Of a DNA stretch of 64,000 bases, positions 1-64,000 are shown piece after piece. The translations under genes were made by a program, and so were the position numbers. The notes beneath the pieces are model-generated. The model did no database searches. It was not told where the DNA came from and saw only the letters and a program-made list of their open reading frames with translations. The DNA comes from a virus, in IMG/VR virus record IMGVR_UViG_3300009709_000022, positions 1 to 64,000 of that record. One strand, written 5' to 3'. Positions within the stretch are counted from its first letter, which is position 1; every line of letters begins with the position of its first letter.

Positions 1-65
1 AGACGCGCTGCATTCAAAACGCAGTGTCCTCGGACGTGCGGGTTCGATCCCCGCGGCCGGCACCA
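1..65 (+). tRNA. tRNA-Leu(CAA), 5' truncated by window edge
   Basis: Anticodon loop TT-CAA-AA, long variable arm, T-loop GTTCGAT, ends ACCA. Confidence 0.85.
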
Positions 66-69
66 AGAT

Positions 70-158
70 AGTGAGTTGGGGGAGATGGATTAACCCAGCG
101 TCCTGCTAAGACGCCATGCCTGCGGGCATCATCAGTTCGAATCTGATACTCACTGCCA
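70..158 (+). tRNA. tRNA-Ser(GCT)
   Basis: Acceptor AGTGAGT/ACTCACT, arm GCGTC-CTGCTAA-GACGC, long V arm, GCCA end. Confidence 0.93.
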
Positions 159-161
159 CAT

Positions 162-250
162 GGAGGGTGCCGAGCACGGTGCTCAAACGGTCCTGAAAAC
201 CGCGGTCTGTACGCGAGTGCAGAATGGTTCAATTCCGTCACCCTCTTCCA
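162..250 (+). tRNA. tRNA-Ser(TGA) with C33
   Basis: Acceptor GGAGGGT/ACCCTCT, loop CC-TGA-AA, long V arm, CCA. Confidence 0.85.
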
Positions 251-253
251 CAT

Positions 254-338
254 GGACGCGCGGGCAAAAGGTCGCCCACCCAGTCTGTAAAACTGGGGCC
301 TCACGGCACTGAAGGTTCGACTCCTTCCGCGTCCACCA
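254..338 (+). tRNA. tRNA-Tyr(GTA)
   Basis: CCAGT-CTGTAAA-ACTGG arm, V arm, ACCA. Confidence 0.95.
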
Positions 339-381
339 TTTTTCTGTTGCATCCATGCTTGCACTCGTGAGAGATTGTTTT

Positions 382-459
382 TGCGCGGTAGAGCAGTCCG
401 GTTAGCTCGCGTGGCTCATAACCACGAGGTCGGGGGTTCGAATCCCTCCTGCGCAACCA
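382..459 (+). tRNA. tRNA-Met(CAT), initiator-like
   Basis: CGTGG-CTCATAA-CCACG; fMet-type D arm GAGCAGTCCGGTTAGCTC; only two G-C pairs at stem base and a U1-A72 pair. Confidence 0.88.
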
Positions 460-461
460 TT

Positions 462-957
462 GAAGTTCGTATCCGGGAATCAGAGAAATCTGTTGGGTGC
501 GCGCAACACAAGGCCTCTTCGAGAAAGTCCTGTGTGCCCTGGGGGTACTGAAGCCATATATCTCCCGTAGGTGGCTTCTGCGAGTCCGTCGTAACAAGGT
601 CAGCAACCGTAATATCTGCCAAAACGGACCACCGGTGACAGCTCGGAGAGACGAGCAGACATTGAGATACCACACGAGAGGGTGAAAGGAATCTCTGCTG
701 TTGTACGGTGTGTCGCTCCTAAGAGGCCAACGGTAAGGGAGCCAGCTCTACGATCAGACAACGGTTGGGCGGCAACAGAGATGCAGTTCCGAGTATCCCG
801 TATTCAGAGAGCCGGATGGGCACCGGCGTAAGCGAAGGCAAGCCGCGCCAGCGGTGATGGCAGACAGAACCGATCGATTGAGCCAGGGTATATTCCACCC
901 TGATCGGTGCCGCCGAGCAACCAAAGTCCGAGCGAGCCCGGCGCTATATCCGGGCAA
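462..957 (+). ncRNA. Large structured ncRNA, GOLLD-like candidate
   Basis: No credible ORF; helices 550-557/571-578, 584-589/624-629, 691-702/771-782, 869-876/901-908, 936-941/950-955; lies inside a tRNA array. Confidence 0.5.
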
Positions 958-979
958 AACTTTTTGCGAGGACGAAACC

Positions 980-1246
980 GTGGAAAAGACAGTTGAAGAT
1001 CGGGTAAGCGAAATACTTTTCGAGCAGATGCATGGTGGCGCTCTGACTTACAACTCGGACGAAATCAAGCCAGAATCTAGTCTTGCCGAAGATTTGGGGT
1101 TCGACTCGCTCGACCTGGTAGAGACCGTGATGACGCTTGAAGAGCAGTTCGACATCACGATCACCGACGAAGAAGCGGAAGCTGTTTCAGACAAAACCTT
1201 CGCGGATGTTGTTACTCTGGTGAAGAAAAAGCTGGAGGAGAAGTAG
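980..1246 (+). CDS. acpP: Acyl carrier protein
   Basis: LGFDSLDLVE phosphopantetheine-attachment motif, acidic, LEEQFDITI; GTG start after GAGGA. Confidence 0.9.
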   Translation: MEKTVEDRVSEILFEQMHGGALTYNSDEIKPESSLAEDLGFDSLDLVETVMTLEEQFDITITDEEAEAVSDKTFADVVTLVKKKLEEK

Positions 1247-1248
1247 CC

Positions 1249-1524
1249 ATGGCAGATCCGACGATTCCGGACGTAGAAGATAAAGAGCTTCCGCTGTACG
1301 TGTGCCACAAGGAAGTGCGCGCGCTGAAAATTGCCCGCGTCGAATACTTGAGCATGTCACTGGTGCGTGTCTACTTCGAAGATGATTCGTTTGGATTCCG
1401 CGACTATGCCACGGAGAACCGTCCTGTTCCGCAGGCCGGCTACTACTACGTGGAGTATTCGAACGGCTACTACAGTTCTTCGCCGGCGGAAGAGTTCGAA
1501 GACGGTTACACGTTGAAGCAGTAA
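1249..1524 (+). CDS. Conserved small phage protein
   Basis: YxCHKEVRALKI and GYYxxSPAEEFEDGY motifs recalled from phage proteins; RBS GGAGGAG. Confidence 0.7.
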   Translation: MADPTIPDVEDKELPLYVCHKEVRALKIARVEYLSMSLVRVYFEDDSFGFRDYATENRPVPQAGYYYVEYSNGYYSSSPAEEFEDGYTLKQ

Positions 1525-1535
1525 GCCATCAAGAT

Positions 1536-1673
1536 GGCGCCGCGCAGGCCGATCCAATCGGTCTAGTGGCGCCCCGGAAACGTTGAGCCTGGGTGATGCC
1601 AGCACGGAAGGATAGGCGCAAGCCGAAAGGAGTGGGGGCGCAGAGGAACCCCTTCCATCCGCCTCAACGTTTC
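1536..1673 (+). ncRNA. Candidate structured RNA upstream of tRNA-Asp
   Basis: 11-bp stem 1577-1587/1663-1673 enclosing 1606-1611/1651-1656 and a GCAA tetraloop hairpin; separate hairpin 1536-1573. Confidence 0.4.
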
Positions 1674-1679
1674 ACCCTC

Positions 1680-1753
1680 GGTCCCGTCGTTCAGTGGCAG
1701 GACGCTTGATTGTCTATCAGGCTACCGGAGTTCGATTCTCCGCGGGACCGCCA
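1680..1753 (+). tRNA. tRNA-Asp(GTC)
   Basis: GGTCCCG/CGGGACC acceptor, loop TT-GTC-TA, GCCA. Confidence 0.92.
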
Positions 1754-1774
1754 AAGATTTGCGAGGACGACGCA

Positions 1775-1945
1775 ATGGACCTATACGCGAGAAAAGCTGA
1801 AGACGGCAGTTGCTGGCTTGTTCTGAAGAGAGTTTTCGGCCCGAGCAGTGAGGGCTGGAAAGAGCGATTTCCCCGGTGGGAAGAAGTTGTTGGTATGGGC
1901 TCTACTCGGAAACAAGCATTTGCCGATGCTGAGGCGCGCGCATGA
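1775..1945 (+). CDS. Small hypothetical protein
   Basis: ATG after GCGAGGACGA motif; overlaps next gene (ATGA). Confidence 0.6.
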   Translation: MDLYARKAEDGSCWLVLKRVFGPSSEGWKERFPRWEEVVGMGSTRKQAFADAEARA

Positions 1946-2208
1946 GTAACTGGGGAACAGTAGAGACGTGGAGCGAAGACAAGAGCGAGACTATCGCGCT
2001 TGATGTCGTTCCTGTTTTGGAGTTCAACGGTGAAGTGTTCATGTCGGCCGCGCATGAAAAGGGTGAGCTTTGCCAATGCAAGCCACTTGGTATGAAGAAC
2101 GACCAAGGAATCCAGATGTGGATTCACAACGACCCCGAACATCCAGGTTCAAACGAACGCATCGCCACTGGCGATTACGAAGGAGTGCATCATGGCCGGA
2201 TTCAGTAA
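1942..2208 (+). CDS. Hypothetical protein
   Basis: Coupled ORF in operon. Confidence 0.6.
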   Translation: MSNWGTVETWSEDKSETIALDVVPVLEFNGEVFMSAAHEKGELCQCKPLGMKNDQGIQMWIHNDPEHPGSNERIATGDYEGVHHGRIQ

Positions 2209-2410
2209 AGAAGACATTGAAGAGTTGTTCACGTATCACGCACCAAAGGATGATCAGCCACAGCGATACCAGGCCATTCGTGATGCTGCCAAGCAGTTTG
2301 CGCTCGTGTTGATTGCAAACACGAAGCCGAGCGCGGACCAGTCATCCGCTGTTCGCCATCTTCGCGATTGTGTGATGACTGCCAATGCCTCGATCGCGCT
2401 GGAGAAGTAG
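2192..2410 (+). CDS. Acb2/Tad1-hairpin-like protein (putative immune-signal sponge)
   Basis: FTYHAP...RYQAIR.AAK...S.D.S.A...L...VM.ANASIA pattern, recalled family resemblance; RBS AAGGAG. Confidence 0.6.
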   Translation: MAGFSKEDIEELFTYHAPKDDQPQRYQAIRDAAKQFALVLIANTKPSADQSSAVRHLRDCVMTANASIALEK

Positions 2411-2412
2411 CC

Positions 2413-2565
2413 ATGGAGAAGACCTACCAAGTTAAGGCTTTCACTTCGTGCCGTGACATGGAAGATTGGCTCAACGAAAACGCGACTGAATATGAACCCA
2501 TCAGCATTGCAGACGCCGACCGCTATGTCACTGTGTTGGTGAAGCGCATCATCAAGCCGAGTTAG
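2413..2565 (+). CDS. Small hypothetical protein
   Basis: RBS GGAGAAG, tight operon spacing. Confidence 0.55.
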   Translation: MEKTYQVKAFTSCRDMEDWLNENATEYEPISIADADRYVTVLVKRIIKPS

Positions 2566-2566
2566 C

Positions 2567-3082
2567 ATGGCGAAGATCGTCACCTATCCGAGCGACATCC
2601 TGAAGACGAACTGCACGCCGGTAGAACCCGGCAGCAGTGTCGCTCACCATCTGCAGCGCGAGCTTCGTGCCACCATGCACGCCGGCCGCGCTCAGGGGAT
2701 CGGCCTGGCAGCGCCGCAGATTGGCATTACGCTGCGCGCGTTCGCCATGGATACGCGATTCCTGAAGTTGAAGTGCCCCGACGTGTTCTTTAATCCTGAA
2801 GTGATCGAAGAGAGCCCAGAGGTGGACGTAGAGGAAGAATCTTGTCTCAGCTTTCCGCCCAAAGTGAAAGTGCGTGTACAGCGCAGGAAGCGTGTGCGGG
2901 TCAAGGCGTGTGATGTGAACGGCAAGGATTTCGAGATTGATTTGGTCGGGCTCGCCGCGCGTTGCGCGCTGCATGAGATCGACCACCTGAACGGCAAAAC
3001 AATCCTTGACCACGCGGGGAAGAAAGAAAAAAATCGCATCCTTGGTGAAATTGCGGTTGACATCAAGCGTGGGCGCAAGTAG
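2567..3082 (+). CDS. def: Peptide deformylase
   Basis: GIGLAAPQIG, ESCLS, HEIDHLNG motifs. Confidence 0.95.
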   Translation: MAKIVTYPSDILKTNCTPVEPGSSVAHHLQRELRATMHAGRAQGIGLAAPQIGITLRAFAMDTRFLKLKCPDVFFNPEVIEESPEVDVEEESCLSFPPKVKVRVQRRKRVRVKACDVNGKDFEIDLVGLAARCALHEIDHLNGKTILDHAGKKEKNRILGEIAVDIKRGRK

Positions 3083-3085
3083 ATT
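3057..3085 (+). promoter_or_regulatory. Sigma70-type promoter for tRNA operon 2
   Basis: TTGACA (3057-3062), 17 bp, TAGATT (3080-3085). Confidence 0.8.
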
Positions 3086-3095
3086 CGAAATCGTT

Positions 3096-3167
3096 ATGAA
3101 GATGTCGATGACACATACGTTTACCAATCGCGCCGCGGCACAACCGCGCCAGGGTATCCGCATGTAA
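3096..3167 (+). CDS. Attenuator leader peptide 1 (MKMSMTHTFTNRAAAQPRQGIRM)
   Basis: 23-codon ORF just after the promoter; codons 6-20 are all read by downstream-cluster tRNAs. Confidence 0.75.
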   Translation: MKMSMTHTFTNRAAAQPRQGIRM

Positions 3168-3238
3168 GCGCCAGATCTTCTCCAGGTAAAACCAGAGAGG
3201 CCCCCCGGCGCTAACCAGCCCAGGGGGCCATAGTTTTT
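3167..3238 (+). terminator. Attenuator 1 (antiterminator/terminator)
   Basis: Terminator GGCCCCC 3199-3205/GGGGGCC 3223-3229 with T-run 3234-3238; competing helix 3167-3172/3207-3212 plus 3177-3182/3195-3200. Confidence 0.6.
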
Positions 3239-3244
3239 GCACGA

Positions 3245-3319
3245 TGTTCGGTAGCTCAATGGAAGAGCGCGGAGCTGTTAACTCCGGAGATGTGGGTTCG
3301 ACCCCCACCTGAACAGCCA
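3245..3319 (+). tRNA. tRNA-Asn(GTT)
   Basis: CGGAG-CTGTTAA-CTCCG, GCCA. Confidence 0.93.
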
Positions 3320-3325
3320 GTTTGA

Positions 3326-3402
3326 TGGGAAGTAGTTCAAGTAGGCAGAACGCTGCGCTCTGGACGCAGAGGTTGAAGGTTCGAGGCCTTCCTTCCCATC
3401 CA
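3326..3402 (+). tRNA. tRNA-Gln(CTG)
   Basis: CTGCG-CTCTGGA-CGCAG, U1-A72, CCA. Confidence 0.92.
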
Positions 3403-3412
3403 CAAATTTTGA

Positions 3413-3486
3413 TCCGTGTTCGTTCAATGGTAGGACGGCGACCTTTGGAGTCACCTATCGGGGTTCGATTCCCTGACACGGATCCA
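3413..3486 (+). tRNA. tRNA-Gln(TTG)
   Basis: Loop CT-TTG-GA, acceptor TCCGTGT/ACACGGA, CCA. Confidence 0.9.
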
Positions 3487-3490
3487 GTTT

Positions 3491-3566
3491 GCGGGAATAG
3501 CTCAGTGGTATGAGCGTCGGCTTGCCAAGTCGAAGGCCGTGGGTTCGACCCCCACTTCCCGCTCCA
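3491..3566 (+). tRNA. tRNA-Gly(GCC)
   Basis: GCGGGAA start, loop TT-GCC-AA, TCCA. Confidence 0.95.
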
Positions 3567-3573
3567 CTTCAAC

Positions 3574-3649
3574 GCCGGTGTAGCTCAGTTGGAAGAGCAG
3601 CGCACTCGTAACGCGCAGGTCGCCGGTTCGATTCCGGCCGCCGGCTCCA
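3574..3649 (+). tRNA. tRNA-Thr(CGT)
   Basis: Loop CT-CGT-AA, canonical cloverleaf. Confidence 0.93.
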
Positions 3650-3673
3650 AAAGGAAGAGGAAGGAGGCAACGT

Positions 3674-4186
3674 GTGGGACGCATTCTTGAAGCTGCGGTG
3701 TTGGTTCTCAACGCATCGTACGAGCCTATTCACATCTGCGGCGCACGTCGTGCTCTTTCTCTTGTAGTGAAGGACACGGCGCATGTTGAGCATCACACGG
3801 GCCGCGAAGTCTATGCCGGGATCATGCTTCCGAGCGTTATCCGTTTGAAGCGGTACCGCAAGGTTCCGAATCGTGTGCAGGTGTTGACGCGGAAGAATGT
3901 GCTGATGCGCGACAACAACACCTGCCAGTATTGCGGCGTAGTGTTCGTGCCGTCTGAATTGACGCTTGACCACGTCATGCCGCGGTCTCGGGGTGGTATA
4001 TCGACGTGGGAGAACCTGGTCGCCGCGTGTGGCCCGTGCAATCGCGAGAAGGCGGATCGTACGCCAGAGGAGGCCTGCATGCCGCTTCTGCGGCGTCCCA
4101 GGCCTGTCACGCTACACACGGCGCGCGGGATCCTTCGTCAGCATGGTCATTCGATGGAGGCGTGGCGTCCGTACTTGTTCTTTTAA
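3674..4186 (+). CDS. HNH endonuclease (McrA-like)
   Basis: VLVLNASYEP, RDNNTCQYCG, TLDHVMPRSRGG, NLVAACGPCN; RBS AAGGAGG. Confidence 0.92.
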   Translation: MGRILEAAVLVLNASYEPIHICGARRALSLVVKDTAHVEHHTGREVYAGIMLPSVIRLKRYRKVPNRVQVLTRKNVLMRDNNTCQYCGVVFVPSELTLDHVMPRSRGGISTWENLVAACGPCNREKADRTPEEACMPLLRRPRPVTLHTARGILRQHGHSMEAWRPYLFF

Positions 4187-4262
4187 GCCGCTGGAGTTCG
4201 GGAGGTAGAACGCTCCCTTGGTATGGGAGAGGATTCGGGTTCGACGCCCGACAGCGGCTCCA
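4187..4262 (+). tRNA. tRNA-Thr(GGT)
   Basis: CTCCC-TTGGTAT-GGGAG; abuts HNH stop codon. Confidence 0.88.
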
Positions 4263-4269
4263 ACAATTC

Positions 4270-4345
4270 GCCCGGTTAGCTCATTCGGTAGAGCGCCTGT
4301 TTTGTACTCAGGAGGCGGCGGGATCATAGCCTGCACCGGGCTCCA
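4270..4345 (+). tRNA. tRNA-Thr(TGT), atypical T-loop
   Basis: Loop TT-TGT-AC; T-loop ATCATAG. Confidence 0.8.
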
Positions 4346-4351
4346 ACATGT

Positions 4352-4427
4352 GGAGGGTATGGCCGAGCGGCAGAGGCGCAGGTCTGTGGCACCTGAAACC
4401 GGAGTTCAAGTCTCCGTGCCCTCCCCA
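4352..4427 (+). tRNA. tRNA-His(GTG)
   Basis: CAGGT-CTGTGGC-ACCTG, encoded G-1:C73. Confidence 0.92.
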
Positions 4428-4447
4428 ATAAGTTCGTTGTAAGAAGT

Positions 4448-4522
4448 GGGCGCGTAGTGCTAGCGGGAACACATCCGGCCTGCAACCGGAAATTGAGGGT
4501 TCGACTCCCTCCGTGTCCACCA
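4448..4522 (+). tRNA. tRNA-Ala(TGC) with C33
   Basis: TCCGG-CCTGCAA-CCGGA; G3:U70 Ala identity pair; A73. Confidence 0.87.
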
Positions 4523-4528
4523 AGTTTT

Positions 4529-4604
4529 GGCTGAGTAGCTGATGAGGTCTTAGCGCCGCGCTGAAAACGCGGAGATGTCGGTTCGATACCGGCCTCAGCC
4601 ACCA
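4529..4604 (+). tRNA. tRNA-Phe(GAA)
   Basis: CCGCG-CTGAAAA-CGCGG, ACCA. Confidence 0.92.
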
Positions 4605-4609
4605 TAGTT

Positions 4610-4683
4610 CGGGGTATAGCTGGAGGGTCAAGCCTACGTCCTGGGAACGTAAGATGACAGTTCGATTCTGTCTACCCCGACCA
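4610..4683 (+). tRNA. tRNA-Pro(TGG) with C33
   Basis: C1-G72, A73, TACGT-CCTGGGA-ACGTA. Confidence 0.85.
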
Positions 4684-4687
4684 TCAT

Positions 4688-4765
4688 CCACCCGTCGCCC
4701 AACTGGATAGGGCACCGCGCTACGAACGCGGAATAGTGTAGGTTCGATCCCTACCGGGTGGACCA
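4688..4765 (+). tRNA. tRNA-Arg(ACG)
   Basis: CCGCG-CTACGAA-CGCGG, ACCA. Confidence 0.92.
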
Positions 4766-4779
4766 TTTACAATGCTTGC

Positions 4780-4965
4780 ATGAGCGAGCCAAAGTACAAC
4801 CTCATGAAAGAAGCACGCGACACGGTGAGTGGGTGGGCGGCAGTGGCGAAGAACCTCACGCTGAAAGCCGCTGAGGCGATGGCAGCTCGCCGCGAAGCAC
4901 TTACACCTTGGGCATTCCACCACAAGAATCCCGATCGCGTGTATCACTTGATTGAGCCGGTGTAA
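4780..4965 (+). CDS. Small hypothetical protein
   Basis: Fills the gap between tRNA clusters; start overlaps ATGCTTGCAT motif. Confidence 0.55.
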   Translation: MSEPKYNLMKEARDTVSGWAAVAKNLTLKAAEAMAARREALTPWAFHHKNPDRVYHLIEPV

Positions 4966-4971
4966 AAATAA

Positions 4972-5002
4972 TTGCGGCGAACAGCGGTTCCTGTGGTAAG
5001 TT
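4972..5002 (+). promoter_or_regulatory. Putative extended -10 promoter for tRNA operon 3
   Basis: TGnTAAGTT at 4994-5002, TTGCGG at 4972, AT-rich upstream. Confidence 0.5.
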
Positions 5003-5024
5003 CTTCAACAGCAGATACACGATC

Positions 5025-5099
5025 ATGAGGCAGATAACCAAAAACGTCGTCACCATTCAGATTCGCGGAAAGCGGATGTGGGAAGGTGCGCGTACTTAG
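5025..5099 (+). CDS. Attenuator leader peptide 2 (MRQITKNVVTIQIRGKRMWEGART)
   Basis: 24 codons including AGG, ATA, AAA, GTC, ATT, GGA, AAG, CGG, ATG, TGG, GAA, matching downstream tRNAs. Confidence 0.75.
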   Translation: MRQITKNVVTIQIRGKRMWEGART

Positions 5100-5167
5100 G
5101 GGTCTGTTTCACAAGCTCACTTGCGACAAGTGAACGGGCCCCTCCTAACCGGAGGGGCTTTGCTTTT
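5098..5167 (+). terminator. Attenuator 2 (antiterminator/terminator)
   Basis: Terminator GCCCCTCC-TAACC-GGAGGGGC-TTTGCTTTT (5138-5167); 11-bp antiterminator 5098-5108/5133-5143 overlapping the stop codon. Confidence 0.8.
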
Positions 5168-5179
5168 GGTCTTTGACAA
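5168..5179 (+). promoter_or_regulatory. boxA-like Nus antitermination element
   Basis: GGTCTTTGACAA resembles rrn boxA GCTCTTTAACAA. Confidence 0.45.
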
Positions 5180-5198
5180 TCGAATCGTATTCACCAAT

Positions 5199-5274
5199 GA
5201 GGGTGAAGTTCATGTGGAAGAACGCCGGTCTCCAAAACCGGATGCTGCCCGTTCGAACCGGGCCACCCTCGCCA
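5199..5274 (+). tRNA. tRNA-Trp(CCA)
   Basis: CCGGT-CTCCAAA-ACCGG, GCCA. Confidence 0.93.
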
Positions 5275-5275
5275 T

Positions 5276-5350
5276 CCCTCTTTAGCTCATCGGAAGAGCA
5301 ACCGGCTCATAACCGGTAGGCGCCAGGGTCAGCACCTGGAAGAGGGACCA
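5276..5350 (+). tRNA. tRNA(CAT), elongator Met or Ile2; atypical T-loop
   Basis: ACCGG-CTCATAA-CCGGT; T-loop GTCAGCA. Confidence 0.8.
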
Positions 5351-5352
5351 TC

Positions 5353-5438
5353 GCGTCCGTGGCAGAGAGGCTTATGCACCCGACTCTTAATCGGAGGGAG
5401 AGATCCCAACGTCGGTTCGAATCCGGCCGGACGCACCA
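5353..5438 (+). tRNA. tRNA-Lys(CTT) with long variable arm
   Basis: Loop CT-CTT-AA; V-arm GGGA-GAGA-TCCC; Leu-like D arm. Confidence 0.8.
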
Positions 5439-5444
5439 ATTTTC

Positions 5445-5521
5445 GGGATCGTCGCATAGAGGATAGCTGCACTCGCCTTTTAAGCGAAGAGACGTGAGTT
5501 CGAATCTCACCGGTCCCACCA
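5445..5521 (+). tRNA. tRNA-Lys(TTT)
   Basis: Loop CT-TTT-AA, ACCA. Confidence 0.9.
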
Positions 5522-5526
5522 TTTAT

Positions 5527-5602
5527 GCGCCTGTAGCTCAGAGGACAGAGCAGTGGACTTCTAAGCCAACGGCCGCTGGTTCGACTCCAGCCAGGCGCTC
5601 CA
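5527..5602 (+). tRNA. tRNA-Arg(TCT)
   Basis: Loop CT-TCT-AA (weak stem), canonical D and T arms. Confidence 0.87.
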
Positions 5603-5607
5603 GTTTT

Positions 5608-5681
5608 GGCGTGTTCGTTCAACGGTAGGACACCTGCTTTTCACGCAGAGAACACGGGTTCAACTCCCGTACACGCCCCCA
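5608..5681 (+). tRNA. tRNA-Glu(TTC)
   Basis: Loop TT-TTC-AC, GGCGTGT/ACACGCC. Confidence 0.9.
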
Positions 5682-5682
5682 T

Positions 5683-5758
5683 GACCCTGTAGCTCAGTGG
5701 AGAGAGCGGCCGGCTCCTACCCGGCAGGTCCCGCGTTCGAGTCGCGGCAGGGTCACCA
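5683..5758 (+). tRNA. tRNA-Arg(CCT)
   Basis: GCCGG-CTCCTAC-CCGGC. Confidence 0.9.
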
Positions 5759-5762
5759 ATTC

Positions 5763-5839
5763 GCGCGCGTAGCTCAGTGGACCAGAGCGATGCTCTCCGA
5801 AGGCATAGGCCGCAGGTTCAAGTCCTGCCGCGCGCACCA
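5763..5839 (+). tRNA. tRNA-Arg(CCG)
   Basis: ATGCT-CTCCGAA-GGCAT. Confidence 0.92.
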
Positions 5840-5844
5840 GTTTC

Positions 5845-5920
5845 GCCAGATTCGACAAGCGGCTAAGTCACTTGGCCTACACCCAAGCATCCGGGGGTTC
5901 GAGTCCCTCATCTGGCACCA
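5845..5920 (+). tRNA. tRNA-Val(TAC) with C33
   Basis: CTTGG-CCTACAC-CCAAG, A73. Confidence 0.87.
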
Positions 5921-5924
5921 AGTT

Positions 5925-6026
5925 CGCCCATTCGTCTGGCCGGCGGTTCGAGACCGCGCTGCGCACCCAACCGCGCAAACGGGTCCGGCTCCGAGTGGGG
6001 GTGGTTCGATTCCACCAGGGCGGCTA
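5925..6026 (+). ncRNA. tRNA-like element lacking a normal anticodon arm and CCA
   Basis: Perfect T arm GGTGG-TTCGATT-CCACC (6000-6016) and CGCCC/GGGCG acceptor-like stem; aberrant middle; ends GCTA. Confidence 0.45.
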
Positions 6027-6047
6027 ACGGCCGCTCGCGCAGGGTTT

Positions 6048-6121
6048 CCTCGCGTAGCTCAACGGAAGAGCTTCCGCTTGATAAGCGGCAGACAGTGGTT
6101 CAACTCCACTCGCGAGGACCA
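6048..6121 (+). tRNA. tRNA-Ile(GAT)
   Basis: Loop TT-GAT-AA, ACCA. Confidence 0.92.
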
Positions 6122-6168
6122 TCTCATGCAAGCATCGTGTATGCTGTCACAAAAGGAGGGCAACCTGC

Positions 6169-6378
6169 ATGCCCATTACGACACGACGGAAACGAAAGAC
6201 CACGCCGCGCAAGACTTCACTGAAGAAGATTGCAACTCTGATCATCATGCGCGACAGCATGACTGAGTTCGAGATCGCCGACGCGAAGAGAGGGTTCGCG
6301 AAGTCCGGGGTGAATCTGATTGTCATTCCTTACGGCAGTGGATCGTCTACGCCTCGTATTGAGGCTCAACCGTTTTAA
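6169..6378 (+). CDS. Small basic hypothetical protein
   Basis: RBS AAGGAGG; stop abuts tRNA-Gly. Confidence 0.6.
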   Translation: MPITTRRKRKTTPRKTSLKKIATLIIMRDSMTEFEIADAKRGFAKSGVNLIVIPYGSGSSTPRIEAQPF

Positions 6379-6454
6379 GCGAGCATCGTCCAATGGTTAG
6401 GGCCACAGCCTTCCAAGCTGTTGATGACCGGTTCGAGTCCGGCTGTTCGCTCCA
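6379..6454 (+). tRNA. tRNA-Gly(TCC)
   Basis: ACAGC-CTTCCAA-GCTGT, TCCA. Confidence 0.93.
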
Positions 6455-6460
6455 AATCAG

Positions 6461-6484
6461 AAGGCCACCCATTCGGGTGGCCTT
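6461..6484. terminator. Hairpin closing the tRNA array between convergent units
   Basis: AAGGCCACCC-ATTC-GGGTGGCCTT. Confidence 0.75.
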
Positions 6485-6490
6485 TGCCAT

Positions 6491-6892
6491 TTACGCTTGC
6501 AGCATGCCAGAGGAAAGAAGACCTCTTAAAATACCTGCAAAAATGTGATCTTTTGCGCGTTGCGCCTTTGGCAGTTCAGAGTAGGGGACGAAGCATGGAT
6601 GCTCTTTTTTTTCCGCATCCTTAACGGGACCGTACCCCCATCCATCGGCACGTTTTTGTTCCATCCAGGACTCGTGAAGTCGTTCCGGTATCTGCCGAAG
6701 GCGCTCGCTGCCATCTCCGTAATATCGCACCGTCCGCAGGAAGTATTTGACGCCGGTAATGTTCGTTTCTTGCTGCCATGAAGGAGCGGATGACCAGTCA
6801 GGAAAAGATGTGTCTCCCAATGCAAGGGCGTATGCCCGGTTGGCTTCGTAGCAAATACGCGCCGCTTCTTCAATTGTGATGAGTTCTTCCAT
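6491..6892 (-). CDS. RyR-domain phage protein
   Basis: HESWMEQKRADGWGYG...K.HPCFVPYSELP..QRAKD. Confidence 0.85.
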   Translation of the reverse strand: MEELITIEEAARICYEANRAYALALGDTSFPDWSSAPSWQQETNITGVKYFLRTVRYYGDGSERLRQIPERLHESWMEQKRADGWGYGPVKDAEKKEHPCFVPYSELPKAQRAKDHIFAGILRGLLSSGMLQA

Positions 6893-6966
6893 GATGTCCT
6901 CGCTAGTGGATGTGGTGATGCTTGCACGAATGCTATCATCACACCATCTCAACGCTGGTGCGTCCT

Positions 6967-8331
6967 GTGATCATTTACAACTCACTATTCCCCCAGGTGC
7001 AGAACGGGCTCGCTGCCCGGCTCCGCTCCATGCTGCCCACCCTTGCCGCCTACGGCTTCAACGGCCTGCTGTGGCCACCCCTCACACAGAACGGATCGGG
7101 TGGAGAGAAGTCGCAGTCCCTCGGTTATGACAAGCGGTACGACCTGCATGTTGGACAGTGGGATTCTCTCCGCTGGGGTTCCGCGCAGGATGTTCAGGCG
7201 ACGAATCTGGAAGCCCACCGCAACGGGATGATGGTGCTGGAGGATTCTGTCATCCATCAGTATTCTGGCGCCGGCGCGCAGACATACAACGAGCTGGGAG
7301 CGGAAGGCCAGCCCGATTCTACGCTGTTCCCAAAGCGTCCTTCCTGCTTCGTCCATCCGGAGACGCCGCGAGACACGCTATTCGACGCTGATGGCGATCA
7401 GCCATACGGCGACCAGGTAACGTACCAGCACTGCAAGCCCGCCGGATACATGCTCAAGGGCATCATCCAGGCAACGCAGTGGCGTCGCAACCGTCTAGGC
7501 ATGGACGGCATGCGCGTGGACATGGCTAAAAACGAGGCCTCTGCGATCGTCAAACAGTACGCTGCAGCCGTTGGCGGGTGGAACTTCTGCGAGACCTTCG
7601 TTGGTGACAAGGGCGAACTAGGCAGCTTCATCTCGCAGACTGGACAGCGCGTGCTGGACTTCCCATTCCATTGGGCAGTGCAACACATCTGTGACCACGG
7701 TTGGTCATTGCGCTCATTCCCCGGCAGCTCGCTATGCGAGATGAATGCCAGCAAGAGCGTTCTCTTTGTTGACACCGCGGACACGGATCAGAGCAACGAT
7801 GAGAACGTGAAGTTCAACAAGCTGTGGGCATACCTGCTTGCGTTGACCATGCCCGCGGCGGCCGCACTGGTTTACGCGGGCGATTACGAACGCTATGGGC
7901 TAGCGAAGCCCATCGACAACCTTGCGTGGATTGCCACGACGTTCGCTATTGGCGCGCTCACTTGGCAGCACGTCGACGACACGGCGTTGGTGTGGTCGCG
8001 GGATGGTGACGGAGGCTCCCTGGGATGGTCCGGTGGCTTGCTCTGTGCCTTCAGCACGCAGCCGGTGGAGCAACGCAGCGTATGGACTCCAACCACCTTT
8101 GCGTCAGGCACACACCTGCACGATTACACCGGACATGGGCCCGACTTGTGGGTGGACGATGACGGATGGGTTGAGCTGCAGCTTGGGCCCAACGTCAACG
8201 GAACCGCCGCAAACTACGTCTGCTACGCACCTGCCGGCGTCAATTACAAAATACCCATCCACGCGCGTCCAGAGGGCATCCGGGGCTCGCTCTACGACTT
8301 CTCTGACATAACTGTGAGGTTCACCGCATGA
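6967..8331 (+). CDS. GH13 alpha-amylase-family glycoside hydrolase (start uncertain, 6922-6967)
   Basis: LWPP, GYD, DGMRVDMAK (nucleophile), FCE (acid/base), FVDTAD (region IV). Confidence 0.85.
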   Translation: MIIYNSLFPQVQNGLAARLRSMLPTLAAYGFNGLLWPPLTQNGSGGEKSQSLGYDKRYDLHVGQWDSLRWGSAQDVQATNLEAHRNGMMVLEDSVIHQYSGAGAQTYNELGAEGQPDSTLFPKRPSCFVHPETPRDTLFDADGDQPYGDQVTYQHCKPAGYMLKGIIQATQWRRNRLGMDGMRVDMAKNEASAIVKQYAAAVGGWNFCETFVGDKGELGSFISQTGQRVLDFPFHWAVQHICDHGWSLRSFPGSSLCEMNASKSVLFVDTADTDQSNDENVKFNKLWAYLLALTMPAAAALVYAGDYERYGLAKPIDNLAWIATTFAIGALTWQHVDDTALVWSRDGDGGSLGWSGGLLCAFSTQPVEQRSVWTPTTFASGTHLHDYTGHGPDLWVDDDGWVELQLGPNVNGTAANYVCYAPAGVNYKIPIHARPEGIRGSLYDFSDITVRFTA

Positions 8332-8825
8332 GGTTCTATCTCGACACCGAATTCAGCGAGCGTGGGAACCAGTTTCCCGTGAAGCTCATCAGCCTGGGAC
8401 TAGTTTGCGAAAATGACCAAACGTTTTACGAAGAGAGCGCAGAGTTCCGCGAACAGGATTGCAATGATTGGGTAAAGCAAAACGTGCTCCCATCTCTGCG
8501 AAGACCTGGTAATGGCGTTCGTTTTCCAATCGATCTTATTGCCCATCGATGCGAGCAATGGGTACGCGAGCAATGTGATGGAGAGAAGCCAGAATTCTGG
8601 GGCTACTACTCTTCGTACGACTGGGTCGTATTCGCGCAGATGTTCGGCACCATGATCAATCTTCCGAAGGGATGGCCGATGTACTGTCGTGACATCAAGC
8701 AGCTTGCAGATAGCCTCGGTAATCCGAAGCTCCCACCCCAAACATCGACGGAGCACAACGCGCTCAACGATGCCCAGTGGAACAAGACCGCCCATGAATT
8801 CCTGATGGGCTTGGAGAAAGCATGA
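8328..8825 (+). CDS. DEDDh 3'-5' exoribonuclease (Rv2179c-like)
   Basis: FYLDTEF, YDWV, LPKGWPMYCRD, HNALNDA. Confidence 0.88.
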   Translation: MRFYLDTEFSERGNQFPVKLISLGLVCENDQTFYEESAEFREQDCNDWVKQNVLPSLRRPGNGVRFPIDLIAHRCEQWVREQCDGEKPEFWGYYSSYDWVVFAQMFGTMINLPKGWPMYCRDIKQLADSLGNPKLPPQTSTEHNALNDAQWNKTAHEFLMGLEKA

Positions 8826-10576
8826 AGACTGCTCTGCGTATTTTCTTCATCGCCATCGTGTGTGCCATTTTGTTGATTCTTCCTATGGCGTTGTTCGGCC
8901 AATCCATCACGACCAAGAGCTACGACAACGCACGTACCAGCGAGACCCGCGTTGAAACAATGCTGACGCCGGCCACGGTCAGCAAGGGCATGACCATGCT
9001 GCCGCGAATCCCCTGCATTGGCGACGCGCGTGGGTGCGAAGCGCAGCCGCTGATTGATGGCGCGGTCATGACTCTCGCTTCCGACGCCAACGTCATTCGT
9101 GGTGTAAACCCAGACGGTGGATCGGCAATCTGGCAGACTCCGCAACTTTGCACGCCAGTCACGTCGATTCCTGGAAATGACATGTGGCGTGTGAACGATC
9201 ACTTCGGCATGCTTTCAACGGGAGTAATCGATGCAGACACGCACAAGCTCTATCAAGTCGGGACGTGTTCGTCTGATGGCAGCGGCTCGCAACAGAGCAT
9301 GCAGCAGAAGATGTTCGTCATCAATACGCGCACAGGTGCGGTATTGGCGTCCACACTTCTTGATGCCACTTCCAACGGCCAACGTTATTCCTCTTCCCCT
9401 CGTAAGCAACGCGCCGCGCTTGCTCTGTGGAAGGTCAACGGGGTTAAGTTCGTCGCGATCGCTGCTGGCTCGTTCACGGAGTCTGGCCCGAATGCGACTG
9501 GCTGGCTGATGATGCTGGACACGTACAACAACAAGGTCAAGGCTGCGCTCGCGTTTCGTGCTGGCGTGTGGGGATCTTCGCAGGGGCCGGCCATCGATGA
9601 TGATGGAACAATCTATCTCGGGACTGGTAATGGGCTATTCAACGGCACCACGGATTTTGGCGAGTCCGCGCTGAAGATTAAGTTCACGCCACCGACTGCC
9701 ACAACCGCTGCCGCACTCTCCGTCGTGGGCGACTTTACGCCGTTTCTTGATTCGCAGCGCGAATGCACGAGAGCAGCTCTGACCACACCGTTAAGCCAGG
9801 TGAACGCGACCACAGGTGCGACGCCTGGTGCGACAATGGCGATGGCCAACCCGCGGTGTGATTCTGTCTGGACAGATCAGGACGCACACCTGACATGGAC
9901 GCTGGTGAAGCGCTTCAACCAGTTCATCTCTGCAGGCAAGGATGGCATCGGCATGGTCATCCCCACACAGAAGTTCCCGCAGACCGCTCCCGGTGATTTC
10001 AATACGGTGGCGCAGCGCCGCGCGAACTGCGCTCTTGTGGCGATGTATGAGTTTGGGTGGAACCTGGGTGTGCCGGCTTGCCCGGATGACCCCACGGTCC
10101 TTAATCAGCTCTGGGGTGGAAAGACGCGGCACCAGCATGCTCCGCCTCCGCAATACACGGCACCGGATGGCACGTTCTACATCATCTTCTCGGGCGAAAA
10201 CTCACCGATGCAGGTGTGGCGTGCAGATGCAGCAGGTGTATATCACTACGTCGCACGCACAACCGTTGCTGCAAGCAGCAAGGTAGGTAATGGTATGCCT
10301 GGAGCGTTTTGCTCTGTGAGTGACAACAACGGTTCCGGCGCGATTCTGTGGTGCTCGGTGCCGGATGGAGACGCCAACCGCACGGTAACTACAGGCCGGC
10401 TGTACGCCTTCGACCTTGCGCGCATGATTGCGGATGGATCTGGTGTTCAGGCGGTGCCGATATTCGTGAGCGAGCAGTACGTCTACAGCAAGTTCTCTCA
10501 GCCGATCGTGTGGAACGGCTTGGTGGTGCTCGCCGATTACGCTGGTTCGATCATGGAGTGGAAGACGAATCAGTAG
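8822..10576 (+). CDS. Secreted PQQ-repeat-like beta-propeller protein
   Basis: Signal peptide; YDNART..ET.LTP, STGVID, QRAALAL, GPAID..G.IY..TGNG. Confidence 0.75.
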   Translation: MKTALRIFFIAIVCAILLILPMALFGQSITTKSYDNARTSETRVETMLTPATVSKGMTMLPRIPCIGDARGCEAQPLIDGAVMTLASDANVIRGVNPDGGSAIWQTPQLCTPVTSIPGNDMWRVNDHFGMLSTGVIDADTHKLYQVGTCSSDGSGSQQSMQQKMFVINTRTGAVLASTLLDATSNGQRYSSSPRKQRAALALWKVNGVKFVAIAAGSFTESGPNATGWLMMLDTYNNKVKAALAFRAGVWGSSQGPAIDDDGTIYLGTGNGLFNGTTDFGESALKIKFTPPTATTAAALSVVGDFTPFLDSQRECTRAALTTPLSQVNATTGATPGATMAMANPRCDSVWTDQDAHLTWTLVKRFNQFISAGKDGIGMVIPTQKFPQTAPGDFNTVAQRRANCALVAMYEFGWNLGVPACPDDPTVLNQLWGGKTRHQHAPPPQYTAPDGTFYIIFSGENSPMQVWRADAAGVYHYVARTTVAASSKVGNGMPGAFCSVSDNNGSGAILWCSVPDGDANRTVTTGRLYAFDLARMIADGSGVQAVPIFVSEQYVYSKFSQPIVWNGLVVLADYAGSIMEWKTNQ

Positions 10577-11474
10577 GCAATCCCACAGACTGGTTAATCA
10601 CTTTCTGCAGCTTGTCGATGGCAGGCATTTTGGCCGACTCTTCCCCTTTGTACCGGGCGTAGAAGTCGGCCAAAGTCTTTGCGTCTTCCATCGCCTCCAT
10701 GAGCGCCATTGCGCGTTCGAAGCGCATGGGTTCCTCCAACTTTGCAATGCGCCGGATCTCCACATCGAGGCGGCGCTCATACGGCAATACAGGGATGGCC
10801 TTGTCAGGTCCACTGTACTTGTTGTGGAGCATCGAAAGCATGGCCTGGCGATCAAAGCGCGCGGGGTCGCGAAAGTGATAAAGAGCCGTGAAGAATCGAT
10901 GGAAGGCCGCGATACCCATGAGTTCGCCAAACACCGGATCTGAATGCAACGGGATGTCGTAGAGCACGCACAGCCTTCGAAAGTCACGGAGGTCACAGTC
11001 AAGCAAGTCGCACACCATGGACGCCGGAAGAAACGGCCTCATGGGGAGAGGCATGAACATAGTACGCAGCCAGTCCATCGCGGCCGCCGCTGGCATCTGC
11101 ACAACTCCAGGACTAGATTCTTTCAGGTACCCGTGATTTACGAGCGGGTGCAGCCGGTCAATGGAAACACAGAGTTCTTTCGCGAGGTCAGCGAGAGGTA
11201 TTGTTCTCTTCGGACTTCCGGCCAGCGAGCTTTGAATCCCGATTTCTTTGGTGACGATCGCGCGCAATCTTTGAGAAGAAATCCGATCCCTTGATCTTGA
11301 GCGTTTGCTTGCCCCCGAGCGATCCGACTGTAGAGAAAAAGTCCGGGTCCGAGCGATGTAGGGCTTTCTTTGCTCGCTTTTTGGGGGCTGTTGATCCACT
11401 TTTCTTCGTCCTCTTAGCCGATGCCATGCTCGCATGATACCGCGTAGAATGCAGAAAGAAAAAGATGCTTGCAT
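10551..11474 (-). CDS. Hypothetical protein with HTH-like segments (true start probably near 11200)
   Basis: IPLADLAKELCVSIDRL...GYL; 5' part overlaps a more credible ORF. Confidence 0.55.
   Translation of the reverse strand: MQASFSFCILRGIMRAWHRLRGRRKVDQQPPKSEQRKPYIARTRTFSLQSDRSGASKRSRSRDRISSQRLRAIVTKEIGIQSSLAGSPKRTIPLADLAKELCVSIDRLHPLVNHGYLKESSPGVVQMPAAAAMDWLRTMFMPLPMRPFLPASMVCDLLDCDLRDFRRLCVLYDIPLHSDPVFGELMGIAAFHRFFTALYHFRDPARFDRQAMLSMLHNKYSGPDKAIPVLPYERRLDVEIRRIAKLEEPMRFERAMALMEAMEDAKTLADFYARYKGEESAKMPAIDKLQKVINQSVGLPTDSSSTP
11188..11427 (-). CDS. KGG/general-stress-like small basic protein
   Basis: Repeated DFFSxxG/A..GG motif; RBS-like GAG upstream. Confidence 0.55.
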   Translation of the reverse strand: MASAKRTKKSGSTAPKKRAKKALHRSDPDFFSTVGSLGGKQTLKIKGSDFFSKIARDRHQRNRDSKLAGRKSEENNTSR

Positions 11475-11530
11475 CGGTACACTACTTTGTGTATTGTTGG
11501 CATCGTACTAGATGAAAAGGAGAACCCGTC

Positions 11531-12463
11531 ATGGCTACACCAGGAAACGCTATTGCCACCTTGCCGAACCTCTCAGGAGAGGTGTCGTCGGGTGGAACGC
11601 TTGCGCCACGCAACATTACAGAGGCTTTTGATTTCGCACAGATGTTGCTCATATCAGGCATGCTGCCGAAGCCATACATCGGAGCTAAACCGGAAACGAT
11701 TGTCGTCGTCCTCCAGTTTGGATATGAAGTTGGCTTACAGCCGATGCAGGCGTTGCAAGGAATCGCAAACATTAACGGGATGCCCTCGCTGTGGGGCGAC
11801 GCTGCTCTTGGTCTGGTAAGAGGGAGCGGGCTACTCGAATACATCGTAGAGGACGACTTCAACACTATCCGCGCGAACAAGATGGCGACATGCAGGATCA
11901 AGCGTCGGAATGAGCCTGAAGTGATTCGTACGTTTTCACTTGAAGATGCAAAGGAAGCCAAAATCGCTGATAACGCGGTGTGGAAGACGTATCCGCAGCG
12001 CATGATGCAGATGCGCGCTCGCGGGTTTGCATTGCGCGACGTGTTTCCCGATGTGATGAAGGGCCTCATTCTTGCCGACGAGGCGCAAGATTACCCCGTG
12101 ATTGATGCTTCCAATGCTGTGCAGCAGCAGCAGACTGCGAAGTCTGGACCGGATTCCAGCGGTAAGGCTCGCGAACCCGAGCAAGCCAAGGTCGTTGACC
12201 AGAAACCTGCAGAGGCAACGGCTGCAAAGCAGGAAGCACCGGAACAGCAGCCTCAGAATGGAAATGTGACTATCGACCAAGCCCGTCAGTTCTACCAGGC
12301 GTACGTGCATACCGGGTGGACTGTAGACGACTCAAAGAAGTTCTTGCAGGAACGCTTTGGTGTCACAGACTCTCGTCTTATTCCCGCTGCGCGCTTCGCT
12401 GAGGCGATGCGGTGGGCTCGCAATGAACCCGAAAACATGGACGCAGAACCCTGCGACCAGTAA
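11531..12463 (+). CDS. recT: RecT-like single-strand annealing protein
   Basis: G.EVGL.PMQALQ.I..ING.PSLWGD, W.TYP.RM..MRARGFALRD.FPD. Confidence 0.8.
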   Translation: MATPGNAIATLPNLSGEVSSGGTLAPRNITEAFDFAQMLLISGMLPKPYIGAKPETIVVVLQFGYEVGLQPMQALQGIANINGMPSLWGDAALGLVRGSGLLEYIVEDDFNTIRANKMATCRIKRRNEPEVIRTFSLEDAKEAKIADNAVWKTYPQRMMQMRARGFALRDVFPDVMKGLILADEAQDYPVIDASNAVQQQQTAKSGPDSSGKAREPEQAKVVDQKPAEATAAKQEAPEQQPQNGNVTIDQARQFYQAYVHTGWTVDDSKKFLQERFGVTDSRLIPAARFAEAMRWARNEPENMDAEPCDQ

Positions 12464-12559
12464 CGGGTAAGCTCTCCCAGATACTTTGACGGGTTCCTCT
12501 GGGAGCATGGGTGGCGGTGTCCTTGGCGGGTAGCCGCCACCCATTGATTCGAACCCGTT
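12462..12559 (+). ncRNA. Structured intergenic RNA, candidate anti-RBS sRNA
   Basis: Three-way junction; loop carries the exact complement of a recurring RBS motif. Confidence 0.45.
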
Positions 12560-12571
12560 TGCGAGGACGAC

Positions 12572-13225
12572 ATGGCACTCATTGAAATCGATGGCGGCTA
12601 CTTTGACGGAGACGGCCGCCACGATTACTACGACGCAGGCAAGAGTTGGATTCCGAGCTGCACGCAGATACTCAAACTCCAAGGGCTGACCTCTTACGAG
12701 GGGATCGCTCCTGAAGTTCTGGAGGAAGCCAGCCGGCGCGGCACGGAAGTTCACGAACTTACCGACGCGTACGACCGATTCGATGGCGACATTGACCCTG
12801 CATGGATTACGCCGACAGCGGAGCCTTATTTCAACGCTTATCGCCGCTTTTTGAAGGAGACAGGATTCGTTTCTGACAAGGCATGGATCGAGCGTTCGAT
12901 GGTGACGAAGATTTACGGTATGGCGCTTGGCATTAAGCCCGATCGCCGCGGCCGTATTGACGGTACCGATTGCGTGCTGGAAATCAAATGCACCGCGAGC
13001 GAGCAGAAGTCGTGGGCCTTCCAGACTGCCAGCCAGGAAATGGCAATCCTGAACACGCAGCGGTGTGGAGCCATGCGTAGGCATGCCCTCTGGCTGCGCA
13101 AGAATGGCACCTACCGCCTCATCCCCTACACCAACCACCACTACGATGCTTCGCAGTTCATCGCGGCCTTGAGCAACGTGTATGCACGCCTGGATGCCGG
13201 GCAGAAGTTGTGGGAGAAGTTCTGA
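12572..13225 (+). CDS. PD-(D/E)XK exonuclease (RecT partner)
   Basis: PSCTQIL, RGTEVHE, PDR...VLEIK, Q...Q; adjacent to the annealing protein. Confidence 0.75.
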   Translation: MALIEIDGGYFDGDGRHDYYDAGKSWIPSCTQILKLQGLTSYEGIAPEVLEEASRRGTEVHELTDAYDRFDGDIDPAWITPTAEPYFNAYRRFLKETGFVSDKAWIERSMVTKIYGMALGIKPDRRGRIDGTDCVLEIKCTASEQKSWAFQTASQEMAILNTQRCGAMRRHALWLRKNGTYRLIPYTNHHYDASQFIAALSNVYARLDAGQKLWEKF

Positions 13226-13563
13226 TGCCCTGGACACACAGAAGAGAGACGTTTGCTAAGGAAGAATCCATGCTCCGGTTATTTTGTGATGAGCGTGGCC
13301 TGACGTACGCTGTTCGCAACCTCAACGCACCGACGTATGAGCTTGCTCGAATCCATGGCGAGAATTTCGTCATGATCGCTTACCCACACAAGACGTCCGC
13401 CAATAATTACCACATTCGGATGCGCGACGGAGGATCCCAAGACAAACGCGCTTACATGGAAGCGGTGGCTGAACTAGACAAACTCGCCGGCTTTAATTGC
13501 ACGTTTCAGGCGAAACACATGAGCACGCTCAAGCACGAGTTACGGAAAGAAGGAAACCGATGA
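13225..13563 (+). CDS. Hypothetical protein
   Basis: TGATG coupling. Confidence 0.6.
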   Translation: MPWTHRRETFAKEESMLRLFCDERGLTYAVRNLNAPTYELARIHGENFVMIAYPHKTSANNYHIRMRDGGSQDKRAYMEAVAELDKLAGFNCTFQAKHMSTLKHELRKEGNR

Positions 13564-13991
13564 TCAAGATATGGTGCGATTCTCGCGAAGAAGTTGAGAA
13601 AGTTCTGGAGTTATATCCAGCTCCAGCCTGGATCGTATCTAGGCGAAGAGAGTGGAAGACTTCAGCGCTGTTCAAGAGGATGGTCGATTACGAGCGGCAG
13701 ACCGGGGTTCCCACAGGACAAATGTTTCTGGTATCTCCTTTCGCCAATGACAGGCGGAATTTAATGGATCTGTGGCATCGATGGCACCCAAACAAACTTG
13801 CCCCTAACCACATCCCGGCTTCCGCGCATGAACATCTTCGTGGTCACGACAGCCCCATATTTATCGACGAATTTTTGACCATTACGAAACAACATCTGGA
13901 ACGGATCATGGTTGGCAAAGTGATAGCTGCGGTGGCAAGCCCAGAGCCGCGCAACTTTATCGACGATCAGTGGATGTCTGGTCAGAACTAG
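13560..13991 (+). CDS. Hypothetical protein
   Basis: ATGA coupling, RBS AAGGA. Confidence 0.6.
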   Translation: MIKIWCDSREEVEKVLELYPAPAWIVSRRREWKTSALFKRMVDYERQTGVPTGQMFLVSPFANDRRNLMDLWHRWHPNKLAPNHIPASAHEHLRGHDSPIFIDEFLTITKQHLERIMVGKVIAAVASPEPRNFIDDQWMSGQN

Positions 13992-14074
13992 GTAGTTACC
14001 AAAGATTTCTTGAGCCGTCTCATGCTTGCATGAGATGCTTGCATCTGAAGTAGAGAATAAAGGAGAACCCGTCA

Positions 14075-15205
14075 ATGATTACCTGCGAATCAACCCTCAT
14101 CAGTGGCTATGAATACAACGATCAGAACTGGGTGTTGAGCCTCAAGTTTCGTGGCACAGGCGAAGTCCGCCACTACCAGGATGTCTCGCCCGAGATATTC
14201 GATGACCTCAAGCGTGTTGACGCCGATCCGAACGGTTCGGTTGGGCGATTCTGCAACGCGAACATCTTCAAGAAGTTCAACGTGCTCACGGATAGCAGCA
14301 TTCCGATTGAAGCATATGAGCAGCCAGTAGAAGAGCCAAAGCGCCCCGCTACTCTTGTAGAGTTGCGCCAGCAGCTTGCACAGCCGGACCCCTCTCCTGA
14401 GCCTCAGCTTGGCGATGTGATGCCGCCAGAGCAGGCCGCGGATCTCGCGCCAACGTCGAAGAAGATGGATGCGGTAGACAAGCTCGCCGCGCGCGTGCAG
14501 GAGATGCTGGCAAAGCCGTTGCCAGAGATTAAAGACCAGGCATCGTACGAACTGGTCCAGACGCATGTAAACGATTTGAAGCGCGAGTCCAAGGTGTTTG
14601 TGGACTTGGTTGATCCCTTCGTGAAGATCGCGCACAAGGCGTACAAAGAGCAGTTTGACAAGAAGGCGGCAGTTGAAAAGCCGGTTAAGGAAGTTATCGA
14701 TCGCCTGAATCGGTTGCTGAACAACTTCGAGGCGGAGCGTGAGCGTATTGCTCGTGAAGCAGCGGAAGCGGCTCGCCGGCAGGCCGAAGAGGAAGAGGAA
14801 GCAGAACGTCGTCGCAGGAGCGAAGAGCTTACTTTGGCTGCGGTGGATGACAAGCTGGCGGATGGTGACCAAGAGGGTGCGGAGATGTTGTTCACGACGC
14901 CCATTGAGGCTCCCCGCATGCCTGTGTACACACCTCGTGTTGAGCCAGGTTTTCAGTCGGTTGCCGGCACCTCTAAGAGGCCAAGTTGGTCTGGCACGGT
15001 CACGGACATTGAAGAACTAATCCTCGACGTTGCTGAGGGCATCAAGCTCAAGCGTGAGGGTAAGGATCCTGGTGGTCACGCTCCGTCAACGTTCCTCGCG
15101 CCGGCGCAGACGGCAATCAATGCTCAGGCGAAGGCGTCACGCGACACGAAGGTCTTTCCAGGAATTCGTTTTGAAAACAACCCGATCCGCTCCAGTCGCA
15201 GTTAG
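14075..15205 (+). CDS. KTSC-domain plus coiled-coil protein
   Basis: N-terminal STLI..Y.Y....L.LKF......Y.DV...SVGRF. Confidence 0.75.
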   Translation: MITCESTLISGYEYNDQNWVLSLKFRGTGEVRHYQDVSPEIFDDLKRVDADPNGSVGRFCNANIFKKFNVLTDSSIPIEAYEQPVEEPKRPATLVELRQQLAQPDPSPEPQLGDVMPPEQAADLAPTSKKMDAVDKLAARVQEMLAKPLPEIKDQASYELVQTHVNDLKRESKVFVDLVDPFVKIAHKAYKEQFDKKAAVEKPVKEVIDRLNRLLNNFEAERERIAREAAEAARRQAEEEEEAERRRRSEELTLAAVDDKLADGDQEGAEMLFTTPIEAPRMPVYTPRVEPGFQSVAGTSKRPSWSGTVTDIEELILDVAEGIKLKREGKDPGGHAPSTFLAPAQTAINAQAKASRDTKVFPGIRFENNPIRSSRS

Positions 15206-15298
15206 TCTGAAACGAGACTTACCACGGACACTTGGTCTCGCGAAGCTCATTCCGTATGGCAAGTAGTCAAATATCACCGATAAGAGGAGCACTCTCCA

Positions 15299-15673
15299 AT
15301 GCGTACTGCATTCACCACCGTTGTCGCCATTGCTATGGCATGCTGCATTCCTTCAGCCCGTTCGCAGGCGGCACCACCACCGCAGCCACCAGCTCCTGCA
15401 GCCACGGTTATCACACCGGCTCATGCTGAAGGAATTGCTTATCTCAAGCTCCAGTTGACCATCGAAAAGGTACGCAACCAAGGTGCCCAGATTCAATCCA
15501 TATCCCAATCCGCTCAGGCGCAGATTGGGCCGCTGCAGCAACAGGCACAGCAGCTCATGATTGAGGCGGGGAAACTTGCTGCAGATGTGAAGAAGGAAGA
15601 GAAGTGGGGCGACGACGTTCGGTGGAATGATCAGACTGGACAGTTCGAGCGAACGGCCCAGCCGAAGAAGTAG
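15299..15673 (+). CDS. Secreted hypothetical protein
   Basis: Signal peptide, coiled coil, RBS GAGGAG. Confidence 0.65.
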   Translation: MRTAFTTVVAIAMACCIPSARSQAAPPPQPPAPAATVITPAHAEGIAYLKLQLTIEKVRNQGAQIQSISQSAQAQIGPLQQQAQQLMIEAGKLAADVKKEEKWGDDVRWNDQTGQFERTAQPKK

Positions 15674-15750
15674 CTTTTTAAGCGCAGCGTAATCTGCGCG
15701 CAGCTCTCGGAAGTAAAGGGCGACTGAGGGCTGCGCGGAGGTTACACGTT

Positions 15751-15987
15751 ATGGCTGTACGATCTATCGAATTTAAACCGAGCAGCAACATCGAATCCAT
15801 TGGTTACGACGAAGAAAACATGTCTTTGATCGTCACATTTAAGAGCGGAACAGCGTACAGCTACAGCAAGGTTCCAAGCCTCGTTGCAGACGGGTTTTCG
15901 CAGGCTGATTCGGCCGGTCAGTACCTCAATCAGAACATCAAGAACCAGTACGATTACACCCCGCTGGGCGCACCAAAAACGGAGTAG
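15751..15987 (+). CDS. KTSC-domain protein
   Basis: SSNIESIGYD...L.VTFKSG..Y.Y..VP...SAGQYLNQNIK. Confidence 0.92.
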   Translation: MAVRSIEFKPSSNIESIGYDEENMSLIVTFKSGTAYSYSKVPSLVADGFSQADSAGQYLNQNIKNQYDYTPLGAPKTE

Positions 15988-15990
15988 GTT

Positions 15991-17364
15991 TTGGATCAGA
16001 GCAGCGAACCGGACTACATCCAAACCATGGAACAGGATGGACCTCCTGCGTCAATACACACGGAGAAGGTCATCCTGGGTGCCATGTTGTCGGACCCAAT
16101 CGCGGTGGTAGAAGCGACAGCAATGGTGTCCACGGAAGACTTCTATCTGGACTCGCATAGGCGCATCTACGATGCCATGATGGAGCTTTCAGAGGTTGGC
16201 CATTCAGTCGACTTCATTACTGTTTCCGAAGAGTTGACGAAGCGCAAGGAGCTTAGCCAAATTGGCGGCAGACCCTACCTCATCTCTTTAACTGAAGACC
16301 TTCCGCGTCATCTTGCCATCGGGAATTACGTTCGCACGCTCAAGCGTAAGAGCATGCGGCGGCAGATCATCGCCGCATGCGAAATCGCCATGCACCGAGC
16401 CCTGGATGAGTCCGTCGACGAAAGCGAGTCTTTGGCGGTTCTTGAAGGAGCGGTGCTGGACATCGCAGACAATACCGAGGACCGCGACTTCGAATCGTTT
16501 GTGGAAATACTGGACGGATCCGGTGGTGTAGATGCTTACGTGGAAAAAACGGTTGATCCGGAGCGTGCGATGGGTCTCCAAACCGGCATGGTCGAAATAG
16601 ACCAAATGACGTACGGGCTGCGTGGATCCGAACTCATCATCGTCGCGGCACGTCCGTCGATGGGCAAGACCGCGTGGGCAATGTCTCTGGTTTTGAATGC
16701 ATGCCGCTCGGGAGATATGGTCGCGGCCGTGTTCTCTTTGGAGATGAGTAAGGAGGCGCTGTTTCACCGGCTGCTTGCTGCCGAATCAAGGGTAAACATT
16801 CGGCGCGCATCTGGCGGCGAGTTTGTTGACGCAGATTCTCGCGCTAGACTACGGCGCGGTGCTACGAACCTCGGTGCTTTCAAGATTCATATTGATGACA
16901 CGAGCCAGATGACGGTGTTGAAGATGCGGTCGAAGTGTCGCAGGCTGAAGCAGCGCGAAGGAAGGCTGGACATCATCGTGATTGATTACCTGCAGCTCAT
17001 GCAAGGCGGAAAGAAGCGGTATTCAAACCGCCAAGAAGAGGTCGCGGAGATTAGTCGCGGACTGAAGGCTGTGGCGAAGGACTTTAACGTGCCCGTGGTG
17101 GCCCTGGCGCAGCTTAGTCGACTCTCTGAGTCACACGCCGACAAGCGACCCTTACTGTCGTCGCTTCGTGAGTCTGGTCAAATCGAGCAGGATGGCGACC
17201 TTATCGCGTTCATCCACCGGGAAGAGTATTACGACCCATCAAATACAGAGGTGCGTGGTTTGGCAGAATTCATCATCGCAAAGCAACGCGACGGCCCAAC
17301 CGGTACTGTTCACCTAGCCTACCTTTCTGATTTCACGAAGTTCGAGAATTTGTCGCGCATGTAA
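15991..17364 (+). CDS. dnaB: Replicative DNA helicase
   Basis: AARPSMGKT, FSLEM, IDYLQL, LRESGQIEQD, IIAKQRDGPTG. Confidence 0.97.
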   Translation: MDQSSEPDYIQTMEQDGPPASIHTEKVILGAMLSDPIAVVEATAMVSTEDFYLDSHRRIYDAMMELSEVGHSVDFITVSEELTKRKELSQIGGRPYLISLTEDLPRHLAIGNYVRTLKRKSMRRQIIAACEIAMHRALDESVDESESLAVLEGAVLDIADNTEDRDFESFVEILDGSGGVDAYVEKTVDPERAMGLQTGMVEIDQMTYGLRGSELIIVAARPSMGKTAWAMSLVLNACRSGDMVAAVFSLEMSKEALFHRLLAAESRVNIRRASGGEFVDADSRARLRRGATNLGAFKIHIDDTSQMTVLKMRSKCRRLKQREGRLDIIVIDYLQLMQGGKKRYSNRQEEVAEISRGLKAVAKDFNVPVVALAQLSRLSESHADKRPLLSSLRESGQIEQDGDLIAFIHREEYYDPSNTEVRGLAEFIIAKQRDGPTGTVHLAYLSDFTKFENLSRM

Positions 17365-17420
17365 CTCTTGCGCGGCTGATGCTTGCACAACTACTATCAC
17401 CCACAAGGAGAACCATCACC

Positions 17421-17951
17421 ATGAATGTGAAGCAGTTTTTGAGCACACTCACCAAGCCCATTGAATATGTGTGGGACAAGATCAAGGGCATTGAGCATCG
17501 TTTCGAAAATGTCATCCAGGACGAAAGGGCAATCACTCCGGAGTTCCTGGCGTCTGCAAAGCAGATGATCGCTGTGGGCGAAGAAGCGTTCCAGAAGGTC
17601 ACGTTGGCGGCGGCGCAGCGCGGCGAAAACTGGACGGAAGACCTTGCAGCCAAGGCTGCGGTGGAAGCGTTCCTGCCGGCCTTTAAGGACTTCAGTGTCG
17701 AAGTGAGCAAGGCGTTCGAGATACTGGAAGTTGATCTGGAAGGCCAGAAGTCTACCGCAGCAGCAACTCCCGCTGTCGAGACGGAGTCCGACCATGCGAC
17801 CACGACGGCTGCCGCAGAACAGGTGCAGCAGGCCAATCAGGAAGAGAATCAGGAAGAGCAGCGCGAAGACAATGCTGACGCTACCCTGAAGGCTGCTGAA
17901 AACGAAGCGGCGGCGCCAGCAAACAACGAAGAAAAGCACGACGCAGCATAA
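17421..17951 (+). CDS. Hypothetical protein with acidic tail
   Basis: RBS AAGGAG; followed by hairpin 17970-17999. Confidence 0.7.
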   Translation: MNVKQFLSTLTKPIEYVWDKIKGIEHRFENVIQDERAITPEFLASAKQMIAVGEEAFQKVTLAAAQRGENWTEDLAAKAAVEAFLPAFKDFSVEVSKAFEILEVDLEGQKSTAAATPAVETESDHATTTAAAEQVQQANQEENQEEQREDNADATLKAAENEAAAPANNEEKHDAA

Positions 17952-18024
17952 GCAATGAACGCAGCATCCAATCCGCCGCCATGGTATCGGCGGCGGATTG
18001 TTATTCTCAAGCGAGGACGAGACT

Positions 18025-18702
18025 ATGGGAAGCACAACGCTCTTTGGTAGTGAAGAAGAACCTGCGTGGCCGCTTGTGGCGGTCGAATCAATTTACAAGG
18101 TGTATCCGCGCAAGACGGGTAAGCCGAAAGCCCTGGAGTCCATTCGGAAGTCTCTCGATCGCATCGCCGGCGGAGAAGTCGACGGGACGACACGATCGGT
18201 AGAGCAGTCTGTTACCTACCTGAGAGACCGCACCGCGGCTTTTGCTCAGGCCGTCAGCACGCGGCCGCCAAAGTCGATACCGCACCCAACCACGTTCTAC
18301 AATCAGTCGCGCTATATCCGCCGTGAGAACCTTCCTCTCCCAAAAGAGCTTGCTACCTGCAAGGCCATCTTGTGCGAGTACCCTGGCATTCACGTCGACG
18401 ACACCAACGTAGACGCATTCGGTGACATGCTCCGCCTGATAGAGCAAGAGGTTGAATTCCTGCGTCCCACGCATGGCCCGATGGCAGGGAAGTTCCTTCA
18501 GTGGCGAGTGCAGACATTTGCGAGCTGCGTGAGCATATGGCCGGAATCAGAGGTTCGATTTATCCCGAACGCCAAGACGTTCTTCTCCGAAAGGCGGTAC
18601 ATGCAAGATGAACGATTCTGGTCTCGTACAGAGCAACTCTCGGGGTATGAAGCGGATCGGGCCCAAGCCGGGCGAATCCATCGCCCAGTGGGCAACGCTT
18701 AA
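18025..18702 (+). CDS. Replication-initiator C-terminal-like protein
   Basis: YPRK.GK..A and IPHPTTFYNQSRY motifs, the latter repeated as IPNAKTFFSERRY. Confidence 0.6.
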   Translation: MGSTTLFGSEEEPAWPLVAVESIYKVYPRKTGKPKALESIRKSLDRIAGGEVDGTTRSVEQSVTYLRDRTAAFAQAVSTRPPKSIPHPTTFYNQSRYIRRENLPLPKELATCKAILCEYPGIHVDDTNVDAFGDMLRLIEQEVEFLRPTHGPMAGKFLQWRVQTFASCVSIWPESEVRFIPNAKTFFSERRYMQDERFWSRTEQLSGYEADRAQAGRIHRPVGNA

Positions 18703-19183
18703 CTATCAGGTCATGGTCCGGGAGATGATTCCTGGACCGCAGATGTCAGACCAGGCGCGCGCGATCTTCGAGGGAAAGCTGGCTGGCATAGCTGGCGAGA
18801 TTGGTCCGGAGCGCTTCATCGCATTGTTGGATCTCGTCGTGGATACCTGTGACCGCCGTCCCACCATTGCAACGCTGCGCGAGTTGGCGGGAATCCCACG
18901 CCCGAAGCCTCGGCCGCAATATGTCTCGGCATGGAATGTTGTGACACTGGTGGTGCGCAGGCACCTTCGCCTAGATACCGAGAGTGGAACGATGGTGGTG
19001 GTTCCGTATGCGCGCATGAACGCGGGGGTGTTCGTGGAAGAGCCAGCTCCAGAAATAACCGCGTCAATACAACGCGCAGTTGACGGACTCGGTGGATGGT
19101 CAAACCTCTCCAGTAGTTATCCAGAATACTGGTCGGCAAAACTGAACATGTTCAAAGATCTATACGAGGGCGAGCAAGCATGA
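18608..19183 (+). CDS. Putative helicase loader-like protein (start uncertain)
   Basis: CDRRPTIATLR, AV..LGGW motifs; position after initiator-like gene. Confidence 0.45.
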   Translation: MNDSGLVQSNSRGMKRIGPKPGESIAQWATLNYQVMVREMIPGPQMSDQARAIFEGKLAGIAGEIGPERFIALLDLVVDTCDRRPTIATLRELAGIPRPKPRPQYVSAWNVVTLVVRRHLRLDTESGTMVVVPYARMNAGVFVEEPAPEITASIQRAVDGLGGWSNLSSSYPEYWSAKLNMFKDLYEGEQA

Positions 19184-19992
19184 GCGAAGTAGGCATGCAG
19201 GTCCACGGTCGAATGGTAGAACCAGAAATCATCAGTCCTGGGCAGGATGAAGAGTTCGAGCAATTGCAGGTCGCCGCTAGGGGATACAAGACCAGCTTGA
19301 TGACGATGGCTTATTACGGGTTCCGCATCAGGCTTTCTGAGAAATTTCGCGATTACGGGTTCGAGTCAGAAGACCAGATGCGCGAGTTTCTTGATGTCCC
19401 ACGCAGCACTTGGTACAAGGCTGTCCGAATCGGGGAAGCTCTCAACCAGCTTCCGCTGAAAGACCTTCAGGCCATCTCGGTTGGAAACGCTGAACTGCTC
19501 ATCCAGGTACAGCCGTCCTTGTGGCACGACTACCCATGGGTTCAAGAGGCTAAGACGCTCAAGCCAGCGCAACTGGCAATTCGCGTGGCAGAACGCAACA
19601 AGCGCAGCGGCATTGATGTAACGCCAATGACGTACGTGCGATGGAAGGTTCCTTTTCTGGCGAAAACCGCGATCGAGAATATGGTGAACAGTTTCCAACA
19701 GCGTCACAATCTGAGCAGTCCAGGGCAGGCGCTGGAGTTTATTGTTGCTGATCAGTACGATATGCCGAACCTATTGGCCCACCTCAATGTGATCCGGACG
19801 TTATTGACGCAAACAATTCACTCCCTACATGCCCGGCGCGTGTCAGCCGCGGAAGAGTTGGTATGGCTGAAACAGGCAAGGGAGCGTCTGAACGAAATGA
19901 TTCGCCCGCTATATTCGAAAGAACTGGAGGAATGGGATGCGCAGTATAGCCAAGAGGCCGCCGAAGAGGAAGCCCCAACCCCAAGCGTTTAA
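19180..19992 (+). CDS. Hypothetical protein
   Basis: ATGA coupling, 270 aa. Confidence 0.7.
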   Translation: MSEVGMQVHGRMVEPEIISPGQDEEFEQLQVAARGYKTSLMTMAYYGFRIRLSEKFRDYGFESEDQMREFLDVPRSTWYKAVRIGEALNQLPLKDLQAISVGNAELLIQVQPSLWHDYPWVQEAKTLKPAQLAIRVAERNKRSGIDVTPMTYVRWKVPFLAKTAIENMVNSFQQRHNLSSPGQALEFIVADQYDMPNLLAHLNVIRTLLTQTIHSLHARRVSAAEELVWLKQARERLNEMIRPLYSKELEEWDAQYSQEAAEEEAPTPSV

Positions 19993-20242
19993 GTCGAAAG
20001 TGGACGGCAGAGAGGTGTGTCTAAGCAGTCCTGCTGGAAGGCTCGAAAAGAAAAAACGCCTTGCGGAGTGCTGGAAAAGACAAAATGGGCTGTGTCTAAT
20101 ATGCTCAACCCCGGTTGCGCTTGCCGACGGAGTTTTGCAGCGCTCGGGTGAGGAGCGCAATGATTCCATTTACGATTCGGAAGGCCGCCCGGTTGGCGGC
20201 ATTGTTCACCCTAAGTGCAATCGTAGCGTTTGCGTGGACTGA
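19937..20242 (+). CDS. Degenerate HNH-like protein, paralog of 33715-34062
   Basis: DGREVC..AG...W.RQNG.C..C...H..CN shared. Confidence 0.6.
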   Translation: MRSIAKRPPKRKPQPQAFKSKVDGREVCLSSPAGRLEKKKRLAECWKRQNGLCLICSTPVALADGVLQRSGEERNDSIYDSEGRPVGGIVHPKCNRSVCVD

Positions 20243-23200
20243 ATCTGCGCAGGGGCAGGGCGCGTTCATCAACGGGCAGATCATCAATCCCACAAACGGA
20301 CGACCCTCGGCGTACGCGAAAATTCGAGTTTGCACTCAAGCCGCAAGTGGTAATCCATGCTCCCCGCTTGCGTCGATCTATTCCGACGCTGCGATGACGC
20401 AGCAAATTCCAAACCCCTACACCGCTGACCAGTACGGCAACTACAACTTCGCAGTCGCGCAGGGATACAACCTGGTGCAGGTGTTTCCGATGCCTGGAGT
20501 CACCTACAGCTATATGGTATCCACCGCGAACGGGCAGGCCACACTTCCATCCGGCGTGTCTTTTCTGGGGAGCAACAGCAGTGGCCAAGCGGTACCAGCC
20601 CCATACACCCCACTTCCTCAATCAGGTGGTTATCTCACCGGACCACTTTACACAGCGGGTCCTCCGACAACGGATGCGCAGGTGGTAAACCGCGGCTATT
20701 TAGCCTCTGCTACGGTTGCCGCCGCTAATACACTCACATCCGTCCCCGGCAGCAACTGCAATGTGCAGTACAAAAATTCGAGCGGCACGCTGGCTGGCGA
20801 CGCAGGAACCTGCACGGATGGTGCAGGCAATGTTTTGTTGACAAGCCTCAAAGGCAAGTACGTCAGCTCGCTTGCGATGGGCAAGCAATTACGCTCAACG
20901 TCCTCGGCTACTGATGGGTGTGCGATCGGTTTTGCTGCTGGAACCGTCACGTGCATCACGGAGCCAGGGTACTCCAACGACGCAGGCATCACGGTTACTT
21001 CGGGTTCTCCGACAGCCCATACCGTAGACAACAGCTACGCCGGAGTCGCCGAGGTCGTGCAAAACACCCAACTATATGGCGTTACCGCACAGGCGAACTG
21101 GGGCCGCCGGTTCCTCTACTACGGCAACGACAAGATGGCGCAGCGCGGAACCGGCGACCACTCCGACCGCCCAATCGGGACATTTGAGGTGTACAACCTG
21201 TCGAATCGTGGGCGCAATGAAAACAGTGGTCCATTCGGCCAGTGGGCGGTAGCTGCAGCGCGGAACACTAGCCTGCAGAGCAACGGCGTCGGCATCCGGC
21301 AGTTGGACACGACGAACCAGTTCCATTACGGATACGGCGACGGGATGTGGCACTACGGATACATCACGTATGCGGGTAGCAGTCCCGACGCCTCTGGTGA
21401 AGGCCAGCGCGGCATGGCCCAGCACGTGACGGAACAGTTTGGGGACTTCCAAGGCAAGATCGCCACGGTGGTCAGCCAGACTGCTGTGAGGACGACAGCC
21501 ACGACCGGGACGGGGACGTACGCTGTAGGCCGATTCCTTGTGGATAAGCAGACTGCACAGTACACAGGTAACATCACGGCCGCCAGCACCGATGGAACCA
21601 GTCAGTTGATGATGGTGACTACGGATGCGACCTTTACCCCATCCCCGTGGATAGGCATTGGGACCACGACCGTCGCGGCGGCTGCCAATCTGGACTCCCC
21701 CGCCCTCTCCACGGTTACCCTAGCGACCTCATATGGAACGAGTTCCTCTGGTCTGGCGAACGGTGACCACATGTGCGTATCGGCCAGCGGCTCGGCCAGC
21801 ACGGTGAGTGGCGAAGAGGTGATCGTCTCCTCGCTATCCGTGGCAGGCACCGCAGTCACCTTTAGCGCCCCGTTCCGTCACGGCAAGAATGGCACTACGA
21901 TTGCCTTCAAGGGGAACTGCATGGCGCTGGACGCTACCGGGCTGCACGAGACAAACAGCTCCGGGTGGATGAATGCCCTGATGGTGCTCGGCTTTACGGA
22001 CTCTCACACCATGGCAGTGGGTCAGTGGTTCTTGGGTAGCACCTCGCCCATATACACCAGCCTTTTGGGCAACCTTAGCCACTCGTGCCCGGCGAACTTC
22101 TCGCAGTCGGGTACCACCGTCACTGCGGCGGTCACCGGTGGCTTCACCTGCATGCAGTACTTCTCCAACAACTCGTCAATCAAGGTGGTGGGGACGACAG
22201 ACTTCGACACCCTGCTGACTGGCGTGGCACCGAGCTACACGGGGCTTGTGGGGAGCAACATCCTAACATGGGCGGTGGCGACATCGGCCACCATCTCGGC
22301 TGAGGCGGGGACGATTAGCACGACCAACACATCCTCCGCGTTCACGATCTGGCCGATGGCAGTGATCTACAACGTGTGCGACCCGGGAACTACCATACCC
22401 GCGTCATTCAGCGCTGGGAACCCGTGTCTCAACGGCTACATGGAACTCGAAACCAACAGCGTGCCATGGGCGGTCAACGACCCTGTGGAAGTACCCCACG
22501 GCAACGCAATGCGGACGAACGGCATCTTCCTCAACCTCGCACAGTACACACCATCGAATACGGCCTACATGAGCGGCATTCAGGTACAGGCCGCTGGTGA
22601 GGGTTGGGGTAACGGTGCGCCCATGCTCGACCTAGCCGCTACCGACAACAACTATCTCGGTGGTGGCGGGCGGTACGCGCAGCCGCCGAACGGCATCCGG
22701 TATCGCGGCCCCAACAGCTCCACGCTGTTGACCTCCGCCCCCTCAATACCCTCGGGTGGTGGGGCTGCAGTGATCAGCGTTAGCTGTGCCCAACCGGGGG
22801 GAGCCACCACCGCACAGTCTTGCCCGAAGACCTCGGAATACTTCTTCGGTTTATTCCAAGGCGTAACGGGCACCTTTGGCATCACCGCTGACCCGTCCAC
22901 TCTAACGATCGGGCTATACTCGCCGAACGGGGCGTTCAAGGCCAATGCGCCGTTCCAGTTCTGGAACACCACGTCCGCTATCGGAGCTGCCCGCCTGCCA
23001 AAACCGGGTAACCTCTTCTTCGACACCACCAGCAGTCACCTCTACGCTCTGGACAGCGCACTCGCGGGACACCAGTTGGCGTGGAAGGACGAAGTTTGTC
23101 TTACAGCCGGGTGCAACGCTACGTCAGTGAACGGTGCAGCGGTTCCTTCCTCAGCCTCTTTTCTGGCCTCCAATTCCAGCAGCCAGCTCATCGCCACGTC

Positions 23201-24182
23201 ACTGCCCATTGGAAGCTCTTCTGTCACCGGTATCGTTAGAGTTGATGGCACCACAATTACGGCTACAGGGGGGATCATTTCCTCTGTTCCGTCGACGAAT
23301 GCCACGACGGTCAACTCCGCGGCTCTTCCGCTCTCGGCCGCCTATGTGGGCACCAACTCTGCGCGTCAGATCGTCGCGGCGGCAACTCCTATGCAGCCCG
23401 GAAACAATCTCAGTGACGTGGCAAATGTCACCACTGCACGAAGCAACTTGGGATTGCTGTCGATGGCTACACAAGCCTCCAGTGCAGTTTCAATCTCTGG
23501 CGGTTTAGGCGCATTCACCACAGGGTTAACCTTGGGTGGCGTGCAAGTCTGCCTTCAAAACGGTACAAACTGCCCCGCCGCTGGAAGCCCCTCTTTCTCT
23601 GCTTTAACGAGTGGAACGAATACCTCAGCAGCCATGGTAGTGGGGTCTGGAGCAACACTATCCAGCTCTGGCAGTGGGGCTATATTCGCAACGTCTCTTT
23701 CGGGCGGAGTGTACGGTTCACTCCCCTACCAAAGTGCGGCTGGAGTTACCTCGTTCTTAGCAGCGGGAGCGACTGGATACGTTCTCACCATGGACCCCAG
23801 CGGGGTTCCGGTATGGGCGGCCTCTGGATACGGGCCACCACAATGCACCAGTGGTGCCCCCCCTTGTTACCAGGTAACTCCAGGCGGAGTGATTGAAGCT
23901 TGGGGCGTGGCGAACGTACCATTCTCCAGCAGCACCACCGGGTCAGTGGCCGTATCTTTTCCGAACGTCGGAACAGGTACGCCGTTTACGCAGACTCCAG
24001 TGATTGAGGTTTCGGCTGGGGGCCAGCCCAATGGGGGATCAGATGCGCTCACCACTTATTTCTTCAGTCCAAGCACCACCGGATTTACAGGAGTGATGCG
24101 TTGCGCGACAAATATCGGAGGATCTGGATGCAACCCCTTCACGGGCACAGTTCCATTACATTGGCGCGCACGCGGCTTCTAG
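20160..24182 (+). CDS. Large tail-fibre/receptor-binding-like protein
   Basis: S/T/G-rich; LPQSGGYLTGPL, NNLSDVAN...ARSNLGL, C-terminal PGGVIEAWG fibre motifs; signal-like N terminus. Confidence 0.75.
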   Translation: MIPFTIRKAARLAALFTLSAIVAFAWTESAQGQGAFINGQIINPTNGRPSAYAKIRVCTQAASGNPCSPLASIYSDAAMTQQIPNPYTADQYGNYNFAVAQGYNLVQVFPMPGVTYSYMVSTANGQATLPSGVSFLGSNSSGQAVPAPYTPLPQSGGYLTGPLYTAGPPTTDAQVVNRGYLASATVAAANTLTSVPGSNCNVQYKNSSGTLAGDAGTCTDGAGNVLLTSLKGKYVSSLAMGKQLRSTSSATDGCAIGFAAGTVTCITEPGYSNDAGITVTSGSPTAHTVDNSYAGVAEVVQNTQLYGVTAQANWGRRFLYYGNDKMAQRGTGDHSDRPIGTFEVYNLSNRGRNENSGPFGQWAVAAARNTSLQSNGVGIRQLDTTNQFHYGYGDGMWHYGYITYAGSSPDASGEGQRGMAQHVTEQFGDFQGKIATVVSQTAVRTTATTGTGTYAVGRFLVDKQTAQYTGNITAASTDGTSQLMMVTTDATFTPSPWIGIGTTTVAAAANLDSPALSTVTLATSYGTSSSGLANGDHMCVSASGSASTVSGEEVIVSSLSVAGTAVTFSAPFRHGKNGTTIAFKGNCMALDATGLHETNSSGWMNALMVLGFTDSHTMAVGQWFLGSTSPIYTSLLGNLSHSCPANFSQSGTTVTAAVTGGFTCMQYFSNNSSIKVVGTTDFDTLLTGVAPSYTGLVGSNILTWAVATSATISAEAGTISTTNTSSAFTIWPMAVIYNVCDPGTTIPASFSAGNPCLNGYMELETNSVPWAVNDPVEVPHGNAMRTNGIFLNLAQYTPSNTAYMSGIQVQAAGEGWGNGAPMLDLAATDNNYLGGGGRYAQPPNGIRYRGPNSSTLLTSAPSIPSGGGAAVISVSCAQPGGATTAQSCPKTSEYFFGLFQGVTGTFGITADPSTLTIGLYSPNGAFKANAPFQFWNTTSAIGAARLPKPGNLFFDTTSSHLYALDSALAGHQLAWKDEVCLTAGCNATSVNGAAVPSSASFLASNSSSQLIATSLPIGSSSVTGIVRVDGTTITATGGIISSVPSTNATTVNSAALPLSAAYVGTNSARQIVAAATPMQPGNNLSDVANVTTARSNLGLLSMATQASSAVSISGGLGAFTTGLTLGGVQVCLQNGTNCPAAGSPSFSALTSGTNTSAAMVVGSGATLSSSGSGAIFATSLSGGVYGSLPYQSAAGVTSFLAAGATGYVLTMDPSGVPVWAASGYGPPQCTSGAPPCYQVTPGGVIEAWGVANVPFSSSTTGSVAVSFPNVGTGTPFTQTPVIEVSAGGQPNGGSDALTTYFFSPSTTGFTGVMRCATNIGGSGCNPFTGTVPLHWRARGF

Positions 24183-24207
24183 CCGATTCAGTATTTGAAG
24201 GAGCCTT

Positions 24208-25140
24208 ATGTTTTCGAGAGTGAAAGTTTTTCTCTATGCGTGCATCTGCTTCGTGTTGGGGCATTCCCATGGCGCTGCGCAGGTGATCTCATACACGCCA
24301 CCGAGATACGTTATTGCTGTCTCTGCGGACGGAGGAAACACATACGCACCTTACACGGCGGCGTCGGGTATAGCTCCCGTCGATAAAGCCCCGCCATATT
24401 TCGTCCCCGTGTGTTCTGCCACAGGTCTGCCGCCGTACAGCCAGTGCAACTTTGCTGGTAGCGGAAGCGGCACCGTAACGCCAAGCACGACGGCCGGACC
24501 AAATGTGTACGGCAACACAACATCAGGAAGCAGCACGATTGCTCCACTCACTTCTCCGCAGATCGTTGGCGCGGTAAACATCTCCCCGAGTTCCACATTC
24601 TCGTCGAGCTTAATTCCATGGTCCACTCCTGGAACCATTGGTTCCACCACGCCAAATACCGCGTCGTTCACCACGCTTGCCAACTCGGGGCAGGCCACAA
24701 GCACGGCAGCGTCCGCGGCCAGCACCCCGGCCCGTCTCGACACAGGTACGCTCTACACGGGCGGAACAACCACCACAACTACTCCGCACTGGTATCTCAA
24801 TCAGGGAGCCTCTGTTACATCTTGGCTGGTCACCGGAACGATGTTTGGTATGAACGCCCCAAGCGGGTTCACAGGGCGGTTTCTAGACTTTCATGTGAAT
24901 GGCGGCAACGCTCTGTTCGCTGTGAATAACACGGGAGCGGTCGTCAGTGTCAGTAATTACACGGGCTCTTCTTATAACGCCACCAACACCGCAGGGGGAT
25001 TCGTCGCACCGCTTTATACACCGGCCAGTTCGTCGGCAACATGCACTACCGGCACGATTGCATGGGATGCAAACTACATCTACATCTGCACCGCAACCAA
25101 CACGTTCAAGCGGATACCCGCCGCACTCGCCACCTTCTAG
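24208..25140 (+). CDS. Tail-fibre-like protein
   Basis: IGSTTPNTASFTTL and WDANYIYICTATNT.KR motifs. Confidence 0.65.
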   Translation: MFSRVKVFLYACICFVLGHSHGAAQVISYTPPRYVIAVSADGGNTYAPYTAASGIAPVDKAPPYFVPVCSATGLPPYSQCNFAGSGSGTVTPSTTAGPNVYGNTTSGSSTIAPLTSPQIVGAVNISPSSTFSSSLIPWSTPGTIGSTTPNTASFTTLANSGQATSTAASAASTPARLDTGTLYTGGTTTTTTPHWYLNQGASVTSWLVTGTMFGMNAPSGFTGRFLDFHVNGGNALFAVNNTGAVVSVSNYTGSSYNATNTAGGFVAPLYTPASSSATCTTGTIAWDANYIYICTATNTFKRIPAALATF

Positions 25141-25156
25141 CCTTGGAGCCCGCGTG

Positions 25157-25834
25157 ATGATGAAGCTTATCCTTGCTGCAGCCATTTCCTTCGGTATCGC
25201 CGCTTCCGCCCAAACCGTTGTGGACGGGAGCTTGACCTCGGCGTGTTCCGGAGCGACCGCCACCTTCGACACTGGGTACACCCAAAATGCATGCACCGTC
25301 ACCCAGGCCATAACCACCGTCACCATCCCCAACGGCACCGGTGGAGGCAGGCCGTTCGTACTCAAGATGATCAACCCGTCTGGATACTCCATCTCTGGCT
25401 GGCCATCTACCGTATCCGTGCCGCCGATGGCTCCGGGAACTACTTATCTCCGTGGAATTTGGGACCCTACCGCCAATGGTGGTACTGGAATGTGGGTGTT
25501 TCAGCCGGTGGGAAACCAGAGCTTCTACGGGGCTTCTGGTCTGCTCAGCGGGGGCAAGTGCTGGTTGGGTACGACCACCTCAAACACGTCTGGTGTGGCC
25601 ACCGTCAATTACTCCACAGCCGGTTTCACTGCTGCGCCTCTGGTGTTTATTCAGCCTTACGCGCAGTCGGCTGCGGCCAGTGGACAGTATTGGGCCAATC
25701 CGCAGCAGTCCACCATCACGACAACTGGCGCCACCATCATCGTAACTACCCCAGCCACGGTCGTCGTCGCCAATCTCAGTATTCAGCTTGGTTCCGTGGC
25801 CATCCCGCTTGCTGTTATGGCATGCGGTAATTAA
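25157..25834 (+). CDS. Secreted or virion-associated beta-rich protein
   Basis: Signal peptide; C-terminal GFTAAP.V fibre-tip-like domain. Confidence 0.6.
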   Translation: MMKLILAAAISFGIAASAQTVVDGSLTSACSGATATFDTGYTQNACTVTQAITTVTIPNGTGGGRPFVLKMINPSGYSISGWPSTVSVPPMAPGTTYLRGIWDPTANGGTGMWVFQPVGNQSFYGASGLLSGGKCWLGTTTSNTSGVATVNYSTAGFTAAPLVFIQPYAQSAAASGQYWANPQQSTITTTGATIIVTTPATVVVANLSIQLGSVAIPLAVMACGN

Positions 25835-25838
25835 GGTT

Positions 25839-25860
25839 CAGGGGCGATCGCTCGCCCCTG
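25839..25860. terminator. Hairpin between convergent genes
   Basis: CAGGGGCGA-TCGC-TCGCCCCTG. Confidence 0.65.
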
Positions 25861-25868
25861 ATTTAACC

Positions 25869-26057
25869 TCAGCCGTGGCCGCCACCGCCCGTGGGCGTCG
25901 TGCCACTGCCGTCTTCGCCGTCACCACCGCCGGTATCGGAATTGGTGGACGCAAGTTCAGGAAACAACGTGTCGAGAACCTTCGTGATCTCTTCCTCGCT
26001 GAAATCCTCACTCAGCCGAAGGGTCTCTTCGACCTGGTCGCGATTCAAACATGCCAT
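25869..26057 (-). CDS. Small acidic hypothetical protein
   Basis: RBS AAGGTGA. Confidence 0.5.
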   Translation of the reverse strand: MACLNRDQVEETLRLSEDFSEEEITKVLDTLFPELASTNSDTGGGDGEDGSGTTPTGGGGHG

Positions 26058-26063
26058 CTGTGT

Positions 26064-26561
26064 TCACCTTCTTTCAAGCGCCGGATGCGCTCTTTGAACG
26101 TAGGCGATTCGGCAAAGCAGTACAACCACTACGACGTAAATCCATTGCGACAGGTGCAGCAGTTCTAGCCCATCTTTGTAGTTGAATGGATTCCATATCC
26201 AGTAGCTGTGCAGCTCGGCGTCGAGTTCGAAGGCGAACGCCACAAAGGTCGCCCAGTCCAGGAATCGTGCTTCTTTCATCCACTTTGTCAGTCGCATGAC
26301 GTTTAAGAGCATGATGCACTCAATGGCGATTTCGTACAGATTGAAGTAGCCCCAGATGTGATCAAAGGTGGGAGACCAACTCAACCCGTTACGCCGCGCC
26401 TGAGCCAGCAAAATAACACGCAATGGCCAAAGCACCATCGCATCAAAGAGGAAGGCGCATACTCCAGCGAGAATGCAACCCATACCCGGCGGCCGCCAGC
26501 GAACAAGGCAGAGAAGCAACGCGACGTTCACGAAGAGAGTGGCATAAAATTGCGGTCCCAT
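26064..26561 (-). CDS. Multi-pass membrane protein
   Basis: Several hydrophobic segments. Confidence 0.65.
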   Translation of the reverse strand: MGPQFYATLFVNVALLLCLVRWRPPGMGCILAGVCAFLFDAMVLWPLRVILLAQARRNGLSWSPTFDHIWGYFNLYEIAIECIMLLNVMRLTKWMKEARFLDWATFVAFAFELDAELHSYWIWNPFNYKDGLELLHLSQWIYVVVVVLLCRIAYVQRAHPALERR

Positions 26562-26813
26562 ACCCTAAGCCTAGATTTTCCCTACGTCCTCGTCTACATT
26601 TCGATGTGAAACAAAGGCATCCGGCAGTAATGGCCGGGACCGGAAAGCAATGAACTTCCGGCGTGCTACTTCAATTCAAGGACGTTTCGGTGAAACGACT
26701 TGTGTTGCTTTTGGGTGGAATTCTGCTGTTGGTCCTCGTTGAATTTTGGGGGGTTAAGCATTTCTTTGCCGGCCTTTCTACATCGGCAAAAGAGAGGGTA
26801 GTGACTCAGGACG

Positions 26814-27326
26814 TTGGACGCTAACACCATTTGGATCAGGATTTTCGATCATGGCCTAAGTGCCTTGGCATTTTCGACTATCACGGTCGTCTCGGGCTGG
26901 CTCGCCTCACGGAAATACGTGGGGCATCGGCGGGTGCTTGTTATCACGTGCCTGTTTTCGTTGGTCCGATCAGTGCTGCATGTTTACCTGGCAGAGAGCA
27001 CCTATACCGCGAGTGCGAACCGTGCCGAGGTGACTGCATTGCTGACCATTTCGTGCCTGATCGGCCTCACGATGGCAGTGATCGTTATGCTGTCGGCAAA
27101 CGACATGCTGCGGACACTGACCATGACCGAAGTGGATGAGGTTTTGCGGCAAGACCAGATTCAAGGTGTTCATTCGCGCATGGCGCTCTACGTCCACATG
27201 GCGGAGGAAAACAAGCACAACAGCGTCAACCTTCTCTCTGCAGTGAGTGGAAAAATAGCCACGCACGCAGCCGCTGAGAGTACGAAGGCTGTATCTACGG
27301 AGGAGGGCACGCGATATGGCGGCTGA
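26814..27326 (+). CDS. Membrane protein (lysis region)
   Basis: Three hydrophobic segments. Confidence 0.6.
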   Translation: MDANTIWIRIFDHGLSALAFSTITVVSGWLASRKYVGHRRVLVITCLFSLVRSVLHVYLAESTYTASANRAEVTALLTISCLIGLTMAVIVMLSANDMLRTLTMTEVDEVLRQDQIQGVHSRMALYVHMAEENKHNSVNLLSAVSGKIATHAAAESTKAVSTEEGTRYGG

Positions 27327-27630
27327 TTCTATGCCAATGTGGGCAACTATCGCGTTGGCTCTCGTGAGCCCTATCGGCACGGCGATCGCATTCGTTTTTG
27401 GGCGAATGTCCAGCGCGAGCGTTGACCGAGCAATGCAGAAGCTCTACGAACAGAGGCTTTCCGTGGTAGAGAAGCTTGTGAATGATACGGTCATCACGGT
27501 GTCCAACCATGGGCAGATTCTGTCGATGACACAAACTCGTCTCAGCACCATTGAAGGACAGCTCACCGAATTGATCCAGAGTTCCTCGCGGGATCTCGGC
27601 ATCTTGCTCGAAAGGACGAAGGCACTCTAA
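27316..27630 (+). CDS. Holin-like TM plus coiled-coil protein
   Basis: One TM segment, directly upstream of endolysin. Confidence 0.55.
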   Translation: MAADSMPMWATIALALVSPIGTAIAFVFGRMSSASVDRAMQKLYEQRLSVVEKLVNDTVITVSNHGQILSMTQTRLSTIEGQLTELIQSSSRDLGILLERTKAL

Positions 27631-28217
27631 TGGAACCATTTCAAGAAGCGTATGCAGACGTCCTGATGGGGCCTGGTGGTTTCGAGGGAACTTTCCAGTG
27701 GCCGTATCTGGACACACACAAGCCGCCATTGGTCACGGTAGGAACGGGATGCCAGATTGGGCGCGATGAGGCTGTGACGATCGCATGGACGGTGAACAAT
27801 TTGCCTGCCACGCCGGACCAGGTCTTAACGAACTACGACCGCGTGCAGCACATGGTCGGCGGCATGATAGCAACCGCTTATCGCTATCCCGGTTGCCTTA
27901 TTCTCGCCAGTGGCGAGGACCGCAGGTTGCTGGATTCTCGGATTGAGGATGCTACGGAGTTTTTGCGGGGCCTGTTCCCTGGGTTTGATACGTTTCCCGA
28001 CCCAGCAAAGACGGGGATGCTGGAGATGCCGTTCACACTTGGGAAGGCACGCTTCCGCACCACGTATCCCAGTTTTCGCGTAGCGGTTCTCGATCGGGAT
28101 TGGAAATCCGCCGCCATCCAAAGCGTTCGTAACCGGAATGATCCCGCGTATGTCCGCCGAAACCAGTGGACAGTGATGATGTTCGAGAAAGCCGCCTTGG
28201 AGGAACCACTCACATGA
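27630..28217 (+). CDS. Endolysin, GH24 lysozyme-like
   Basis: FEG....PYLD......TVG.G catalytic pattern; F..AV...DW..AA. Confidence 0.8.
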   Translation: MEPFQEAYADVLMGPGGFEGTFQWPYLDTHKPPLVTVGTGCQIGRDEAVTIAWTVNNLPATPDQVLTNYDRVQHMVGGMIATAYRYPGCLILASGEDRRLLDSRIEDATEFLRGLFPGFDTFPDPAKTGMLEMPFTLGKARFRTTYPSFRVAVLDRDWKSAAIQSVRNRNDPAYVRRNQWTVMMFEKAALEEPLT

Positions 28218-28534
28218 GAAAGTTCAGCAAAAACACAAACACCTGGTTTCGCGGCATCCTCGCTGCCTTTATCGGCGGGGGGGCTTCGTCAGTTGCAGCT
28301 ATTTCCATCGACCCAGATAAGTTCAACCTGACAAGTTTGGCTGGCGCTGGAAAGACCATCCTGCTCGCATGCGTGTCTGGAGGCGTCAACGCGGCGCACT
28401 ATCTCGCCAGGTCTCCACTTCCGCCCGATACGCAGGAAATTAGCGAGACGAAGAAGACAACGGATGGGGATGGAAACCTTATCGAACAGACAAACACCAA
28501 GGCGGTCATTACGACGTCCCAAGGTGGACTGTAG
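28214..28534 (+). CDS. Putative holin
   Basis: Two TM segments, coupled to endolysin. Confidence 0.55.
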   Translation: MRKFSKNTNTWFRGILAAFIGGGASSVAAISIDPDKFNLTSLAGAGKTILLACVSGGVNAAHYLARSPLPPDTQEISETKKTTDGDGNLIEQTNTKAVITTSQGGL

Positions 28535-28542
28535 GAGGAATC

Positions 28543-28701
28543 ATGCATCATCCAGCCCTGGACTCGTTCGCTCTTTGCGCGCTGCTGATCGTCGTAGCGT
28601 CGGTGGTCAGCTTCTTCGTTGGCAAGACCTTTGGGCGGAAAACAAAACAGCCCCGCGATAAGCAGGGCCGTTTTACACCGGAAGACCAATCAGTCGAATA
28701 G
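28543..28701 (+). CDS. Small TM protein (52 aa, below ORF-track cutoff)
   Basis: RBS AGGAGG; MHHPALDSFALCALLIVV...PRDKQGRF. Confidence 0.55.
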   Translation: MHHPALDSFALCALLIVVASVVSFFVGKTFGRKTKQPRDKQGRFTPEDQSVE

Positions 28702-30450
28702 AGCTTCAACCGCTTTGATGTGTCCGTCTGTGGTGACAAGCAGCTTTTGCGCGAGGCGTTGAATGTAGGCGTCTCGCGTGCTGCGCTTGAAGCCCAGCTT
28801 CTCCGTGATTTCGTCACGACTGACCCCACGCTGGCTGCGCGCCGCGAGCTGCAGAATCTTTGCCTCACCCTCTGGCAACTTCGGTATCCACCACGCCAAC
28901 AATGCGCGGCCGGTAGGCAACTTCTCGTACGATCCCAAGGCCTTCAGACCGGTGGTGGTGATCGTGATAGAGTTTCCCATCGCTCCATCGACGTAGCCTC
29001 TTTGTTTCAGTCTTTGGAGGTAAGCATCGCGCGTGCTGCGTTTAAAGCCGGTGTACGCGGTGATGGCGTTGCGCTCCAATGTTCCATGCTGCGCCAGCAC
29101 AATCAGAACGTCGCGCTCTCCCTTTGGGATAGATCCGTCACTGGGCTTTGCGCTGCGTTGCTCTTTGGCGGGGAAATGCACGGTCACACCTGGAGTGGAG
29201 TAGTCAGCGTCTACCTTGCGCTGTAGTTTCCCGTACGTGAGTTGTACGTCGTCAAGCGTTACCGGTGTGCCGATCATTGGCGGTTCCGCGTTGCTGAACA
29301 GGGCTGCCAGTTGGTTGACCAGTTCGCTTGCCTGTGCGAACACGTTCTCGAGCGCGGCACTGCGCGCCTCCTGTGCGGCAACATTCGCCGTCAGCGTCTC
29401 CATCTGCTCTTTGAGCATACGTACCGTCTCCTCGTCCAAAGCGGTTGTTGCCGGCGCCGCGGCAGTGCTGTTTGCTGCCGCCTCCAGCGCCCTGATGCGT
29501 TTCCGAAGCTCCCTCGGGTCGTCTTCCTTCGCACGCTCTATTGTCGCGGCCATGGTGTCGCGCAGATTCGAGATGTCAATGGGGGTCAGTGGGCGTGCCG
29601 CCAGTGGCGTCGAACCCACCTTGGGCGTGCTGCCGGCCGGGAACGTCCTCTTCTTGGCGATCAAGACCTCGCCGCTATACCGAAGCCATGCCGGGGACCA
29701 AACGTGCGCGTGGCCGCGCTGTAGGGCCGGCAGGAGCTTCTTCAGGTCGTCTGCGGCCTCACCTTTTTCTGACACCCAATCCGCAATGGCTTTGATCTCC
29801 TGCGGGCCGGTGAGTTGGAAGGCGAAAACGCACTCGGCCTGGTTGAGTGCTTTCTTGTTCACGTCCTGCGGACGCTGCGAAATCATGGACGCGCCGATGC
29901 CGTAGTTCCGCCCAAGGCGAATCATCCGCTGCATGACGTGCAGCATCCGGATCTCGTCTTTCTGCGGGTTCTGCGGGACGAATTCCTGGGCCTCTTCAAT
30001 GAAGACGTGAACAGGCGATGGCGAAGCTTTTTTGCGGAAGAAAAAGCGGTCTGCGAACGACGTTACGAACCGCGCCTTGTCTGCGTCGCTCTCAAACTGA
30101 GAAACGTCAATCACTGCACAGATGTTGCGATCAACAATGATGTCTGCAATGAGTGCTCCGCCTGTTGGCTCAATCGGCAAGTCTCCATGCAAGCCTCCGA
30201 AGATGGGGATATCGATTCCCTTGCCACCGTCTTCTCCGTCCAGGCGTAGACCGTACCAGATGCCAACCGGGTCCAACGCGATGAACTGATAATTGCGTGC
30301 GCTGTATTCCTCAGCCATCTTGGTGGCGCCGTACGTCTTGCCGCTGCCGCGCCGCCCGATCCATGCAAAGACTTCCGTGACGCCTTCCGGTGGAAGGCTT
30401 AGGGTTGCAGACACCGCCAAGTCGCCCGCGACGAGTAGTTCTTTTGCCAT
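28690..30450 (-). CDS. HerA/FtsK-like (DUF87) ATPase with coiled coil and two C-terminal wHTH repeats
   Basis: GRRGSGKT, VFIEEAQ, GRNYGIG..SQRP; GFKRSTRDAY.QRL twice. Confidence 0.85.
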   Translation of the reverse strand: MAKELLVAGDLAVSATLSLPPEGVTEVFAWIGRRGSGKTYGATKMAEEYSARNYQFIALDPVGIWYGLRLDGEDGGKGIDIPIFGGLHGDLPIEPTGGALIADIIVDRNICAVIDVSQFESDADKARFVTSFADRFFFRKKASPSPVHVFIEEAQEFVPQNPQKDEIRMLHVMQRMIRLGRNYGIGASMISQRPQDVNKKALNQAECVFAFQLTGPQEIKAIADWVSEKGEAADDLKKLLPALQRGHAHVWSPAWLRYSGEVLIAKKRTFPAGSTPKVGSTPLAARPLTPIDISNLRDTMAATIERAKEDDPRELRKRIRALEAAANSTAAAPATTALDEETVRMLKEQMETLTANVAAQEARSAALENVFAQASELVNQLAALFSNAEPPMIGTPVTLDDVQLTYGKLQRKVDADYSTPGVTVHFPAKEQRSAKPSDGSIPKGERDVLIVLAQHGTLERNAITAYTGFKRSTRDAYLQRLKQRGYVDGAMGNSITITTTGLKALGSYEKLPTGRALLAWWIPKLPEGEAKILQLAARSQRGVSRDEITEKLGFKRSTRDAYIQRLAQKLLVTTDGHIKAVEALFD

Positions 30451-30522
30451 ATTATGTTCGTCCTCGCGCAGTCAGCATACACGATGCTTGCATGATCGGT
30501 GAAAGAGTTTTACGCTTCCAGC

Positions 30523-30783
30523 ATGAGCAATCCGACAGGTGAAGCACTCGCAGCCGACCAGCAGCAGCTACAGAAGATCGCGGACCAGATGAAAACCGAA
30601 GCCGAAGCCAAGCTTGGATTCGTGCGCAACGAAGACGGCTCCGTCAACATCAACATCCGCGTTGAGGCAGACATTGTGGAGATTGTTTCGGAATGGGCCA
30701 TTGCCGCCGGCGAAACGGTACCGGAGCGCATTCAGCGTGAAGTTGGCGAGGCGCTCAACAACTACGTCCTGAGCCAAGGCTAA
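30523..30783 (+). CDS. Hypothetical protein
   Basis: ORF after promoter TTGCAT-17-TACGCT. Confidence 0.6.
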   Translation: MSNPTGEALAADQQQLQKIADQMKTEAEAKLGFVRNEDGSVNINIRVEADIVEIVSEWAIAAGETVPERIQREVGEALNNYVLSQG

Positions 30784-31127
30784 TGCCAGTCAACGCCTGG
30801 CAGATCGGTGCGCTGTATCTCCCCGGTGGCCCGGGCGGTTTTTGGACTCAACCCGGTGGCCCGGGCACGGAAGTTTTTCCGCAGCAGCAGACGGGCAACG
30901 TCGATCAGTTCAGCACTGAGCCATACAACGAGCTTACCGGGCAGTTCACCGGTGTCTGCGGCCATAGCTTCAGCTACTGCACCGTGTACCGGGACTATGA
31001 CAACATTGGGCAGACCAGCGTGGCATTGCTGGCATGCCCAATGTGTTCTTGTGTTCAGCGCTCAATCGAGCCGTACAGCGATGCCATTACCGGGTCTGAC
31101 TTGTCAAACTTGATCCTGTACCCGTGA
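30783..31127 (+). CDS. Hypothetical Zn-ribbon protein
   Basis: CGH and CPMC; TAATG coupling. Confidence 0.6.
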   Translation: MPVNAWQIGALYLPGGPGGFWTQPGGPGTEVFPQQQTGNVDQFSTEPYNELTGQFTGVCGHSFSYCTVYRDYDNIGQTSVALLACPMCSCVQRSIEPYSDAITGSDLSNLILYP

Positions 31128-31719
31128 GACGGATGCAGTGCTTGGAGCCATCCTCGGCAGTCATCAGGAAACGTGTTTTATCGACACAGGTGGTGTATTT
31201 GCGACGATGACTTTGGGTCGGCTTACCGTCAACCGCCGGCGGACTATCTTCAACCCAAGTGCATCCTATATCGCACCACATAAACCCGGGATTGCCGTAT
31301 TCCTCTTCAACTGGTGATTCGTCGGGGTTGATCTGGATAATTCCCGCGCCATCGTCTGTCTTGTCCTCAAATATCGGCTTGCCGATGGGGGCATAACGCG
31401 GTTGCGAATCCCATACTATTAGGCACGCAACACCTTCGCCAGATTCACAATTCTCTTTCGTGGAATACAAGCGGCTGATGATGTGGCGCGTTAAAAGATC
31501 TACGCAAGCATTTGTTCCGTCCACGGGTCCATCTTTGCCGCATGGCTTGACCTGCGTGTTCCCGGGATACTTCGCCTGCACGGGGTCAAGAGTAATCCAG
31601 GTCTTTACGACCCTCGGCCAAGCCGTTTTACCAGGGTCTCCATCGCCAGCTTTTTTCTGTTGTGCGCTGCAGAAAAAAGCGCATGTGAGCATGAACATAA
31701 ATGCGGTCGGTTTAAGCAA
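31087..31719 (-). CDS. Secreted Cys-rich hypothetical protein
   Basis: TTG start after AGGAG; signal peptide. Confidence 0.6.
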   Translation of the reverse strand: MLKPTAFMFMLTCAFFCSAQQKKAGDGDPGKTAWPRVVKTWITLDPVQAKYPGNTQVKPCGKDGPVDGTNACVDLLTRHIISRLYSTKENCESGEGVACLIVWDSQPRYAPIGKPIFEDKTDDGAGIIQINPDESPVEEEYGNPGFMWCDIGCTWVEDSPPAVDGKPTQSHRRKYTTCVDKTRFLMTAEDGSKHCIRLTGTGSSLTSQTR

Positions 31720-32212
31720 GATGATTCTCCTGTGGTTGTGCGTCCTTGTCTGGGGCGAGGGTGGCGTCTGCCTTGGCGAGTGCTTCACGCGCCATCTGTT
31801 GAAGTGCGGCGGCGACGAGGTGAAAGTCTCCCGTCCTCAGTGGACGAGCATTGGCAATGGCTTGCAGTGTCCCGGTGGTGACGGCGAGTTTAGATTCTGC
31901 GCGTTCTGCACGCTCCAGTAGAACTTCTTGCTGAGAGATAAGATCGTCGCGCAGCAACTCGCACGATTTATGTGCCTCATCTCGTTCGCGCTCTACCTCT
32001 GCGAGTCGGCGCAGGGCATCGGCAAGTTGGCGCTCACGAGATAATCTGGAAGCGTGCTCATTTCCAATCATCGTCTCCGCTGACCATTGCTTTTGCTGCG
32101 GCGAAAAGTCGTCTTCAATTTCTTTCCCGAGACGTATGCCATATGCAATCCCTACGTTGGTATCTTCTGGAGTTACATCCAATGGTGGAAGTCCTGCGTT
32201 CGTGTCGCTCAT
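31712..32212 (-). CDS. Hypothetical coiled-coil protein
   Basis: Coupled operon ORF. Confidence 0.65.
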   Translation of the reverse strand: MSDTNAGLPPLDVTPEDTNVGIAYGIRLGKEIEDDFSPQQKQWSAETMIGNEHASRLSRERQLADALRRLAEVERERDEAHKSCELLRDDLISQQEVLLERAERAESKLAVTTGTLQAIANARPLRTGDFHLVAAALQQMAREALAKADATLAPDKDAQPQENHLA

Positions 32213-33078
32213 CCCTGCACCTCCGCGTCCTTAGCTAAATAAGGCGTCCCATTGGGGTCCATTACGCATCGTCCGCCCATCTGCGGATAGAAGTGCTCTC
32301 CGAACGATTTTCCGCAATGGCGGCACGCCACTCCTTTCTCCGCGTCCTTGGGTGGGGCGAGGATGGCCAGCGATTTGTGGAATACACTCTCGGCCTCTTC
32401 TACTGTGGGTTTAGCATGCGTAGAGACAATAAACAGGAGTCTTCCCAGCAGGGCCGTCTGTTCTCGCAGCGCCTCGGTGGTGACGGCGAGCTTGGCTTCT
32501 GCGGAATCGGCTCGTTCGATGTTATGCCGCAACACTTCTACAGTGCAGTGGCATCCGTCATAGTACGTGGGACATCCATCTGGTCCTTCATGTGGGCGTG
32601 TATTACCCGCGCCAAGCCCCCTCCGCGCCTCATCGCGTTCGGCCTGCACCTGGCGCAGTTGGAGACTTTCTTTCTCCAGCATCATGCGCAAACTCGCAGC
32701 ATCATTGCGCTCCCGACACCATTCGTTGTTGGCGGTGCGCCATCGTTCGCGCCATTGCTGAATAGTGAGGTTGGGCCAAGGTATGCCGTTCTCGTCTATA
32801 TCTGATTCCGCCTGTGCCGCGCTGGGATGTTCTACTGCCGGGGCAGGGCGCTTGGCGTCCTCCTTTGACCTAGGTAGCAGTCCTAACCCCTTGCATTCAA
32901 CACAAGTGCCATAGCGCCCGCCGTATCCATTACATTTCCAGCACAGTCTTCCATTGCCATTCGGGACTGCGCGTCCCGGATCATCTGCATCACCCACAGG
33001 TTCGCATTCCTGAAGCTCATTGTTGGCTGGGGTACCTAATACGATCTCTTCCGCCGTCTTCTCACTCTGCTTGCGCAT
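32209..33078 (-). CDS. Hypothetical Cys-rich coiled-coil protein
   Basis: CxxC motifs; CPTYYDGCHC. Confidence 0.65.
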   Translation of the reverse strand: MRKQSEKTAEEIVLGTPANNELQECEPVGDADDPGRAVPNGNGRLCWKCNGYGGRYGTCVECKGLGLLPRSKEDAKRPAPAVEHPSAAQAESDIDENGIPWPNLTIQQWRERWRTANNEWCRERNDAASLRMMLEKESLQLRQVQAERDEARRGLGAGNTRPHEGPDGCPTYYDGCHCTVEVLRHNIERADSAEAKLAVTTEALREQTALLGRLLFIVSTHAKPTVEEAESVFHKSLAILAPPKDAEKGVACRHCGKSFGEHFYPQMGGRCVMDPNGTPYLAKDAEVQG

Positions 33079-33257
33079 CTAGTCGTCTCCGTGGGCTTGT
33101 ACTTAGGTTCATGCCAACCGTCTCGCTTGCCGCAGTAGAAGGATCCTTCGGATGTGGCCCATCGGAACACTCTTCCATCTCCCAAGCCATCAGGAACGCG
33201 GGTTTTTATAATGACTTTTCCGCAGTTCCCGCATGTCTCTGTCTGCTGCTTGCTCAT
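33036..33257 (-). CDS. Small Zn-finger hypothetical protein
   Basis: CGNCG; coupled. Confidence 0.5.
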   Translation of the reverse strand: MSKQQTETCGNCGKVIIKTRVPDGLGDGRVFRWATSEGSFYCGKRDGWHEPKYKPTETTRCASRVRRRRKRSY

Positions 33258-33718
33258 CGCTGGGACTCCTTCAGTGCGCGGATGCGTGCTGCAATCTCAT
33301 CTGCCGTTTCACACGCGTATTCCTTGTAGTCCCGGCCATCGCGTTCGTACTTGTCGCAAAGCACCGCAGCTTCTTCCAGCCCCGCAAGGCGTCCAGCAGC
33401 ATAAGCCAGAGGAGCGGCACGCGCAACAGTTTTGAATTTCTCCAGGCTGGGCTTGCTCTGCTCCACCGGAGCGGCGACCTGTAGGCGTAATCGAACCAGA
33501 TCTTCGCGGATTCGTTTGTTCGCCTCAGCGTCTATCCCATCGAGAAACACCCTCGAAACGCTGGCACCTTGTTTGTGTCCCCATTCCCTTGCAACCCGCT
33601 CGCGCATCTCGATGAATAGGAATAACCCCATATCATCAATGTCCATCTCATCCATGCTCGGCTGCGGTTCATGCTGCTGTGTTGCGGTATCTTCACTAGC
33701 CATAAAATCCTCTTTCAC
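33254..33718 (-). CDS. Hypothetical protein
   Basis: GLEEAA.LC....IAARIRALK phage motif. Confidence 0.65.
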   Translation of the reverse strand: MKEDFMASEDTATQQHEPQPSMDEMDIDDMGLFLFIEMRERVAREWGHKQGASVSRVFLDGIDAEANKRIREDLVRLRLQVAAPVEQSKPSLEKFKTVARAAPLAYAAGRLAGLEEAAVLCDKYERDGRDYKEYACETADEIAARIRALKESQR

Positions 33719-34062
33719 TGGTAGAGGTACGCCACACGGCGCGAACCTTTTTCGTTGTTGCAGCGGATGTGAGCTGCACCGTTCATCCTCTTGCCGTCAA
33801 CCTCGATGCGATCGTCACGTTTCGCGCCTCCCATGCCTCGTCCTTGCGCGTGCTCAAACGTGGCATCCTTCTGCTCCATCGGAAGACCGCAAAGGCAACA
33901 CCGGCCATTCTGACGCTGCCACATGAGCTTTGTGCGCCGTTTGTATTCGGCTTTGCCGGCCGCCGTGTCGGCGCAGACCTCGCGCCCATCTTCATAGGTC
34001 TGCACCGCCGGCGCGGGCTCACGCTTCCGGTCTTTTGGCTTGGGAAAGCCTAGTGGTGACAT
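33715..34062 (-). CDS. HNH endonuclease
   Basis: RQNGRCCLCG, ATFEH, AAHIRCNNEKGS. Confidence 0.8.
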   Translation of the reverse strand: MSPLGFPKPKDRKREPAPAVQTYEDGREVCADTAAGKAEYKRRTKLMWQRQNGRCCLCGLPMEQKDATFEHAQGRGMGGAKRDDRIEVDGKRMNGAAHIRCNNEKGSRRVAYLYQ

Positions 34063-34231
34063 ATCTCCTCACATGCGGCGATGATGTCTGCCTGGATGTC
34101 GTCCATGTCCGCGGCGATCAACGTGAGCATGACCAGCTTGCGCTCTGCTGGCGTTGTTGCCCCGGACTCTTTGGTCTCGGCAAACGCACGTCGAGCGATC
34201 ATGCGCGCAATGTTTCCATTGAATGATGTCT

Positions 34232-34930
34232 TCATTCGGATCCCCACGGAAGAGAGAGACGCGCCTGAGAGTTGGCTCGCGCGATGCGCTTGTGCAGTGG
34301 GGTGTCCACTTCCAAGCTGATAACGAAGCCGTCCTGGAACACCAGATCATCTCCCTGCCGTTCTGCTGGCTGGCAGAGCCACACGATTTTCGTGTACGGA
34401 CACATGCAGAACAACTGTTCATCGAAGCGGCCGAAGCCACACTGGCTGGAATAGACGACGGCATCTTCCCACCGCGCCGGGCCCACCTTGCGCTCAAGGT
34501 TTTTCGGTGCTAACAGAGCGTTGAGGAATCCGTCAGCAATTAACTCGTGCCACGCTTTACCAGACAGTGCGCGAATCTGCTTCTGCAGCGCCGCGCCCAT
34601 CGTAACGGTGATGTCTGGATCGATCAGCGCGGTGAGAGCCGTGCGTCGTGTCGATGTCTCCACCGGGCTCTGCATGGGCACCATGGCATTGACGAGATTA
34701 TGCGTCTGCCCGTGCTGTACTTGGCGCAGCATCTCGATCGCTCCGTAGATAGCTGCGGGTGATGCCGCCCAAACAAAACGCGGCTTGGCGATGCCGAGAT
34801 GCTCATATCGTTCCCGCAGCAGGTCTTGCACAGCCCATCGGTCCTCGATGAAGTGCTTCTTTTCCTCTCGCTTGGCGAGGGATTGCGTGGTCGAAACGAC
34901 TATATCGTTGATTTCTTCGAAATCACTCAT
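34232..34930 (-). CDS. Hypothetical protein (DUF6745-like)
   Basis: P.FVWAASP and P.....LC..P....F.DG pattern, recalled. Confidence 0.55.
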   Translation of the reverse strand: MSDFEEINDIVVSTTQSLAKREEKKHFIEDRWAVQDLLRERYEHLGIAKPRFVWAASPAAIYGAIEMLRQVQHGQTHNLVNAMVPMQSPVETSTRRTALTALIDPDITVTMGAALQKQIRALSGKAWHELIADGFLNALLAPKNLERKVGPARWEDAVVYSSQCGFGRFDEQLFCMCPYTKIVWLCQPAERQGDDLVFQDGFVISLEVDTPLHKRIARANSQARLSLPWGSE

Positions 34931-35523
34931 GCAAATTCACCGGCTTCTTTCCTTGCCTTGTAGGTCGCCCATACAGGCAATTCGATCTGTGCAATGTTTA
35001 CGTGGTCGGGATCGTTGGCATCCCAGCGGCCACCGTGCTTGCCGCCAGGAAAATCAAAGATCACCGAATCGACCAGTGGGTAACCGTAACAACCTTTGAT
35101 CGTGCAACCCGGATATCGCCGCGTAAACTCCTCACGCAGATTATTCTCGGCCTGCTTCCTCTCGGCGCGCTCGCGCATGTCGTTCTCGTAACAGGATTGC
35201 GAGCAGTACACGCTTCTATCGTTTGGAAACACCACTACCAACTCATTGCCGTCGTGATCCTCGTTGCCGTCAATGCCATGGAGTCGGATGTTGCAACCAA
35301 AACAATCCCAAAACCAACCGTCCTCCACCAGAGCCCTGATGGGAACCGGGCCGGGTGCATACATGTCGAACTGCGGAGCCCGGCGACACGATGCGACGCC
35401 TTCGAAGTCGCAATCAATCTCGTTGGCCCCCTCACGCCGCGCCACAACACCACTCGTGGCAAAGACAACGCAACCGTTTTCGTCGCCCTGCACGCTGTAT
35501 GCCTGAAGTTTCTTCTTTTTCAT
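34927..35523 (-). CDS. Conserved phage hypothetical protein
   Basis: VVFA....ARR.GA, RAPQFD.Y...VP...L...GW...C..C. Confidence 0.7.
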   Translation of the reverse strand: MKKKKLQAYSVQGDENGCVVFATSGVVARREGANEIDCDFEGVASCRRAPQFDMYAPGPVPIRALVEDGWFWDCFGCNIRLHGIDGNEDHDGNELVVVFPNDRSVYCSQSCYENDMRERAERKQAENNLREEFTRRYPGCTIKGCYGYPLVDSVIFDFPGGKHGGRWDANDPDHVNIAQIELPVWATYKARKEAGEFA

Positions 35524-35738
35524 CGTAGCCCTCTTTGGTGTTCGTTTTCAGGGATTGGCTCACCGCAATCCCGAGCAAACCCAATACGTTTTGAACGTCT
35601 TGCGGTGATGGATACAGTTTGCCGGGTTCATCGTGTAGCCCTGCTTCCGCATCATCCAATCCGGGTGATACGGAAGCCGAGATGCAGCACTCGGCTTCCC
35701 GTCCACCGTCAATTCCATGTCGATCGTGCGCGGAGCCA

Positions 35739-36182
35739 TTACCGCAGCCCCCGTGGCACCAATTGATCGGGAATCTCGACCGAGAAAAATCCCTGCTGCC
35801 CGCGATATGGGATTGGCTCGTCGAACTTGTGGCGCACGCCCATCTCGAAGGCGAAACGGCCTGGACCGTAGTTGCCCCAGTAGAGTTGAGAATCCGTGCG
35901 GCGCGAGCGGATATCCTCCGTACGATGGCACGCCGTGATGCGTACAACGCCCAGGATTGCGCCGTAAGGCATGGTCTGGTAGCTGAGGCCATACGGATTC
36001 AGTTCGTCTTCCCATATGTCCTCCATGCCGACCTTTGTTTTGGCAGCGTGCAGGGCGACCAGGCCGCTTACGCGGGTCGGCCAGTGACGGGTCTCATCCA
36101 CCTTGATTGGATGGCCTTCGCCATCGTGTTCGAAGCAGATGCTGGCCCACGGTTGCCAGAGGGATAGGCAAGGTATCTTCAT
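35739..36182 (-). CDS. ASCH-domain protein
   Basis: LSLWQPWAS, ETRHW, ALHAAK, PIPYRGQQGFF. Confidence 0.88.
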   Translation of the reverse strand: MKIPCLSLWQPWASICFEHDGEGHPIKVDETRHWPTRVSGLVALHAAKTKVGMEDIWEDELNPYGLSYQTMPYGAILGVVRITACHRTEDIRSRRTDSQLYWGNYGPGRFAFEMGVRHKFDEPIPYRGQQGFFSVEIPDQLVPRGLR

Positions 36183-36787
36183 TTTTCCATCCATGAAATG
36201 AAAGTGGGGTTGTCGCGAACGAACGAGCTGAGGAACTCTCCGAGATGCTTGATGCCGGGGTGATCGTCCCCTGTTGCGTCGGGACTCATCCAGAAGGCAT
36301 CGCCTCCATAAGCACAACTGCCAGCATGCAGGACTTCGTGCATGAGATTGGTCTGGAGGTCTCTACGTGATTCGGCGTGGATGTATGTAATCTCCTTACG
36401 CTCGCAATCAGTTTGGGCGCCCACCCCTTTGAACGATTTCTCATGAAGATGCTTCACCGTGTCTTCATAGGAAGCGACTTCTCGAATGGGCCAAATCTCT
36501 CCACGGATCATCACCATGCGTGGTGTTCCGTCCGCATAGGTAGCACTATTTTCGGCCCAGATCGGGCCTACGTAGCTGTAATTCGCACCTTTCCATGCAG
36601 GTTGCCAATCAGAGAAAAGGAATTCTCCCTTCTTGTGTTTGTAGTAGGCGTACCCATTGAAAGAACCGAGCACGAGATTAACTACCAAGGCGATGCCGAT
36701 AATGAATTTCCAGTGAAGCATCTTCATTCTCGCGCGGTGTATCTGGCGGGACTGTTCTGCAAACGTAGCGCGCCCGGTGAGCTTCAT
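36179..36787 (-). CDS. Membrane-anchored HExxH metallopeptidase-like protein
   Basis: One TM segment; LMHEVLHA. Confidence 0.65.
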   Translation of the reverse strand: MKLTGRATFAEQSRQIHRARMKMLHWKFIIGIALVVNLVLGSFNGYAYYKHKKGEFLFSDWQPAWKGANYSYVGPIWAENSATYADGTPRMVMIRGEIWPIREVASYEDTVKHLHEKSFKGVGAQTDCERKEITYIHAESRRDLQTNLMHEVLHAGSCAYGGDAFWMSPDATGDDHPGIKHLGEFLSSFVRDNPTFISWMEK

Positions 36788-37356
36788 AGGTCCACCACCA
36801 CCATGTATTCGCCGATCGGATAGTGTCGGCCATCGCTACGCCGTCCAAGCCAGCCAATGATGTTCGTTCCGTCGTAGCATGTGAGGTGAACATGGTCATA
36901 CCCGTCCAGCGCATTAAGTGGTACCTGTGCGACGGCCAAATGGTGAGTCCTCAACACATCCAGATACTCCCGCTGCCCATCGGTGCCAACGCTTCCCAAG
37001 CCGCGGATCTCATCATCTGTTGCGAGGCGCAATGACTTGCCAAGCACTACAAAACGGAGCTTCGCTTTTACCGCCTTAATGACGCGCGTGAGGTACTTGT
37101 CATGCGTCGCGCTCTTCTTCAGCCATTGCGTGATGCCGAGCTTCGGCAGCAGGTAATCTGCTCCAGCTTGATTGACGAATTTCTGAATAGTATCGCCATA
37201 CATGCCACCGAAGTAAGCCTTCCACGCGCTGTCGTAGCAGGTGATGACGATTTCACCCTTGCCAGGTTCGTAGTTCAGGAAGAAGACGCGAATGGCATCC
37301 AGCCCTTGCAGGTACTCCGGTTCGTTGACTTCCATCGTGTCCAGTGTGGTTGCCAT
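36784..37356 (-). CDS. Hypothetical protein
   Basis: LD.IRVF......G.G.I.I.CY..AW..Y.G.M phage motif. Confidence 0.7.
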   Translation of the reverse strand: MATTLDTMEVNEPEYLQGLDAIRVFFLNYEPGKGEIVITCYDSAWKAYFGGMYGDTIQKFVNQAGADYLLPKLGITQWLKKSATHDKYLTRVIKAVKAKLRFVVLGKSLRLATDDEIRGLGSVGTDGQREYLDVLRTHHLAVAQVPLNALDGYDHVHLTCYDGTNIIGWLGRRSDGRHYPIGEYMVVVDL

Positions 37357-37359
37357 GTG

Positions 37360-37743
37360 TTACTGCCTCCGCAGGGCTTCGTAGCCCGGTGTGTTGTGGT
37401 AGTGAGCTTGTTCGTGGATCGGCCAGCAGCTTGTGCAGAGACGCTTCTCGCATAGTCCGCAAAATGCGTAGCTTTTCCGAGGCATGTGCTCGCATTCGCG
37501 TCCAGGATCATAGGCTTGTGGCCCCGTCATTTGGCTGATAATATTCGCATCTTCACTCATTGTCTTTTCCTTCGGCTCTAGGCTTTTTATGTAAGCGATG
37601 CAGCGTTCCATGTGTGGAATCGTTTTCGTTTGGGATGTGACTCCTCTGCCTGCCATAATCCAGCAACGATTGTTGGGTCCAGAAGCACATTTAGGGCAGC
37701 GCACCGTCTCGACATCTTCGAATGTGTAGGAAGTTCTTCTCAT
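37360..37743 (-). CDS. Zn-finger hypothetical protein
   Basis: CPKC...C...H..R. Confidence 0.55.
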   Translation of the reverse strand: MRRTSYTFEDVETVRCPKCASGPNNRCWIMAGRGVTSQTKTIPHMERCIAYIKSLEPKEKTMSEDANIISQMTGPQAYDPGRECEHMPRKSYAFCGLCEKRLCTSCWPIHEQAHYHNTPGYEALRRQ

Positions 37744-38036
37744 TCGATAATCCTTCCCTTGCAGGCACACTGCACCGGCGTTTTGCCGCTGATGGCGACG
37801 AGATATTTGGCGCGTTCGCGGATGTTCTCGGGGAGAAAGTCCACGAGAACGGGGTAGGCGAGCTGACAACCACACTGCAATGCACCCTTCACAGGTGGCC
37901 CAACCCACACCCAATCAGGAGACGGAACGGGGCGTTCACGAGGAAGATTGTCGCGCCGATCAATGGGGCGATCGTGGTCGATTGCGAACTGCATGGATCC
38001 CATGGGCGGTATGGTGTGAATGTCGATACAGCTCAC
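37740..38036 (-). CDS. Hypothetical protein
   Basis: Coupled ORF. Confidence 0.5.
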   Translation of the reverse strand: MSCIDIHTIPPMGSMQFAIDHDRPIDRRDNLPRERPVPSPDWVWVGPPVKGALQCGCQLAYPVLVDFLPENIRERAKYLVAISGKTPVQCACKGRIIE

Positions 38037-38252
38037 AATGTTCCTTCCTGGCGCATCTGCTCAATGCGCTCCATCTGTTGTGAATTCAATCCAGCAATGG
38101 ACACCACTTCGCGCTGCTGCCGCAAGTGCGTCGCGTACCAACGGTGCATCTTCCAATTGGTGCAGTTTTCGCAATAGTGCTTGCCGTCCGGAGCTACTCC
38201 TACAGCAGAGCGTGAGCATTTGCAGCAATCTGCCATTTGATACCCTTTCTGC

Positions 38253-38714
38253 ATGCTTTCCCCGGCCGCCTATCACATCCTCGCCAATCAAAACCTGATC
38301 ACCGATGGGCCGCGCCGGCTGTTGATGGAATTACTCCGTGATTATGACCTGACTTCGTTCCGCATGCTGTCGGTCAAACGACTCTCTGAAATGTATAGCC
38401 GCGAGCCCAGAAGCATCGCCACAGACTTGAATACGCTTTGTAAGGTGGCGTTGATGGAGCGGGGCCCGATGGCGAAGAGCCCACGCTCCAACAACCCCAT
38501 TCCTACGTACCGGATTCGCCCTGGGTTTCTTCTGACTCCGCAGAACCTGCAAGACTACTTTCAGGAGCGTCGGAAACAAGAGGAGCGGGAGTCAATTCTG
38601 CCACCTCCGTCACATCGGAAGAAGAATCCGGGGGGGATTGTGGCGGCGCAGCAGCGGCGTGCCGAACTGCGAGCAGCCGGTCAATCTCAGCAACCAGAAG
38701 AGCTGCAGCTTTAG
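38253..38714 (+). CDS. Winged-HTH DNA-binding protein
   Basis: SVKRLSEMYS...RSIATDLNTLCKVALM pattern. Confidence 0.55.
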   Translation: MLSPAAYHILANQNLITDGPRRLLMELLRDYDLTSFRMLSVKRLSEMYSREPRSIATDLNTLCKVALMERGPMAKSPRSNNPIPTYRIRPGFLLTPQNLQDYFQERRKQEERESILPPPSHRKKNPGGIVAAQQRRAELRAAGQSQQPEELQL

Positions 38715-39387
38715 CCAGATTGCGGATCGGATCGTCGGAAGGCTTCCACCAATCGGCATCCCACGGCCACATCTGTTCTCGGATTTCTGCCGTATCGATT
38801 TCGTCGTTGCTGACGATTTCGATAGCCTTGCACGTATAGCTGATGGCGGCTGCAGGCATTTCCCCCATGATGTGTTCGGCATCATGCTCTGCTGTCCAAC
38901 CTTCGTGTTTGATTTGGCGGATGCGCTCGCTCAACACGATGCCGATACCGGTAGCGGACAGGTCCCCCTCCGGGTAGTGTCCATCGCCAATCGAACTCAA
39001 GCCGTCTTCGATGCCCATGAGGCGTGATGCCAGGCGAGCGCCAATGACGGCTTTCTCTGACTGAGTCAAAGCATCGTCGAGCATCTTCATGTTCGCGATC
39101 TGCATGCCCATCACTTCAGCATCGGTCTTGCTGTGGCACACCAAACAATCGCCATCGTTGTTGCTGTCTATGCCGAGACCACAGCGCGGGCAGTCGCCGA
39201 GCTTTTGAGCCTTGCGCTCGTAGACCTCGATCAGGTGCAAGATACGCTCAGGGGAAGCGTAGTAGATGTACGGGATCATGTCGGTCAGATGCGGTTGTAC
39301 TTCGACACTGACTTCGCAGTTGCCGAGCACAACGGCTTTCTGTGCCTTGCCCTTCAAGAGAGCAATCTGTGTGGGTGTTACGGTCAT
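38503..39387 (-). CDS. Phage protein with Ea22-like segment and conserved ER.RQ..EGW..EHD domain
   Basis: ERIRQIKHEGWTAEHD...WPW...WWKP...RNL.KA.AL..AEI.RL. Confidence 0.75.
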   Translation of the reverse strand: MTVTPTQIALLKGKAQKAVVLGNCEVSVEVQPHLTDMIPYIYYASPERILHLIEVYERKAQKLGDCPRCGLGIDSNNDGDCLVCHSKTDAEVMGMQIANMKMLDDALTQSEKAVIGARLASRLMGIEDGLSSIGDGHYPEGDLSATGIGIVLSERIRQIKHEGWTAEHDAEHIMGEMPAAAISYTCKAIEIVSNDEIDTAEIREQMWPWDADWWKPSDDPIRNLAKAAALLVAEIDRLLAVRHAAAAPPQSPPDSSSDVTEVAELTPAPLVSDAPESSLAGSAESEETQGESGT

Positions 39388-39422
39388 GGTTTCGTCCTCG
39401 CGGTGAGAGTTGCGTTGTGGTT

Positions 39423-39677
39423 TTACTTCGCCCAAAGGCTTGCGTTCAGGCATTCAACAATGCCGTCAATGATCTTGCCGAGGCCTTCCTGAAAGCTGGG
39501 CGGGTTGACAATAGTCTTGGATTCAACGGCGTGATCTGTCTTCACGGCGGCGTTAACGATTTCCATTGCAGCGGCTTTCTTCTGTTCGCCGGTCTTCGCA
39601 CCGTATACGGATTCGATGCCCTGGATGAGCGATGGAAGAACGGCGATGGTGCGCAGGAAGAGCTTGAGAAAGTTCAT
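39423..39677 (-). CDS. Small hypothetical protein
   Basis: G.QKK..A motif; clean ORF. Confidence 0.6.
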   Translation of the reverse strand: MNFLKLFLRTIAVLPSLIQGIESVYGAKTGEQKKAAAMEIVNAAVKTDHAVESKTIVNPPSFQEGLGKIIDGIVECLNASLWAK

Positions 39678-39691
39678 GCTTGTGCCTTTCG

Positions 39692-40069
39692 TTACAGAGA
39701 TAGATTGCGAAGAGTGATGCAACTCTTTGGGAAATCCACTTTACGCATCATCTTCATGTCCATGAAATACACGACGTGATCATCCCGCCAGTTCGCGGCG
39801 TTCTTGCGCCACTTCTTCCGAATCCGCTTCTTCTTGCTGCGAGGGAAACGGAACTGTACATGCTTTGTCTCAGGCAGGTACGGGCTGCAGATGGCGTCCA
39901 CGCCCATAAACTCGAGCGCGTCGTCGATTGAGCGGCTGGCTGGAGGTGCCTGTATCTCTTCGAATGCGGCGCCGTTGGCGAGAGCCGCCGCTATCCGGCG
40001 ATGCATCTCCGTCCCGGCAACCAGTGCTGTGTTTGCCGGTGAGAAACGGCCCATGTCAAAGATACTCAT
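39692..40069 (-). CDS. Hypothetical protein
   Basis: QFRFPRSKKKRIRKKW phage motif. Confidence 0.65.
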   Translation of the reverse strand: MSIFDMGRFSPANTALVAGTEMHRRIAAALANGAAFEEIQAPPASRSIDDALEFMGVDAICSPYLPETKHVQFRFPRSKKKRIRKKWRKNAANWRDDHVVYFMDMKMMRKVDFPKSCITLRNLSL

Positions 40070-40419
40070 GGCCGCTCCTTCCATGGCTTGATGAATCCGC
40101 CACAATGCTCCCACGCGAGGAAGTCTGCGGATGTAAAGGTGGGAAGAGCGTAATTATCCGAACCGCCAGGATAATGCAGGCTAACATGCCAGTCATAAGG
40201 TGTGACCGTATGGTCTTCGGGACGCCAGTGCGAGACTGATGCACACACTGTTTCGGTGTCGTGGAACTTGTATTCCCAATGGTCATAGCCCACATTGCCG
40301 ACAATGTCTACGCGGTAGCTGGGAGGCTTTGGCTTATCAAGTTCGTAATGAGTGGCTGTGAGGGCTATCCCGATAAGGACACCAATAACCAGACCCGGAG
40401 CTAATAAGGAATCTTTCAT
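40066..40419 (-). CDS. Membrane-anchored hypothetical protein
   Basis: N-terminal TM; RBS GAGGAG. Confidence 0.6.
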   Translation of the reverse strand: MKDSLLAPGLVIGVLIGIALTATHYELDKPKPPSYRVDIVGNVGYDHWEYKFHDTETVCASVSHWRPEDHTVTPYDWHVSLHYPGGSDNYALPTFTSADFLAWEHCGGFIKPWKERP

Positions 40420-40568
40420 GCTTGCATTCTCCTCTGGTTCGTTCGTTCAGTCGAGAAATCTTTGGTAACCACTTGCGGAGGACTTGCGCCAACTCCGGTT
40501 CTCAGGGACACTCAGGGTGTGCAGCCGCCGCGACTCGTCCTCGCCGCGTGGTTGCCTTGGGGCTGACT

Positions 40569-42035
40569 TCACGCAGGGGAGTCGGCCCCTTTCTCTTCTT
40601 CCATTCCCGCGAACAGCGGAGCGTACTCAGCAACGTCGCCGCCGGCTTGCTTTGGTGGTTTCGTCCAGTAGTTCGCCAAGCGACGTTCGCTCATGGCGGC
40701 ATATTCTGGATTCAATTCACAGCCTATGTACTGGCGACCGTGGCGCAGGGCCACGACTCCCGTTGTACCGCTGCCGCTGAATGGATCGAGCACGACGCAC
40801 GGGGACACCTGGGCATCCTCGCATGTGCAGGTCGGCTCCCATCCCTTTGTGACGTACTCTGCTGAATGCACACCGAACTCATCGCGTGCCCGGTTCTGCC
40901 CATTCACCCCGCGCACTTGCTGCATGCCGCTCGTGAGATCCGCAGAGTGGTCATGGAAGCTCTTACCCAATGCTTTGGCGTATCGCTCGGACGGCTCAAG
41001 GATGCGTTTCCACGGTGCGCCACATGCGCTGCAACATCCTTTCTCGCTGGTACCGGCAAGAATGCAGGGCTCCACCAACTTCGTTGGGAACGTGGCGAAG
41101 TGAGCTTCAGGGAACGCCTCGGTACTGACCGTCCACACGCTGCGCTTGTTGCGCGTCGAAGGCATCACCGCCATCGCTTCGTCAAAGCTCTCGTTGTTCT
41201 TCGTGCCGCTGCCGGATGTGGCGAGCTTTCGTATGCCATTTCGCTGGCTAGTTGGCGCAGACTTGTGCCCCTCCGTCACTCGCGCCCGACGTTCATGCGT
41301 GTTATTGCTGGCTGTTTCCTTGATAGCCTCTGCGTCGTAGAAGTAGCGCGCTGACTTGGTCAACAGAAACACGTATTCATGCGACGTGGTGGGCCGGTCC
41401 TGATAGCTCCCCGGCATGGGATTTGGTTTGTGCCAGATGATGTCTGAGCGCAGCCACCAGCCGTTTTCCTGAAGCGCGGATGCAAGCCTCCATGGCATGC
41501 CCATCAGGTCTTTGGGCTTGAGTCCGGAGGATGGAACGCGCCTACGGTTTTGGACAACGGCTGACATTGTTCCAGAACCAATGCGAGGGTTAGAAGATGT
41601 TCCACGCGATCCCGTGCTGTCGTAGCCACCAGCGTTGCTGGCATAAGAATCTCCAAGATTTACCCAGCAAGTTCCATCTGGACGAAGCACCCGCCGAACC
41701 TCGCGGAAGACCTGAACCAGCTTCTCGATGAACTCCTGCGGGGTCTCTTCGAGACCAATTTGCTCGTCCACGCGCGTTGCTCCGCATCGCCCGCATGTGC
41801 TCTTGTACGGGACACGCTGCGTGTGAGTACGATCGGCACGGTTACCGCTCTTTCCCTGGGTGCCACGGTTCTGCAAGTGGTCGCAACCCGGATCGTTACC
41901 GCCCACCCATTGACCCGTTTGATAGTCCCTAAGCTGGTAGTACGGTGGGCTGGTGACGACGCAATGCACGCTGCTGTCCGGCAACTCCTGTAGCCGCTTC
42001 AGCACGTTGCCAATGAGAATGACGCGACCCATCAC
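40569..42035 (-). CDS. Orphan DNA methyltransferase, N4-C/N6-A beta class
   Basis: [31 protein letters not shown]. Confidence 0.95.
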
Positions 42036-42388
42036 TGTTCCTTCGCTGCCTGTTTGGCCTTATAGTCCTCGATCACACGCGCGGCGGTTTGCTCGTCATC
42101 ATGCACGCCGAGATACACCTTGCCCACCTTCGCCTGGCAACGCCCGCTCTTCATGCGGTGAACGCCAGGGATGCCGGTGTTGGTCTTGCGTTCGCGGAAC
42201 CGCTTCGCGTTGGATTCGCGCACGGCTTTCTGTGCTGGCGTGGTGCGTGCGGTGGCCGCGTGGCGTGCGCTCTCAGAGAAGTAACGGTCAACAATTCCTC
42301 TCATCGCGCCACGTATGGAACCAGTCGTAAATCCTCGCGCACTATCTGCGGCGGCCGTCAGAGCTTCGATTAGATCGTCTTTGGTCAT
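42032..42388 (-). CDS. AP2-like DNA-binding protein
   Basis: TGIPGV....GR.QA......YLG..D....AAR. Confidence 0.65.
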
Positions 42389-42693
42389 CGTGTCACCTGA
42401 TGCCCGTGGCGTGCGTAGAGAAAAAACAGAAAGACTGCGAGCATCACAAGCGGCCCGGTAATCATCCCGAGGAATTGTGCGCGGTGGCGTGCGCGGTATG
42501 TTTCAGGCATTCAGTTCTCCAGTGCGATTCAGTTCCGGTGGTGGTGGAGCGCAGCGTCCGCGTCCTCCGCAGGTGCGGCAGGTGCGAGCTGATGACTCCT
42601 GCCGTCCAGGGATGTATGGTGAGACCTCAAAGCCAACACCGCTACAGCGGGGGCATTTGATTCCCGACATAGACTGCTGTGGCTTGCGGCGCT

Positions 42694-42900
42694 TCATTGG
42701 TGCAAGGTCTCCATGTGCCGCTGCAGCACCTTAACAGCGCACTCTTGGCTGCACAGGTGTTTGTCATCGCTCTCGTCATGTTCCGGCCACGGGCCAAAGC
42801 ACAGCGTCTTGCGATCTTTGTTTTCGCGAAACGTGAGACGGTTGTCCTTGTCGCTGATGACCGCGTTGCAGGCGTCGCAGTGATAGACGGTGGACTTCAT
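42694..42900 (-). CDS. Small Zn-finger protein
   Basis: CDAC...HLCSQEC. Confidence 0.55.
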   Translation of the reverse strand: MKSTVYHCDACNAVISDKDNRLTFRENKDRKTLCFGPWPEHDESDDKHLCSQECAVKVLQRHMETLHQ

Positions 42901-43190
42901 GACGCTGCCTCCGGATTTTCGTGCGGTACCTGCATCAGCGGCTCAACAAATTCAAGCTGCTGGAGGACACCTTCCAAGGTCTTGCGGACGGTCTGGATCT
43001 CGCGCGGGCGGGCAGCATATGCATTGATTCGTTCCCATCCCTTGCGGATGTCGAACGTGGTGCCGATGCGAATGGCATCGTTGTTGTAATAGCCGCCTTC
43101 GGTGAGTTGTTTGCCCGCAATCCTGTTGAGTTCGTCCGCGCTGGCCTCAACCAGATAGTGGCTACCACTTGTGGATGCAATGACCTTCAT
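42897..43190 (-). CDS. Hypothetical protein
   Basis: RBS AAGGAG, coupled. Confidence 0.65.
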   Translation of the reverse strand: MKVIASTSGSHYLVEASADELNRIAGKQLTEGGYYNNDAIRIGTTFDIRKGWERINAYAARPREIQTVRKTLEGVLQQLEFVEPLMQVPHENPEAAS

Positions 43191-43474
43191 GTCGTCTTTC
43201 TCCTTGGTAGATCGGGATACGCTCGTTCAATCACCCGGTAGAGCGCTTCGTCTTGCAACACGCCGCCAGGCAGATGCTTGAATGCTTCGGATTCGCGTAG
43301 ATGGTGCGGCAATTCCTCAGCGGTGATGGTGAAGGATACGGGTGGCCGGTCGGTACGCTCTACGGTGGCTGTGACGCTGTAGAAGTCGCCATCAACACGC
43401 AAAGCGCGGAAGGTAGAGCGGCGCAACAGCATGCGCCGCAACCCTTCCAACGTAACCGGACGGGCCTTAGCCAT
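43187..43474 (-). CDS. Hypothetical protein
   Basis: Coupled ORF. Confidence 0.5.
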   Translation of the reverse strand: MAKARPVTLEGLRRMLLRRSTFRALRVDGDFYSVTATVERTDRPPVSFTITAEELPHHLRESEAFKHLPGGVLQDEALYRVIERAYPDLPRRKTT

Positions 43475-43630
43475 TTTTCTTATTCCAAAACAGCCGCCAC
43501 CCAAGCACTTCGCAAAGTGGCTTATCGTGGCCTTCGCGCTCAGAGAAGTACGCACGCGCATTTGGAGACTTGAGACGGATAAACCATCGCCATAGACGAA
43601 CAAAGAGAACGCCATCCACTATTTCCGCAG

Positions 43631-45457
43631 TCATGCAGATATCTCCGCAGGGCGCACACTCAGCGCCACTGCAACAGGGCTAACCCAGATGGGCATAGCA
43701 GACAGGGAGAAGGTCTCCCCGGACCACGCCAGCAACAGCGTGTGGGCCATTACGTCGCCGATGGCGGTAGCAGCACGCGGTGGCACGGCGTTGCCGATGC
43801 GCTCACGCTTTGCCCCGTCTCCATCGCCGTCCAAGTCGAAGATGTCGTCAGGATCAATCAGAGATTGCAGCGCGGCCAGCTCCAGCGTTGTGAAAGGCCG
43901 GTGCCACGTACCGTCCATGGAGCGGATGATGGCGACCAGCTTGTCATTCGCAGCCGGTAGCGCGTCTATGCGTGGATCGGCGACGTTCCAGCGGCCATTG
44001 TCGGTGCTGGCCGCAGCCGATACCGCCCCGCATGTCTCATTGAATCCCACCACGCCATAGTGCCCATTGGTGAGGTACGCATCGCCGCGTTTCTTCTGCC
44101 CGCCTGGGCGAGGGTCGGCAACGGAGAGCCACCCGCCCTGCACGCCCTTGCCGCCAGCGATGACGGTGCCGCAGGGCTTGTCATAGTCGCACACTGCGAG
44201 GTTTCCGTATCGGTTTTCCCACGCTGGACGGGGATCGGCAATTCCGAGGCCACCGGCAGATGGACCGGTGCCGCCACTGATGGCTTGGCTTGCTTCGTCC
44301 CAGCGCTGAATGCGGTAGACGTTGTTGTAGCGCCCTTCGGCTAGGAGGCGTGGGTCTGCAATCGAAATCGGGCCTTGCCCCGGCGCTCCTTGCCCGGTGA
44401 CAACACCAGACGTATCACTCCACGACTGCACGCCGTACTGCGAGTAGTGGTTCTGCCCACCTTCAAACCGAGGATCGGCAACCGCGAAAGCGCCGCGCGT
44501 CGGTGCTGCCATGCCGGTGATGGTGCCGCTGGTATCTTCCCACCGCTGCACACCCAACGTGTCGCCGTACCAGTTACCCGGTACCAGTACGAAGTCTTGC
44601 AGGTGGCCGTCTGCCACGCGCAGTTTGTTGAGGGAGCGCCAGTCGCTGCCAGCTTCCACGAATGCCAGCCGCACCCATGTCTTCCATTGCAAGTTGGGCA
44701 ACAGGTGCATCGGGCCACCGCGCGGATCTCCTGGCATTGGAAAGCGGCTCAGGACGTCGCCCACGGCCCGCAGCGTGCGCTTGGGTGGCTCATACAGGAA
44801 CGGCGGAACCTTTTCCGTGTGCCGTGCCACCATAAGAAAACGCTTGCGTGATTGCGCCAGTTCGCCAAGCTCCCCGCAGTCGTGGAATGTCTCGGCCACG
44901 GCGTAGCCATACGCGCGAAGCATTGATCCAATCTGATCGAGCAGGTTGCGGCCACGGGTGGCGATGCGCGGGACGTTCTCAAAGATGATGAGTTCGGGCA
45001 AGCTGTCGCGGAACGCCTCCAGCATGAGCCACACACCGCGCAGGGTGAGGCGGTTCAGTGCCTGATACTTGCCGGTCTTGCTGCGCGTCTCAGAGAGCAG
45101 CCCGCTAAATCCTTTGCACGGTGCCGACAGGAAAACGATGTTCGGAAACTCGCCGCCCGCAGCTCGCCGAATGTCGTCGGGTGTGGCCTCTACCCAATCG
45201 CTCGGCGGCTCGCATTCGTGGAATTCCTTGTATTGTTCGCGGTCGAACATGTCCAGGACGGTGCCGCGTGAATCTGAGAGCTTGTCGAAGTCACGGATGG
45301 CGGCTGGCGACACGTCGACGCCACCGATGCAGCGCATACGTGCGCGTAACCCGTTCACTGTTGCCGTGCTGCGGTTGAAGCCCTTGGCACCACCACCAAG
45401 GCCGCAAAAGAGATGGAAGTGGCGGACATCTACGTCCTGAATGTGACCGATTTGCAT
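43631..45457 (-). CDS. Orphan DNA cytosine-5 methyltransferase with five internal ADPR repeats
   Basis: LFCGLGG, SAPCKGFS, ENV, QSRKR, IGNAVPP. Confidence 0.93.
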   Translation of the reverse strand: MQIGHIQDVDVRHFHLFCGLGGGAKGFNRSTATVNGLRARMRCIGGVDVSPAAIRDFDKLSDSRGTVLDMFDREQYKEFHECEPPSDWVEATPDDIRRAAGGEFPNIVFLSAPCKGFSGLLSETRSKTGKYQALNRLTLRGVWLMLEAFRDSLPELIIFENVPRIATRGRNLLDQIGSMLRAYGYAVAETFHDCGELGELAQSRKRFLMVARHTEKVPPFLYEPPKRTLRAVGDVLSRFPMPGDPRGGPMHLLPNLQWKTWVRLAFVEAGSDWRSLNKLRVADGHLQDFVLVPGNWYGDTLGVQRWEDTSGTITGMAAPTRGAFAVADPRFEGGQNHYSQYGVQSWSDTSGVVTGQGAPGQGPISIADPRLLAEGRYNNVYRIQRWDEASQAISGGTGPSAGGLGIADPRPAWENRYGNLAVCDYDKPCGTVIAGGKGVQGGWLSVADPRPGGQKKRGDAYLTNGHYGVVGFNETCGAVSAAASTDNGRWNVADPRIDALPAANDKLVAIIRSMDGTWHRPFTTLELAALQSLIDPDDIFDLDGDGDGAKRERIGNAVPPRAATAIGDVMAHTLLLAWSGETFSLSAMPIWVSPVAVALSVRPAEISA

Positions 45458-45517
45458 GAAAGTATCGTCCTCGCGCGGGGTAAAAAGGGTGGGGGCGCGA
45501 ACGCCCCCGGTAATGGT

Positions 45518-46225
45518 TTAGCTGTCGAAGTCCATGACCAAGCGAACGTTATCGTGGCCGTGCAGGGTGCCCAGCTTCAACATCGTAGGAAGGATGCGAG
45601 TCCACAACTGCGTGGCAGCTTTGGGATATCCAGTTTCCCATTCAACATGGGAATACGTGCGTGCGTAGCGGGTATTGAATACTTCCACTGCCTCGCGGTA
45701 TTCAAGCCCACGTTTATCCTTCACAGCTTCATCGAAATTGCGTTGCATTTCGACCTGTGACACATGATCAATGCCCGTACCGCTGATCCCTCCGCAGTAA
45801 TTGCGCGGCTCTGCTTTTCTTCCCTGCCATGAAGCAAACTCTTCGCCGTTGATCCAGCCGCGAGACTTTGTGGTGCGTGTCCAGTCATACGCGAGGATTT
45901 CAGAGAGCGTTACCCATGTCGCGCTGTGTTCATCACTTAGCGCGGATCGTGCTTCATCGCTGATGTCTTCAGGGACGCCGCGACCGTCAGACATCGGAAT
46001 GAACCCGTCTCCCATGTCGCAGCCCGCAAATCCGCGTCCGTTGCGTACGTTGCCAAGGATGGCGAACAGGTCATAATCGCGGTCAATATCGAGTGCGGAA
46101 CGGGTTTCCGGTTCGTCTTCGTACTTACCAAAATAGGGGTTCGGTACCGTTACGGCGATCCATGCAGAAACGCCTTCAGGGGTGTTGGTGCGGTATTCAA
46201 TAGCGGGGTGGATGTCGCAGCCCAT
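45518..46225 (-). CDS. Conserved phage protein (MGCDIH family)
   Basis: MGCDIH, RDYDLFAIL.NVRN, RG.P.D.S, VRLV..FDS. Confidence 0.8.
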   Translation of the reverse strand: MGCDIHPAIEYRTNTPEGVSAWIAVTVPNPYFGKYEDEPETRSALDIDRDYDLFAILGNVRNGRGFAGCDMGDGFIPMSDGRGVPEDISDEARSALSDEHSATWVTLSEILAYDWTRTTKSRGWINGEEFASWQGRKAEPRNYCGGISGTGIDHVSQVEMQRNFDEAVKDKRGLEYREAVEVFNTRYARTYSHVEWETGYPKAATQLWTRILPTMLKLGTLHGHDNVRLVMDFDS

Positions 46226-46619
46226 TTTGTTTGTCCTCGTCTTTCGGTGTGGTTAGAACAGCGTTTGATGTGGGTTGGCGGTGGTGTCACGGAACAGCGG
46301 CGAACGGCTTTCAATCTCGCCAGCCAGAGACTCAATGCTGCCAGCCGGCGAGAGCAAGCGTGCGGTAAGTTGCCGGCCCTCCTCCTCGGCGCGTGCCTGG
46401 GCGCGTTCCGCGTCGCAGTTGTCCATGCCGGGAAGCGTGTGGGTGTCTTCGGGCCGCATAGCTACCTCCACGAGGCGGCGCAGCTTGGGCACCAGTGGAA
46501 CCCGATGTTCCATTCGTGCGGTTCATTGTCGAGCGTCCACCGGCGGCAGAAGCACGTCATGCAAGAGACGCCATCCCACCCGCGTTCCTTCCACATTTGT
46601 TGTGTCTTCTCCAGGTCGG

Positions 46620-47174
46620 TCATGCGCTCACCTTAAAGGTGCCGTTCACGATTGCCACCACGTCATCGCGGTAAAACTCTTCGTCGCAGGAATTGCAACG
46701 GATGCCGTCACCGTCGCCGTTGTAGTTCAGGTCTGAGTTATCCGCTAGTAGAACCTCAACACCCTGGGGTTTCGTCTCATATCCCACTACGGCACGGTTC
46801 TCGGTCATGTCAGAGTAGGAGTGCAATTCGCCATCGTCACACAGTGGGCACTTAATCGCGGGCGGATCAATGACGCGCAGCCCTGGCAATTCGCTGCTGA
46901 ACTGCTGCAAGCCTTCGCTTGCGGTTTCTTCGGCGTAGTGGTCAGCGGCTCCGCGCAGCGCATCGGCGAAATGAATCTCTTCGCGGTCGCAGTAGTGGGC
47001 CAGGTCGCAGAGCAGGTCTTGCAGATTCTGCGCGCGCAGGTCGAAGCCCTCGCCGCGTAGCTTACCGCTCACGAGTTCGCCCATGGGTGAGGCCGCGAAT
47101 TTGTTGAGCGCAGCGGCTGCAGCGGTGGCCCGCTTGCCGTTCATCTTGTCGGGGTTCGGTGTCTTGTATGCCAT
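46620..47174 (-). CDS. Hypothetical protein with C-terminal Zn ribbon
   Basis: DLLCDLAHYC...A..HY.EE; CPLC...CNSC. Confidence 0.7.
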   Translation of the reverse strand: MAYKTPNPDKMNGKRATAAAAALNKFAASPMGELVSGKLRGEGFDLRAQNLQDLLCDLAHYCDREEIHFADALRGAADHYAEETASEGLQQFSSELPGLRVIDPPAIKCPLCDDGELHSYSDMTENRAVVGYETKPQGVEVLLADNSDLNYNGDGDGIRCNSCDEEFYRDDVVAIVNGTFKVSA

Positions 47175-47234
47175 GGTGACGGGTTCCTCTTGGTGCGATA
47201 GCCGGGATACGCTCCCGGCGGGCGGCAATGTGGA

Positions 47235-47501
47235 TTACAGGGGCAGGTCGTCGACAGAGTTGGGAAGGGGAAGCGGATCGGGAAGGACTTCGTCTTCCAA
47301 CGGCTCCGGCTCCGCGCTCTTCCGCTTGGTCAGTTCATAGTGGCGAATGACATACGCCGCTGCTGCCCGGGCCTCGTCGGGGGTTAGATAGATCCGGCCA
47401 GAGGTGTTTACTTTGACATGGAATTCTTCCGCGAATTCCCTCTCTGTGTCGCTGATCGGATCTCCTTCGATCAACTTGCCGTCTTTGTCGATGATGTACA
47501 T
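47235..47501 (-). CDS. Hypothetical protein
   Basis: RBS GAGGA. Confidence 0.6.
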   Translation of the reverse strand: MYIIDKDGKLIEGDPISDTEREFAEEFHVKVNTSGRIYLTPDEARAAAAYVIRHYELTKRKSAEPEPLEDEVLPDPLPLPNSVDDLPL

Positions 47502-47617
47502 ACGGTGTCCTCGCTGTTGGTGTGGTGGTACGGGTGAAGTGTTGGGCGGTGGCTCTTGTCCGGGGAGTGCGGGGAGCCACCGCGCGGCGCGGGCTGTTGT
47601 TGTCTTATGTGCCCGCG

Positions 47618-49465
47618 CTATGCCTCAATCGTGAGTAGAACGGTGTTGACGTTCGTGCCTGATTCCTTGAAGGTGCCAGCGGGTAGCGGTTCCCATATAC
47701 CGCCCGACGCCTCCACCAGCGGCAACAGTTCGCGCTCTTGACGCGGACCACCGGCGCATATGGCCACCAGTCGACCGCCGGGCTTGAGGAAGTGAATCGC
47801 GTGCTTGATGTGGGCAATGTCCTGCGCGTTGGAAAATGGCGGGTTCATGAGTACGCGGTCAAACTTGCCCAGGTTGCCATTCTGTTGCAGGAAGTCACCG
47901 CATACGATTTCGTCGGCGTGTGACTCCAGTTTGTAAACGAGGCTTGAGCTGATCTCTACCGCGACCACCTGCCCATTGGGGCGCACAGGTGGCAATGCGG
48001 CGAGGATGTTGCCGGTTCCTGCACTCGGCTCCAGCACGCGATGGCCGGGCCGAATATCGGCTTCGTCCACCATACGGGCGGCGAGTTCGGGCGGCGTGGG
48101 GAAGAGCTGCGGCGCGACGACCACCTGCACGCCAGCCTTTGCGCTCTTCTCCATGTTGTGCAGGTCAGAGTACGACGGAATGCGAGGATCGCACGGCACG
48201 GCGGCGCGTGCTTCGGCGTATACGTTGCGGGTCTGCACAAGCTCGCTCACGCTCTGGGCCTTCACCTCTTCCGTGTCGTGGCGAGGCTGGAAGCGTGGAA
48301 CCGGAACCGCTGACGGAGGCGGGGCGTCCGTTGTCAGCTTCGGCACAAACTTCTCTTTTTCGTCGCTGATAAAGACGCGGCGGAGTTCGCTACGTCCATC
48401 CTTGAAAATCATCGCTACGCGGTAGCGGTATGCGCCATAGTCACCGCTGGCTTTCTCTTCGCGCGTGCCTTTGTAATCGGTGTGGATTTTCTTCCACTCT
48501 GCGGATGTCATCGCATGGCATCCCGCGCAGTTGACGTTAGTAAGCGGTGGCAGTGCGCGTTTTTTCTTCTCGGGAGCCTTGAAGTCGCCCAGCATGGCAC
48601 GCTCATAGCTCAGGCGATTCTCGTAATGCTCAATCCAGCGCGTTTGGTGAGCAATGCTGAGCGGGTATGCTTCGCGTGCGGCCTCAAAAATCTCATCCAG
48701 CGTACGGGGAACAAAGAACCGCGAAGGCTCCTCGCGTAGCACATCGTATGGCGTGCAACGAGACGTCCATGTCGGGTCGTCGCCTTCCTTGCGTCGCAGG
48801 GTCAGACCGCAGCGGCCACCGGCGATGATACGCGCCATCTTTAGCTGCTTCTCGCTGTCTTCGATCTGGCTGCACTTCTCCCAAGCGGCGAGATAATCCT
48901 CTGCCTCCTTAACGTTGCGCTGGTGCTTCCGCATGTCCGCCTCTAGCCCTTTGATACGGCGCATGCGAACGCCTGGCAGTTCCTTGTACTTCGCGTGCGC
49001 CAATGCGCCGGTGGCGCGTTCCGTCCAATAGCTTGCCGTCTTCCACATCTGGACGGTCTTCCGGATGCCGTTCTGGATGCGCTGCGCGTCCTTGCGTGCG
49101 TGGCGCTCGGAGTGATGGCCTACAAGAATCGGCTGACCGAACGGGATGTGTTCGGTAATGGCTTCAACGGCTGCGCTCGCACGCACTGCATCATCTGCGC
49201 GTTTGCTGCTGTACTCACTGAAACGTTCGGCGCGTTGCTCCGCACGCTCCACTAGCGACGTGTCTTCGTCGCCAATCTCGCCGCACATCTCAATCAGCAA
49301 ATCTTCGCGGCTGGGTGTCCACATCGGAGCCACGAAAAGCTCTTGTTTTGGTGCCCACTTGAAGCCGTTGGCCTTCATGCGGTTGTAGTCCTCGGTAGAA
49401 AGGCGGCACGCGGGATAGAGACGCAGCTTGTTGTCTTCGGGCGAGTAGGTGGCTGTATGCTGCAT
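47618..49465 (-). CDS. DUF3560-domain protein fused to an N6-adenine methyltransferase
   Basis: YSPEDNKLRLY, GQPILVGHHSE, VLEPSAGTG, VLMNPPF. Confidence 0.9.
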   Translation of the reverse strand: MQHTATYSPEDNKLRLYPACRLSTEDYNRMKANGFKWAPKQELFVAPMWTPSREDLLIEMCGEIGDEDTSLVERAEQRAERFSEYSSKRADDAVRASAAVEAITEHIPFGQPILVGHHSERHARKDAQRIQNGIRKTVQMWKTASYWTERATGALAHAKYKELPGVRMRRIKGLEADMRKHQRNVKEAEDYLAAWEKCSQIEDSEKQLKMARIIAGGRCGLTLRRKEGDDPTWTSRCTPYDVLREEPSRFFVPRTLDEIFEAAREAYPLSIAHQTRWIEHYENRLSYERAMLGDFKAPEKKKRALPPLTNVNCAGCHAMTSAEWKKIHTDYKGTREEKASGDYGAYRYRVAMIFKDGRSELRRVFISDEKEKFVPKLTTDAPPPSAVPVPRFQPRHDTEEVKAQSVSELVQTRNVYAEARAAVPCDPRIPSYSDLHNMEKSAKAGVQVVVAPQLFPTPPELAARMVDEADIRPGHRVLEPSAGTGNILAALPPVRPNGQVVAVEISSSLVYKLESHADEIVCGDFLQQNGNLGKFDRVLMNPPFSNAQDIAHIKHAIHFLKPGGRLVAICAGGPRQERELLPLVEASGGIWEPLPAGTFKESGTNVNTVLLTIEA

Positions 49466-49523
49466 GGCGACGGGTTCTCCTTAGTAATGCTTGCACTACT
49501 ATGATGCATTGCGGCGCGGTGTG

Positions 49524-49880
49524 TCAACTAGAAACTTGAGTCTCGGCGTAGATTTTTTGGGCAAGCTCCGTACCCTCGAACCATGGGCGCAGCGGCAGGG
49601 AGATTGCGTCGGGTTGTGCGGGGTATCCGTGTTGCCTACGCCATTCGTTACTGGCGGCTTGCTCCTGCTTCAAATGGTGTTGCAGTGTGGCGATGTGGTT
49701 CGGGCGCTCGGCTCCGCTGAATACGATCCCGTTGTTGTCCACGCTCATCAATTGGCCGTTGACTTCGTAGAGGCTGATGCCGCCCGTGTTGGTGTGGACA
49801 AAAACCACGGATTGGGTGGCGTGGATACGGTCAGACTTGCGGCGGGCGAAGCGGCTAACGAGTTCGGCAATCTTTCCCAT
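49524..49880 (-). CDS. Hypothetical protein
   Basis: RBS AAGGA. Confidence 0.6.
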   Translation of the reverse strand: MGKIAELVSRFARRKSDRIHATQSVVFVHTNTGGISLYEVNGQLMSVDNNGIVFSGAERPNHIATLQHHLKQEQAASNEWRRQHGYPAQPDAISLPLRPWFEGTELAQKIYAETQVSS

Positions 49881-50246
49881 GGTGTCCTTTCGTGGTTAGA
49901 GGCAGGTCAGGCCCACAATCAACAGGGCGGCGGCAGTGGCGGCGATAAAGCGGATCTCTAAGCGGTGCATGGCGCTCCCTGTACGGCTGGCGGGGTGTTG
50001 GGTTGGGGGTGTACCGCTGCGGCTTTTTTCTGAACTGCTGCAGCGGCCTGGATGAGATAGCCAAAGTTGGCGGCGAAGTGCATTTGACGGGTTCCTTAAC
50101 GCTTGATGGTTGCGGGTTTGGGCGGTTTTCCCCCGCCCTTGCATCCCGGATCGTGTTTGTACAAGCTGGGGCCGTGTGTAGCGACAACCCCCGCAGAAGT
50201 GAGCGCGTAGCGTTCTCCGCACTGGCAGCACTTACCGGTCATGAGC

Positions 50247-51095
50247 TTATCCTTCGAATGCGGCGATGCGTTCCAGCATTGAGGCGATGCGTGCCTCGGT
50301 GTGCGGCACGCCACCGGGAAAGTCTTTCGCGGGTACGGCGTCGAGTGCATCATCGCTGGCGTACTGCAACACAAGCAAGGCGCGGCGCAGGATCACGGCT
50401 TCGCTCATGCTGAACACGGCATAGGGAATGCCCTTGTCGAAGGTCTTCGCGTCCCATTTGCGGATGCTCTTTCCGGTGTCGCTGTACTGAATCCAGATGT
50501 TGCCGGGAGCTCCGGGGGGATGGGCTCCGGTCGTCTCTGCCTGAACCTCGGCAGTTTCGCGAATGTCTTCGAGCAAGCGCACGGGGCAATGGACGCTGTG
50601 GAGGTATCCGGCAGGCGCGGCACAGGTGCATTTTGTCTCTGCTCTGGTTTCTCTATGCATCGGACATTGCGGATGCATCGGGCCATCAAAAGGCTGGCAC
50701 CAACACGCATCGGAGGGAGAGAATGGAACGCCCGCAGCTTCCTGTTCTTCGGTTGGCTCTGGCTCCTGCTTCAGCCCGTAATGCTTGCGTGCCTCGGCCT
50801 TGATGCGCTCCACGGCTTCAGAGTCGAACGCCTTCGCGTGCTGCGCGTCGATGTTCTTCTGTGTGGCCCGTTCGCCAAATGCCTGGAACGTCGTTTCACT
50901 GTAATCGGCTTGCATCATGAACGTCTCTAAGCCATCGCCAACGAAAACGATACGGGCCATAGAGCGCAGGTGCTTCTCTGGGATGGTTGCTTGCATGGTG
51001 GTCAGCTTCAGAATGGCGCGTTTCTTGTCGCCCCGGATGTAGTCGGGTAGGTTTAATTCGGGCATTTCAATGCGGGTAACTGCTTCGGTTGCCAT
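50247..51095 (-). CDS. Hypothetical protein with CxC...H...C repeats
   Basis: GCGAGGACGA before ATG. Confidence 0.7.
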   Translation of the reverse strand: MATEAVTRIEMPELNLPDYIRGDKKRAILKLTTMQATIPEKHLRSMARIVFVGDGLETFMMQADYSETTFQAFGERATQKNIDAQHAKAFDSEAVERIKAEARKHYGLKQEPEPTEEQEAAGVPFSPSDACWCQPFDGPMHPQCPMHRETRAETKCTCAAPAGYLHSVHCPVRLLEDIRETAEVQAETTGAHPPGAPGNIWIQYSDTGKSIRKWDAKTFDKGIPYAVFSMSEAVILRRALLVLQYASDDALDAVPAKDFPGGVPHTEARIASMLERIAAFEG

Positions 51096-51170
51096 GTGGT
51101 TTCGTCCTCGCTTGTCTATGTCTGGATTTTGCCGGGATTCGCCGCCCGGCGCGGTCAATCGGTTGGTGGT

Positions 51171-52346
51171 CTAGTCAACGTCCATCTCATGATCGTGCAT
51201 GGAGGTGTCAAGGCCCGGCGTGTCGTCGCGGTCGGCGTTGTCCTTCGCCATGGCTTCCTTGGCGTGCTTCTGGCAGACCGGGCGACCGGCGCTGTCCTCG
51301 CAGACCTTCGGCAGCTCGCAGCGGTAGCACTCTTCCGCCTCGTACTCCTCGCCGTCTTCGTCCTCGTCGCCGTCCTCATTCGGGATCGTGCCGTCAGCGT
51401 TCCGCGTGACAAACTCGCTTCCGTCGGTGTCCCATTCCGGCGCGGCCATGACTCCGGCACGGAAACCGGCCTGCTCTTCCGCGCTGGCATGCGTGTAGAT
51501 GGAGACAGGCCCCTGCGAGTCACCGGCGTCGCCCCATCGGATCAGGGTTTCGAAGACTGGCGCAGGATTAGCGGCTGATTCCTGGCCTTCAACGTACGGT
51601 TGAGGGCCGAACGTCCACGGGTGAGAATGCTCCTCAATCGCGTAGCTGTCGCCGGTGCCTTCAAGTTCTTCCGCCCAATACTGTTCCCACCATGCGGAAG
51701 CTCCCGCAATGTCGCCCGCATGAATCAGGGCCATCAGTTCGGTGCGGTGCTTTCGGTCTTGCTCAATCCATTCGTTGTACTCGTCGTCTACCGGTTCGCC
51801 GGTGACCTTCAACGCTTCATCCCAACGCGGAAAAGCGTTGTCGGCGAGACCTTCCCACGCCTGCCACTCCGTGAGGTAAAGGCGCGTCGTCAGCCCCTCG
51901 TCGTTGTTGCTGGTCATGCTCCACACCCTGAACGGCCCCGGCGTCTCGGCATGGATTTGCGCCGCATTCCCGGCCCGGAGCGGTTCCCCAAGGCATCCGG
52001 CAGCCTCACACACCATCCTCGCCACCTCTCGCTCTTTCCGCTCTCCCAACCCATCCAGCCCAAGCCGACGCCGCCCGGCGTCGTCCAACCCATGCATAAA
52101 CCGCAACGCACCACCGTCACCCGTTCGGGTGGCTGTCACAAACCACTGACGACGACCCGACACCTCGTTCGCCACGTACGCAAACGCCTCCCCCTTGCCA
52201 TCCAGAAGCAGCACCCCGTTCGTGTACCGCTTCCAAAACCCATCGCACGTCACCGGCCCCGCAAACAAGCTCGCCACCATATCGCCTGTGTTCTCCGCGT
52301 ACTTCCGACCCTGTATCTCAATCACCATCGCCTCAACCCCTCTCAT
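51171..52346 (-). CDS. Acidic multi-domain hypothetical protein
   Basis: Long ORF, first large gene of the leftward operon. Confidence 0.7.
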   Translation of the reverse strand: MRGVEAMVIEIQGRKYAENTGDMVASLFAGPVTCDGFWKRYTNGVLLLDGKGEAFAYVANEVSGRRQWFVTATRTGDGGALRFMHGLDDAGRRRLGLDGLGERKEREVARMVCEAAGCLGEPLRAGNAAQIHAETPGPFRVWSMTSNNDEGLTTRLYLTEWQAWEGLADNAFPRWDEALKVTGEPVDDEYNEWIEQDRKHRTELMALIHAGDIAGASAWWEQYWAEELEGTGDSYAIEEHSHPWTFGPQPYVEGQESAANPAPVFETLIRWGDAGDSQGPVSIYTHASAEEQAGFRAGVMAAPEWDTDGSEFVTRNADGTIPNEDGDEDEDGEEYEAEECYRCELPKVCEDSAGRPVCQKHAKEAMAKDNADRDDTPGLDTSMHDHEMDVD

Positions 52347-52538
52347 TTCGTCTTCCAGTTGCACTTCTCACGCAGCCAAAACACGCCACGCCATATTAGG
52401 AACGCACACAACCCGCTGAACCCACGCCCATTACACGATTCGTCTCCGCAAGCACCGCACGCAGCCGACACGTCAAACACTCGCCCAACAACCACTCCAC
52501 GCGACACACGACGCAGCACATTGGCCGCATCGTCGCGC

Positions 52539-52691
52539 TCACTTCTTCACCGCCAGCGTGTAGAGCAGACCGAGGCCAGCGATGCAGAGGCACGCGGTGT
52601 AGATGCCTGTTGGTGTTTGGCTGATGACGCCCACGATTGCAGCAGTGCCCACGATGGGAAAGCTGATGAGGAAGACTGCGACTCGAAGCAT
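52539..52691 (-). CDS. Small membrane protein
   Basis: Two TM segments; AGGAGAACCCGTCA leader; TTGACG promoter upstream. Confidence 0.6.
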   Translation of the reverse strand: MLRVAVFLISFPIVGTAAIVGVISQTPTGIYTACLCIAGLGLLYTLAVKK

Positions 52692-52827
52692 TGACGGGTT
52701 CTCCTGTGTGACATCTCTACAGTGATGCATAGCGGCGCATCGCGTCAAGGAATCTTTAGTAACCACCTGCGGTTACTGCGCACGGTTATCCCGCGTGTAC
52801 ACTCGGAGTGTAGTTAGGGGCGACAGA

Positions 52828-53202
52828 ATGGCGAAGACGAACATCATGGGCTGGCGGTGTGAGTTCGACTCGTGCGGCCATGTGTGGATGGCATCCAGCG
52901 AGCAGGCTCCCGCGCGGTGCCCGAAGTGCAAGCGGGCGAATTGGCACGAGCGGACGACACGGAAGACCCGCAAGGCGATACCGCTGGAAAGCTGGGGGCA
53001 GCAGCTACAGCCCGGCGATGCTCTACTCATCCCCAAGCCCTCAGCCGTGGGTAAGACGGAACCCATTGACCTCAAAGCCGTCCGCGTCCTGCGCGATGCT
53101 GCCGCCACCGGCAAGCTCATGCCAGCGTCCCAACTCCCAGCACGACCAGCCCACGCCCCCGGTTGCCGCTGCATGATGTGTTCCAGCCCCCGACCGTCCT
53201 GA
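52828..53202 (+). CDS. Zn-ribbon protein
   Basis: C....CGHVW......P..CPKCK...W. Confidence 0.65.
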   Translation: MAKTNIMGWRCEFDSCGHVWMASSEQAPARCPKCKRANWHERTTRKTRKAIPLESWGQQLQPGDALLIPKPSAVGKTEPIDLKAVRVLRDAAATGKLMPASQLPARPAHAPGCRCMMCSSPRPS

Positions 53203-53428
53203 CCGCTGCCGCTCCTCCCCCTCCCACCCGCTCCAAGTTCTGCCCCGACCTCCCCCCACCCGGGCCATGCCACCCCATGCCGCCCACCAGCCGGCGCACA
53301 CCCTCCAGGCACACCAGCCCCACCACCCCCGGCAAGCCCGCCGACAAGGGGTATACCCCCCCTGCACCCCGCGTCGCGTCGCGACTGACCCCAGCCCCAC
53401 GTTTTTCAAGTGACGGGATTCTAGCCAG

Positions 53429-53471
53429 TACACAAATTTGTGTAGACTTGATACACAAGAGTGTGTATTCT
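53429..53471 (+). promoter_or_regulatory. Promoter overlapped by two TACACA-N4-TGTGTA palindromes
   Basis: TAGACT-17-TATTCT; palindromes 53429-53444 and 53452-53467. Confidence 0.6.
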
Positions 53472-53848
53472 GTGTTTGGGGGTGGGTATGGATCTGCTGA
53501 TTGGCATTGGGTGTTTTTTGGTGGTTGCGGCTTTGGTGTTCGTGAAGTGGTCAAAGGTGGGGCTGTGCTCACGTTGTGGTGTGAATCCTCAGTCTGTGGG
53601 GTGCGATATTTGCGACGAGTGCATGTCGTACACGGGGATGTGGAGGGGTTTGCGATGACGTTGAGTGCGATTGATTTGCTGGATATGGCCTGTGGTGTGG
53701 CTATTGTTTCGGCGTTCTGTTCGGGGTTTGCGTATCAGCGCGGGCACCGTGAGGGGATGCGGAACGGGATAGCTGTGGGTCGGATGGCGCATGCTGTGGA
53801 CGACGCGGTGAAGCTGGACGAAGTGTTTGGGAAGCGAGGGTAGGGGGT

Positions 53849-54145
53849 ATGGAGCCTCAAAAAAATGCGGCGGACGCTTCGCGTCATGTAGAGGCTTACG
53901 GGGAGACCCCGGCGTGTCCCCAGGATGCTCCGCCGCGCAGGGTTCGGAAATACGGGCGAATCCTGCGTTGGCTCCAGCGGCATCACTGGGTCCACTCGTG
54001 GTCGCGGTGGGAAGATGTCGAAGGAAAGACCTTCCAATCACACCCCGTCACTGGCAAGATCATCACCATGCCCCAGAATTTTCAAACCCGCGTGTGCTTG
54101 TACTGCCTGCTGCGGCAAACAAGGAAGGTCTCGTCATGGCGATAA
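53849..54145 (+). CDS. Hypothetical protein
   Basis: H.WS.W...Q.R.C..C motif. Confidence 0.55.
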   Translation: MEPQKNAADASRHVEAYGETPACPQDAPPRRVRKYGRILRWLQRHHWVHSWSRWEDVEGKTFQSHPVTGKIITMPQNFQTRVCLYCLLRQTRKVSSWR

Positions 54146-54356
54146 GGTTTCCGGCGAACTGCATCATCGTCGCCGCGATTGCTTGCCTCAAGCCTGGCAA
54201 TCGAATGCACTGGGCACGCAATCAAAGCGGGCGCTGGCATTGCTACTGGACACGCCGCGATGGGCGAAGTTTTCGATTCTACAAGCCGCGCTCGGGCAAC
54301 AGGACGTACCTGCAGAACACGATGTACATTGGCGAAATCAAAGAGGTCAAGTAGGC

Positions 54357-54608
54357 ATGGCGATAAGAGTCAGCATCAACGACAGCGCAGCTCTCAAGCT
54401 CAACGACAAGGGCAAAGAGTTACTCGAACAACACCTCAAGCTGTTCTTGCGCGTCGAGAAGCCCGAAGAGTACATACACCGCAACACACGATGGGATGGC
54501 CGAGTGGTGCTGCCACTCTTCGAGGTCATGAACATCTTCGGACCAGGCCTCGTCCATGGCATGGATTGCCCGTTTGACATCGACATCGAATTGATCCCCA
54601 ACAACTAA
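54357..54608 (+). CDS. Hypothetical protein
   Basis: IND...KL...G...L.EVMNIFG phage motif. Confidence 0.65.
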   Translation: MAIRVSINDSAALKLNDKGKELLEQHLKLFLRVEKPEEYIHRNTRWDGRVVLPLFEVMNIFGPGLVHGMDCPFDIDIELIPNN

Positions 54609-54621
54609 GCGAGGCGCGTCC

Positions 54622-54975
54622 ATGATGCAACGCCACATGAATCACTGCACCGAGAAGATGCTTCCCGACTTCGACATTCAGACCGTTCCGGCTTTGGGAA
54701 CACCATGGTTCACTGGATGGAGACACGTTCAGCCCAACGATCCCAGCAGCGGTGTCGTTGGCCAGATTGTGTACATCCTTCCGAACGATGAGCGCCGGCG
54801 ATTCATCTACGTGAACCTGCCCGGCCTTGAGACAGGCACCGCCTTCGAAGGCGAAGTCATGGACATCGGAACCAAACGCATGCGCGAAGATAGCGACATC
54901 GAAGAGATGCGGAATATCATGCGCGCCGGGCTGGATAAACTGCACGAAGAGATTGAGGAGTTCTCGAAGTCATAG
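54622..54975 (+). CDS. Hypothetical protein
   Basis: Operon ORF. Confidence 0.6.
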   Translation: MMQRHMNHCTEKMLPDFDIQTVPALGTPWFTGWRHVQPNDPSSGVVGQIVYILPNDERRRFIYVNLPGLETGTAFEGEVMDIGTKRMREDSDIEEMRNIMRAGLDKLHEEIEEFSKS

Positions 54976-55740
54976 ATGGCGAACTGGACACACCTCTTTG
55001 CGAAACACCGCTGCGATCGAAAGAAGGCGTACCCCAGCCAAGGGTTCGCCCGCAAGGTCGCGTGGAACGCATCGCTCAGAGCCAAGAAGCCAATCGTCGA
55101 TTACAAATGCCCTGATTGTTCCGCCTGGCATGTTGGGCGAGCTTCCGCGGAAATGGCAAAGGAGTTGCAGCCAGAGCTGGACGAAGCCATCCTCAAACTG
55201 CGAAAGGTTCAGGAGGATCGAGCAGCACGAATCGCTCGCACCGTCATCACCGATCTGGTGGTGCCAGACAAGCCGAGAACAACACCAGCAATTGAGAAGA
55301 CCGGTCACCGCGTCGAGCCCATGCTGGCAGAACGGCCACACCACGTTGCAGTGGTGCATGTCGATCGCAACGTTCCCATCAAGATGGCAAAGCCGAAGCA
55401 GTCAAAGAAAGACTCATGCCCTGGACCCGCACGAACCGAATCGCCATACAAGGTGTATCCAGGGATGGTGCATGGCTATATGACGGCAATCGACCCGGCA
55501 GGACCAGGTCACTGGTTTTGTGTGTGCGTGTGCGGTACGCAGGAAACACGGCGCAACAAAACAATGCAAAAAGAAAATACGCTTGATTGCTGCCGGGAAT
55601 GCAACAAGGTGGCAGGATGGCTACGCAACGGATCCGGTGACAAAGCAGACACAGAGTTGTTCGTCGACGACGCCGTGAGATTTACGCTTGAGGCCATACA
55701 CGAAAGGAATTCAGTACGTGAACAAAACACCAACTCCTAA
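54976..55740 (+). CDS. Zn-finger hypothetical protein
   Basis: K.AY...Y.CP.C..WHVG; W.C.C.CG. Confidence 0.65.
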   Translation: MANWTHLFAKHRCDRKKAYPSQGFARKVAWNASLRAKKPIVDYKCPDCSAWHVGRASAEMAKELQPELDEAILKLRKVQEDRAARIARTVITDLVVPDKPRTTPAIEKTGHRVEPMLAERPHHVAVVHVDRNVPIKMAKPKQSKKDSCPGPARTESPYKVYPGMVHGYMTAIDPAGPGHWFCVCVCGTQETRRNKTMQKENTLDCCRECNKVAGWLRNGSGDKADTELFVDDAVRFTLEAIHERNSVREQNTNS

Positions 55741-56011
55741 GTTCGAGATCGTCGACATCGACACCGTCGTCAACAAGGCAGTGCGTAGAGGCTACGCCGC
55801 CGAGCTGTACAACTATCTGGTCACACTGCACAAAGAGCGGCCCGACAAGAAGATGGTGATTCAGTTCACGTCATGGTCTTCCGCGCGCCAGTGCCGCATT
55901 CGCATGGCGAAGTACGCACAGGAAGATGGCTACACGCTTATGTACGAACCCGTGAAGAACGGTGGTGGTAACACTGCAATGTGGGTTGTAAAGAGCGAGG
56001 AAGAGCAATGA
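55718..56011 (+). CDS. Hypothetical protein
   Basis: GTG after AAGGA. Confidence 0.6.
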   Translation: MNKTPTPKFEIVDIDTVVNKAVRRGYAAELYNYLVTLHKERPDKKMVIQFTSWSSARQCRIRMAKYAQEDGYTLMYEPVKNGGGNTAMWVVKSEEEQ

Positions 56012-56418
56012 ACAAGGAAATTGCAGCCAAAATAAAACGCTTGAAACAGGACAACAAAGGCTACCCTGCACACCTTGTCGACGTTCCGAAAGAGTTCTGG
56101 CCACTCACCTGGAAGGCGGACCCCCGTCTCGAATACGTGCGCGTGCTGCGCTCTTCAAAATTCCTCGTGCAGATCATCGTCGAGCATCCATCCGAGAACG
56201 TCCGCATGTCCGTGTCAAGAACAATGATTGACCATCAGGGCAACTGGAAGGCCGACATCTCGTGGGAAGAGCTGCAGCAGGTGAAGTATGAGGCTGGCTG
56301 GGGCGAGTTCATCTGTGTCGAGATTTACCCGGCAAACGCGAACGTGGTCAATGTCGCCAACATGCGGCACCTGTGGTTGCTGCCGGAAGGCACGCAGATG
56401 GGCTGGGTGAAGGCGTGA
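56008..56418 (+). CDS. Conserved phage protein
   Basis: ISWEELQQVK...EIYP....VVNVANMRHLW. Confidence 0.8.
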   Translation: MNKEIAAKIKRLKQDNKGYPAHLVDVPKEFWPLTWKADPRLEYVRVLRSSKFLVQIIVEHPSENVRMSVSRTMIDHQGNWKADISWEELQQVKYEAGWGEFICVEIYPANANVVNVANMRHLWLLPEGTQMGWVKA

Positions 56419-56942
56419 GCGACACGCCAAAATTCGAGCTGATTCGCACCGGGGACAAGCCGAAGTCGAAGCCGAAGCAGCGCACCAAAATCGTTGGCAG
56501 TCCTGCGGCTCCGCCGAAACAGGATAAGCGGCCCTGGCTGCTTGGAACAGATGAGATTCCACCACCGATCGATGTTCCATACCAGATGTGGAGCAAGTCA
56601 TCGAACCCGTACGAGCAAGGCATGTTGCAGTTTGAATTCGTTCCACAAGGGGTGAAGGTTGGGTGGTGGTTCGAGCCCAAGCAAACAATCGAATGGCACG
56701 AGCTTGCGTTGTTCATCGGGTGCCTGCCGCGAGACTTTCAGGATGATATGCAATGCATCCGTGAGCAGACCTACACTGATGCGTTAAGGGAAGGATTCGC
56801 GTACGGTACGGCCAAAGCCATGGACTTCTGGAAAGAGAAAGCATTGCAGTGGCCGCAGTCGGAAGAGGCAGTGAAGCTGATTCAAGAGGCGATTCGCGTG
56901 CTGGAGTTTTACTGCAAGGTTGAAGAAGCGAGGACGAAGTGA
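56415..56942 (+). CDS. Hypothetical protein
   Basis: GTGA coupling. Confidence 0.6.
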   Translation: MSDTPKFELIRTGDKPKSKPKQRTKIVGSPAAPPKQDKRPWLLGTDEIPPPIDVPYQMWSKSSNPYEQGMLQFEFVPQGVKVGWWFEPKQTIEWHELALFIGCLPRDFQDDMQCIREQTYTDALREGFAYGTAKAMDFWKEKALQWPQSEEAVKLIQEAIRVLEFYCKVEEARTK

Positions 56943-57733
56943 AAGAACGACCAATCATGATGCAGCCAGAGAACGTGCTGGCGATTCTCGAAGGCCGTAA
57001 GACGCAGACGCGGCGAGTGGTGAAGCACAAAGGGATACAGCCGCCCGATTGGGCTACGCACTGCAATGCAGTGAAGATGCTCAACGCAAAGCAGGAATGG
57101 GTTCCTGCCAACCTCTTCAAGTGGTCTGAAGAGCAACCATCCCTTGATCCTCACGGTAAACTGCGCCGCTGGCCAATCGGACTCACAGATGACGACGTAT
57201 CAGGTGACAATTATGCGATCCCATGCCCGTACGGCAAGCCGGGGGATCGTCTGTGGGTGCGCGAGACGTTCTACGCCTATGGCTACTGGACAAAGCATTT
57301 CAGCGGCGAGTTGGGGCGTGACGTCAGACATTTCAACGACAAGACTCCCTTTGGTGATTACCGCTTTGAGCGTACGAAAGAGATGGAAGGGCCACACGAC
57401 GGCAACTGCGTATGGTGGAGGCGTCCAGCAATCTTTATGCCCCGCGCAGCCTCACGTATCACGCTTGAGATCACCGATGTGCGCGTGGAGCGGCTGCAGG
57501 ACATCAGCCACACAGACTGCATGGAAGAAGGTATTGCGGAGTGCCCAATACCAGCCGATGACGAAGGCCCCAACCGGATCGGATACATGATCGGTCCAGA
57601 CGATGGGAAGAGCGGACTGGATGTGGAGCCGCAGGAAAGCTATTGCAAGCTTTGGGACTCCATCAATGGCGAAGGCGCATGGGACAAGAACCCATGGGTC
57701 TGGGCTCTTACGTTCAAGAGGGTTGAAGCGTGA
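56939..57733 (+). CDS. ASCH-fold-like phage protein
   Basis: ERPI...AILEGRKTQTRR, GDRLWVRET, MPR.ASRITLEIT.VRVERLQDIS, NPWVW. Confidence 0.85.
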   Translation: MKERPIMMQPENVLAILEGRKTQTRRVVKHKGIQPPDWATHCNAVKMLNAKQEWVPANLFKWSEEQPSLDPHGKLRRWPIGLTDDDVSGDNYAIPCPYGKPGDRLWVRETFYAYGYWTKHFSGELGRDVRHFNDKTPFGDYRFERTKEMEGPHDGNCVWWRRPAIFMPRAASRITLEITDVRVERLQDISHTDCMEEGIAECPIPADDEGPNRIGYMIGPDDGKSGLDVEPQESYCKLWDSINGEGAWDKNPWVWALTFKRVEA

Positions 57734-57975
57734 CCGGACCTCAAGCCATTCCGCCATACGACGTGGCCTGCCCAGAATGCGCGCAGCAACCGGGCGAATG
57801 GTGCGCTAACTGGGTTGACCTCCGCGGCATGGTGGAAGACACCGAGTACGTACACGGCGGCCGCATCATTGCGAGTGCTGAATTTCGTGGAGATACATTG
57901 CCGATCGCACCAGAGCCGATGGTGCATCGCGTGATTGCAAAGACTGTGCTGGACAAGTTGTTTGGAGGCGTGTAA
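57730..57975 (+). CDS. Zn-finger protein
   Basis: CPEC.QQPGEWC...H..R. Confidence 0.6.
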   Translation: MTGPQAIPPYDVACPECAQQPGEWCANWVDLRGMVEDTEYVHGGRIIASAEFRGDTLPIAPEPMVHRVIAKTVLDKLFGGV

Positions 57976-58346
57976 TGGGACCAATTCATATTTGCCGTTT
58001 TGATAGCACCGGCGACATCTCTAATCGGAAGCTGACTTACAGCCTCGTGAAGTCCATTGTGCTTGAAGCGGGCCGATACTCCATTTTCGAGGCCACAGAT
58101 ACACCGAAGCGGGCGAAGCTCTTCACAATGCTTGGTGAAGACGAGGAGATAGTGGAAGACCGCACGCGGGACTATCCATGGATCTATGTCCGAGCTGCGA
58201 CTGCGGAGGAAATCGAAAAGCGGCGATCTGAACGTAAGCGCATTGCTGAATTGGAAGCAGACATGGTCCTCATCGGCAAGAACACATACGCTCCGCGCAA
58301 GATGGTTGAAGACTTCAAAATCAAAATGAGGACGAGCAATGGCTGA
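57975..58346 (+). CDS. Hypothetical protein
   Basis: TAATG coupling. Confidence 0.6.
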   Translation: MGPIHICRFDSTGDISNRKLTYSLVKSIVLEAGRYSIFEATDTPKRAKLFTMLGEDEEIVEDRTRDYPWIYVRAATAEEIEKRRSERKRIAELEADMVLIGKNTYAPRKMVEDFKIKMRTSNG

Positions 58347-59388
58347 CAAAACTGGTATCGAGTGGACTGACTCAACCTGGAATCCTATTCGTGGCTGCAC
58401 TCGCGTAAGCGAGGGTTGCCGTAACTGCTACGCGGAGGGCGTGGCAAGGCGATTCAGTGGCAAAGGGATGGCTTACGAGGGTCTGATCAACGTCACTACC
58501 GGCGCATGGAACGGCAACATCAAGTTCGTCGAGTCGCACCTGCTGGATCCACTGAAGTGGAAGAAGCCGCGCCGAATCTTCGTGAACAGCATGAGCGATC
58601 TGTTCCACGAGAACGTCACGGACGAGATGCGCGACCGCATCTTCGCGGTGATGGCGCTCTGCCCGCAGCACACGTTCCAGGCGCTTACCAAGCGCGCGCA
58701 ACGCATGCTTGCCTACCTCAAAGCACCAGGCGTATGGGACCGCATCAAGGATGTGTGCAGTGACATTCTGGCCGAGCGAGCAGACAAAGACATCCGCGCC
58801 CTGAGCTGGGACTTGCCGGCGTGGCCGCTGCCCAACGTCTGGCTAGGCGTCAGCGTGGAGAACCAGAAGGCCGCGGACGAGCGCATTCCGTTTCTGCTAC
58901 AGACGCCTGCGGCGGTGCGTTTCTTGTCATGTGAGCCGCTGCTAGGCCAGGTAAGTATTCGGTGGTTCGGTGGTCAAGCTCCGCATCCACGCCGCATAAA
59001 ACAAATGCCGGACGTTGAGCGTAATGGAAAGTTACTTGCTGGCTCCTGCGACGAGTACGACGGATTGCGAATGCTTGACTGGGTTATTGCCGGTGGCGAG
59101 AGCGGACCAGGTGCTCGCCCGATGCATCCGGATTGGGCGAGAAAACTACGCGATGAATGCAAGATTTCTGGCGTGCCGTTCTTCTTTAAGCAGTGGGGCG
59201 CGTGGGCACCGGGAAGCAAGGGTGGCAGCGACTGCATGTTCGGATCGGAAGGCCACATCCTAAAGTTCCCATTCAATGGTTCGCAGGTGATCAATGACAC
59301 ATACGAGCGCATGTCGCGTGTCGGCAAGAAATCCGCAGGCCATCTACTTGACGGCGTAGAACACCACGTCTTCCCGGAGGCACGCTGA
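58339..59388 (+). CDS. DUF5131 / phage Gp37-Gp68 family protein
   Basis: IEWTD.TWNP..GC..VS.GC.NCYA, FVNSMSDLFH, WVI.GGESG, PFFFKQWG. Confidence 0.92.
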   Translation: MADKTGIEWTDSTWNPIRGCTRVSEGCRNCYAEGVARRFSGKGMAYEGLINVTTGAWNGNIKFVESHLLDPLKWKKPRRIFVNSMSDLFHENVTDEMRDRIFAVMALCPQHTFQALTKRAQRMLAYLKAPGVWDRIKDVCSDILAERADKDIRALSWDLPAWPLPNVWLGVSVENQKAADERIPFLLQTPAAVRFLSCEPLLGQVSIRWFGGQAPHPRRIKQMPDVERNGKLLAGSCDEYDGLRMLDWVIAGGESGPGARPMHPDWARKLRDECKISGVPFFFKQWGAWAPGSKGGSDCMFGSEGHILKFPFNGSQVINDTYERMSRVGKKSAGHLLDGVEHHVFPEAR

Positions 59389-59705
59389 TGCTGCTTACTT
59401 TCAAACAACGACTATTGCTGCTGAGATGGATATTTATTGTCCAGTGTTCGTTCACTTGGATGTGCGGCTATCTCATTATCCGAACACCATGGTTCGCCAT
59501 AAATTTTGGGTGGTTTGATTATGACTGCACAAAACTCTGCCGGTGGACTGGTGTACGTGTTTACTACGGTCTTGAGGACTTTGAAAATATCTGGTACGGA
59601 AACTATCCCATCTTCCGCAAAGTGGACGAATTTTGCGTGATGGAATATCACACAGGAACGTATATGGGGTGGGAAGGATTCGAAACCCTCAAGGGGACAA
59701 AATAA
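59388..59705 (+). CDS. Hypothetical protein, low GC
   Basis: TGATG coupling. Confidence 0.5.
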   Translation: MLLTFKQRLLLLRWIFIVQCSFTWMCGYLIIRTPWFAINFGWFDYDCTKLCRWTGVRVYYGLEDFENIWYGNYPIFRKVDEFCVMEYHTGTYMGWEGFETLKGTK

Positions 59706-60584
59706 ATGCTGGACCGCAACAAGACGCAGCTCACACACGATGTCACCAACGCCACATCAGCATGGATGGATGAGAAGGGATTCAAGCCGGTAGAGACTGA
59801 GGTTACCGTCGCACCGGGTTGGTGCGCGGATCTCGCAGGCGTACTTGAGCCCACGGAAACCGAACTGATTGGGCTCAAATTCCTCAAGCGTCAGCCATCC
59901 TGGGATGACAAGAGACGTGGTGCTGGATGGACAAAGGAGCGGTATCTCGAACAGCAATCTATCAAGCGAAGGCTGTCCAGAATCATGACCTGCTTAGTGG
60001 AAGTGAAAACCAGTCGGTCGGACTTTTGCGGTGATCGTAAGTGGACGTTGGCCGTGCCCACGGACCTCGCGTACGTGGTGTTTCCAAAAGGGATGGTTCG
60101 TCAGGATGAATGGCCCGCAGGGTGGGGCATCCTGGAGTACAGCACGGTTGGCATACGATGCGTTCGGACGCCGACGCCGCAGTTTATGCCAGCCGACCAG
60201 CAACGCGACGTCATTATGAGTATTGCAGTGCGCCGGGACCATCACACGCGCTACGCACGCTGGAGAGAAATACAGAAGCTGCGGCGCGCGGAAGAAGCCG
60301 CAGCGCGTCCCATTGAGCGCGTAAGCGACGTGGTGCGGGCATTGTTCGATGTCATCCGTGGATACCGCCCAACACTCGAAGAAACGTTGCGCTACCACCG
60401 CCTCGCAGACAATCTCCCGCGGCACGTAATGGAACGCCTGCGGGAACTGTATGCATTGAAGCCTGATCTTGGCGAGGATCCAGATGCAATCGCGTTGCGA
60501 AAGAAACGCCGCCAAGAGATGGAAGCCAGGGTGTTGAGCAGGTTCGATGAAGGCAAACTTGAATCGGTACACAAAACTGTGTAG
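59706..60584 (+). CDS. PD-(D/E)XK nuclease-like (MmcB-like) protein
   Basis: ADL...VEVKTSRSDF..D.KW, P.GWGIL. Confidence 0.7.
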   Translation: MLDRNKTQLTHDVTNATSAWMDEKGFKPVETEVTVAPGWCADLAGVLEPTETELIGLKFLKRQPSWDDKRRGAGWTKERYLEQQSIKRRLSRIMTCLVEVKTSRSDFCGDRKWTLAVPTDLAYVVFPKGMVRQDEWPAGWGILEYSTVGIRCVRTPTPQFMPADQQRDVIMSIAVRRDHHTRYARWREIQKLRRAEEAAARPIERVSDVVRALFDVIRGYRPTLEETLRYHRLADNLPRHVMERLRELYALKPDLGEDPDAIALRKKRRQEMEARVLSRFDEGKLESVHKTV

Positions 60585-60593
60585 AGTGCAAGC

Positions 60594-60803
60594 ATGACAG
60601 CGATGGAACTGTTGATGGAAGTCGCGGACGATTTTCGTGAACACGGAGAGGGGAGAGACATCCTCATCGTTTACACGAATGAAGCGGGAGACGTGTGCGT
60701 GAAAGCAAACGGAAGTAAGACGCAGACATTGGGTTTGACGCGATACGCGGAAGAGGTCGCGATACAGGAATTGATGGCTGCGCGTCCCGGTGATCGCACA
60801 TGA
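60594..60803 (+). CDS. Small hypothetical protein
   Basis: Start overlaps operator-like motifs. Confidence 0.55.
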   Translation: MTAMELLMEVADDFREHGEGRDILIVYTNEAGDVCVKANGSKTQTLGLTRYAEEVAIQELMAARPGDRT

Positions 60804-61030
60804 GCCTGTGCCCTCAATGCGGTTATGACCTCACACGGAAGACAAAGCTGAAGCGTATCTGTGCGCATTGCAAGCAGCCAGTTGGAAACCACGACAAGTG
60901 GGCTTTTAACGATGATGGCCGCATTCAGCACAGAACCTGCACAAACCCCACGTTTTATTCGGACGAGCAGGCGGCTGCAGCTCGAGCACCGAAACCAACT
61001 CCGCTGTTCGATCAAATCGAAGCGGCATGA
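60800..61030 (+). CDS. Zn-finger protein
   Basis: CPQCG, CAHC, H..C. Confidence 0.6.
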   Translation: MSLCPQCGYDLTRKTKLKRICAHCKQPVGNHDKWAFNDDGRIQHRTCTNPTFYSDEQAAAARAPKPTPLFDQIEAA

Positions 61031-61290
61031 GAGCGAGGAAGCAATTGGCAAAAAAGAACGCAGAGGAGTACGTCCCCGCCTCCAGGATCATCGAAATGAT
61101 GAAGCAGCAGCAAGGCGGCAAGGACCAAAAAGAATTCGCCACGGAGATTGGTATTTCCGAGCAGATGTTGAGCTCAATCTATTCCGGGACTCGGCGGCCA
61201 GGCCAACCTGTGCTCGAATTTCTCGGCAAGAAAGTGAAGTGCAAAATTGAAAAAGCGGAAGGAATCTTCCGCATGGAGGCAAGGGCATGA
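61027..61290 (+). CDS. XRE/Cro-like HTH regulator
   Basis: QKEFATEIGISEQMLSSIYSGTRRP. Confidence 0.85.
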   Translation: MRARKQLAKKNAEEYVPASRIIEMMKQQQGGKDQKEFATEIGISEQMLSSIYSGTRRPGQPVLEFLGKKVKCKIEKAEGIFRMEARA

Positions 61291-61694
61291 TGAAACTGAG
61301 CGACGCTGCAGTTCTCGGATCCTGCACGACCGAGATGGCCGGCCACGATTGGGATAACTGCTTCCTCGGAGCTGCAGCCAATGCTATCGGCCTGCCACGT
61401 ATATCCACCACGATCATCGATGGAATCCACACGGTTGACGTCCAGGCCCGTATTGATGCCATCCTCGAATACTGGCCGTGGTTGAATGAGCACGAAGGCC
61501 GCAGACTCACGGACATCACTTCGATGTACGATAGCGGGCGCTACACGTTTGAAGAAATGGTCGAGTATGTCCGCTCTGTCGAGCCGCCGTGCGCATGTGC
61601 TGTGCGCGATTGCTGCTGCGATCGTTCTGCATATCTATTCGGACAGTTTCCCGAAAGCGACGTGGAGCAGGCCAACGCAATGAGCCGTAGGTAG
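61287..61694 (+). CDS. Hypothetical protein
   Basis: MKLSDA..LG...C.LGAA...D...TFEE...YV motif. Confidence 0.65.
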   Translation: MMKLSDAAVLGSCTTEMAGHDWDNCFLGAAANAIGLPRISTTIIDGIHTVDVQARIDAILEYWPWLNEHEGRRLTDITSMYDSGRYTFEEMVEYVRSVEPPCACAVRDCCCDRSAYLFGQFPESDVEQANAMSRR

Positions 61695-62216
61695 GTTCCT
61701 CCAGAGTCGAGGGGTTCCATCCTTTCGTGCCATTATGATCAGGATGCCTTCGGCTTCGTCAGCCTCTGCCATGCAATTGGCAAGCATTTCTTCCGTGGAT
61801 CCCCGCTGCGGAAAAATCTGCTTAATACTGGGAGCCACATTGTTCTCTGTGGGTTGTGGGCATTTGGCATCAGGTTCTTCTTGTTCCACCAGCTCCATAT
61901 CGACCCGATTCTTGCTACCCAGGGAATCCTCCAGCCAGTTCGGATCATGCATTTGGTGCTGCATACGCACGCAAATCCCTTCCTCCGGGACATGATCATT
62001 CGCGAACACAGGCAAACCACAAAGCACGATGGTTTCCTTACGTCGCCCACGCAAGCGTCTCTTTAGTTTCTCCCATGGGGAAGCTGTGTTGGCAAGGGAG
62101 TCAGCCGTCTGGAGAATGTGGTGGTAGTTTCCTGGGTTGATATGCAGCTCTGCGGGAACCATTCCAGTTCTCCGGATCTCACCCAGTGCCTGCGCGATTG
62201 CGGTCAGCGGAATCAT
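61635..62216 (-). CDS. Hypothetical protein
   Basis: ORF after TATGAT -10 element. Confidence 0.55.
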   Translation of the reverse strand: MIPLTAIAQALGEIRRTGMVPAELHINPGNYHHILQTADSLANTASPWEKLKRRLRGRRKETIVLCGLPVFANDHVPEEGICVRMQHQMHDPNWLEDSLGSKNRVDMELVEQEEPDAKCPQPTENNVAPSIKQIFPQRGSTEEMLANCMAEADEAEGILIIMARKDGTPRLWRNLPTAHCVGLLHVAFGKLSE

Positions 62217-62389
62217 GCAAGCATCATAACGCCAAGAGAACAAAAAAGGGCCCCACTTTTTAAGGCGGGGCTTCTCCCAGTCGGTACAAAATTTGGTGGG
62301 AAGCCCTCAGATTGCTCTGCCGGAAAAGTCAGCGCTGGACACGCTTCAGGGCTACCACACACAAAAACTCTATCACGTCAATCATTTCG

Positions 62390-62438
62390 ATTTGCACATT
62401 TCCACAGGAGTTGTCCTTTTTCCACAGACAGTGGATAA
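62390..62438. promoter_or_regulatory. Cluster of DnaA-box-like 9-mers
   Basis: ATTTGCACA, ATTTCCACA, TTTTCCACA and TTATCCACT (minus strand). Confidence 0.45.
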
Positions 62439-62447
62439 CGTACTCTT

Positions 62448-62800
62448 CGACTCATCGCAGACAAAGCGATTCTCGGCAGAGATGCTGGGCGCTAGGACAA
62501 GAAGTACATCCGCGGAATCACGCGGAGCACCTCCAAACACACAGCTCCAAACCGGAAAAGGGAGCGAGTGAGTCGTACGAGATAAAGGCGATCTGGACGT
62601 CTGCCAATGGCAGGAGTTCGCCTGAAGGCTGACATGGATAGGTGTGGGATACTTTGCCGGATAGCGTGACCCGTTCCAACCCTCGCCGCGTAAGCGGACG
62701 GGCCTATGACGGTAGACCGGCAGCACCCTGGACGAAGCTGATGGAAGCGATCGACTGATGCATGCTTTCAACACTCGGAGGCCTGGACAAGGCCTCTCTG
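62448..62800 (+). ncRNA. Candidate structured ncRNA
   Basis: Long-range helices 62448-62458/62564-62575 and 62655-62660/62717-62722; GTAA tetraloop hairpin. Confidence 0.35.
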
Positions 62801-62871
62801 CGTCTGGTCGCTCTCTCCTTCTGCATTAACGAATGCTTGCATGAAGCGCTTATCACCTGTAGATTTGCCTC

Positions 62872-63501
62872 ATGAATAGCGCTGCACTGGTCGCTCTCTC
62901 CCTCATCGCTGGCGTATTCCTGGTCATCCTGATAGCGGCCATGGCCTTGATCATCGTCTTGATGATTCGTCTTCAAAGGATGACAGAAAGATTCGCTCAA
63001 GTTGTTCAAAACACAGAACTTGAACATGAGAAGCGATTGGATGCGTTCCTGGTTCAGTTTAATTCTTCGTGTGACGATTTTGCCGCCGAACAATATGCTT
63101 TCGACGAAGAACGTGGCAGGGTGATCAGTGGTCTGCAGTCCAGCATGGCTCAATTCCGCAACGAGACAAGAGAGACATTGAAGAGCCATCGCGAGACAAT
63201 GGACGATAAGCTCGCGGCACTGAACGCTCCCGCTCTGCTTTCGGCATCGTCGCAGATTACTGCGGCAGCGAAACAACTTGCACAAACCGCCGCTGCGGTG
63301 CAGTCTTTGCTCCTCGTTCAAGAGGATCGGGATAACAGCGAATCCGGAATCCAGGACGAATCGTATGCCCCAGACCAAAGCTCTTACTACTCTCAAGGCG
63401 CCACCGCTTACTCGGATGACCGGGCGGAGCGAGAAGGTGATCAAGCCGAACAGGAAGGACCGGCTACGCAGCTACCTTCGGAGGAAAGGCTATTCGCTTG
63501 A
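62872..63501 (+). CDS. Membrane-anchored coiled-coil protein
   Basis: N-terminal TM; promoter TTGCAT-17-TAGATT upstream. Confidence 0.7.
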   Translation: MNSAALVALSLIAGVFLVILIAAMALIIVLMIRLQRMTERFAQVVQNTELEHEKRLDAFLVQFNSSCDDFAAEQYAFDEERGRVISGLQSSMAQFRNETRETLKSHRETMDDKLAALNAPALLSASSQITAAAKQLAQTAAAVQSLLLVQEDRDNSESGIQDESYAPDQSSYYSQGATAYSDDRAEREGDQAEQEGPATQLPSEERLFA

Positions 63502-64000
63502 CGAGATAGCGACGCAGACCGGTGGGACCACGATTGAGGTTCAAGAGAGCTTTTTCCGGTTCGATGCGTACGCTTCAGCGGTTTCCACTGAAGAGGTGGA
63601 CCTGGCAGTCAACGACATGCTCATTGGTTCTGTCGGAGATGTCGGCAAGGCCTTGAAGGCCGCTCTCTCCGCAACGGTCAAGCACGCTGTCCCGAACGGG
63701 AGAAAGAAGAACGGCGAGACACGCTACAAGACCGTCACTCGACCAGACCATGAGACACGTCTTACGGCAATTTCACGTTTCGAAACCCTGACTGGAGCGT
63801 CTCGTCCAAAGGCTTCTGGTGTGGCTGTGAATGTGAACACGCAAGTCAACAACCCAACCAACCCTGGATATGTAATCCCGGGCGGGAGTTTTGAGCAACG
63901 TGTGCGCGCTCTCAAGGCGGCGCGTGGCGAAGAGGTTGAAGAGGGCGTGGTGGATGCGGAGGAGTTGGAAGCGCAAAGTGTCCAGGACGAATTACGCGAC
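63365..64000 (+). CDS. Terminase small subunit-like protein, 3' truncated (absent from ORF track)
   Basis: Open frame MPQTKAL...RRKGYSLDEIATQTG (HTH)...PDHETRLTAI...VNVNTQVN to window end; AGGACGA RBS. Confidence 0.55.
   Translation, partial: MPQTKALTTLKAPPLTRMTGRSEKVIKPNRKDRLRSYLRRKGYSLDEIATQTGGTTIEVQESFFRFDAYASAVSTEEVDLAVNDMLIGSVGDVGKALKAALSATVKHAVPNGRKKNGETRYKTVTRPDHETRLTAISRFETLTGASRPKASGVAVNVNTQVNNPTNPGYVIPGGSFEQRVRALKAARGEEVEEGVVDAEELEAQSVQDELRD

What the first reader, a model, noticed from the sequence alone, without database searches (positions are those of the whole stretch)
162..5920. C33 replaces U33 only in solo family-box U34 tRNAs
Seen: Ser(TGA), Ala(TGC), Pro(TGG) and Val(TAC) have loops starting CC-T, i.e. 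C33. Each is the only tRNA for its four-codon box in the window. Thr(TGT) and Gly(TCC), which have partner isoacceptors, keep U33, as do split-box Gln, Lys, Glu and Arg(TCT). The leaders probe non-A-ending codons of these boxes (GCC, GCG, CCG, GTC). Established: U33 is near-invariant and forms the anticodon U-turn. Inference: C33 may allow four-way wobble without host U34 modification, or evade anticodon nucleases.
Basis: partly seen in the sequence, partly recalled or inferred. Interest (0 to 1): 0.72.

Follow-up and report, generated by a model that had tools for sequence, protein, structure and literature searches.

The report
Phage tRNAs with C33 instead of U33
Four transfer RNAs of a peat-moss phage carry a C where almost every tRNA has a U, and in this phage and its relatives that change sits mostly in tRNAs that must read a whole four-codon box alone, which makes the role of this "invariant" base in codon reading directly testable.

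Summary
Ser(UGA), Ala(UGC), Pro(UGG) and Val(UAC) have anticodon loops that start C32-C33-U34. The other 27 tRNAs of the complete 96.5-kb phage genome keep U33. One exception lay outside the window: Leu(UAG) is also the only tRNA for its box and keeps U33.

I found 13 related tRNA arrays, recognised by shared tRNA order and an embedded HNH gene. They include the cultured Acidobacteria phage Tunturi_5 and an island in an Acidobacteriaceae genome.
- C33 occurs in 15/31 sole U34 family-box tRNAs.
- It occurs in 5/33 U34 family-box tRNAs that have partner isoacceptors.
- It occurs in 14/281 other tRNAs.

The C33 genes are functional: the cloverleaf is kept through compensatory changes. Host tRNAs have U33.

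Three results weaken a special role:
- This clade departs from every "invariant" tRNA position at 7-14%.
- C33 makes up 3-5% of viral tRNAs in two samples chosen without regard to position 33.
- C33 is the usual state of chromosomal tRNA-Val(GAC) in many Actinomycetota.

Best reading: C33 is a tolerated, possibly favoured, loosening of the U-turn where third-base discrimination is not needed. Nuclease evasion has no support. Decoding breadth itself was not tested.

The scan has other notes on this genome. I saw none on C33.

The parts
162..250 (+). tRNA-Ser(UGA), type II. Loop CCTGAAA at 192-198, C33 at 193. It also has G1-U72, G8 and a T-stem mismatch, so it is the least canonical of the four.
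   Evidence: 37 bits, aligned with C in the U33 column; ARAGORN at lowered threshold. The orthologue in L396 also has CCTGAAA.
4448..4522 (+). tRNA-Ala(UGC). Loop CCTGCAA at 4479-4485, C33 at 4480. G3:U70 is present.
   Evidence: (50.1 bits). Orthologues of the same sequence type in L400 and L409 also have C33. C47, L396 and Tunturi_5 have U33.
4610..4683 (+). tRNA-Pro(UGG). Loop CCTGGGA at 4640-4646, C33 at 4641.
   Evidence: (50.7 bits). In 11 orthologues, 18 of 20 pairs keep pairing through double changes. Host and Tunturi_5 have UU at positions 32-33.
5845..5920 (+). tRNA-Val(UAC). Loop CCTACAC at 5876-5882, C33 at 5877.
   Evidence: (53 bits). C33 is kept in 6 of 8 orthologues although every stem has been replaced; 20 of 21 pairs are compensated.
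4270..4345 (+). tRNA-Thr(UGU), loop TTTGTAC. A U33 comparison tRNA that has partners Thr(CGU) and Thr(GGU).
   Evidence: The orthologue in the closest relative has C33 (CCTGTAC).
6379..6454 (+). tRNA-Gly(UCC), loop CTTCCAA. A U33 comparison tRNA with partner Gly(GCC).
3245..6454 (+). tRNA clusters 2 and 3 with an embedded HNH endonuclease gene (3674-4186). This module is shared in the same order with Tunturi_5, the Acidobacteriaceae island and viral contigs L396-L409.
3096..3167 (+). Short leader ORF before cluster 2. It holds Ala codons GCC, GCG and GCA, Pro CCG and Ser TCG.
   Evidence: from the sequence. Its role as an attenuator was not examined here.
5025..5099 (+). Short leader ORF before cluster 3. 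It holds Val GTC twice and Ala GCG.
   Evidence: from the sequence. Its role was not examined here.

Best explanation
The four genes encode working elongator tRNAs in which U33, the base that makes the anticodon U-turn, has become C.

The phage belongs to a clade of peat and soil phages, probably of Acidobacteriaceae. Their tRNA arrays have drifted far from the canonical tRNA. Their hosts do not appear to make xo5U34.

The array of this phage has been cut down to one U34 tRNA for each of five four-codon boxes. Those tRNAs must read all four codons with a U34 that probably lacks the xo5U modification. All five carry C32, the known determinant of undiscriminating reading.

I infer that C33 removes the N3-H to phosphate-36 bond and so loosens the loop. 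I infer that this costs little, or helps, in a tRNA that need not tell third bases apart, and is selected against in tRNAs that must.

Shown: the pattern, its recurrence in relatives, the coupling with C32, and purifying selection on the genes. Inferred: the physical effect of C33, and that the tRNAs read four codons. Not decided: whether C33 is beneficial or merely harmless.
For: 1. Only the four named tRNAs have C33, out of 31.
2. Across 14 related arrays, C33 is in 15/31 sole U34 family-box tRNAs, 5/33 with partners and 14/281 others. Without this phage the counts are 11/26, 5/31 and 14/257.
3. Within single boxes the trend is the same: Pro 4/5 sole against 1/6 with partners, Ser 2/2 against 0/3, Ala 4/8 against 0/2.
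4. C33 goes with C32: 16/19 against 10/28, p = 0.001. C32 is the published determinant of four-way reading by unmodified U34 (PMC6103715).
5. Val and Pro orthologues keep the cloverleaf through compensatory changes, and Val keeps C33 in 6 of 8.
6. The phage uses all four codons of each box, with A-ending codons at 8-27%. Its 31 tRNAs cover every sense codon except Cys only if the sole U34 tRNAs read four codons.
7. The TrhO domain is over cut-off in 0/31 genomes of the host family, TrhP-type peptidase U32 in 2/31, and CmoB was not found in G001.
8. C33 is functionally mild in yeast tRNALeu(GAG) (PMC13492127).
9. Non-U33 bases are nearly all C, not purines: 34 against 2 in the clade and 43 against 4 in the first blind sample.
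Against: - Leu(UAG) is sole in 7 arrays and never has C33.
- 14 C33 tRNAs in the clade are G34, C34 or split-box tRNAs such as Phe, Ile, Tyr, Asp and Lys.
- The clade departs from all invariant positions at similar rates: U8 14%, G18G19 13%, C56 12%, U33 11%. General relaxed constraint alone explains much of the C33 load.
- The counts are not phylogenetically independent. The arrays are mosaics, so the numbers of events are upper bounds.
- The loci cover about 6 kb on each side of the HNH gene, so isoacceptors elsewhere in those genomes would be missed.
- Known four-way readers have U33 (PMC11571807).
- Actinomycetota tRNAVal(GAC), a G34 tRNA, carries C33.
- A second blind viral sample shows no enrichment in family boxes.
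Confidence: 0.45

Rival explanations
1. Plain relaxed constraint. Phage tRNAs in this clade are under weak purifying selection. C is the least harmful replacement of U33. The concentration in sole U34 family-box tRNAs comes from shared ancestry and from intrinsic tolerance of certain tRNAs (Val, Ala, Pro). It has nothing to do with decoding breadth.
For: - Every invariant position deviates at 7-14% in the clade, against about 1-7% in a more distant group of arrays.
- Viral tRNAs exceed cellular tRNAs at U8, G18G19, U33, T54 and A58 alike.
- Arrays that hold C33 have twice as many other deviations in their U33 tRNAs.
- Tunturi_5, with host-like tRNAs and many isoacceptors, has no C33. Array age therefore confounds the sole-isoacceptor effect.
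- tRNAVal tolerates C33 in cellular genomes.
Against: - Within arrays that hold C33, sole U34 family-box tRNAs still carry it at 15/30, against 20/268 for all other tRNAs.
- Individual C33 tRNAs do not have more other deviations than U33 tRNAs: 6/43 against 86/847.
- The coupling with C32 is not predicted.
- Val keeps C33 through complete turnover of its stems.
Confidence: 0.25
2. C33 is an evolved gain of function. It widens wobble reading directly, or it keeps a host enzyme from modifying U34. Either way one tRNA serves four codons.
For: - The same comparative pattern as the best explanation.
- A precedent that U33 is read by a U34-modifying enzyme: U33C stops Elongator's acetyl-CoA hydrolysis and mcm5U34 formation (PMC11096365).
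- C33 was gained repeatedly in Ala, Pro and Thr(UGU): up to 4, 4 and 3 changes on the HNH tree.
Against: - The xo5U pathway was not found in the host family, so there may be no such modification to block.
- Four-way reading works with U33 (PMC11571807, PMC6103715).
- Leu(UAG) never changes.
- About half of the sole Ala tRNAs, one Pro and one Val keep U33.
Confidence: 0.15
3. Escape from a host anticodon nuclease or other tRNA-targeting defence that reads or cuts at U33.
For: - The phage loops differ from the tRNAs of a likely host family member at exactly this base in Val and Ser, and at 32-33 in Pro.
- The general idea is published for phage tRNAs (PMC10264068).
- The related phage Tunturi_5 encodes an RtcB-type ligase and a CCA-adding enzyme next to its array, which hints at tRNA damage in these hosts.
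- This phage has none of those repair genes.
- C33 clusters by lineage.
Against: - No nuclease was identified.
- A sole-isoacceptor link is not predicted.
- The sets of C33 tRNAs differ between close relatives without a common target.
- One well-studied anticodon nuclease cuts a U33C stem-loop as well as wild type (PMC2275089).
- The same C33 array sits in a bacterial chromosome.
Confidence: 0.1
4. The C33 genes are decaying or inactive copies.
For: Ser(UGA) is weak: ARAGORN misses it, and it has G1-U72, G8 and a T-stem mismatch. Degenerate tRNA remnants lie at 5921-6047.
Against: Ala, Pro and Val score 50-53 bits, have encoded CCA ends and identity elements, and keep their stems through compensatory changes across relatives.
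Confidence: 0.03

Closest known systems
Natural C33 tRNAs: eukaryotic initiator tRNAMet and yeast tRNALeu(GAG)
   Same: A cytidine replaces the U-turn uridine in a functional tRNA. In yeast tRNALeu(GAG), changing C33 to U33 has only a minor effect (PMC5041475, PMC13492127).
   Different: Those are single special cases in eukaryotes: an initiator, and a G34 tRNA with a competing isoacceptor. Here C33 recurs in several bacterial-type elongator tRNAs of one phage clade, mostly U34 tRNAs that are alone in their box.
Four-way ('superwobble') readers of Mycoplasma, organelles and L. casei tRNAVal(UAC)
   Same: One U34 tRNA per four-codon box, U34 without an xo5U modification, and C32 in the loop (PMC6103715, PMC11571807). 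The phage's five sole U34 tRNAs all have C32.
   Different: The known four-way readers keep U33. Whether the phage tRNAs read four codons, and whether their U34 is unmodified, is not shown.
Phage tRNAs with anticodon-loop changes proposed to resist host tRNases
   Same: Phage-encoded copies differ from host tRNAs within the anticodon loop (PMC10264068).
   Different: That work does not mention position 33. No host nuclease is known here, and the pattern follows isoacceptor content rather than a nuclease target set.
U33 as a determinant for wobble-uridine modification by Elongator
   Same: It shows that a U34-modifying enzyme can depend on U33, and that U33C leaves U34 unmodified (PMC11096365).
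   Different: It is a eukaryotic enzyme. The bacterial xo5U and mnm5U enzymes were not tested for this, and the xo5U genes were not found in the likely host family.
Chromosomal tRNAVal(GAC) with C33 in Actinomycetota
   Same: It has C33 with a pyrimidine at 32 (loop TCGACAC) in a tRNA of the Val box, in 13 of 18 published genomes sampled.
   Different: It is a cellular G34 tRNA with partner isoacceptors. I found no paper describing it.

Membership tests
tRNA (Rfam RF00005, clan CL00001) | Cloverleaf that scores above the family's gathering score | tested here: met
   Ala 50.1, Pro 50.7 and Val 53 bits against a cut-off of 29. Ser(UGA) reaches only 37 bits, against the related tRNA-Sec model, which is below that model's cut-off.
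tRNA (Rfam RF00005, clan CL00001) | Seven-base anticodon loop with U33 and a purine at 37 | tested here: not met
   The loop has seven bases and R37 is present, but position 33 is C in all four. This is the finding itself. All other features are met, so I still file them as tRNAs.
tRNA (Rfam RF00005, clan CL00001) | Stems kept by compensatory change among orthologues | tested here: met
   Val 20 of 21 pairs and Pro 18 of 20 pairs keep pairing where both sides changed.
Four-way (superwobble) U34 tRNA | Only isoacceptor of a four-codon box | tested here: met
   Whole-genome tRNA list.
Four-way (superwobble) U34 tRNA | C32 in the anticodon loop | tested here: met
   All five sole U34 tRNAs have C32. 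Thr(UGU), which has partners, has U32.
Four-way (superwobble) U34 tRNA | U34 without an xo5U-type modification | tested here: inconclusive
   Hydroxylase and CmoB genes were not found in G001 and were rare or absent in 31 genomes of its family. The true host and the tRNA's chemistry are unknown.
Four-way (superwobble) U34 tRNA | Reads all four codons on the ribosome | not testable with these tools
   Needs A-site binding or translation assays.
Nuclease-resistant phage tRNA | Loop differs from the host tRNA at the nuclease's site | tested here: inconclusive
   The loops differ from G001 tRNAs at 33 (Val, Ser) or at 32-33 (Pro), but no nuclease or cleavage site is known.
Nuclease-resistant phage tRNA | Resists cleavage that destroys the host tRNA | not testable with these tools
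   Needs cleavage assays.

The most novel reading that the evidence does not exclude
Position 33 is a tunable decoding determinant. Together with C32, a U33-to-C change converts a U34 tRNA that lacks the xo5U modification into an efficient reader of all four codons of a box. This lets a phage cover all sense codons except Cys with about 31 tRNAs and translate independently of a host that lacks xo5U. The change has been gained repeatedly for that reason.
Probability: 0.2. Interest if true: 0.8.

Novelty: new variant of a known kind. Interest (0 to 1): 0.6.

Why it matters
U33 is taught as an invariant of elongator tRNAs, and its role in decoding rests mainly on mutant stem-loops. Here nature supplies matched C33 and U33 orthologues of the same tRNAs (Val, Pro, Ala, Ser, Thr) in related phage arrays. 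The pattern points at one variable: whether the tRNA must read a whole codon box alone. That gives a ready experimental series for asking what the U-turn uridine contributes to wobble discrimination and to U34 modification. It also bears on how small a self-sufficient tRNA set can be. Finally, it shows that non-U33 tRNAs are not rare in viral sequence data, nor in at least one bacterial phylum. This matters for tRNA gene finders: ARAGORN missed two of the tRNAs studied here.

Tried and rejected
- Relatives by the peptide deformylase protein in viral contigs: none. By a 585-aa helicase/terminase-like protein (28690-30447, minus strand) against cultured phages: one weak hit. By DNA of the array: only tRNA-level hits and Tunturi_5.
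- A rule that C33 goes with a purine at 35. The first blind sample gave 31/427 against 12/466, and the pool of the first samples gave p = 4e-4. The replicate sample gave 8/261 against 8/287. I dropped it as a general rule.
- General enrichment in family boxes, and 'Val is the hot spot' in viral tRNAs. Seen but not replicated (Val(UAC) 0/11).
- Host mimicry: rejected. All 44 ARAGORN calls on the stretches fetched from G001 outside the island have U33, except one odd Glu-like call.
- Expression. A moss metatranscriptome holds contigs identical to ORF 1249-1524 and to the HNH gene, but none over the tRNAs. This says nothing about the tRNAs.
- tRNA repair genes in the phage (RtcB, CCA-adding enzyme, RNA ligase): none found.
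- Counting independent C33 gains on the HNH tree. The counts are only upper bounds, because tRNA genes of different sequence types sit at the same place in different arrays.


Full report
**What is there**

The window is the first 64 kb of a complete, 96,524-bp phage genome with terminal repeats. It was assembled from a moss metagenome.

ARAGORN finds 30 tRNA genes in the genome, 27 of them in the window. A 31st, Ser(UGA) at 162-250, is missed at default settings. It is found at a lowered threshold. cmscan aligns it as a type II tRNA.

I read the base before each anticodon. Ser(UGA), Ala(UGC), Pro(UGG) and Val(UAC) have loops CCTGAAA, CCTGCAA, CCTGGGA and CCTACAC, with C33 at 193, 4480, 4641 and 5877. 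All 27 others have U33. Each of the four is the only tRNA of its four-codon box in the whole genome.

It is also alone in its box and has U33. If four C33 fell at random among 31 tRNAs, they would all land in the five sole U34 family-box tRNAs with probability 1.6e-4.

**Are the genes alive?**

Ala, Pro and Val score 50-53 bits against Rfam tRNA. They have encoded CCA ends, and Ala has G3:U70. In alignments with orthologues from related arrays, 20 of 21 pairs (Val) and 18 of 20 pairs (Pro) keep pairing where both sides changed. These genes are under selection for the cloverleaf. Ser(UGA) is the least canonical of the four: it has G1-U72, G8 and a T-stem mismatch.

**Relatives and host**

Protein and DNA searches against cultured phages gave almost nothing. 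Searches blind to position 33 did find relatives.

- One is a tRNA array with the same gene order as window 3245-6454, including the HNH gene between Thr(CGU) and Thr(GGU). It lies in a 167-kb contig of an Acidobacteriaceae MAG from a peatland. Only the array and HNH are shared, and the flanks are bacterial genes.
- The same order is seen in the cultured Acidobacteria phage Tunturi_5.
- It is also seen in about a dozen viral contigs found with an HNH alignment.

The 44 ARAGORN calls on the stretches fetched from that MAG outside the island all have U33, apart from one odd Glu-like call. Examples are Val(UAC) CTTACAC, Pro(UGG) TTTGGGA and Ser(UGA) CTTGAAA. C33 is therefore not copied from the host.

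**The rule tested in relatives**

In the closest relative, C33 is in Pro(UGG) and Val(UAC), as here. It is also in Thr(UGU), which has partner isoacceptors, and in Phe(GAA) and Ile(GAU). Its sole Ala(UGC) has U33. Tunturi_5 keeps many isoacceptors and host-like tRNAs, and it has no C33.

Counts over 14 arrays (345 tRNAs, 34 with C33):

| Class | All arrays | Without this phage |
|---|---|---|
| Sole U34 family-box tRNAs | 15/31 | 11/26 |
| U34 family-box tRNAs with a partner in the locus | 5/33 | 5/31 |
| All other tRNAs | 14/281 | 14/257 |

Without this phage, sole against partner gives p = 0.04, and sole against other gives p = 9e-7.

Within boxes: Pro 4/5 sole against 1/6 with partners, Ser 2/2 against 0/3, Ala 4/8 against 0/2, Val 5/6 against 1/2, and Leu(UAG) 0/7 against 0/2.

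C33 goes with C32: 16/19 against 10/28.

These counts are not phylogenetically independent. On the HNH tree, C33 changes up to 4 times in Ala, 4 in Pro and 3 in Thr(UGU). However, tRNAs of different sequence types occupy the same slot in different arrays, so these are upper bounds. Each locus covers only about 6 kb on either side of HNH.

**How unusual is C33?**

- Viral tRNA arrays picked by a pattern blind to the anticodon loop: C33 in 43 of 893 tRNAs and 16 of 548 in a replicate.
- The same pattern on bacterial and archaeal genomes: 9 of 603, five of them in Acidobacteriota contigs that carry long, phage-like tRNA arrays.
- C33 clusters by array.

Viral tRNAs also exceed cellular ones at U8, G18G19, T54 and A58. 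In this phage's clade every invariant position deviates at 7-14%, with U33 at 11%. Much of the C33 load is thus part of a general departure from the canonical tRNA.

Two rules that the first sample suggested did not replicate: that C33 goes with a purine at 35, and that family boxes are enriched in general.

Following a chromosomal Val(GAC) with C33, I sampled its phylum. The loop TCGACAC is present in 13 of 18 published genomes in which the gene was fetched. Four further genomes with the same state are unpublished (G002, G007, G024, G054), and I left them out of the count. I found no paper on this.

**Context for mechanism**

- The phage uses all four codons of every box.
- Its tRNA set covers all sense codons except Cys only if the five sole U34 tRNAs read four codons.
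- All five have C32. C32 is the published determinant of undiscriminating reading by unmodified U34 (PMC6103715).
- Host and Tunturi_5 Pro(UGG), which have partners, have U32.
- Genes for the first step of xo5U34 synthesis were not found in the MAG. In 31 genomes of its family they were absent (TrhO domain) or rare (TrhP-type peptidase U32, 2/31). CmoB was not found in the MAG.

From the literature:
- C33 barely affects yeast tRNALeu(GAG) (PMC13492127).
- U33C abolishes U34 modification by Elongator (PMC11096365).
- One anticodon nuclease cuts a U33C stem-loop normally (PMC2275089).
- L. casei tRNAVal reads four codons with U33 (PMC11571807).
- The published proposal that phage tRNAs carry nuclease-escape loop mutations does not mention position 33.

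**Verdict**

I favour, at about 0.45, the reading that C33 loosens the U-turn and persists where third-base discrimination is not needed. The lineage has generally relaxed tRNAs, and its hosts lack xo5U.

Plain drift (0.25), an evolved gain of decoding breadth (0.15) and nuclease evasion (0.1) remain open. None of the functional claims could be tested here.

Noticed in passing
window 5353-5438: tRNA with anticodon CUU (Lys) that is 86 nt long, with a long variable arm and A73, so it has a class II body. The same odd gene (85 nt) sits at the same place in the Acidobacteriaceae island (L355 10429-10513). Its amino-acid identity (Lys or Leu) is unclear.
   Followed up: partly
window 5921-6047: Between Val(UAC) and Ile(GAU) lie two T-arm-like hairpins (GGCGGTTCGAGACCGCG and GGTGGTTCGATTCCACC) without a full cloverleaf. 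They are probably remnants of lost tRNA genes. ARAGORN at a low threshold calls a 97-nt 'Val(CAC)' there.
   Followed up: partly
window 1680-1753, 4270-4345 and 5276-5350: Other departures from invariant tRNA bases in this phage. Asp(GUC) has U37 (loop TTGTCTA). Thr(UGU) has T-loop ATCATAG. One tRNA(CAU) has T-loop GTCAGCA.
   Followed up: partly
genome 96192-96268 (outside the window): A 77-nt tRNA with anticodon UAA (Leu) and no long variable arm. Its anticodon stem can also be drawn with a 6-base loop. An orthologue in L396 has C33 (CCTAAAA).
   Followed up: no
L476-L500 (genomes of the phylum of an Acidimicrobiia MAG): Chromosomal tRNA-Val(GAC) has C33 (loop TCGACAC) in 13 of 18 published genomes sampled. 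Two Ala(GGC) genes there have TCGGCAG. Four more genomes with C33 are unpublished and were left out. I found no paper on it.
   Followed up: partly
L355 5696-7084 (minus strand): A TROVE-domain (Ro60/Rsr-like) protein gene lies 1.4 kb upstream of the tRNA array island in the Acidobacteriaceae MAG. Such proteins bind tRNA-like Y RNAs.
   Followed up: no
L394 13219-14667 and 23846-25027: Tunturi_5 has a CCA-adding enzyme and an RtcB-type ligase beside its tRNA arrays. This phage has neither.
   Followed up: partly
L355 10335-10426: A 92-nt tRNA-like gene with anticodon UAU and C33 (CCTATAA) lies between Met and Lys(CUU) in the island. It has no counterpart called in the window.
   Followed up: no
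window 1156-1519, 3727-3877 and 4046-4196: A moss metatranscriptome run holds contigs identical to these stretches (a small ORF and the HNH gene). This is a weak hint that the phage was active in that habitat.
   Followed up: partly

Follow-up and report, generated by a model that had tools for sequence, protein, structure and literature searches.

The tRNA genes of this phage raise the question of why a short ORF and a terminator would be placed in front of each tRNA cluster, and under which conditions the genes behind them are transcribed. The phage, whose source is soil/moss, carries about 31 tRNAs in total, serving nearly all amino acids. In the window, by which we mean the whole stretch of 64,000 nucleotides analysed, ARAGORN and Rfam identified 12 tRNAs at 3245-4765 and 11 at 5199-6454; a further cluster spans the genome end, its head lying outside the window (genome 96023-96190).

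1-1753, + strand: part of tRNA cluster 1 within the window, with the end of Leu(caa), Ser(gct), a type-II tRNA, Tyr, Met and Asp.
3245-4765, + strand: tRNA cluster 2, with Asn, two Gln, Gly(gcc), three Thr, His, Ala, Phe, Pro and Arg(acg).
5199-6454, + strand: tRNA cluster 3, with Trp, Met/Ile2(cat), two Lys, Arg(tct, cct, ccg), Glu, Val, Ile and Gly(tcc).
6461-6484, + strand: closing hairpin with T-run, read by eye, at the end of the cluster-3 unit; a convergent gene lies opposite.

The type-II tRNA of cluster 1 (161-247) has the anticodon UGA, and tRNA-Asp lies at 1680-1753. Cluster 2 contains an HNH endonuclease gene (3674-4186), which separates Thr(cgt) from Thr(ggt). Cluster 3 additionally includes tRNA-like fragments (5921-6047) and a 69-aa ORF (6169-6378).

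The first-pass annotation proposed that clusters 2 and 3 share one architecture, in which a short ORF, a helix overlapping its stop codon and a GC-rich terminator with CTAACC at its apex precede 12 and 11 tRNAs, and our analysis confirmed this arrangement. Indeed, such a leader unit heads 3/3 tRNA clusters in the genome, with the short ORF always 5' of the tRNA genes and on the same strand, and the head of cluster 1 consists of a promoter, a 24-codon leader MKLLLSSSLYLSSYSGAWDRARLS and a terminator with CTAACC. The elements are listed below; all folding energies, here and throughout, are equilibrium predictions.

3057-3085, + strand: promoter-like element P1, TTGACA-17-TAGATT, sigma-70-like (promoter scan, 10/12 matches).
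3096-3167, + strand: leader ORF 1, 23 codons, MKMSMTHTFTNRAAAQPRQGIRM; codons 6-20 are read by cluster-2 tRNAs.
3163-3173, + strand: predicted antiterminator strand 1, overlapping the stop TAA and pairing with 3206-3216 (-13.1 kcal/mol).
3199-3238, + strand: intrinsic terminator 1, a 13-14 bp GC-rich hairpin with CTAACC at its apex, then ATAGTTTTT.
4994-5002, + strand: weak candidate extended -10 for leader 2, TGgTAAGTT, inferred by eye only.
5025-5099, + strand: leader ORF 2, 24 codons, MRQITKNVVTIQIRGKRMWEGART; its codons suit cluster-3 tRNAs.
5097-5106, + strand: predicted antiterminator strand 2, overlapping the stop TAG and pairing with 5136-5144 in the 5' arm of terminator 2 (-14.2 kcal/mol).
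5136-5170, + strand: intrinsic terminator 2 (hairpin 5136-5160), a 10-bp stem with 7 GC pairs, CTAACC at its apex and a T-rich tail.
5171-5183, + strand: TTTGACAATCGAA motif, containing TTGACA, between terminator 2 and tRNA-Trp; found in the same place in the phage Tunturi_5.
Genome 96059-96133, beyond the window: cluster-1 leader ORF, 24 codons, Leu/Ser/Tyr-rich.

The match between each leader and its own cluster is far beyond chance. Leader 1 covers 12/12 cluster-2 tRNAs, with 15/22 codons cognate, as expected from the earlier claim that the codons of each leader map onto the anticodons of its own cluster. For leader 2 this claim needs a qualification: with strict wobble it covers 10/11 cluster-3 tRNAs (10/23 codons cognate), AGA, the codon for tRNA-Arg(tct), being absent, and 11/11 under the relaxed assumption that family-box U34 tRNAs read all four codons. 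The cluster-1 leader covers 7/8 of its own tRNAs (13/23 codons cognate), and cross pairings of leaders with other clusters cover 1-7 tRNAs. The chance of reaching both measures, estimated from random windows of the phage's coding sequence, is <5e-6 for the cluster-1 leader and for leader 1 and 1.6e-3 for leader 2, and the top-ranked of the 272 short ATG-ORFs of the whole genome is, for each cluster, its own leader. The amino acids said to be missing are indeed missing from the translations, i.e. W, E and V from leader 1, H, F and P from leader 2, and L, Y and D from both, and the implied prediction of a cluster-1 leader for L, S, Y and D was borne out by the third leader outside the window (genome 96059-96133).

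The first-pass annotation went further and described each leader as an OR-gate that samples isoacceptor by isoacceptor, for which our data give a modest signal, in sum but not leader by leader. Beyond amino-acid content, 80 tRNAs are covered when all leaders are added up, compared to 72.5 +/- 2.7 in synonymous shuffles (P=0.0016), but no single leader was significant in these shuffles. As each tRNA is sampled by 1-3 leader codons, the unit may gauge the overall decoding speed of the set instead of acting as a clean OR-gate. In a post hoc test, the leaders of this phage preferred U-ending, wobble-read codons for G34 tRNAs (13/19 vs 6.3 expected, P=0.002). Furthermore, cognate codons are concentrated 5' of the antiterminator strand (111/187) relative to the part within or after it (30/77, Fisher P=0.003).

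Homologous but diverged leaders and terminators precede 3/3 syntenic clusters of the Tunturiibacter phage Tunturi_5, a cultured Acidobacteria phage whose host is Tunturiibacter psychrotolerans, and two clusters of the IMG/VR contig L007; similar leader units are found in contig L008 and possibly in L035, and the remaining upstream short ORFs of the loci retrieved reach only 0.04-0.30 cognate. The covariation of codons and anticodons that had been anticipated for related phages was observed in part, and leader content thus partly tracks tRNA content. Cys codons occur in cluster-1-type leaders only where the cluster has a Cys tRNA (Tunturi_5, L007 and L008, not this phage), the cluster-3 leader of Tunturi_5 has six Asp codons and its cluster a tRNA-Asp, whereas here the leader has none and tRNA-Asp lies in cluster 1, and the L008 leader has Trp codons in its sensor part and tRNA-Trp in its cluster. 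On the other hand, the cluster-1 leader of Tunturi_5 has four Asp codons with no Asp tRNA in the cluster, the cluster-1 unit of L007 has a tRNA-Asp with no Asp codon in the leader, and AGA is missing from both cluster-3 leaders. Because of their common descent, the leaders of the three related phages do not count as independent samples.

In 9/9 units from four phages an intrinsic terminator lies between the leader and the first tRNA, 18-34 nt 3' of the leader ORF, and pairing is kept although the stem sequences differ. The hairpin of terminator 1 (3199-3229) has a predicted energy of -22.4 kcal/mol and is followed by the T-run, and the terminator ends 7 nt before tRNA-Asn. The apex CTAACC is found at 3211-3216 in terminator 1 and at 5145-5150 in terminator 2; in the window as a whole the hexamer is not enriched (12 seen vs 13.9 expected).

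Folding predicts for 9/9 units that, as long as the 3' arm of the terminator is not yet made, its 5' arm pairs with a G-rich strand located towards the end of the ORF or around its stop codon, the homologues being too few for base-pair covariation, and that ribosome masking of this region frees the 5' arm in 8/9 units. The antiterminator duplexes are stronger than shuffles in 7/9 units (P 0.01-0.09, the single-unit energies being marginal), and an ORF paired with its own arm is more stable than swapped pairs (permutation P=0.001), so that the antiterminator proposed earlier is plausible from its predicted folds and co-varies with its own terminator. In leader 2, a modelled ribosome mask at codons 23-25 frees the 5' arm (pairing 0.8 to 0.45). 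Antiterminator strand 1 is directed against the loop of terminator 1 and the inner part of its 5' arm, and codons 12-21 of leader 1, which contain GCGCC, are an alternative partner. Since further GCGCC strands can take over the pairing, a ribosome modelled at the stop codon lowers the pairing of the arm only slightly here (0.62 to 0.53). In the folds of truncated transcripts no ribosome is needed for the antiterminator to form, and the model without translation gives read-through.

A promoter had also been postulated before each leader. This holds for leader 1, where the -10 of P1 overlaps the stop codon of the peptide deformylase gene and the predicted transcript start lies 0-5 nt 5' of the ATG, and for the cluster-1 leader, where the scan also found a promoter with the same TAGATT -10 (genome 96023-96052); for leader 2 the promoter scan found none. 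The TTTGACAATCGAA motif could be a promoter that bypasses the attenuator. A Shine-Dalgarno sequence is absent before all three leaders, while many other genes of the phage have one, and translation of the leaders would therefore need a leaderless start or re-initiation. RNA contigs from the only RNA run cover 1156-1519 and the HNH gene, not the leaders.

We consider it fairly likely that each cluster is headed by a ribosome-mediated attenuator, in which fast translation leads to termination and slow decoding to read-through, and the model suggests that a tRNA block is probably made only when ribosomes read its codons slowly. The RNA would start at, or a few bases 5' of, the 23-24 codon ORF. 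Over its initial two thirds, this ORF would present codons read by the downstream tRNAs, and its last third or the stop region would provide the G-rich strand that can pair with the terminator 5' arm 18-34 nt further on. A fast ribosome would cover or melt the antiterminator strand while the polymerase makes the terminator, which would then fold and keep the tRNA genes off. If any sampled codon were read slowly, whether because of a limited host pool, of excess demand on it by phage translation or of damage to it, the ribosome would lag, the antiterminator would hold and the polymerase would enter the tRNA genes. We infer that the leaders are translated, that stalling switches the genes on and that slow decoding is the physiological trigger; the outcome would be three tRNA regulons, sorted by amino acid, each under feedback control by demand.

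As the first-pass annotation proposed, the same attenuator might have evolved for counter-defence: the leaders would watch host isoacceptors, and the loss of any one of these through an anticodon nuclease of the PrrC, PARIS or retron type would induce the replacement cluster. Such an attenuator would react when one tRNA species is severely depleted, even if the leader has just one codon for it, and some genes in the neighbourhood would fit this purpose: a gene at 2192-2410, 700 nt 5' of leader 1, scores 49.9 bits (cut-off 27) against the Acb2/Tad1 hairpin domain of anti-CBASS/anti-Thoeris sponges, and the Tunturi_5 clusters are flanked by an RtcB-type tRNA ligase and a CCA-adding enzyme. However, we found no RNA ligase or repair gene adjoining the tRNA clusters of this phage, for which neither a host nor a tRNA-targeting defence is known, a set of about 31 tRNAs that serves almost every amino acid fits general supply better than the replacement of a few targeted species, and feedback on the phage's own tRNA supply accounts for all features with no need for defence, which makes a counter-defence origin unlikely.

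Less likely still, the short ORFs could be translated and regulatory but follow another logic, such as sensing of charging (starvation), Rho or transcription-translation coupling, or a stall that lowers tRNA transcription. A stalled ribosome cannot distinguish an absent from an uncharged tRNA, a clear anti-antiterminator or pause (1:2) helix was not seen, full-length folds giving ORF-internal hairpins, and the models of two Tunturi_5 units, those of clusters 1 and 2, would let the antiterminator form again behind a ribosome that has reached the stop codon. Against this, every leader is followed by an intrinsic terminator at a fixed 18-34 nt, too distant for a ribosome at the stop codon to cover, and in 9/9 units the antiterminator strand is distal in the ORF with the cognate codons upstream, a geometry in which a stall gives read-through. 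That there is no switch at all, the hairpins being plain terminators or insulators of upstream genes or processing signals and the ORFs untranslated or encoding small peptides alike by chance or ancestry, would agree with the lack of Shine-Dalgarno sequences and the marginal single-unit energies but is very improbable, as all three leaders are the best of 272 for exactly their own cluster (chance ~(1/272)^3), the match recurs in other phages despite diverged sequences and shifted tRNA content, and a constitutive terminator 7-33 nt 5' of an array with its promoter upstream would merely silence it.

We did not find leader-peptide attenuation of tRNA genes in the published literature. In enterobacteria, thrL (Thr+Ile), ilvL/ivbL (Ile/Leu/Val), trpL, hisL, leuL and pheL are leader-peptide attenuators of amino-acid operons, and the phage units resemble them in having a short ORF between promoter and genes, codons tied to the product of these genes, a terminator and a competing helix set by ribosome position. 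Unlike these leaders, which precede genes for biosynthetic enzymes and contain runs of one to three amino acids, the phage leaders precede tRNA genes, sample 8-12 tRNA species with 1-3 codons each and lack both a Shine-Dalgarno sequence and a clear 1:2 helix; unlike trpL, they would read through when not translated. The pheST attenuator of E. coli (pheM leader) also precedes genes of the decoding machinery, but it senses one amino acid, Phe, and controls a synthetase and not tRNA genes. In the T-box riboswitch, too, a cis-acting leader with terminator and antiterminator responds to the state of one particular tRNA, and its targets belong to the translation apparatus, namely synthetase and amino-acid genes, but it binds one uncharged tRNA directly (specifier codon and T-box bulge) with no ribosome, whereas the phage unit would use the ribosome, many tRNAs and tRNA-gene targets. 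A scan of positions 1-8000 (E up to 1) with the Rfam Trp, His, Thr and Leu leader families and the T-box gave no match, only tRNA-type matches. A preprint describes leaderless polycysteine short ORFs as cysteine-responsive attenuators in mycobacteria (bioRxiv 10.1101/834739). They too are reported to start at or near the transcript 5' end, to have no Shine-Dalgarno sequence and to let decoding speed set downstream expression, but they sense a single amino acid through Cys runs, are cellular and have protein-coding targets.

It is a more speculative and, in our view, doubtful extension that the tRNA genes of large phages are grouped by amino acid into a small number of regulons, each with a multiplexed ribosomal sensor that registers the loss, e.g. 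through anticodon nucleases, of any one among about a dozen host tRNA species, upon which the replacement set is transcribed, and that this organisation is widespread among unrelated phages. If true, such phages would carry a built-in damage-sensing counter-defence circuit.

The two complete tRNA clusters in the window are each headed by a short leader ORF, a GC-rich terminator hairpin with CTAACC in its loop and then the tRNA genes, a shared organisation that the first-pass annotation had described and that we confirm here.

Features heading tRNA clusters 2 and 3
3057-3085: promoter-like site P1 (TTGACA-17-TAGATT), before leader 1
3096-3167: leader ORF 1, followed by terminator 1 and 12 tRNA genes (cluster 2)
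3199-3238: terminator 1, GC-rich hairpin and T-run
5025-5099: leader ORF 2, followed by terminator 2 and 11 tRNA genes (cluster 3)
5136-5170: terminator 2, GC-rich hairpin and T-run

In both cases 28-31 nt separate the stop codon from the terminator hairpin. The idea of a promoter for each cluster held for leader 1, but leader 2 has only a weak extended -10 as a candidate. A Shine-Dalgarno sequence is present before neighbouring genes but before none of this phage's three leaders; a transcript from P1 would begin no more than about 5 nt from the ATG, so initiation on leader 1 would be leaderless or nearly so. No match to T-boxes or other known leader families was found. P1 also overlaps the stop codon of a peptide deformylase gene. 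A further TTGACA-containing motif (TTTGACAATCGAA, TTTGACAAYCGAA) occurs at 5171-5183 and in two loci of the cultured phage Tunturi_5 (L006 3314-3326; L004 about 7693-7705); in both phages tRNA-Trp follows TTTGACAAYCGAA at a distance of 15-25 nt, and in Tunturi_5 TTTGACAAYCGAA also precedes tRNA-Gln(ctg). It has no matching -10; candidate roles are a processing signal, a binding site or a promoter used by another form of polymerase.

The genome as a whole (96,524 bp, 56% G+C, with a 123-bp terminal repeat) comes from a moss metagenome assembly, and its gene products include a large terminase subunit, a portal protein and a DnaB-type helicase. ARAGORN called 30 tRNA genes in three blocks, all on one strand. 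Cluster 1 spans the genome end, and its head lies outside the window at genome positions 96023-96190 (L003 12023-12190), so that it provided an independent test out of view of the first-pass annotation. There we found TTGACG-18-TAGATT, an ATG six bases on, a 24-codon ORF, a hairpin with CTAACC in its loop, a T-run and then tRNA-Leu(taa). Codons 3-15 of this third leader specify only Leu, Ser and Tyr, with an Asp codon after them, and the cluster holds three Leu tRNAs, Ser(gct), a type-II tRNA with anticodon UGA, Tyr, Met and Asp. The amino acids missing from both leader 1 and leader 2 had been assigned to cluster 1, and the third leader matches that assignment.

Cognate codons were scored by standard wobble rules, and the background for each leader was a set of 200,000 windows drawn at random from the phage's own coding sequence.

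Concordance of each leader with its own cluster (tRNAs covered; cognate codons; chance of reaching both values)
Cluster 1 leader: 7/8; 13/23; <5e-6
Cluster 2 leader: 12/12; 15/22; <5e-6
Cluster 3 leader: 10/11; 10/23; 1.6e-3

When family-box U34 tRNAs were allowed to read all four codons, the cognate counts became 16/23 and 16/22 for clusters 1 and 2, and 13/23 with 11/11 tRNAs covered for cluster 3. Pairing a leader with another cluster covered only 1-7 tRNAs, and each leader ranked top for its own cluster among the 272 ATG-initiated ORFs of 18-30 codons in six frames of the whole genome. The signal is mainly at the amino-acid level. Redrawing synonymous codons while keeping each peptide unchanged left none of the leaders significant individually; the sum over eight leaders in this phage and its relatives was significant (80 tRNAs covered versus 72.5 +/- 2.7, P=0.0016); the proposed isoacceptor-by-isoacceptor match is thus modestly supported for the leaders taken together and not for any one of them. 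Of 19 codons in the three leaders that belong to pairs read by G34 tRNAs, 13 are the U-ending, wobble-read member, versus 6.3 expected from the genome (P=0.002, in a post hoc test chosen with the data already seen). Such a preference would slow the sensor and raise its sensitivity.

Equivalent units occur in relatives. Tunturi_5, a cultured 309-kb Tunturiibacter phage infecting Acidobacteriota and the only meaningful DNA match among named phages, has three equivalent clusters in the same order, each headed by a short ORF and a terminator.

Units in related phages
L005 26157-26255: Tunturi_5 cluster-1 leader, 32 codons, before Leu/Cys/Leu/Leu/Tyr/Leu/Ser x3
L004 7306-7419: Tunturi_5 cluster-2 leader, 37 codons, before Asn/Gln x2/Gly/Thr x3/Pro/His/Ala x3/Phe
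L006 3074-3223: Tunturi_5 cluster-3 leader, 49 codons, annotated gp308, before Trp/Asp/Met x2/Lys x2/Val x2/Arg x4/Glu x2/Ile/Gly
L007 (IMG/VR contig): two further units
L008 (AT-rich 127-kb contig): one unit, with a Shine-Dalgarno sequence, before Leu/Leu/Trp/Tyr/Ser x3/Cys
L035 (322-kb IMG/VR phage), about 11195-11360: possible unit, TTGACA-17-TATACT then a 23-codon ORF

The eight-by-eight table of leaders against clusters was block-diagonal, and the remaining short ORFs upstream in the loci analysed were only 0.04-0.30 cognate. Leader peptides of matching clusters are recognisable homologues that have diverged, and their content partly follows tRNA content. The suggested covariation of leaders and tRNAs in related phages was borne out for Cys codons, which appear only where the cluster has a Cys tRNA, for the six Asp codons of the Tunturi_5 cluster-3 leader, whose cluster has tRNA-Asp, and for GAG, present alongside Glu(ctc); it failed for Asp in two cluster-1 leaders (that of Tunturi_5 carries four Asp codons in its tail, that of L007 none) and for AGA, missing in both cluster-3 leaders. 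The possible L035 ORF, rich in Thr, Gln, Asn, Ile, Gly and Trp, precedes Gln/Ile/Trp/Thr/Gly/Asn/Gln/Met tRNAs and covers 7/8 of them with 15/22 codons cognate; its hairpin begins directly at the stop codon with no T-run after it, and the unit may therefore be read out differently. Searches for close relatives via the deformylase and a 61-aa protein found nothing, and via TerL only contigs of 11-18 kb, too small for the tRNA region. A DNA pattern from the cluster-3 leader gave no matches; a second, built on the CTCAGTTCG block conserved in cluster-1 leaders, had at least 117, with none beside tRNAs among the matches listed.

The terminator lies 18-34 nt past the stop codon in all nine units of the four phages (this one, Tunturi_5, L007 and L008) and 7-33 nt before the first tRNA, a distance that is longer in two Tunturi_5 units; stem sequences vary but pairing is kept. 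Folding each transcript up to the terminator loop, and hence without the 3' arm, predicted for the 5' arm a G-rich partner strand lying in the final third of the ORF or at its stop codon. The helices proposed to overlap the stop codons of leaders 1 and 2 were both recovered (3163-3173 with 3206-3216, -13.1 kcal/mol; 5097-5106 with 5136-5144, -14.2 kcal/mol). They would explain CTAACC, which we read as the complement of the phage's stop-codon contexts in leaders 1 and 2, with a weak fit in leader 3; as a general motif it was rejected, being neither enriched in the window nor kept in the terminator loops of relatives. In seven of the nine units the predicted antiterminator duplexes were better than those of dinucleotide-shuffled sequences (P 0.01-0.09), leaders paired better with their own terminator arm than with swapped ones (permutation P=0.001), and cognate codons were denser upstream of the antiterminator strand (111/187 versus 30/77, P=0.003). 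A ribosome modelled as a forced-unpaired 28-nt footprint freed the arm with its A site in distal but not proximal codons in 8/9 units, the effect being weak for leader 1. In this geometry a ribosome delayed in the sensor part would preserve the antiterminator and allow read-through, while a fast one would remove it and lead to termination, so that a tRNA block would be transcribed while its codons decode slowly and switched off once supply suffices. Unlike in trpL, no convincing 1:2 helix was seen, so the untranslated state would read through. The only RNA library with this phage, a moss metatranscriptome, yielded four identical contigs, at 1156-1519 and at 3727-4196 in an HNH endonuclease gene, none on leaders or tRNAs; as contigs cannot show ends, they are silent on attenuation.

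The unit most likely provides feedback control of tRNA supply. The first-pass annotation had added surveillance of host tRNAs, and a counter-defence role, which would use an identical mechanism with this further purpose, seems to us unlikely; it has genomic context in an Acb2/Tad1-like gene at 2192-2410 and in the RtcB-type ligase and CCA-adding enzyme that adjoin the clusters of Tunturi_5. The 72-aa product of 2192-2410, encoded between clusters 1 and 2, matches the Acb2/Tad1 hairpin domain at 49.9 bits (cut-off 27) and is likely, from this similarity, to be a cyclic-nucleotide sponge against CBASS or Thoeris.

Several other features of the tRNA island deserve mention. The type-II tRNA-like gene with anticodon UGA (161-247) was not called by ARAGORN; it scores 37 bits against the Rfam tRNA-Sec model, with a fold z-score of -2.8, and its anticodon loop, CCUGAAA, has C33 replacing U33. 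C33 recurs in Ala(tgc), Pro(tgg) and Val(tac) (4448-4522, 4610-4683 and 5845-5920), each the sole tRNA for its four-codon box, and is absent from Gly(tcc), Thr(tgt) and Leu(tag). Two stretches resembling tRNA 3' halves (T-arm and acceptor strand) at 5921-6047, between tRNA-Val and tRNA-Ile, are probably decayed tRNA genes. The island also encodes an acyl carrier protein (PP-binding, 980-1246) and the peptide deformylase (2567-3082). Between tRNA-Met and the gene for the acyl carrier protein, some 500 nt (460-975) hold no convincing ORF; as a candidate structured RNA they were rejected, with a fold z-score of -0.5, no match in Rfam and no similarity to relatives. The HNH gene (3674-4186) lies inside cluster 2 between tRNA-Thr(cgt) and tRNA-Thr(ggt), as in Tunturi_5, and three phages carry one at the equivalent spot between tRNA-Thr(cgt) and the next tRNA-Thr (L004 8232-8753; L007 10001-10483). 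The contigs that carry its closest homologues are large, come from soil metagenomes and have no tRNAs, which makes acquisition of the gene from the host lineage probable. Alignment to metagenome contigs gave 80 loci at 56-61% identity, none with tRNAs, which is uninformative on leaders; these homologues look cellular.

Phage tRNA genes are usually treated as constitutive codon-usage supplements or as spares against tRNA-cleaving defences, and to our knowledge the control of their expression is essentially undescribed. Leader-peptide control of tRNA genes was described in none of the papers that our literature search returned, and the Tunturi paper, which reports 43 tRNAs, is silent on leaders and terminators (PMC11924767). 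Closest among described systems are the multivalent enterobacterial leaders and the leaderless polycysteine attenuators reported in mycobacteria (bioRxiv 10.1101/834739); T-boxes are near by function only. Because Tunturi_5, grown on Tunturiibacter psychrotolerans, has all three units, the idea is directly testable. If true, this would be the first known attenuator controlling tRNA genes and the first to read many tRNA species simultaneously, a compact natural sensor of decoding capacity open to reuse as a reporter, and it would explain the amino-acid-sorted tRNA blocks in these phages.

Follow-up and report, generated by a model that had tools for sequence, protein, structure and literature searches.

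The genome of the phage IMGVR_UViG_3300009709_000022 comprises 96,524 bp with a GC content of 56% and a 123-bp direct terminal repeat, and is contained as a whole in one contig of a moss metagenome, probably the one from which the record derives. The window analysed here is its first 64 kb (64,000 nt). ARAGORN detected 30 tRNAs in the genome, to which one Ser(UGA)-like tRNA can be added, and every tRNA lies on the same strand, from genome position 96192 across the record ends to window position 6454. The tRNA genes are organized into three blocks (clusters 1, 2 and 3), each of which has its own leader upstream (hereafter referred to as leaders 0, 1 and 2). The distal part of cluster 1 (positions 1..459, + strand) contains the 3′ end of tRNA-Leu(CAA), Ser(GCT), the Ser(UGA)-like gene with C33, Tyr and a CAU tRNA; leader 0, its terminator and three Leu tRNAs lie beyond the window, at genome 96023–96466 (L003 724–1167). 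Cluster 2 (3245..4765, + strand; ARAGORN and Rfam) consists of 12 tRNAs in the order Asn(GTT), Gln(CTG), Gln(TTG), Gly(GCC), Thr(CGT), Thr(GGT), Thr(TGT), His(GTG), Ala(TGC), Phe(GAA), Pro(TGG) and Arg(ACG), with the anticodons that the first-pass annotation had read from the sequence. An open reading frame (ORF) encoding an HNH endonuclease (3674..4186, + strand) is inserted within cluster 2, at the junction between tRNA-Thr(CGT) and tRNA-Thr(GGT). Cluster 3 (5199..6454, + strand; ARAGORN and Rfam) consists of Trp, CAU, Lys(CTT), Lys(TTT), Arg(TCT), Glu, Arg(CCT), Arg(CCG), Val(TAC), Ile(GAT) and Gly(TCC).

Leader 1 and its codon match with cluster 2

Leader 1 is preceded by a predicted sigma-70-type promoter, TTGACA-17-TAGATT (3057..3085, + strand), which matches the consensus at 10/12 positions and is the best site in 7 kb in a consensus scan. 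The leader 1 ORF (3096..3167, + strand) comprises 23 codons, from the ATG at 3096 to the TAA at 3165–3167. The ATG is located 10 nt past the −10 box, as noted in the first-pass annotation, and the leader 1 mRNA would thus be nearly leaderless. Codons 6–20 (3111..3155, + strand) form the core of the match: re-reading the sequence returned exactly the 15 codons listed before, and all 15 are read by cluster 2 tRNAs, cover all 12 of these tRNAs and include three different Thr codons and both Gln codons. Cluster 2 reads 25 of the 61 codons under extended wobble, as previously counted, and 21 under strict wobble. Standard wobble fits 13 of the 15 core codons; the GCC codon, assigned to tRNA-Ala(UGC), requires four-way U34 reading, and the CCG codon, assigned to tRNA-Pro(UGG), forms an ordinary U:G pair.

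The earlier estimate of about 1e-6 for the chance occurrence of this match ignored local composition and is too optimistic, because the stretch is rich in C and A and its other two frames give matches at 8–9 of 13–14 codons. We evaluated the match against the genome itself and against shuffled sequences. Among all 15-codon segments in the six frames of the 96.5-kb genome (n = 192,960), seven have all 15 codons within the 25-codon set, and only one, the segment at 3111, covers 12/12 cluster 2 tRNAs; the next-best coverage elsewhere in the genome is 11, in one segment. Dinucleotide shuffles of the ORF core reached 12/12 in 0.0002 of the trials, and the strict-wobble comparison with genomic segments gave p = 4e-5. 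The codon match of leader 1 is real and far beyond chance.

Downstream of the ORF, a GC-rich hairpin followed by a U-run (3199..3238, + strand) ends 6 nt before tRNA-Asn. The hairpin at 3199–3229 folds with −22.4 kcal/mol and a CUAACC apex, and is followed by AUAG and then by UUUUU at 3234–3238, in agreement with the offset T-run described earlier. As the T-run begins 4 nt past the stem, the consensus scan did not list this terminator, and termination may be poor. Both competing helices named in the first-pass annotation are present (AGCGCC/GGCGCU, 3167–3172/3207–3212; CUUCUC/GAGAGG, 3177–3182/3195–3200). Folding places the candidate 5′ strands of an antiterminator at 3146..3182 (+ strand), among which GCGCC-A-GGG (3146–3154) pairs with 3203–3211, and a ribosome at codons 21–24 is predicted to cover these strands.

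Leaders 0 and 2 of the same phage

A further leader, rich in Leu, Ser and Tyr codons, had been predicted upstream of the window, and was found at genome 96059–96133, ahead of the Leu/Ser/Tyr block. Codons 3–15 of this leader 0 ORF are 13 consecutive Leu, Ser or Tyr codons, and cluster 1 behind it carries three Leu, two Ser and one Tyr tRNAs. Its promoter, TTGACG-18-TAGATT, shares the −10 hexamer with leader 1 and with leader 1 of the phage Tunturi_5 described below. Its terminator is canonical, a −18 kcal/mol hairpin followed by UUUUUGCUUUG, and ends 8 nt before tRNA-Leu(TAA). Under strict wobble, the matched codons of leader 0 give p = 3e-4, a score that rests partly on the Ser(UGA)-like tRNA with its sub-threshold Rfam score.

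The leader 2 ORF (5025..5099, + strand; 24 codons and TAG) lies upstream of cluster 3. Its putative promoter is an extended −10 element, TGG TAAGTT (4994..5002, + strand), recognized by eye in the sequence; the consensus scan was negative here. The sensing zone of leader 2 contains 13 codons out of 20 that are read by cluster 3 tRNAs, and 9/11 cluster 3 tRNAs are covered under strict wobble (p = 6e-4); AGA is missing, and seven codons of the zone are also read by cluster 2. The predicted switch of leader 2 (5098..5170, + strand; z = −4.4) comprises an antiterminator, in which 5098–5112, beginning within the stop codon, pairs with 5130–5143, a small hairpin at 5117–5133, and a terminator at 5136–5160 (−19 kcal/mol) followed by UGCUUUUGG. 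Leaders 0 and 2 thus both carry canonical GC hairpins with U-runs, and leader 1 carries a strong hairpin with a U-run offset by 4 nt.

A UAACC motif is present in all three terminator loops (window 3212–3217 and 5145–5150, genome 96168–96173), where it forms the loop and part of the competing pairing; the Tunturi_5 leader 1 loop has CAACC instead.

Conservation and co-variation among relatives

The nearest characterised relative of the tRNA array is that of the cultured phage Tunturi_5 (PP885688.1), a jumbo Tunturiibacter phage with an Acidobacteriota host from Finnish soil (PMC11924767). Tunturi_5 carries the same three tRNA blocks in the same order, with an HNH ORF likewise between Thr(CGT) and Thr(GGT), and a homologous leader and a hairpin with a U-run precede each block. 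These leaders are located at 231156–231254 (leader 1, −10 box TAGATT), about 239222–239335 (leader 2) and 251573–251722 (leader 3; L126 2016–2165), the last being gp308, annotated as a hypothetical protein. Leader 2 of the present phage is homologous to gp308, both having an I-x-I-R-G-K/E-R motif. The IMG/VR contig L127 represents a third member of the family, with syntenic blocks, the HNH ORF at the same place and, before the contig ends, two homologous leaders, each with a hairpin and a U-run. Across the three members, the tRNA sequences are too diverged to serve as search patterns.

The codon content of the leaders shifts with the tRNA content of the blocks. TGC or TGT codons occur in the leaders of three blocks that bear tRNA-Cys (Tunturi_5, L127 and L128), and in the present phage Cys codons are absent from the leaders and tRNA-Cys is absent too. 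Tunturi_5 leader 3 has six Asp and six CGC codons ahead of a block with tRNA-Asp and tRNA-Arg(ACG), neither of which belongs to cluster 3 of the present phage, where leader 2 has no Asp codon. The Ala codons GCA, GCC and GCG all occur in Tunturi_5 leader 2, ahead of a block with three Ala tRNAs. ACA, ACC, ACG and both Gln codons are found in all three homologues of leader 1. The match is imperfect at the level of isoacceptors: the tail of Tunturi_5 leader 1 contains four GAC codons, and this leader includes CTA without Leu(TAG) and lacks CTG although Leu(CAG) is present.

In both complete phages, the leader-by-cluster matrices are strongly diagonal. Sensing-zone codons read by clusters 1/2/3 number 10/0/1 in leader 0 (zone of 11 codons), 3/15/4 in leader 1 (19 codons) and 1/7/13 in leader 2 (20 codons) of the present phage, and 11/1/1 in leader 1 (15 codons), 2/21/6 in leader 2 (26 codons) and 3/9/29 in leader 3 (39 codons) of Tunturi_5. 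Codons of the own cluster make up 133/192 (69%) of the sensing zones, compared with 24/72 (33%) of the tails (p = 1.4e-7). Strict-wobble p values are weak for Tunturi_5 leader 1, L127 leader A and L128.

The search with the HNH gene also led to unrelated, low-GC phages with tRNA arrays. In two of these phages, ATG ORFs ending at most 150 nt from a cluster start were scored (n = 23 cluster starts), and codon-matched upstream ORFs were found at 3/23 starts at a binomial p < 1e-3; many of the 23 starts have no codon-matched ORF. In the best case (p = 1.4e-5), a 23-codon ORF precedes Gln/Ile/Trp/Thr/Gly/Asn/Gln/Met tRNAs, with TTGACA-17-TATACT located 10 nt 5′ of its ATG. In the second, an ORF rich in Pro, Asp, Phe, Tyr and His precedes Pro/Asp/Pro/Asp/Phe/Tyr, and in the third, a Lys- and Ser-rich ORF precedes Lys/Lys/Ser. 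In a fourth candidate, L128, the terminator is perfect and the codon score weaker. The exact terminator pattern CCTAACCGGNGGGGNTTT returned more than 115 generic terminators in viral contigs, none of them adjoining tRNAs.

Predicted RNA switch

At equilibrium, with the full terminator present, folding favours the terminator at every ribosome position in leaders 1 and 2, and a switch must therefore be kinetic, as in classical attenuators. Because such folds are uninformative on a kinetic switch, we folded transcripts that end at the terminator loop, placing a ribosome footprint on every codon in turn, and, separately, only the RNA ahead of the ribosome. The constrained folding proposed in the first-pass annotation predicts a switch in truncated transcripts, weakly so for leader 1, and none at equilibrium with the complete terminator of leaders 1 and 2.

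The predicted layout is shared by the nine leaders folded in this study. In 9/9, the terminator 5′ arm finds its best partner within the final third of the ORF or at the stop codon; shuffles of this placement give p = 0.04–0.36 for individual leaders, and Fisher combination gives about 1e-3. In the folds of the RNA ahead of the ribosome, the C-rich 5′ arm is paired with the G-rich strand as long as the A site has not passed the first two thirds of the ORF, and is freed near the ORF end; early stalls thus sequester the arm in 9/9 leaders. In leader 2, pairing of the terminator 5′ arm drops from 0.8 to 0.4 when the A site is at codon 22. Among the nine, the weakest switch is predicted for leader 1, in which pairing falls only from 0.6–0.7 to 0.4–0.5. 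The competing strands change along with the terminator arms between homologues: GGGCG-U-GGG faces CCC-U-CGCCU in the present phage, GGUUGGG faces CCCAGCC in Tunturi_5, and UUGAGGG faces CCCUCGA in gp308. U-rich tracts directly follow 8/9 hairpins.

Proposed mechanism

We propose that the three tRNA blocks are transcription units, each gated by a ribosome-mediated (leader-peptide) attenuator, a reading to which we assign a probability of about 75% on the basis of sequence features and folding models. This reading, already put forward in the first-pass annotation, gained support from the third leader, the homologues, the diagonal matrices, the co-variation and the shared antiterminator layout. 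A short ORF lies between a promoter-like site and the first tRNA in leaders 0, 1 and 2, the leaders are enriched in codons tied to the genes that they would regulate, and an antiterminator dependent on ribosome position is predicted in 9/9 leaders, weakly so for leader 1. Observations made in silico comprise the ORFs, their codon match together with its conservation and co-variation, the U-run hairpins and the position of the competing strands; from them we infer promoter use, leader translation, termination and the response to tRNA shortage.

In the proposed mechanism, the promoter would fire into an ORF of 23–24 codons whose first codon lies at the 5′ end of the transcript or no more than about 15 nt from it. 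The first two thirds of the ORF would present codons read by the downstream block, with most isoacceptors represented one to three times, and the last third or the stop-codon region would provide a G-rich strand able to pair with the C-rich 5′ arm of the terminator. When decoding is prompt, the ribosome would reach the end of the ORF as the polymerase makes the terminator and would mask the G-rich strand, so that the terminator would form and end transcription a few bases short of the first tRNA. When any of the checked aminoacyl-tRNAs is scarce, the ribosome would stall upstream, allowing the G-rich strand to capture the 5′ arm and the tRNA genes to be transcribed. The phage thus probably makes the tRNAs of a block only when ribosomes decode the leader codons slowly, and the net logic would be a multi-input OR gate combined with negative feedback on tRNA supply. 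There is no clear Shine–Dalgarno sequence at the leaders, and translation would therefore depend on leaderless or near-leaderless initiation. Since most codons occur only one to three times, as opposed to the runs in classical attenuators, sensitivity to a mild shortage may be low.

Alternative explanations

One alternative retains a role for leader translation and places the read-out in Rho-dependent termination, RNase processing or tRNA-precursor stability instead of intrinsic termination, with the hairpin acting as a processing or stability element or as a constitutive partial terminator. Such a read-out would accommodate the offset U-run of leader 1, the hairpin without a U-run in the L155 leader, the retention of the terminator in all equilibrium folds and the start of the tRNAs just 6–15 nt past the hairpins, where an RNase P cut is needed anyway. 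We nevertheless regard it as unlikely, given the U-rich tracts after nearly all hairpins and a G-rich competitor that is placed, and co-varies, as expected of an antiterminator. Direct sensing of tRNAs by codon–anticodon pairing with the leader RNA, in the manner of T-boxes and without translation, would likewise explain why each leader displays codons for exactly the downstream tRNAs. The matching codons are, however, confined to a single frame from ATG to stop, with the other frames matching less well, neither a T-box nor any other Rfam family was detected at E ≤ 1, and known T-boxes read one specifier codon; we give this idea very little weight.

Two further explanations dispense with sensing. 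If the short ORFs encoded conserved micro-proteins with a function of their own, their resemblance to the neighbouring tRNA set would be incidental; peptide similarity between leader 2 and gp308 and among the leader 0 homologues, together with the length of the Tunturi_5 ORFs (32–49 codons), is compatible with this proposal. Yet the composition follows the local tRNA set even in non-homologous leaders of unrelated phages, shifts with tRNA content between homologues (Cys, Asp, CGC) and matches only in the zone upstream of the competing RNA strand, and all the ORFs are placed between promoter and hairpin, so that we judge the micro-protein explanation improbable. It is harder still to credit that these are chance ORFs in spacers of C/A-rich or otherwise biased composition that merely contain a promoter together with the upstream gene's terminator, in spite of the biased composition of leader 1, the 8–9 matches in its other frames and the post hoc nature of the finding. 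The 12/12 segment is unique genome-wide and rarely reproduced by dinucleotide shuffles (0.0002), each of the genome's three leaders matches its own block, and the third was found beyond the window where it had been predicted, with homologues in two other phages. Moreover, the order promoter, ORF, terminator means that the terminator cannot serve the upstream gene alone.

Comparison with known regulatory systems

Leader-peptide attenuators that sense several amino acids include thrL (Thr and Ile) and ilvL/ivbL (Ile, Leu and Val), and others of this kind are trpL, hisL, leuL and pheL. The phage leaders resemble these enterobacterial amino-acid operon leaders in the succession of a promoter, a codon-rich short ORF, alternative antiterminator and terminator hairpins and the regulated genes, in the selection of the hairpin by ribosome position, and in the sensing of several amino acids by one leader. 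Unlike the enterobacterial leaders, which precede genes for biosynthetic enzymes, the phage leaders precede tRNA genes; they would check up to 12 isoacceptors, mostly with one to three codons each and with synonymous codons spread out, whereas the enterobacterial leaders contain runs, and their mRNAs are leaderless or nearly so. In an Rfam cmscan, tRNAs were the sole hits in positions 1–7000 to pass the gathering threshold, and at E ≤ 1 no leader family was detected in 3040–5200, where leader 1 likewise gave no match to any family; the phage leaders therefore fall outside the curated amino-acid operon leaders, which are defined by Rfam homology and biosynthetic genes downstream.

The pheM leader attenuator controls the pheST operon, encoding phenylalanyl-tRNA synthetase, and thus similarly places a component of the decoding machinery under a leader peptide keyed to the matching aminoacyl-tRNA supply; it differs in sensing one amino acid, in controlling a protein-coding synthetase gene and in residing on a bacterial chromosome. 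T-box riboswitches are also terminator/antiterminator switches that sense tRNA status, and they regulate genes of tRNA charging and amino-acid supply. They bind one uncharged tRNA directly, by means of a specifier loop and a T-box motif and without translation, in contrast to the phage leaders, in which the signal is an in-frame ORF; no T-box match was found at E ≤ 1 in 3040–5200.

Leader-peptide attenuation is a textbook mechanism that, to our knowledge, has been described in amino-acid biosynthesis and for some synthetase genes and not for tRNA genes. A full-text literature search yielded no paper describing control of tRNA genes by a leader peptide or an attenuator. Later work on phage tRNA arrays, following an interpretation as compensation for codon usage, regards them as a counter to host tRNA depletion. 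The earlier interpretation is that of Bailly-Bechet et al. (2007), as cited in PMC11924767, and the latter, the Tunturi paper, does not mention leader control of the tRNA blocks. The literature on phage tRNA arrays deals with the same cargo, large and sorted arrays in big phages, and asks why tRNAs are carried; in the part that we searched, no translation-coupled transcription sensor was found.

Implications

If the attenuator reading is correct, the sorting of tRNAs into amino-acid blocks would be accounted for by a checklist that ribosomes read, a single attenuator would combine as many as a dozen inputs and resolve them by isoacceptor, and the phage would possess a circuit that holds tRNA supply steady. 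The tRNA cargo would also be tied to host defences that deplete tRNAs. Tentatively, and with considerable doubt, we raise the possibility that the leaders represent a widespread, undescribed class of phage sensors that test host decoding isoacceptor by isoacceptor, mainly for counter-defence. A host anticodon nuclease or phage-induced RNA decay that removes even one of the checked tRNAs would then stall the ribosome and turn on the matching block, and the layout of one codon per tRNA would suit all-or-none depletion and not graded amino-acid starvation. The leaders could also be used as compact reporters of tRNA availability. As the homologous system is present in Tunturi_5, which is cultured with an Acidobacteriota host, the idea is directly testable.

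Other features of the tRNA arrays and their surroundings

The HNH endonuclease occupies the same site inside a tRNA block in three phages. Aligning it to metagenome contigs was unproductive as a route to related arrays, since the 80 loci inspected, out of at least 579 relatives (56–61% identity), are all without tRNAs and look like bacterial homologues. The location of these closest relatives on soil metagenome contigs lacking tRNAs suggests that the HNH gene was acquired from bacteria, possibly from the host lineage. In Tunturi_5, gp308 looks internally duplicated, with the I-R-G-K/E-R motif occurring twice.

Between tRNA blocks, the region at 980–3082 encodes an acyl-carrier-protein-like product and, besides several small ORFs, a peptide deformylase (PF01327), whose closest homologue in the protein collection is P0002 (48% identity). 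The deformylase led to no relatives among viral contigs, and in genome contigs only bacterial def genes, at ≤40% identity, were found. The large ORF at 64055–66187, a putative terminase, led to relatives on short contigs without tRNA arrays. An ORF-poor gap of about 500 nt (462–957) follows the CAU tRNA of cluster 1, with a terminator-like hairpin at its end (936–955) and no Rfam family match at the gathering threshold.

Four contigs in a moss metatranscriptome are identical to window positions 1156–1519, 3727–3877 and 4046–4196, the last two intervals being within the HNH ORF. The phage may be active in the moss habitat, although DNA carry-over could also yield such contigs, and they hold no information on transcript starts, transcript ends or attenuation.

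The Ser(UGA)-like gene (161–250) encodes a type II tRNA with the anticodon loop CCUGAAA, in which C33 replaces U33. It was missed by ARAGORN, is sub-threshold in Rfam with 37 bits against the tRNA-Sec model, and is the only tRNA of the phage that reads UCN codons. Such long-arm (type II) tRNAs (Leu, Ser and Tyr) make up most of block 1. The tRNA with anticodon CUU (Lys; 5353–5438) measures 86 nt, implying a long variable arm, an unusual feature in a bacterial-type tRNA-Lys; in Tunturi_5, the Lys(TTT) gene is 85 nt (ARAGORN) and the Lys(CTT) gene 78 nt. Under extended wobble, the phage tRNAs, which include no tRNA-Cys, read all sense codons except TGC, TGT and possibly ATA. All seven of the phage tRNA genes that were aligned terminate in CCA.

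Follow-up and report, generated by a model that had tools for sequence, protein, structure and literature searches.

A candidate leader-peptide attenuator upstream of a tRNA gene cluster in an uncultured phage

Classical attenuation by translated leader peptides has been recognised in amino-acid operons from the 1970s onwards. Enterobacterial attenuators of the multivalent type include thrL (Thr and Ile) and ilvL/ivbL (Ile, Leu and Val), and trpL, hisL, pheL and leuL also belong to the enterobacterial systems. In E. coli, the pheM leader of the pheST operon brings leader-peptide attenuation to a gene of the translation machinery, that of Phe-tRNA synthetase. tRNA genes are present in many large phages; to our knowledge, however, almost nothing is known about how these genes are regulated, and our literature search returned no description of leader-peptide control of tRNA genes, either in phages or in cells. 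Here, we analyse Leader 2, a short open reading frame (ORF) with a terminator located between two phage tRNA gene clusters (clusters 2 and 3), and we assign a probability of roughly 0.5 to the reading that it is a working ribosome-mediated transcription attenuator which serves as an internal checkpoint between them. If this is true, such a ribosome-based sensor would explain the sorting of phage tRNAs into clusters by amino acid, the avoidance of tRNA over-production and a possible phage response to tRNA-cutting host defences, and classical attenuation would extend to a new gene class, the tRNA genes.

The arrangement of Leader 2 is similar to that of the enterobacterial attenuators. Both have a short ORF enriched in the regulatory amino acids and an intrinsic terminator just upstream of the genes concerned. 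The four segments of the enterobacterial leaders pair either as 1:2 and 3:4 (the terminator) or as 2:3 (the antiterminator), and the same alternatives are predicted for Leader 2, whose stop codon is likewise placed such that a finishing ribosome would mask segment 2. Nevertheless, there are distinct differences. The genes that Leader 2 would regulate are tRNA genes rather than biosynthetic enzymes. The enterobacterial peptides carry a run of one to three kinds of residue, whereas Leader 2 lists eight amino acids, once or a few times each, and would respond to the supply of tRNAs no less than to that of amino acids. It also lacks a promoter and a Shine-Dalgarno sequence (SD) of its own and shares no sequence homology with these leaders. 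pheM resembles it in that leader-peptide attenuation is aimed at the translation machinery and not at biosynthesis, but pheM controls a synthetase, senses one amino acid only, and is equipped with a promoter and a ribosome-binding site of its own. T-box riboswitches likewise use tRNA status to switch a terminator/antiterminator pair upstream of translation-related genes; unlike Leader 2, they need neither a ribosome nor an ORF and contain a conserved T-box sequence and a specifier loop. In mycobacteria, leaderless short polycysteine ORFs act as amino-acid-responsive attenuators of downstream genes (bioRxiv 10.1101/834739). They resemble the two related units of the same phage described below (Leaders 1 and 3), in which the ORF begins at the 5' end of the transcript (predicted +1 to +4), whereas Leader 2 itself is not leaderless; the mycobacterial ORFs sense cysteine and control Cys-related operons, and their mechanism is not an intrinsic-terminator switch before tRNA genes (10.1101/834739). 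Leader 2 would thus be a variant of the leader-peptide attenuator outside any described family, because the genes behind it (11 tRNA genes and a 69-codon ORF) are neither amino-acid biosynthesis nor aminoacyl-tRNA synthetase genes, because it has no homology to known leaders, and because the promoter and initiation signals that lie just upstream of Leaders 1 and 3 are missing from Leader 2.

The window, a stretch of 64,000 nucleotides, covers the start of an IMG/VR virus record (first 64 kb of 96,524 bp) that carries a direct terminal repeat of 123 bp. The record represents an uncultured phage (~96.5 kb) sampled from a moss metagenome (soil/moss). ARAGORN called 30 tRNA genes genome-wide, arranged in three blocks, to which a Ser(TGA)-like one at 161-247 can be added. 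Cluster 3 holds 11 tRNA genes, beginning with tRNA-Trp at 5199, and one 69-codon ORF at 6169-6378. The features considered here are collected in Table 1.

Table 1. Coordinates of the leader units, their RNA elements and the tRNA clusters. Positions refer to the window unless the genome is named.
Feature	Position	Strand	Description
Leader 2 ORF	5025-5099	+	ATG, 23 sense codons and TAG; MRQITKNVVTIQIRGKRMWEGART
Segment 1	5026-5036	+	Pairs with 5101-5110 in the full-length minimum-energy fold; 10 bp, 3 of them G-U
Inner hairpin	5044-5093	+	Inside the ORF; strands CGUCAC and GUGCGCG
Segment 2	5098-5108	+	Antiterminator 5' strand; overlaps the TAG stop; lies under a ribosome positioned at the stop
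Segment 3	5133-5143	+	Antiterminator 3' strand; overlaps the terminator 5' arm
Intrinsic terminator	5136-5165	+	GC-rich 9-10 bp stem, UAACC loop, U-run UUUGCUUUU; hairpin alone -19.1 kcal/mol
Decayed copy of the Leader 1 promoter	4972-5024	+	ATTGCGG block and spacing kept; -35 is CGAACA, TTCTTC at the -10 position
Small conserved protein gene	4780-4965	+	61 codons; between cluster 2 and Leader 2
Leader 1 unit	3057-3238	+	Promoter TTGACA-17-TAGATT at 3057-3085; terminator 3199-3229 plus T-run; precedes cluster 2
Leader 1 ORF	3096-3167	+	23 codons; cluster 2 downstream
Leader 3 ORF	Genome 96059-96133, outside the window		Cluster 1 (Leu/Ser/Tyr) downstream
tRNA cluster 1	Genome right end, crossing the repeat to 70-459		Three Leu, then Ser, Ser, Tyr, CAT
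tRNA cluster 2	3245-4765		Asn, Gln x2, Gly, Thr x3, His, Ala, Phe, Pro, Arg-ACG
tRNA cluster 3	5199-6454	+	Trp, CAT, Lys x2, Arg(TCT), Glu, Arg(CCT), Arg(CCG), Val, Ile, Gly(TCC)
tRNA(CAT) of cluster 3	5276-5350		Met or Ile2

In Leader 2, the ORF (5025-5099), the terminator (5136-5165) and the first cluster-3 tRNA (5199) follow one another, so that the unit stands directly upstream of the genes it would regulate. The composition of the encoded peptide matches these genes. With the test statistics for the leaders having been picked post hoc, when the sequence had already been viewed, 16 of the 23 non-start residues belong to the eight kinds of amino acid that cluster-3 tRNAs carry (the cluster-3 set: W, M, K, R, E, V, I and G; binomial p = 0.0036, and p ~0.004 in the comparison with windows and random codons described below). 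All eight amino acids of the set occur (p ~0.012), nine in-set residues stand in an uninterrupted run (p ~0.003), and the peptide contains no Leu, Ser, Tyr, Asp or Cys (p ~0.0016). Each of the other seven residues (Q, T, N, T, Q, A and T) is served by cluster 2. Among 943 short ORFs, i.e. the short ATG ORFs in six frames of the whole 96.5-kb genome, Leader 2 ranks second for cluster 3 by the fraction in the set and first by the run of cognate codons.

At the level of codons, the match was evaluated against in-frame windows from 94 long ORFs and against random codons drawn according to genome usage. The first-pass annotation had listed fourteen codons of Leader 2 as being read by cluster-3 tRNAs, including the run GGA AAG CGG ATG TGG GAA. 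All fourteen are present in the ORF, and the run indeed consists of six successive exact Watson-Crick cognates of six cluster-3 tRNAs (p ~0.0007); for eight of the 11 cluster-3 tRNAs an exact codon is found (p ~0.0015). The claimed coverage, however, stands in part only. While the amino-acid match holds, cluster 3 reads just 10 of the 23 non-start codons under standard wobble rules (p ~0.05-0.07), and when synonymous codons were redrawn by genome usage with the peptide fixed, there was no excess of exact cognates in Leader 2 (p = 0.20), nor in Leader 1 (p = 0.83) or Leader 3 (p = 0.56). The signal in Leader 2 is therefore the choice of amino acids and not of synonymous codons; a codon-level 'checklist' as the signal was rejected, and that description overstated the match.

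The terminator hairpin of Leader 2 is strong. A GC-rich hairpin is followed directly by a U-run at 5136-5165, as expected of an intrinsic (Rho-independent) terminator; the stem has 10 pairs, seven of which are G-C, the loop has five nucleotides and the tail is TGCTTTTGGT. Of the terminator-like sites in the first 8 kb, this hairpin (5136-5160, with TGCTTTTGG behind it) ranks first, and it is among only 18 sites genome-wide that pass a stricter rule. It stands 33 nt upstream of tRNA-Trp. In the full-length fold, segment 1 pairs with 5101-5110 and is followed by a small hairpin (5117-5133) and the terminator, with a z-score of -4.7; the AUG of Leader 2 is base-paired in this fold. The inner hairpin is possibly a pause or structural element, and its two strands are kept in Leader 3, where they lie in another reading frame.

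An 11-bp pairing of AGGGGTCTGTT (5098-5108) with AACGGGCCCCT (5133-5143) had been put forward as an antiterminator, in which the terminator would lose its 5' arm to a competing helix. The duplex itself was recovered, with nine Watson-Crick and two G-U pairs and an RNAduplex energy of -18.1 kcal/mol. When the transcript is cut before the 3' arm of the terminator, this helix is the minimum-energy structure in the absence of a ribosome, and the duplex is stronger than those in 97% of dinucleotide shuffles (63 of 2000 were as good; p ~0.03), or p ~0.003 for the three leaders combined. By contrast, the stabilization of the ensemble by pairing of the terminator 5' arm in the partial transcript showed no excess over shuffled upstream sequence. 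This measure is unremarkable because any upstream sequence of such composition offers a partner and because the native 1:2 pairing competes. Sequestration is favoured by the minimum-energy structure and the duplex energy but not by the ensemble, and the antiterminator is only marginally better than chance. The proposed masking of segment 2 by a ribosome at the stop codon is geometrically sound in silico: with a 30-nt ribosome footprint masked, the antiterminator was kept up to codon ~21 and was lost only at codons 23-25 (the stop). Since the terminated fold is 15 kcal/mol more stable, the switch would need to be kinetic, in the style of the trp operon.

The chief support for Leader 2 as an attenuator is its context: two paralogous units precede the other two tRNA clusters, and each is matched to its own cluster. 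Leader 1 has 15 residues in a row within the cluster-2 set and covers all nine of its amino acids (run p ~2-7e-4), and Leader 3 contains 13 successive Leu/Ser/Tyr codons, a run found in none of 25,513 windows or 200,000 random draws. Both rank first for their own clusters among the 943 short ORFs. In the 3 x 3 matrix of leaders and clusters, the best match of every leader is its own downstream cluster, and the combined amino-acid-level binomial p for the three is 7.8e-8. Just upstream of the first tRNA, each unit closes with a GC-rich hairpin whose apex is UAACC and with a run resembling TTTTTGC. The apex is identical in the three terminators (5146-5150, 3214-3219 and genome 96169-96173), whereas the stems have diverged; two base pairs have changed in compensatory fashion between the stems of Leaders 2 and 3, one from U-A to G-C and one from G-C to C-G. 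The alignment score of Leader 2 with Leader 3 is 77.5, compared with 24 +/- 5.5 for shuffles; the alignments of Leader 1 with either of them are weaker, yet still significant. Leaders 2 and 3 are, from their sequences, clear paralogs, with conserved blocks at the start, the inner hairpin, the end of the ORF and the terminator, while the middle codons diverge in line with the clusters; ORF length and the distance from stop to terminator are conserved among the modules. It follows from this paralogy that the units would have arisen by duplication, after which the variable middle of the ORF came to mirror the tRNAs behind it.

The three units differ in their initiation signals. The two best sigma-70-like promoters genome-wide, TTGACA-17-TAGATT (3057) and TTGACG-18-TAGATT (96023), lie directly upstream of Leaders 1 and 3 and score 12/12 and 11/12, respectively. 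The ATG of each of these leaders falls at about +1 to +4 of the predicted transcript, and they would therefore be effectively leaderless mRNAs. The genome-wide scan gave no sigma-70-like promoter before Leader 2, and no SD core occurs within 18 nt of its ATG, although ~60% of the long ORFs in this phage have an SD near a possible start. Leader 2 must therefore be transcribed from upstream, across cluster 2 and the 61-codon gene, which makes its AUG internal and unmarked and its translation no more than putative. Having neither a promoter nor a ribosome-binding site of its own, it is the weakest of the three units. The label of a 'textbook' attenuator in the first-pass annotation thus does not hold, given the missing promoter and SD, a match confined to amino acids and a marginal antiterminator. 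The ATG overlaps a TGA (ATGA, 5025-5028) that ends an 18-codon frame, which starts at TTG 4972 and is in register with the 61-codon gene; the overlap could provide translational coupling or may be due to chance. The 61-codon ORF also has no SD, and three homologs of 61-63 aa are 43-54% identical to it.

Downstream of the terminator, the promoter scan found no promoter-like site before cluster 3. A candidate in 5166-5198 was rejected: TTGACA at 5173 has no usable -10, and its start would land inside tRNA-Trp. Expression of the 11 cluster-3 tRNAs would therefore require read-through, an argument for a terminator that is leaky or conditional.

A mechanism can be proposed from these elements. The in silico observations are the ORF with its biased amino-acid content, the terminator, the alternative pairings with their geometry, and the paralogy; translation of Leader 2, its coupling to transcription and a stall-driven structural switch are what we infer from them. 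Leader 2 would decide whether transcription from the cluster-2 operon (promoter at 3057) enters cluster 3. A ribosome would translate the 24-codon ORF, two thirds of whose codons need tRNAs for Trp, Met, Lys, Arg, Glu, Val, Ile or Gly. If any such charged tRNA were scarce, the ribosome would stall within 5028-5090 and leave segment 2 free to pair with segment 3 as it emerges; the 5' arm of the terminator would then be held, and RNA polymerase would continue into tRNA-Trp and the ten tRNAs behind it. With fast decoding, a ribosome at the TAG would cover segment 2, the hairpin at 5136-5160 would form and transcription would terminate at ~5165. The net effect would be feedback control by the phage over its own tRNA supply. 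Extended to all units, the phage would monitor its tRNA supply with three feedback sensors, and every tRNA operon would be gated by a translated 'test' peptide composed of the amino acids for which the tRNAs behind it are specific, a reading to which we give even odds. A shortage of charged tRNAs would then switch on precisely the matching block of phage tRNAs, possible causes of the shortage being host shut-off, codon mismatch or an anticodon-nuclease defence.

Other explanations of Leader 2 have to be weighed against this attenuator model. Leader 2 might be a relic, i.e. a duplicated unit of the Leader 1/3 type that has lost its promoter and its 5'-terminal AUG and is no longer translated, leaving a constitutive leaky terminator that keeps cluster 3 below cluster 2. 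The promoter remnants homologous to those of Leader 1, in which the hexamers are destroyed, the missing SD and the strong preference for the terminated fold at equilibrium are all consistent with decay. On the other hand, the ORF has remained open after duplication at the same length (24 codons), and its middle has gained the cluster-3 amino-acid set instead of the Leu/Ser/Tyr of Leader 3; together these imply that translation was under selection until recently, if not to this day. The eleven tRNAs, for which there is no other promoter, would also depend on the read-through. We consider a relic unlikely, although it deserves to be taken seriously. Chance provides another account, in which 5136-5165 is an ordinary intrinsic terminator or insulator between transcription units, and the ORF and the 11-bp complementarity are accidents of GC-rich sequence. 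An antiterminator that is marginal against shuffles, and no better by the ensemble measure, would be expected from this, as would the non-significant codon-level match and the wobble coverage of 10/23 (p ~0.05-0.07). Nevertheless, chance has difficulty with an amino-acid-level p of 0.0036 and a rank of 2 among 943 ORFs, and more so with an arrangement that is found three times and matched to the cluster each time (combined p ~8e-8), in paralogous modules of conserved ORF length and stop-to-terminator distance. Furthermore, the scan placed no promoter downstream of the terminator. An ordinary terminator is, in our judgement, a rather unlikely explanation.

The remaining alternatives dispense with the ribosome. 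A phage or host RNA-binding protein could bind the hairpin with the UAACC loop, or a processive antitermination complex could override it, in which case the ORFs would be irrelevant; such factor-dependent antitermination, which we hold to be improbable, would time tRNA expression during infection. It would account for an apex that is invariant in three terminators whose stems have diverged with compensatory changes, a loop constraint for which a plain terminator has no need. However, the shared loop may simply reflect recent common descent, no candidate factor was found and the Rfam matches in 1-7000 are to tRNA only, and the cluster-specific amino-acid content of the three ORFs would be left unexplained. 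Direct sensing in the manner of a T-box, where uncharged tRNAs would pair with leader codons and stabilize the antiterminator with no ribosome involved, draws its sole support from leader triplets that are complementary to downstream anticodons. Against it, many different triplets share one short frame, the signal lies at the level of amino acids rather than codons, and neither a T-box match nor a recognisable specifier loop or T-box bulge is present, which makes it very improbable. Any known RNA family, T-box included, was rejected as a candidate on the Rfam scan of 1-7000 (E <= 1), which gave only tRNA-type matches.

Relatives of the locus and RNA data were sought in several collections. The leader region, the neighbouring 584-aa protein and the cluster-3 tRNA array gave only scattered single-tRNA similarity among cultured phages, and single-protein and motif scans of IMG/VR returned nothing or chance matches. 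Of the relatives, the nearest is a 92,244-bp ENA contig, whose proteins are 65% and 58% identical. Profile scans with the amylase-like neighbour recovered relatives in JGI metagenomes and Acidobacteriaceae genomes, none of which had a tRNA cluster, and 33 IMG/VR viruses with the same packaging ATPase carry 0-1 tRNA each. The family of the 61-codon gene was not found in the genome contigs searched. In one metatranscriptome from a moss sample, only two 151-nt contigs match the region, both of them within the HNH gene of cluster 2. The closest cellular homologs of the amylase-like gene (6922-8331) are from Acidobacteriaceae (Terriglobus, Terracidiphilus, Silvibacterium and Tunturiibacter; 44-56% identical). 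The gene is probably host-derived, and as its nearest cellular homologs sit in this family, Acidobacteriaceae is the likely host family of the phage.

Several further features of the tRNA island were observed. The HNH endonuclease gene (3674-4186; PHROG 16726, E = 1.5e-33) lies within cluster 2 with Thr(CGT) and Thr(GGT) on either side, and the island also holds an acyl-carrier-protein-like gene (PP-binding; 980-1246) and a peptide deformylase gene (2567-3082). The tRNA-like element at 161-247, uncalled by ARAGORN, scores 37 bits with the Rfam tRNA-Sec model, under the cut-off of the model, and resembles a type-II Ser(TGA) tRNA with C at position 33. In cluster 3, tRNA-Lys(CTT) (5353-5438) is 86 nt long, ~10 nt over a normal class-I tRNA, with an apparently enlarged variable region. 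The gap between tRNA-Val and tRNA-Ile (5921-6040) contains two T-arm-like motifs (GGTTCGAGACC and GGTTCGATTCC) and no callable tRNA; the motifs are probably decayed tRNA genes. Between the tRNA(CAT) of cluster 1 and the acyl-carrier-protein-like gene, ~500 nt (460-960) have no convincing ORF and no Rfam family match. This stretch closes with a hairpin and a T-run (936-955, then AAAACTTTTT) and may be a structured RNA or a long leader.
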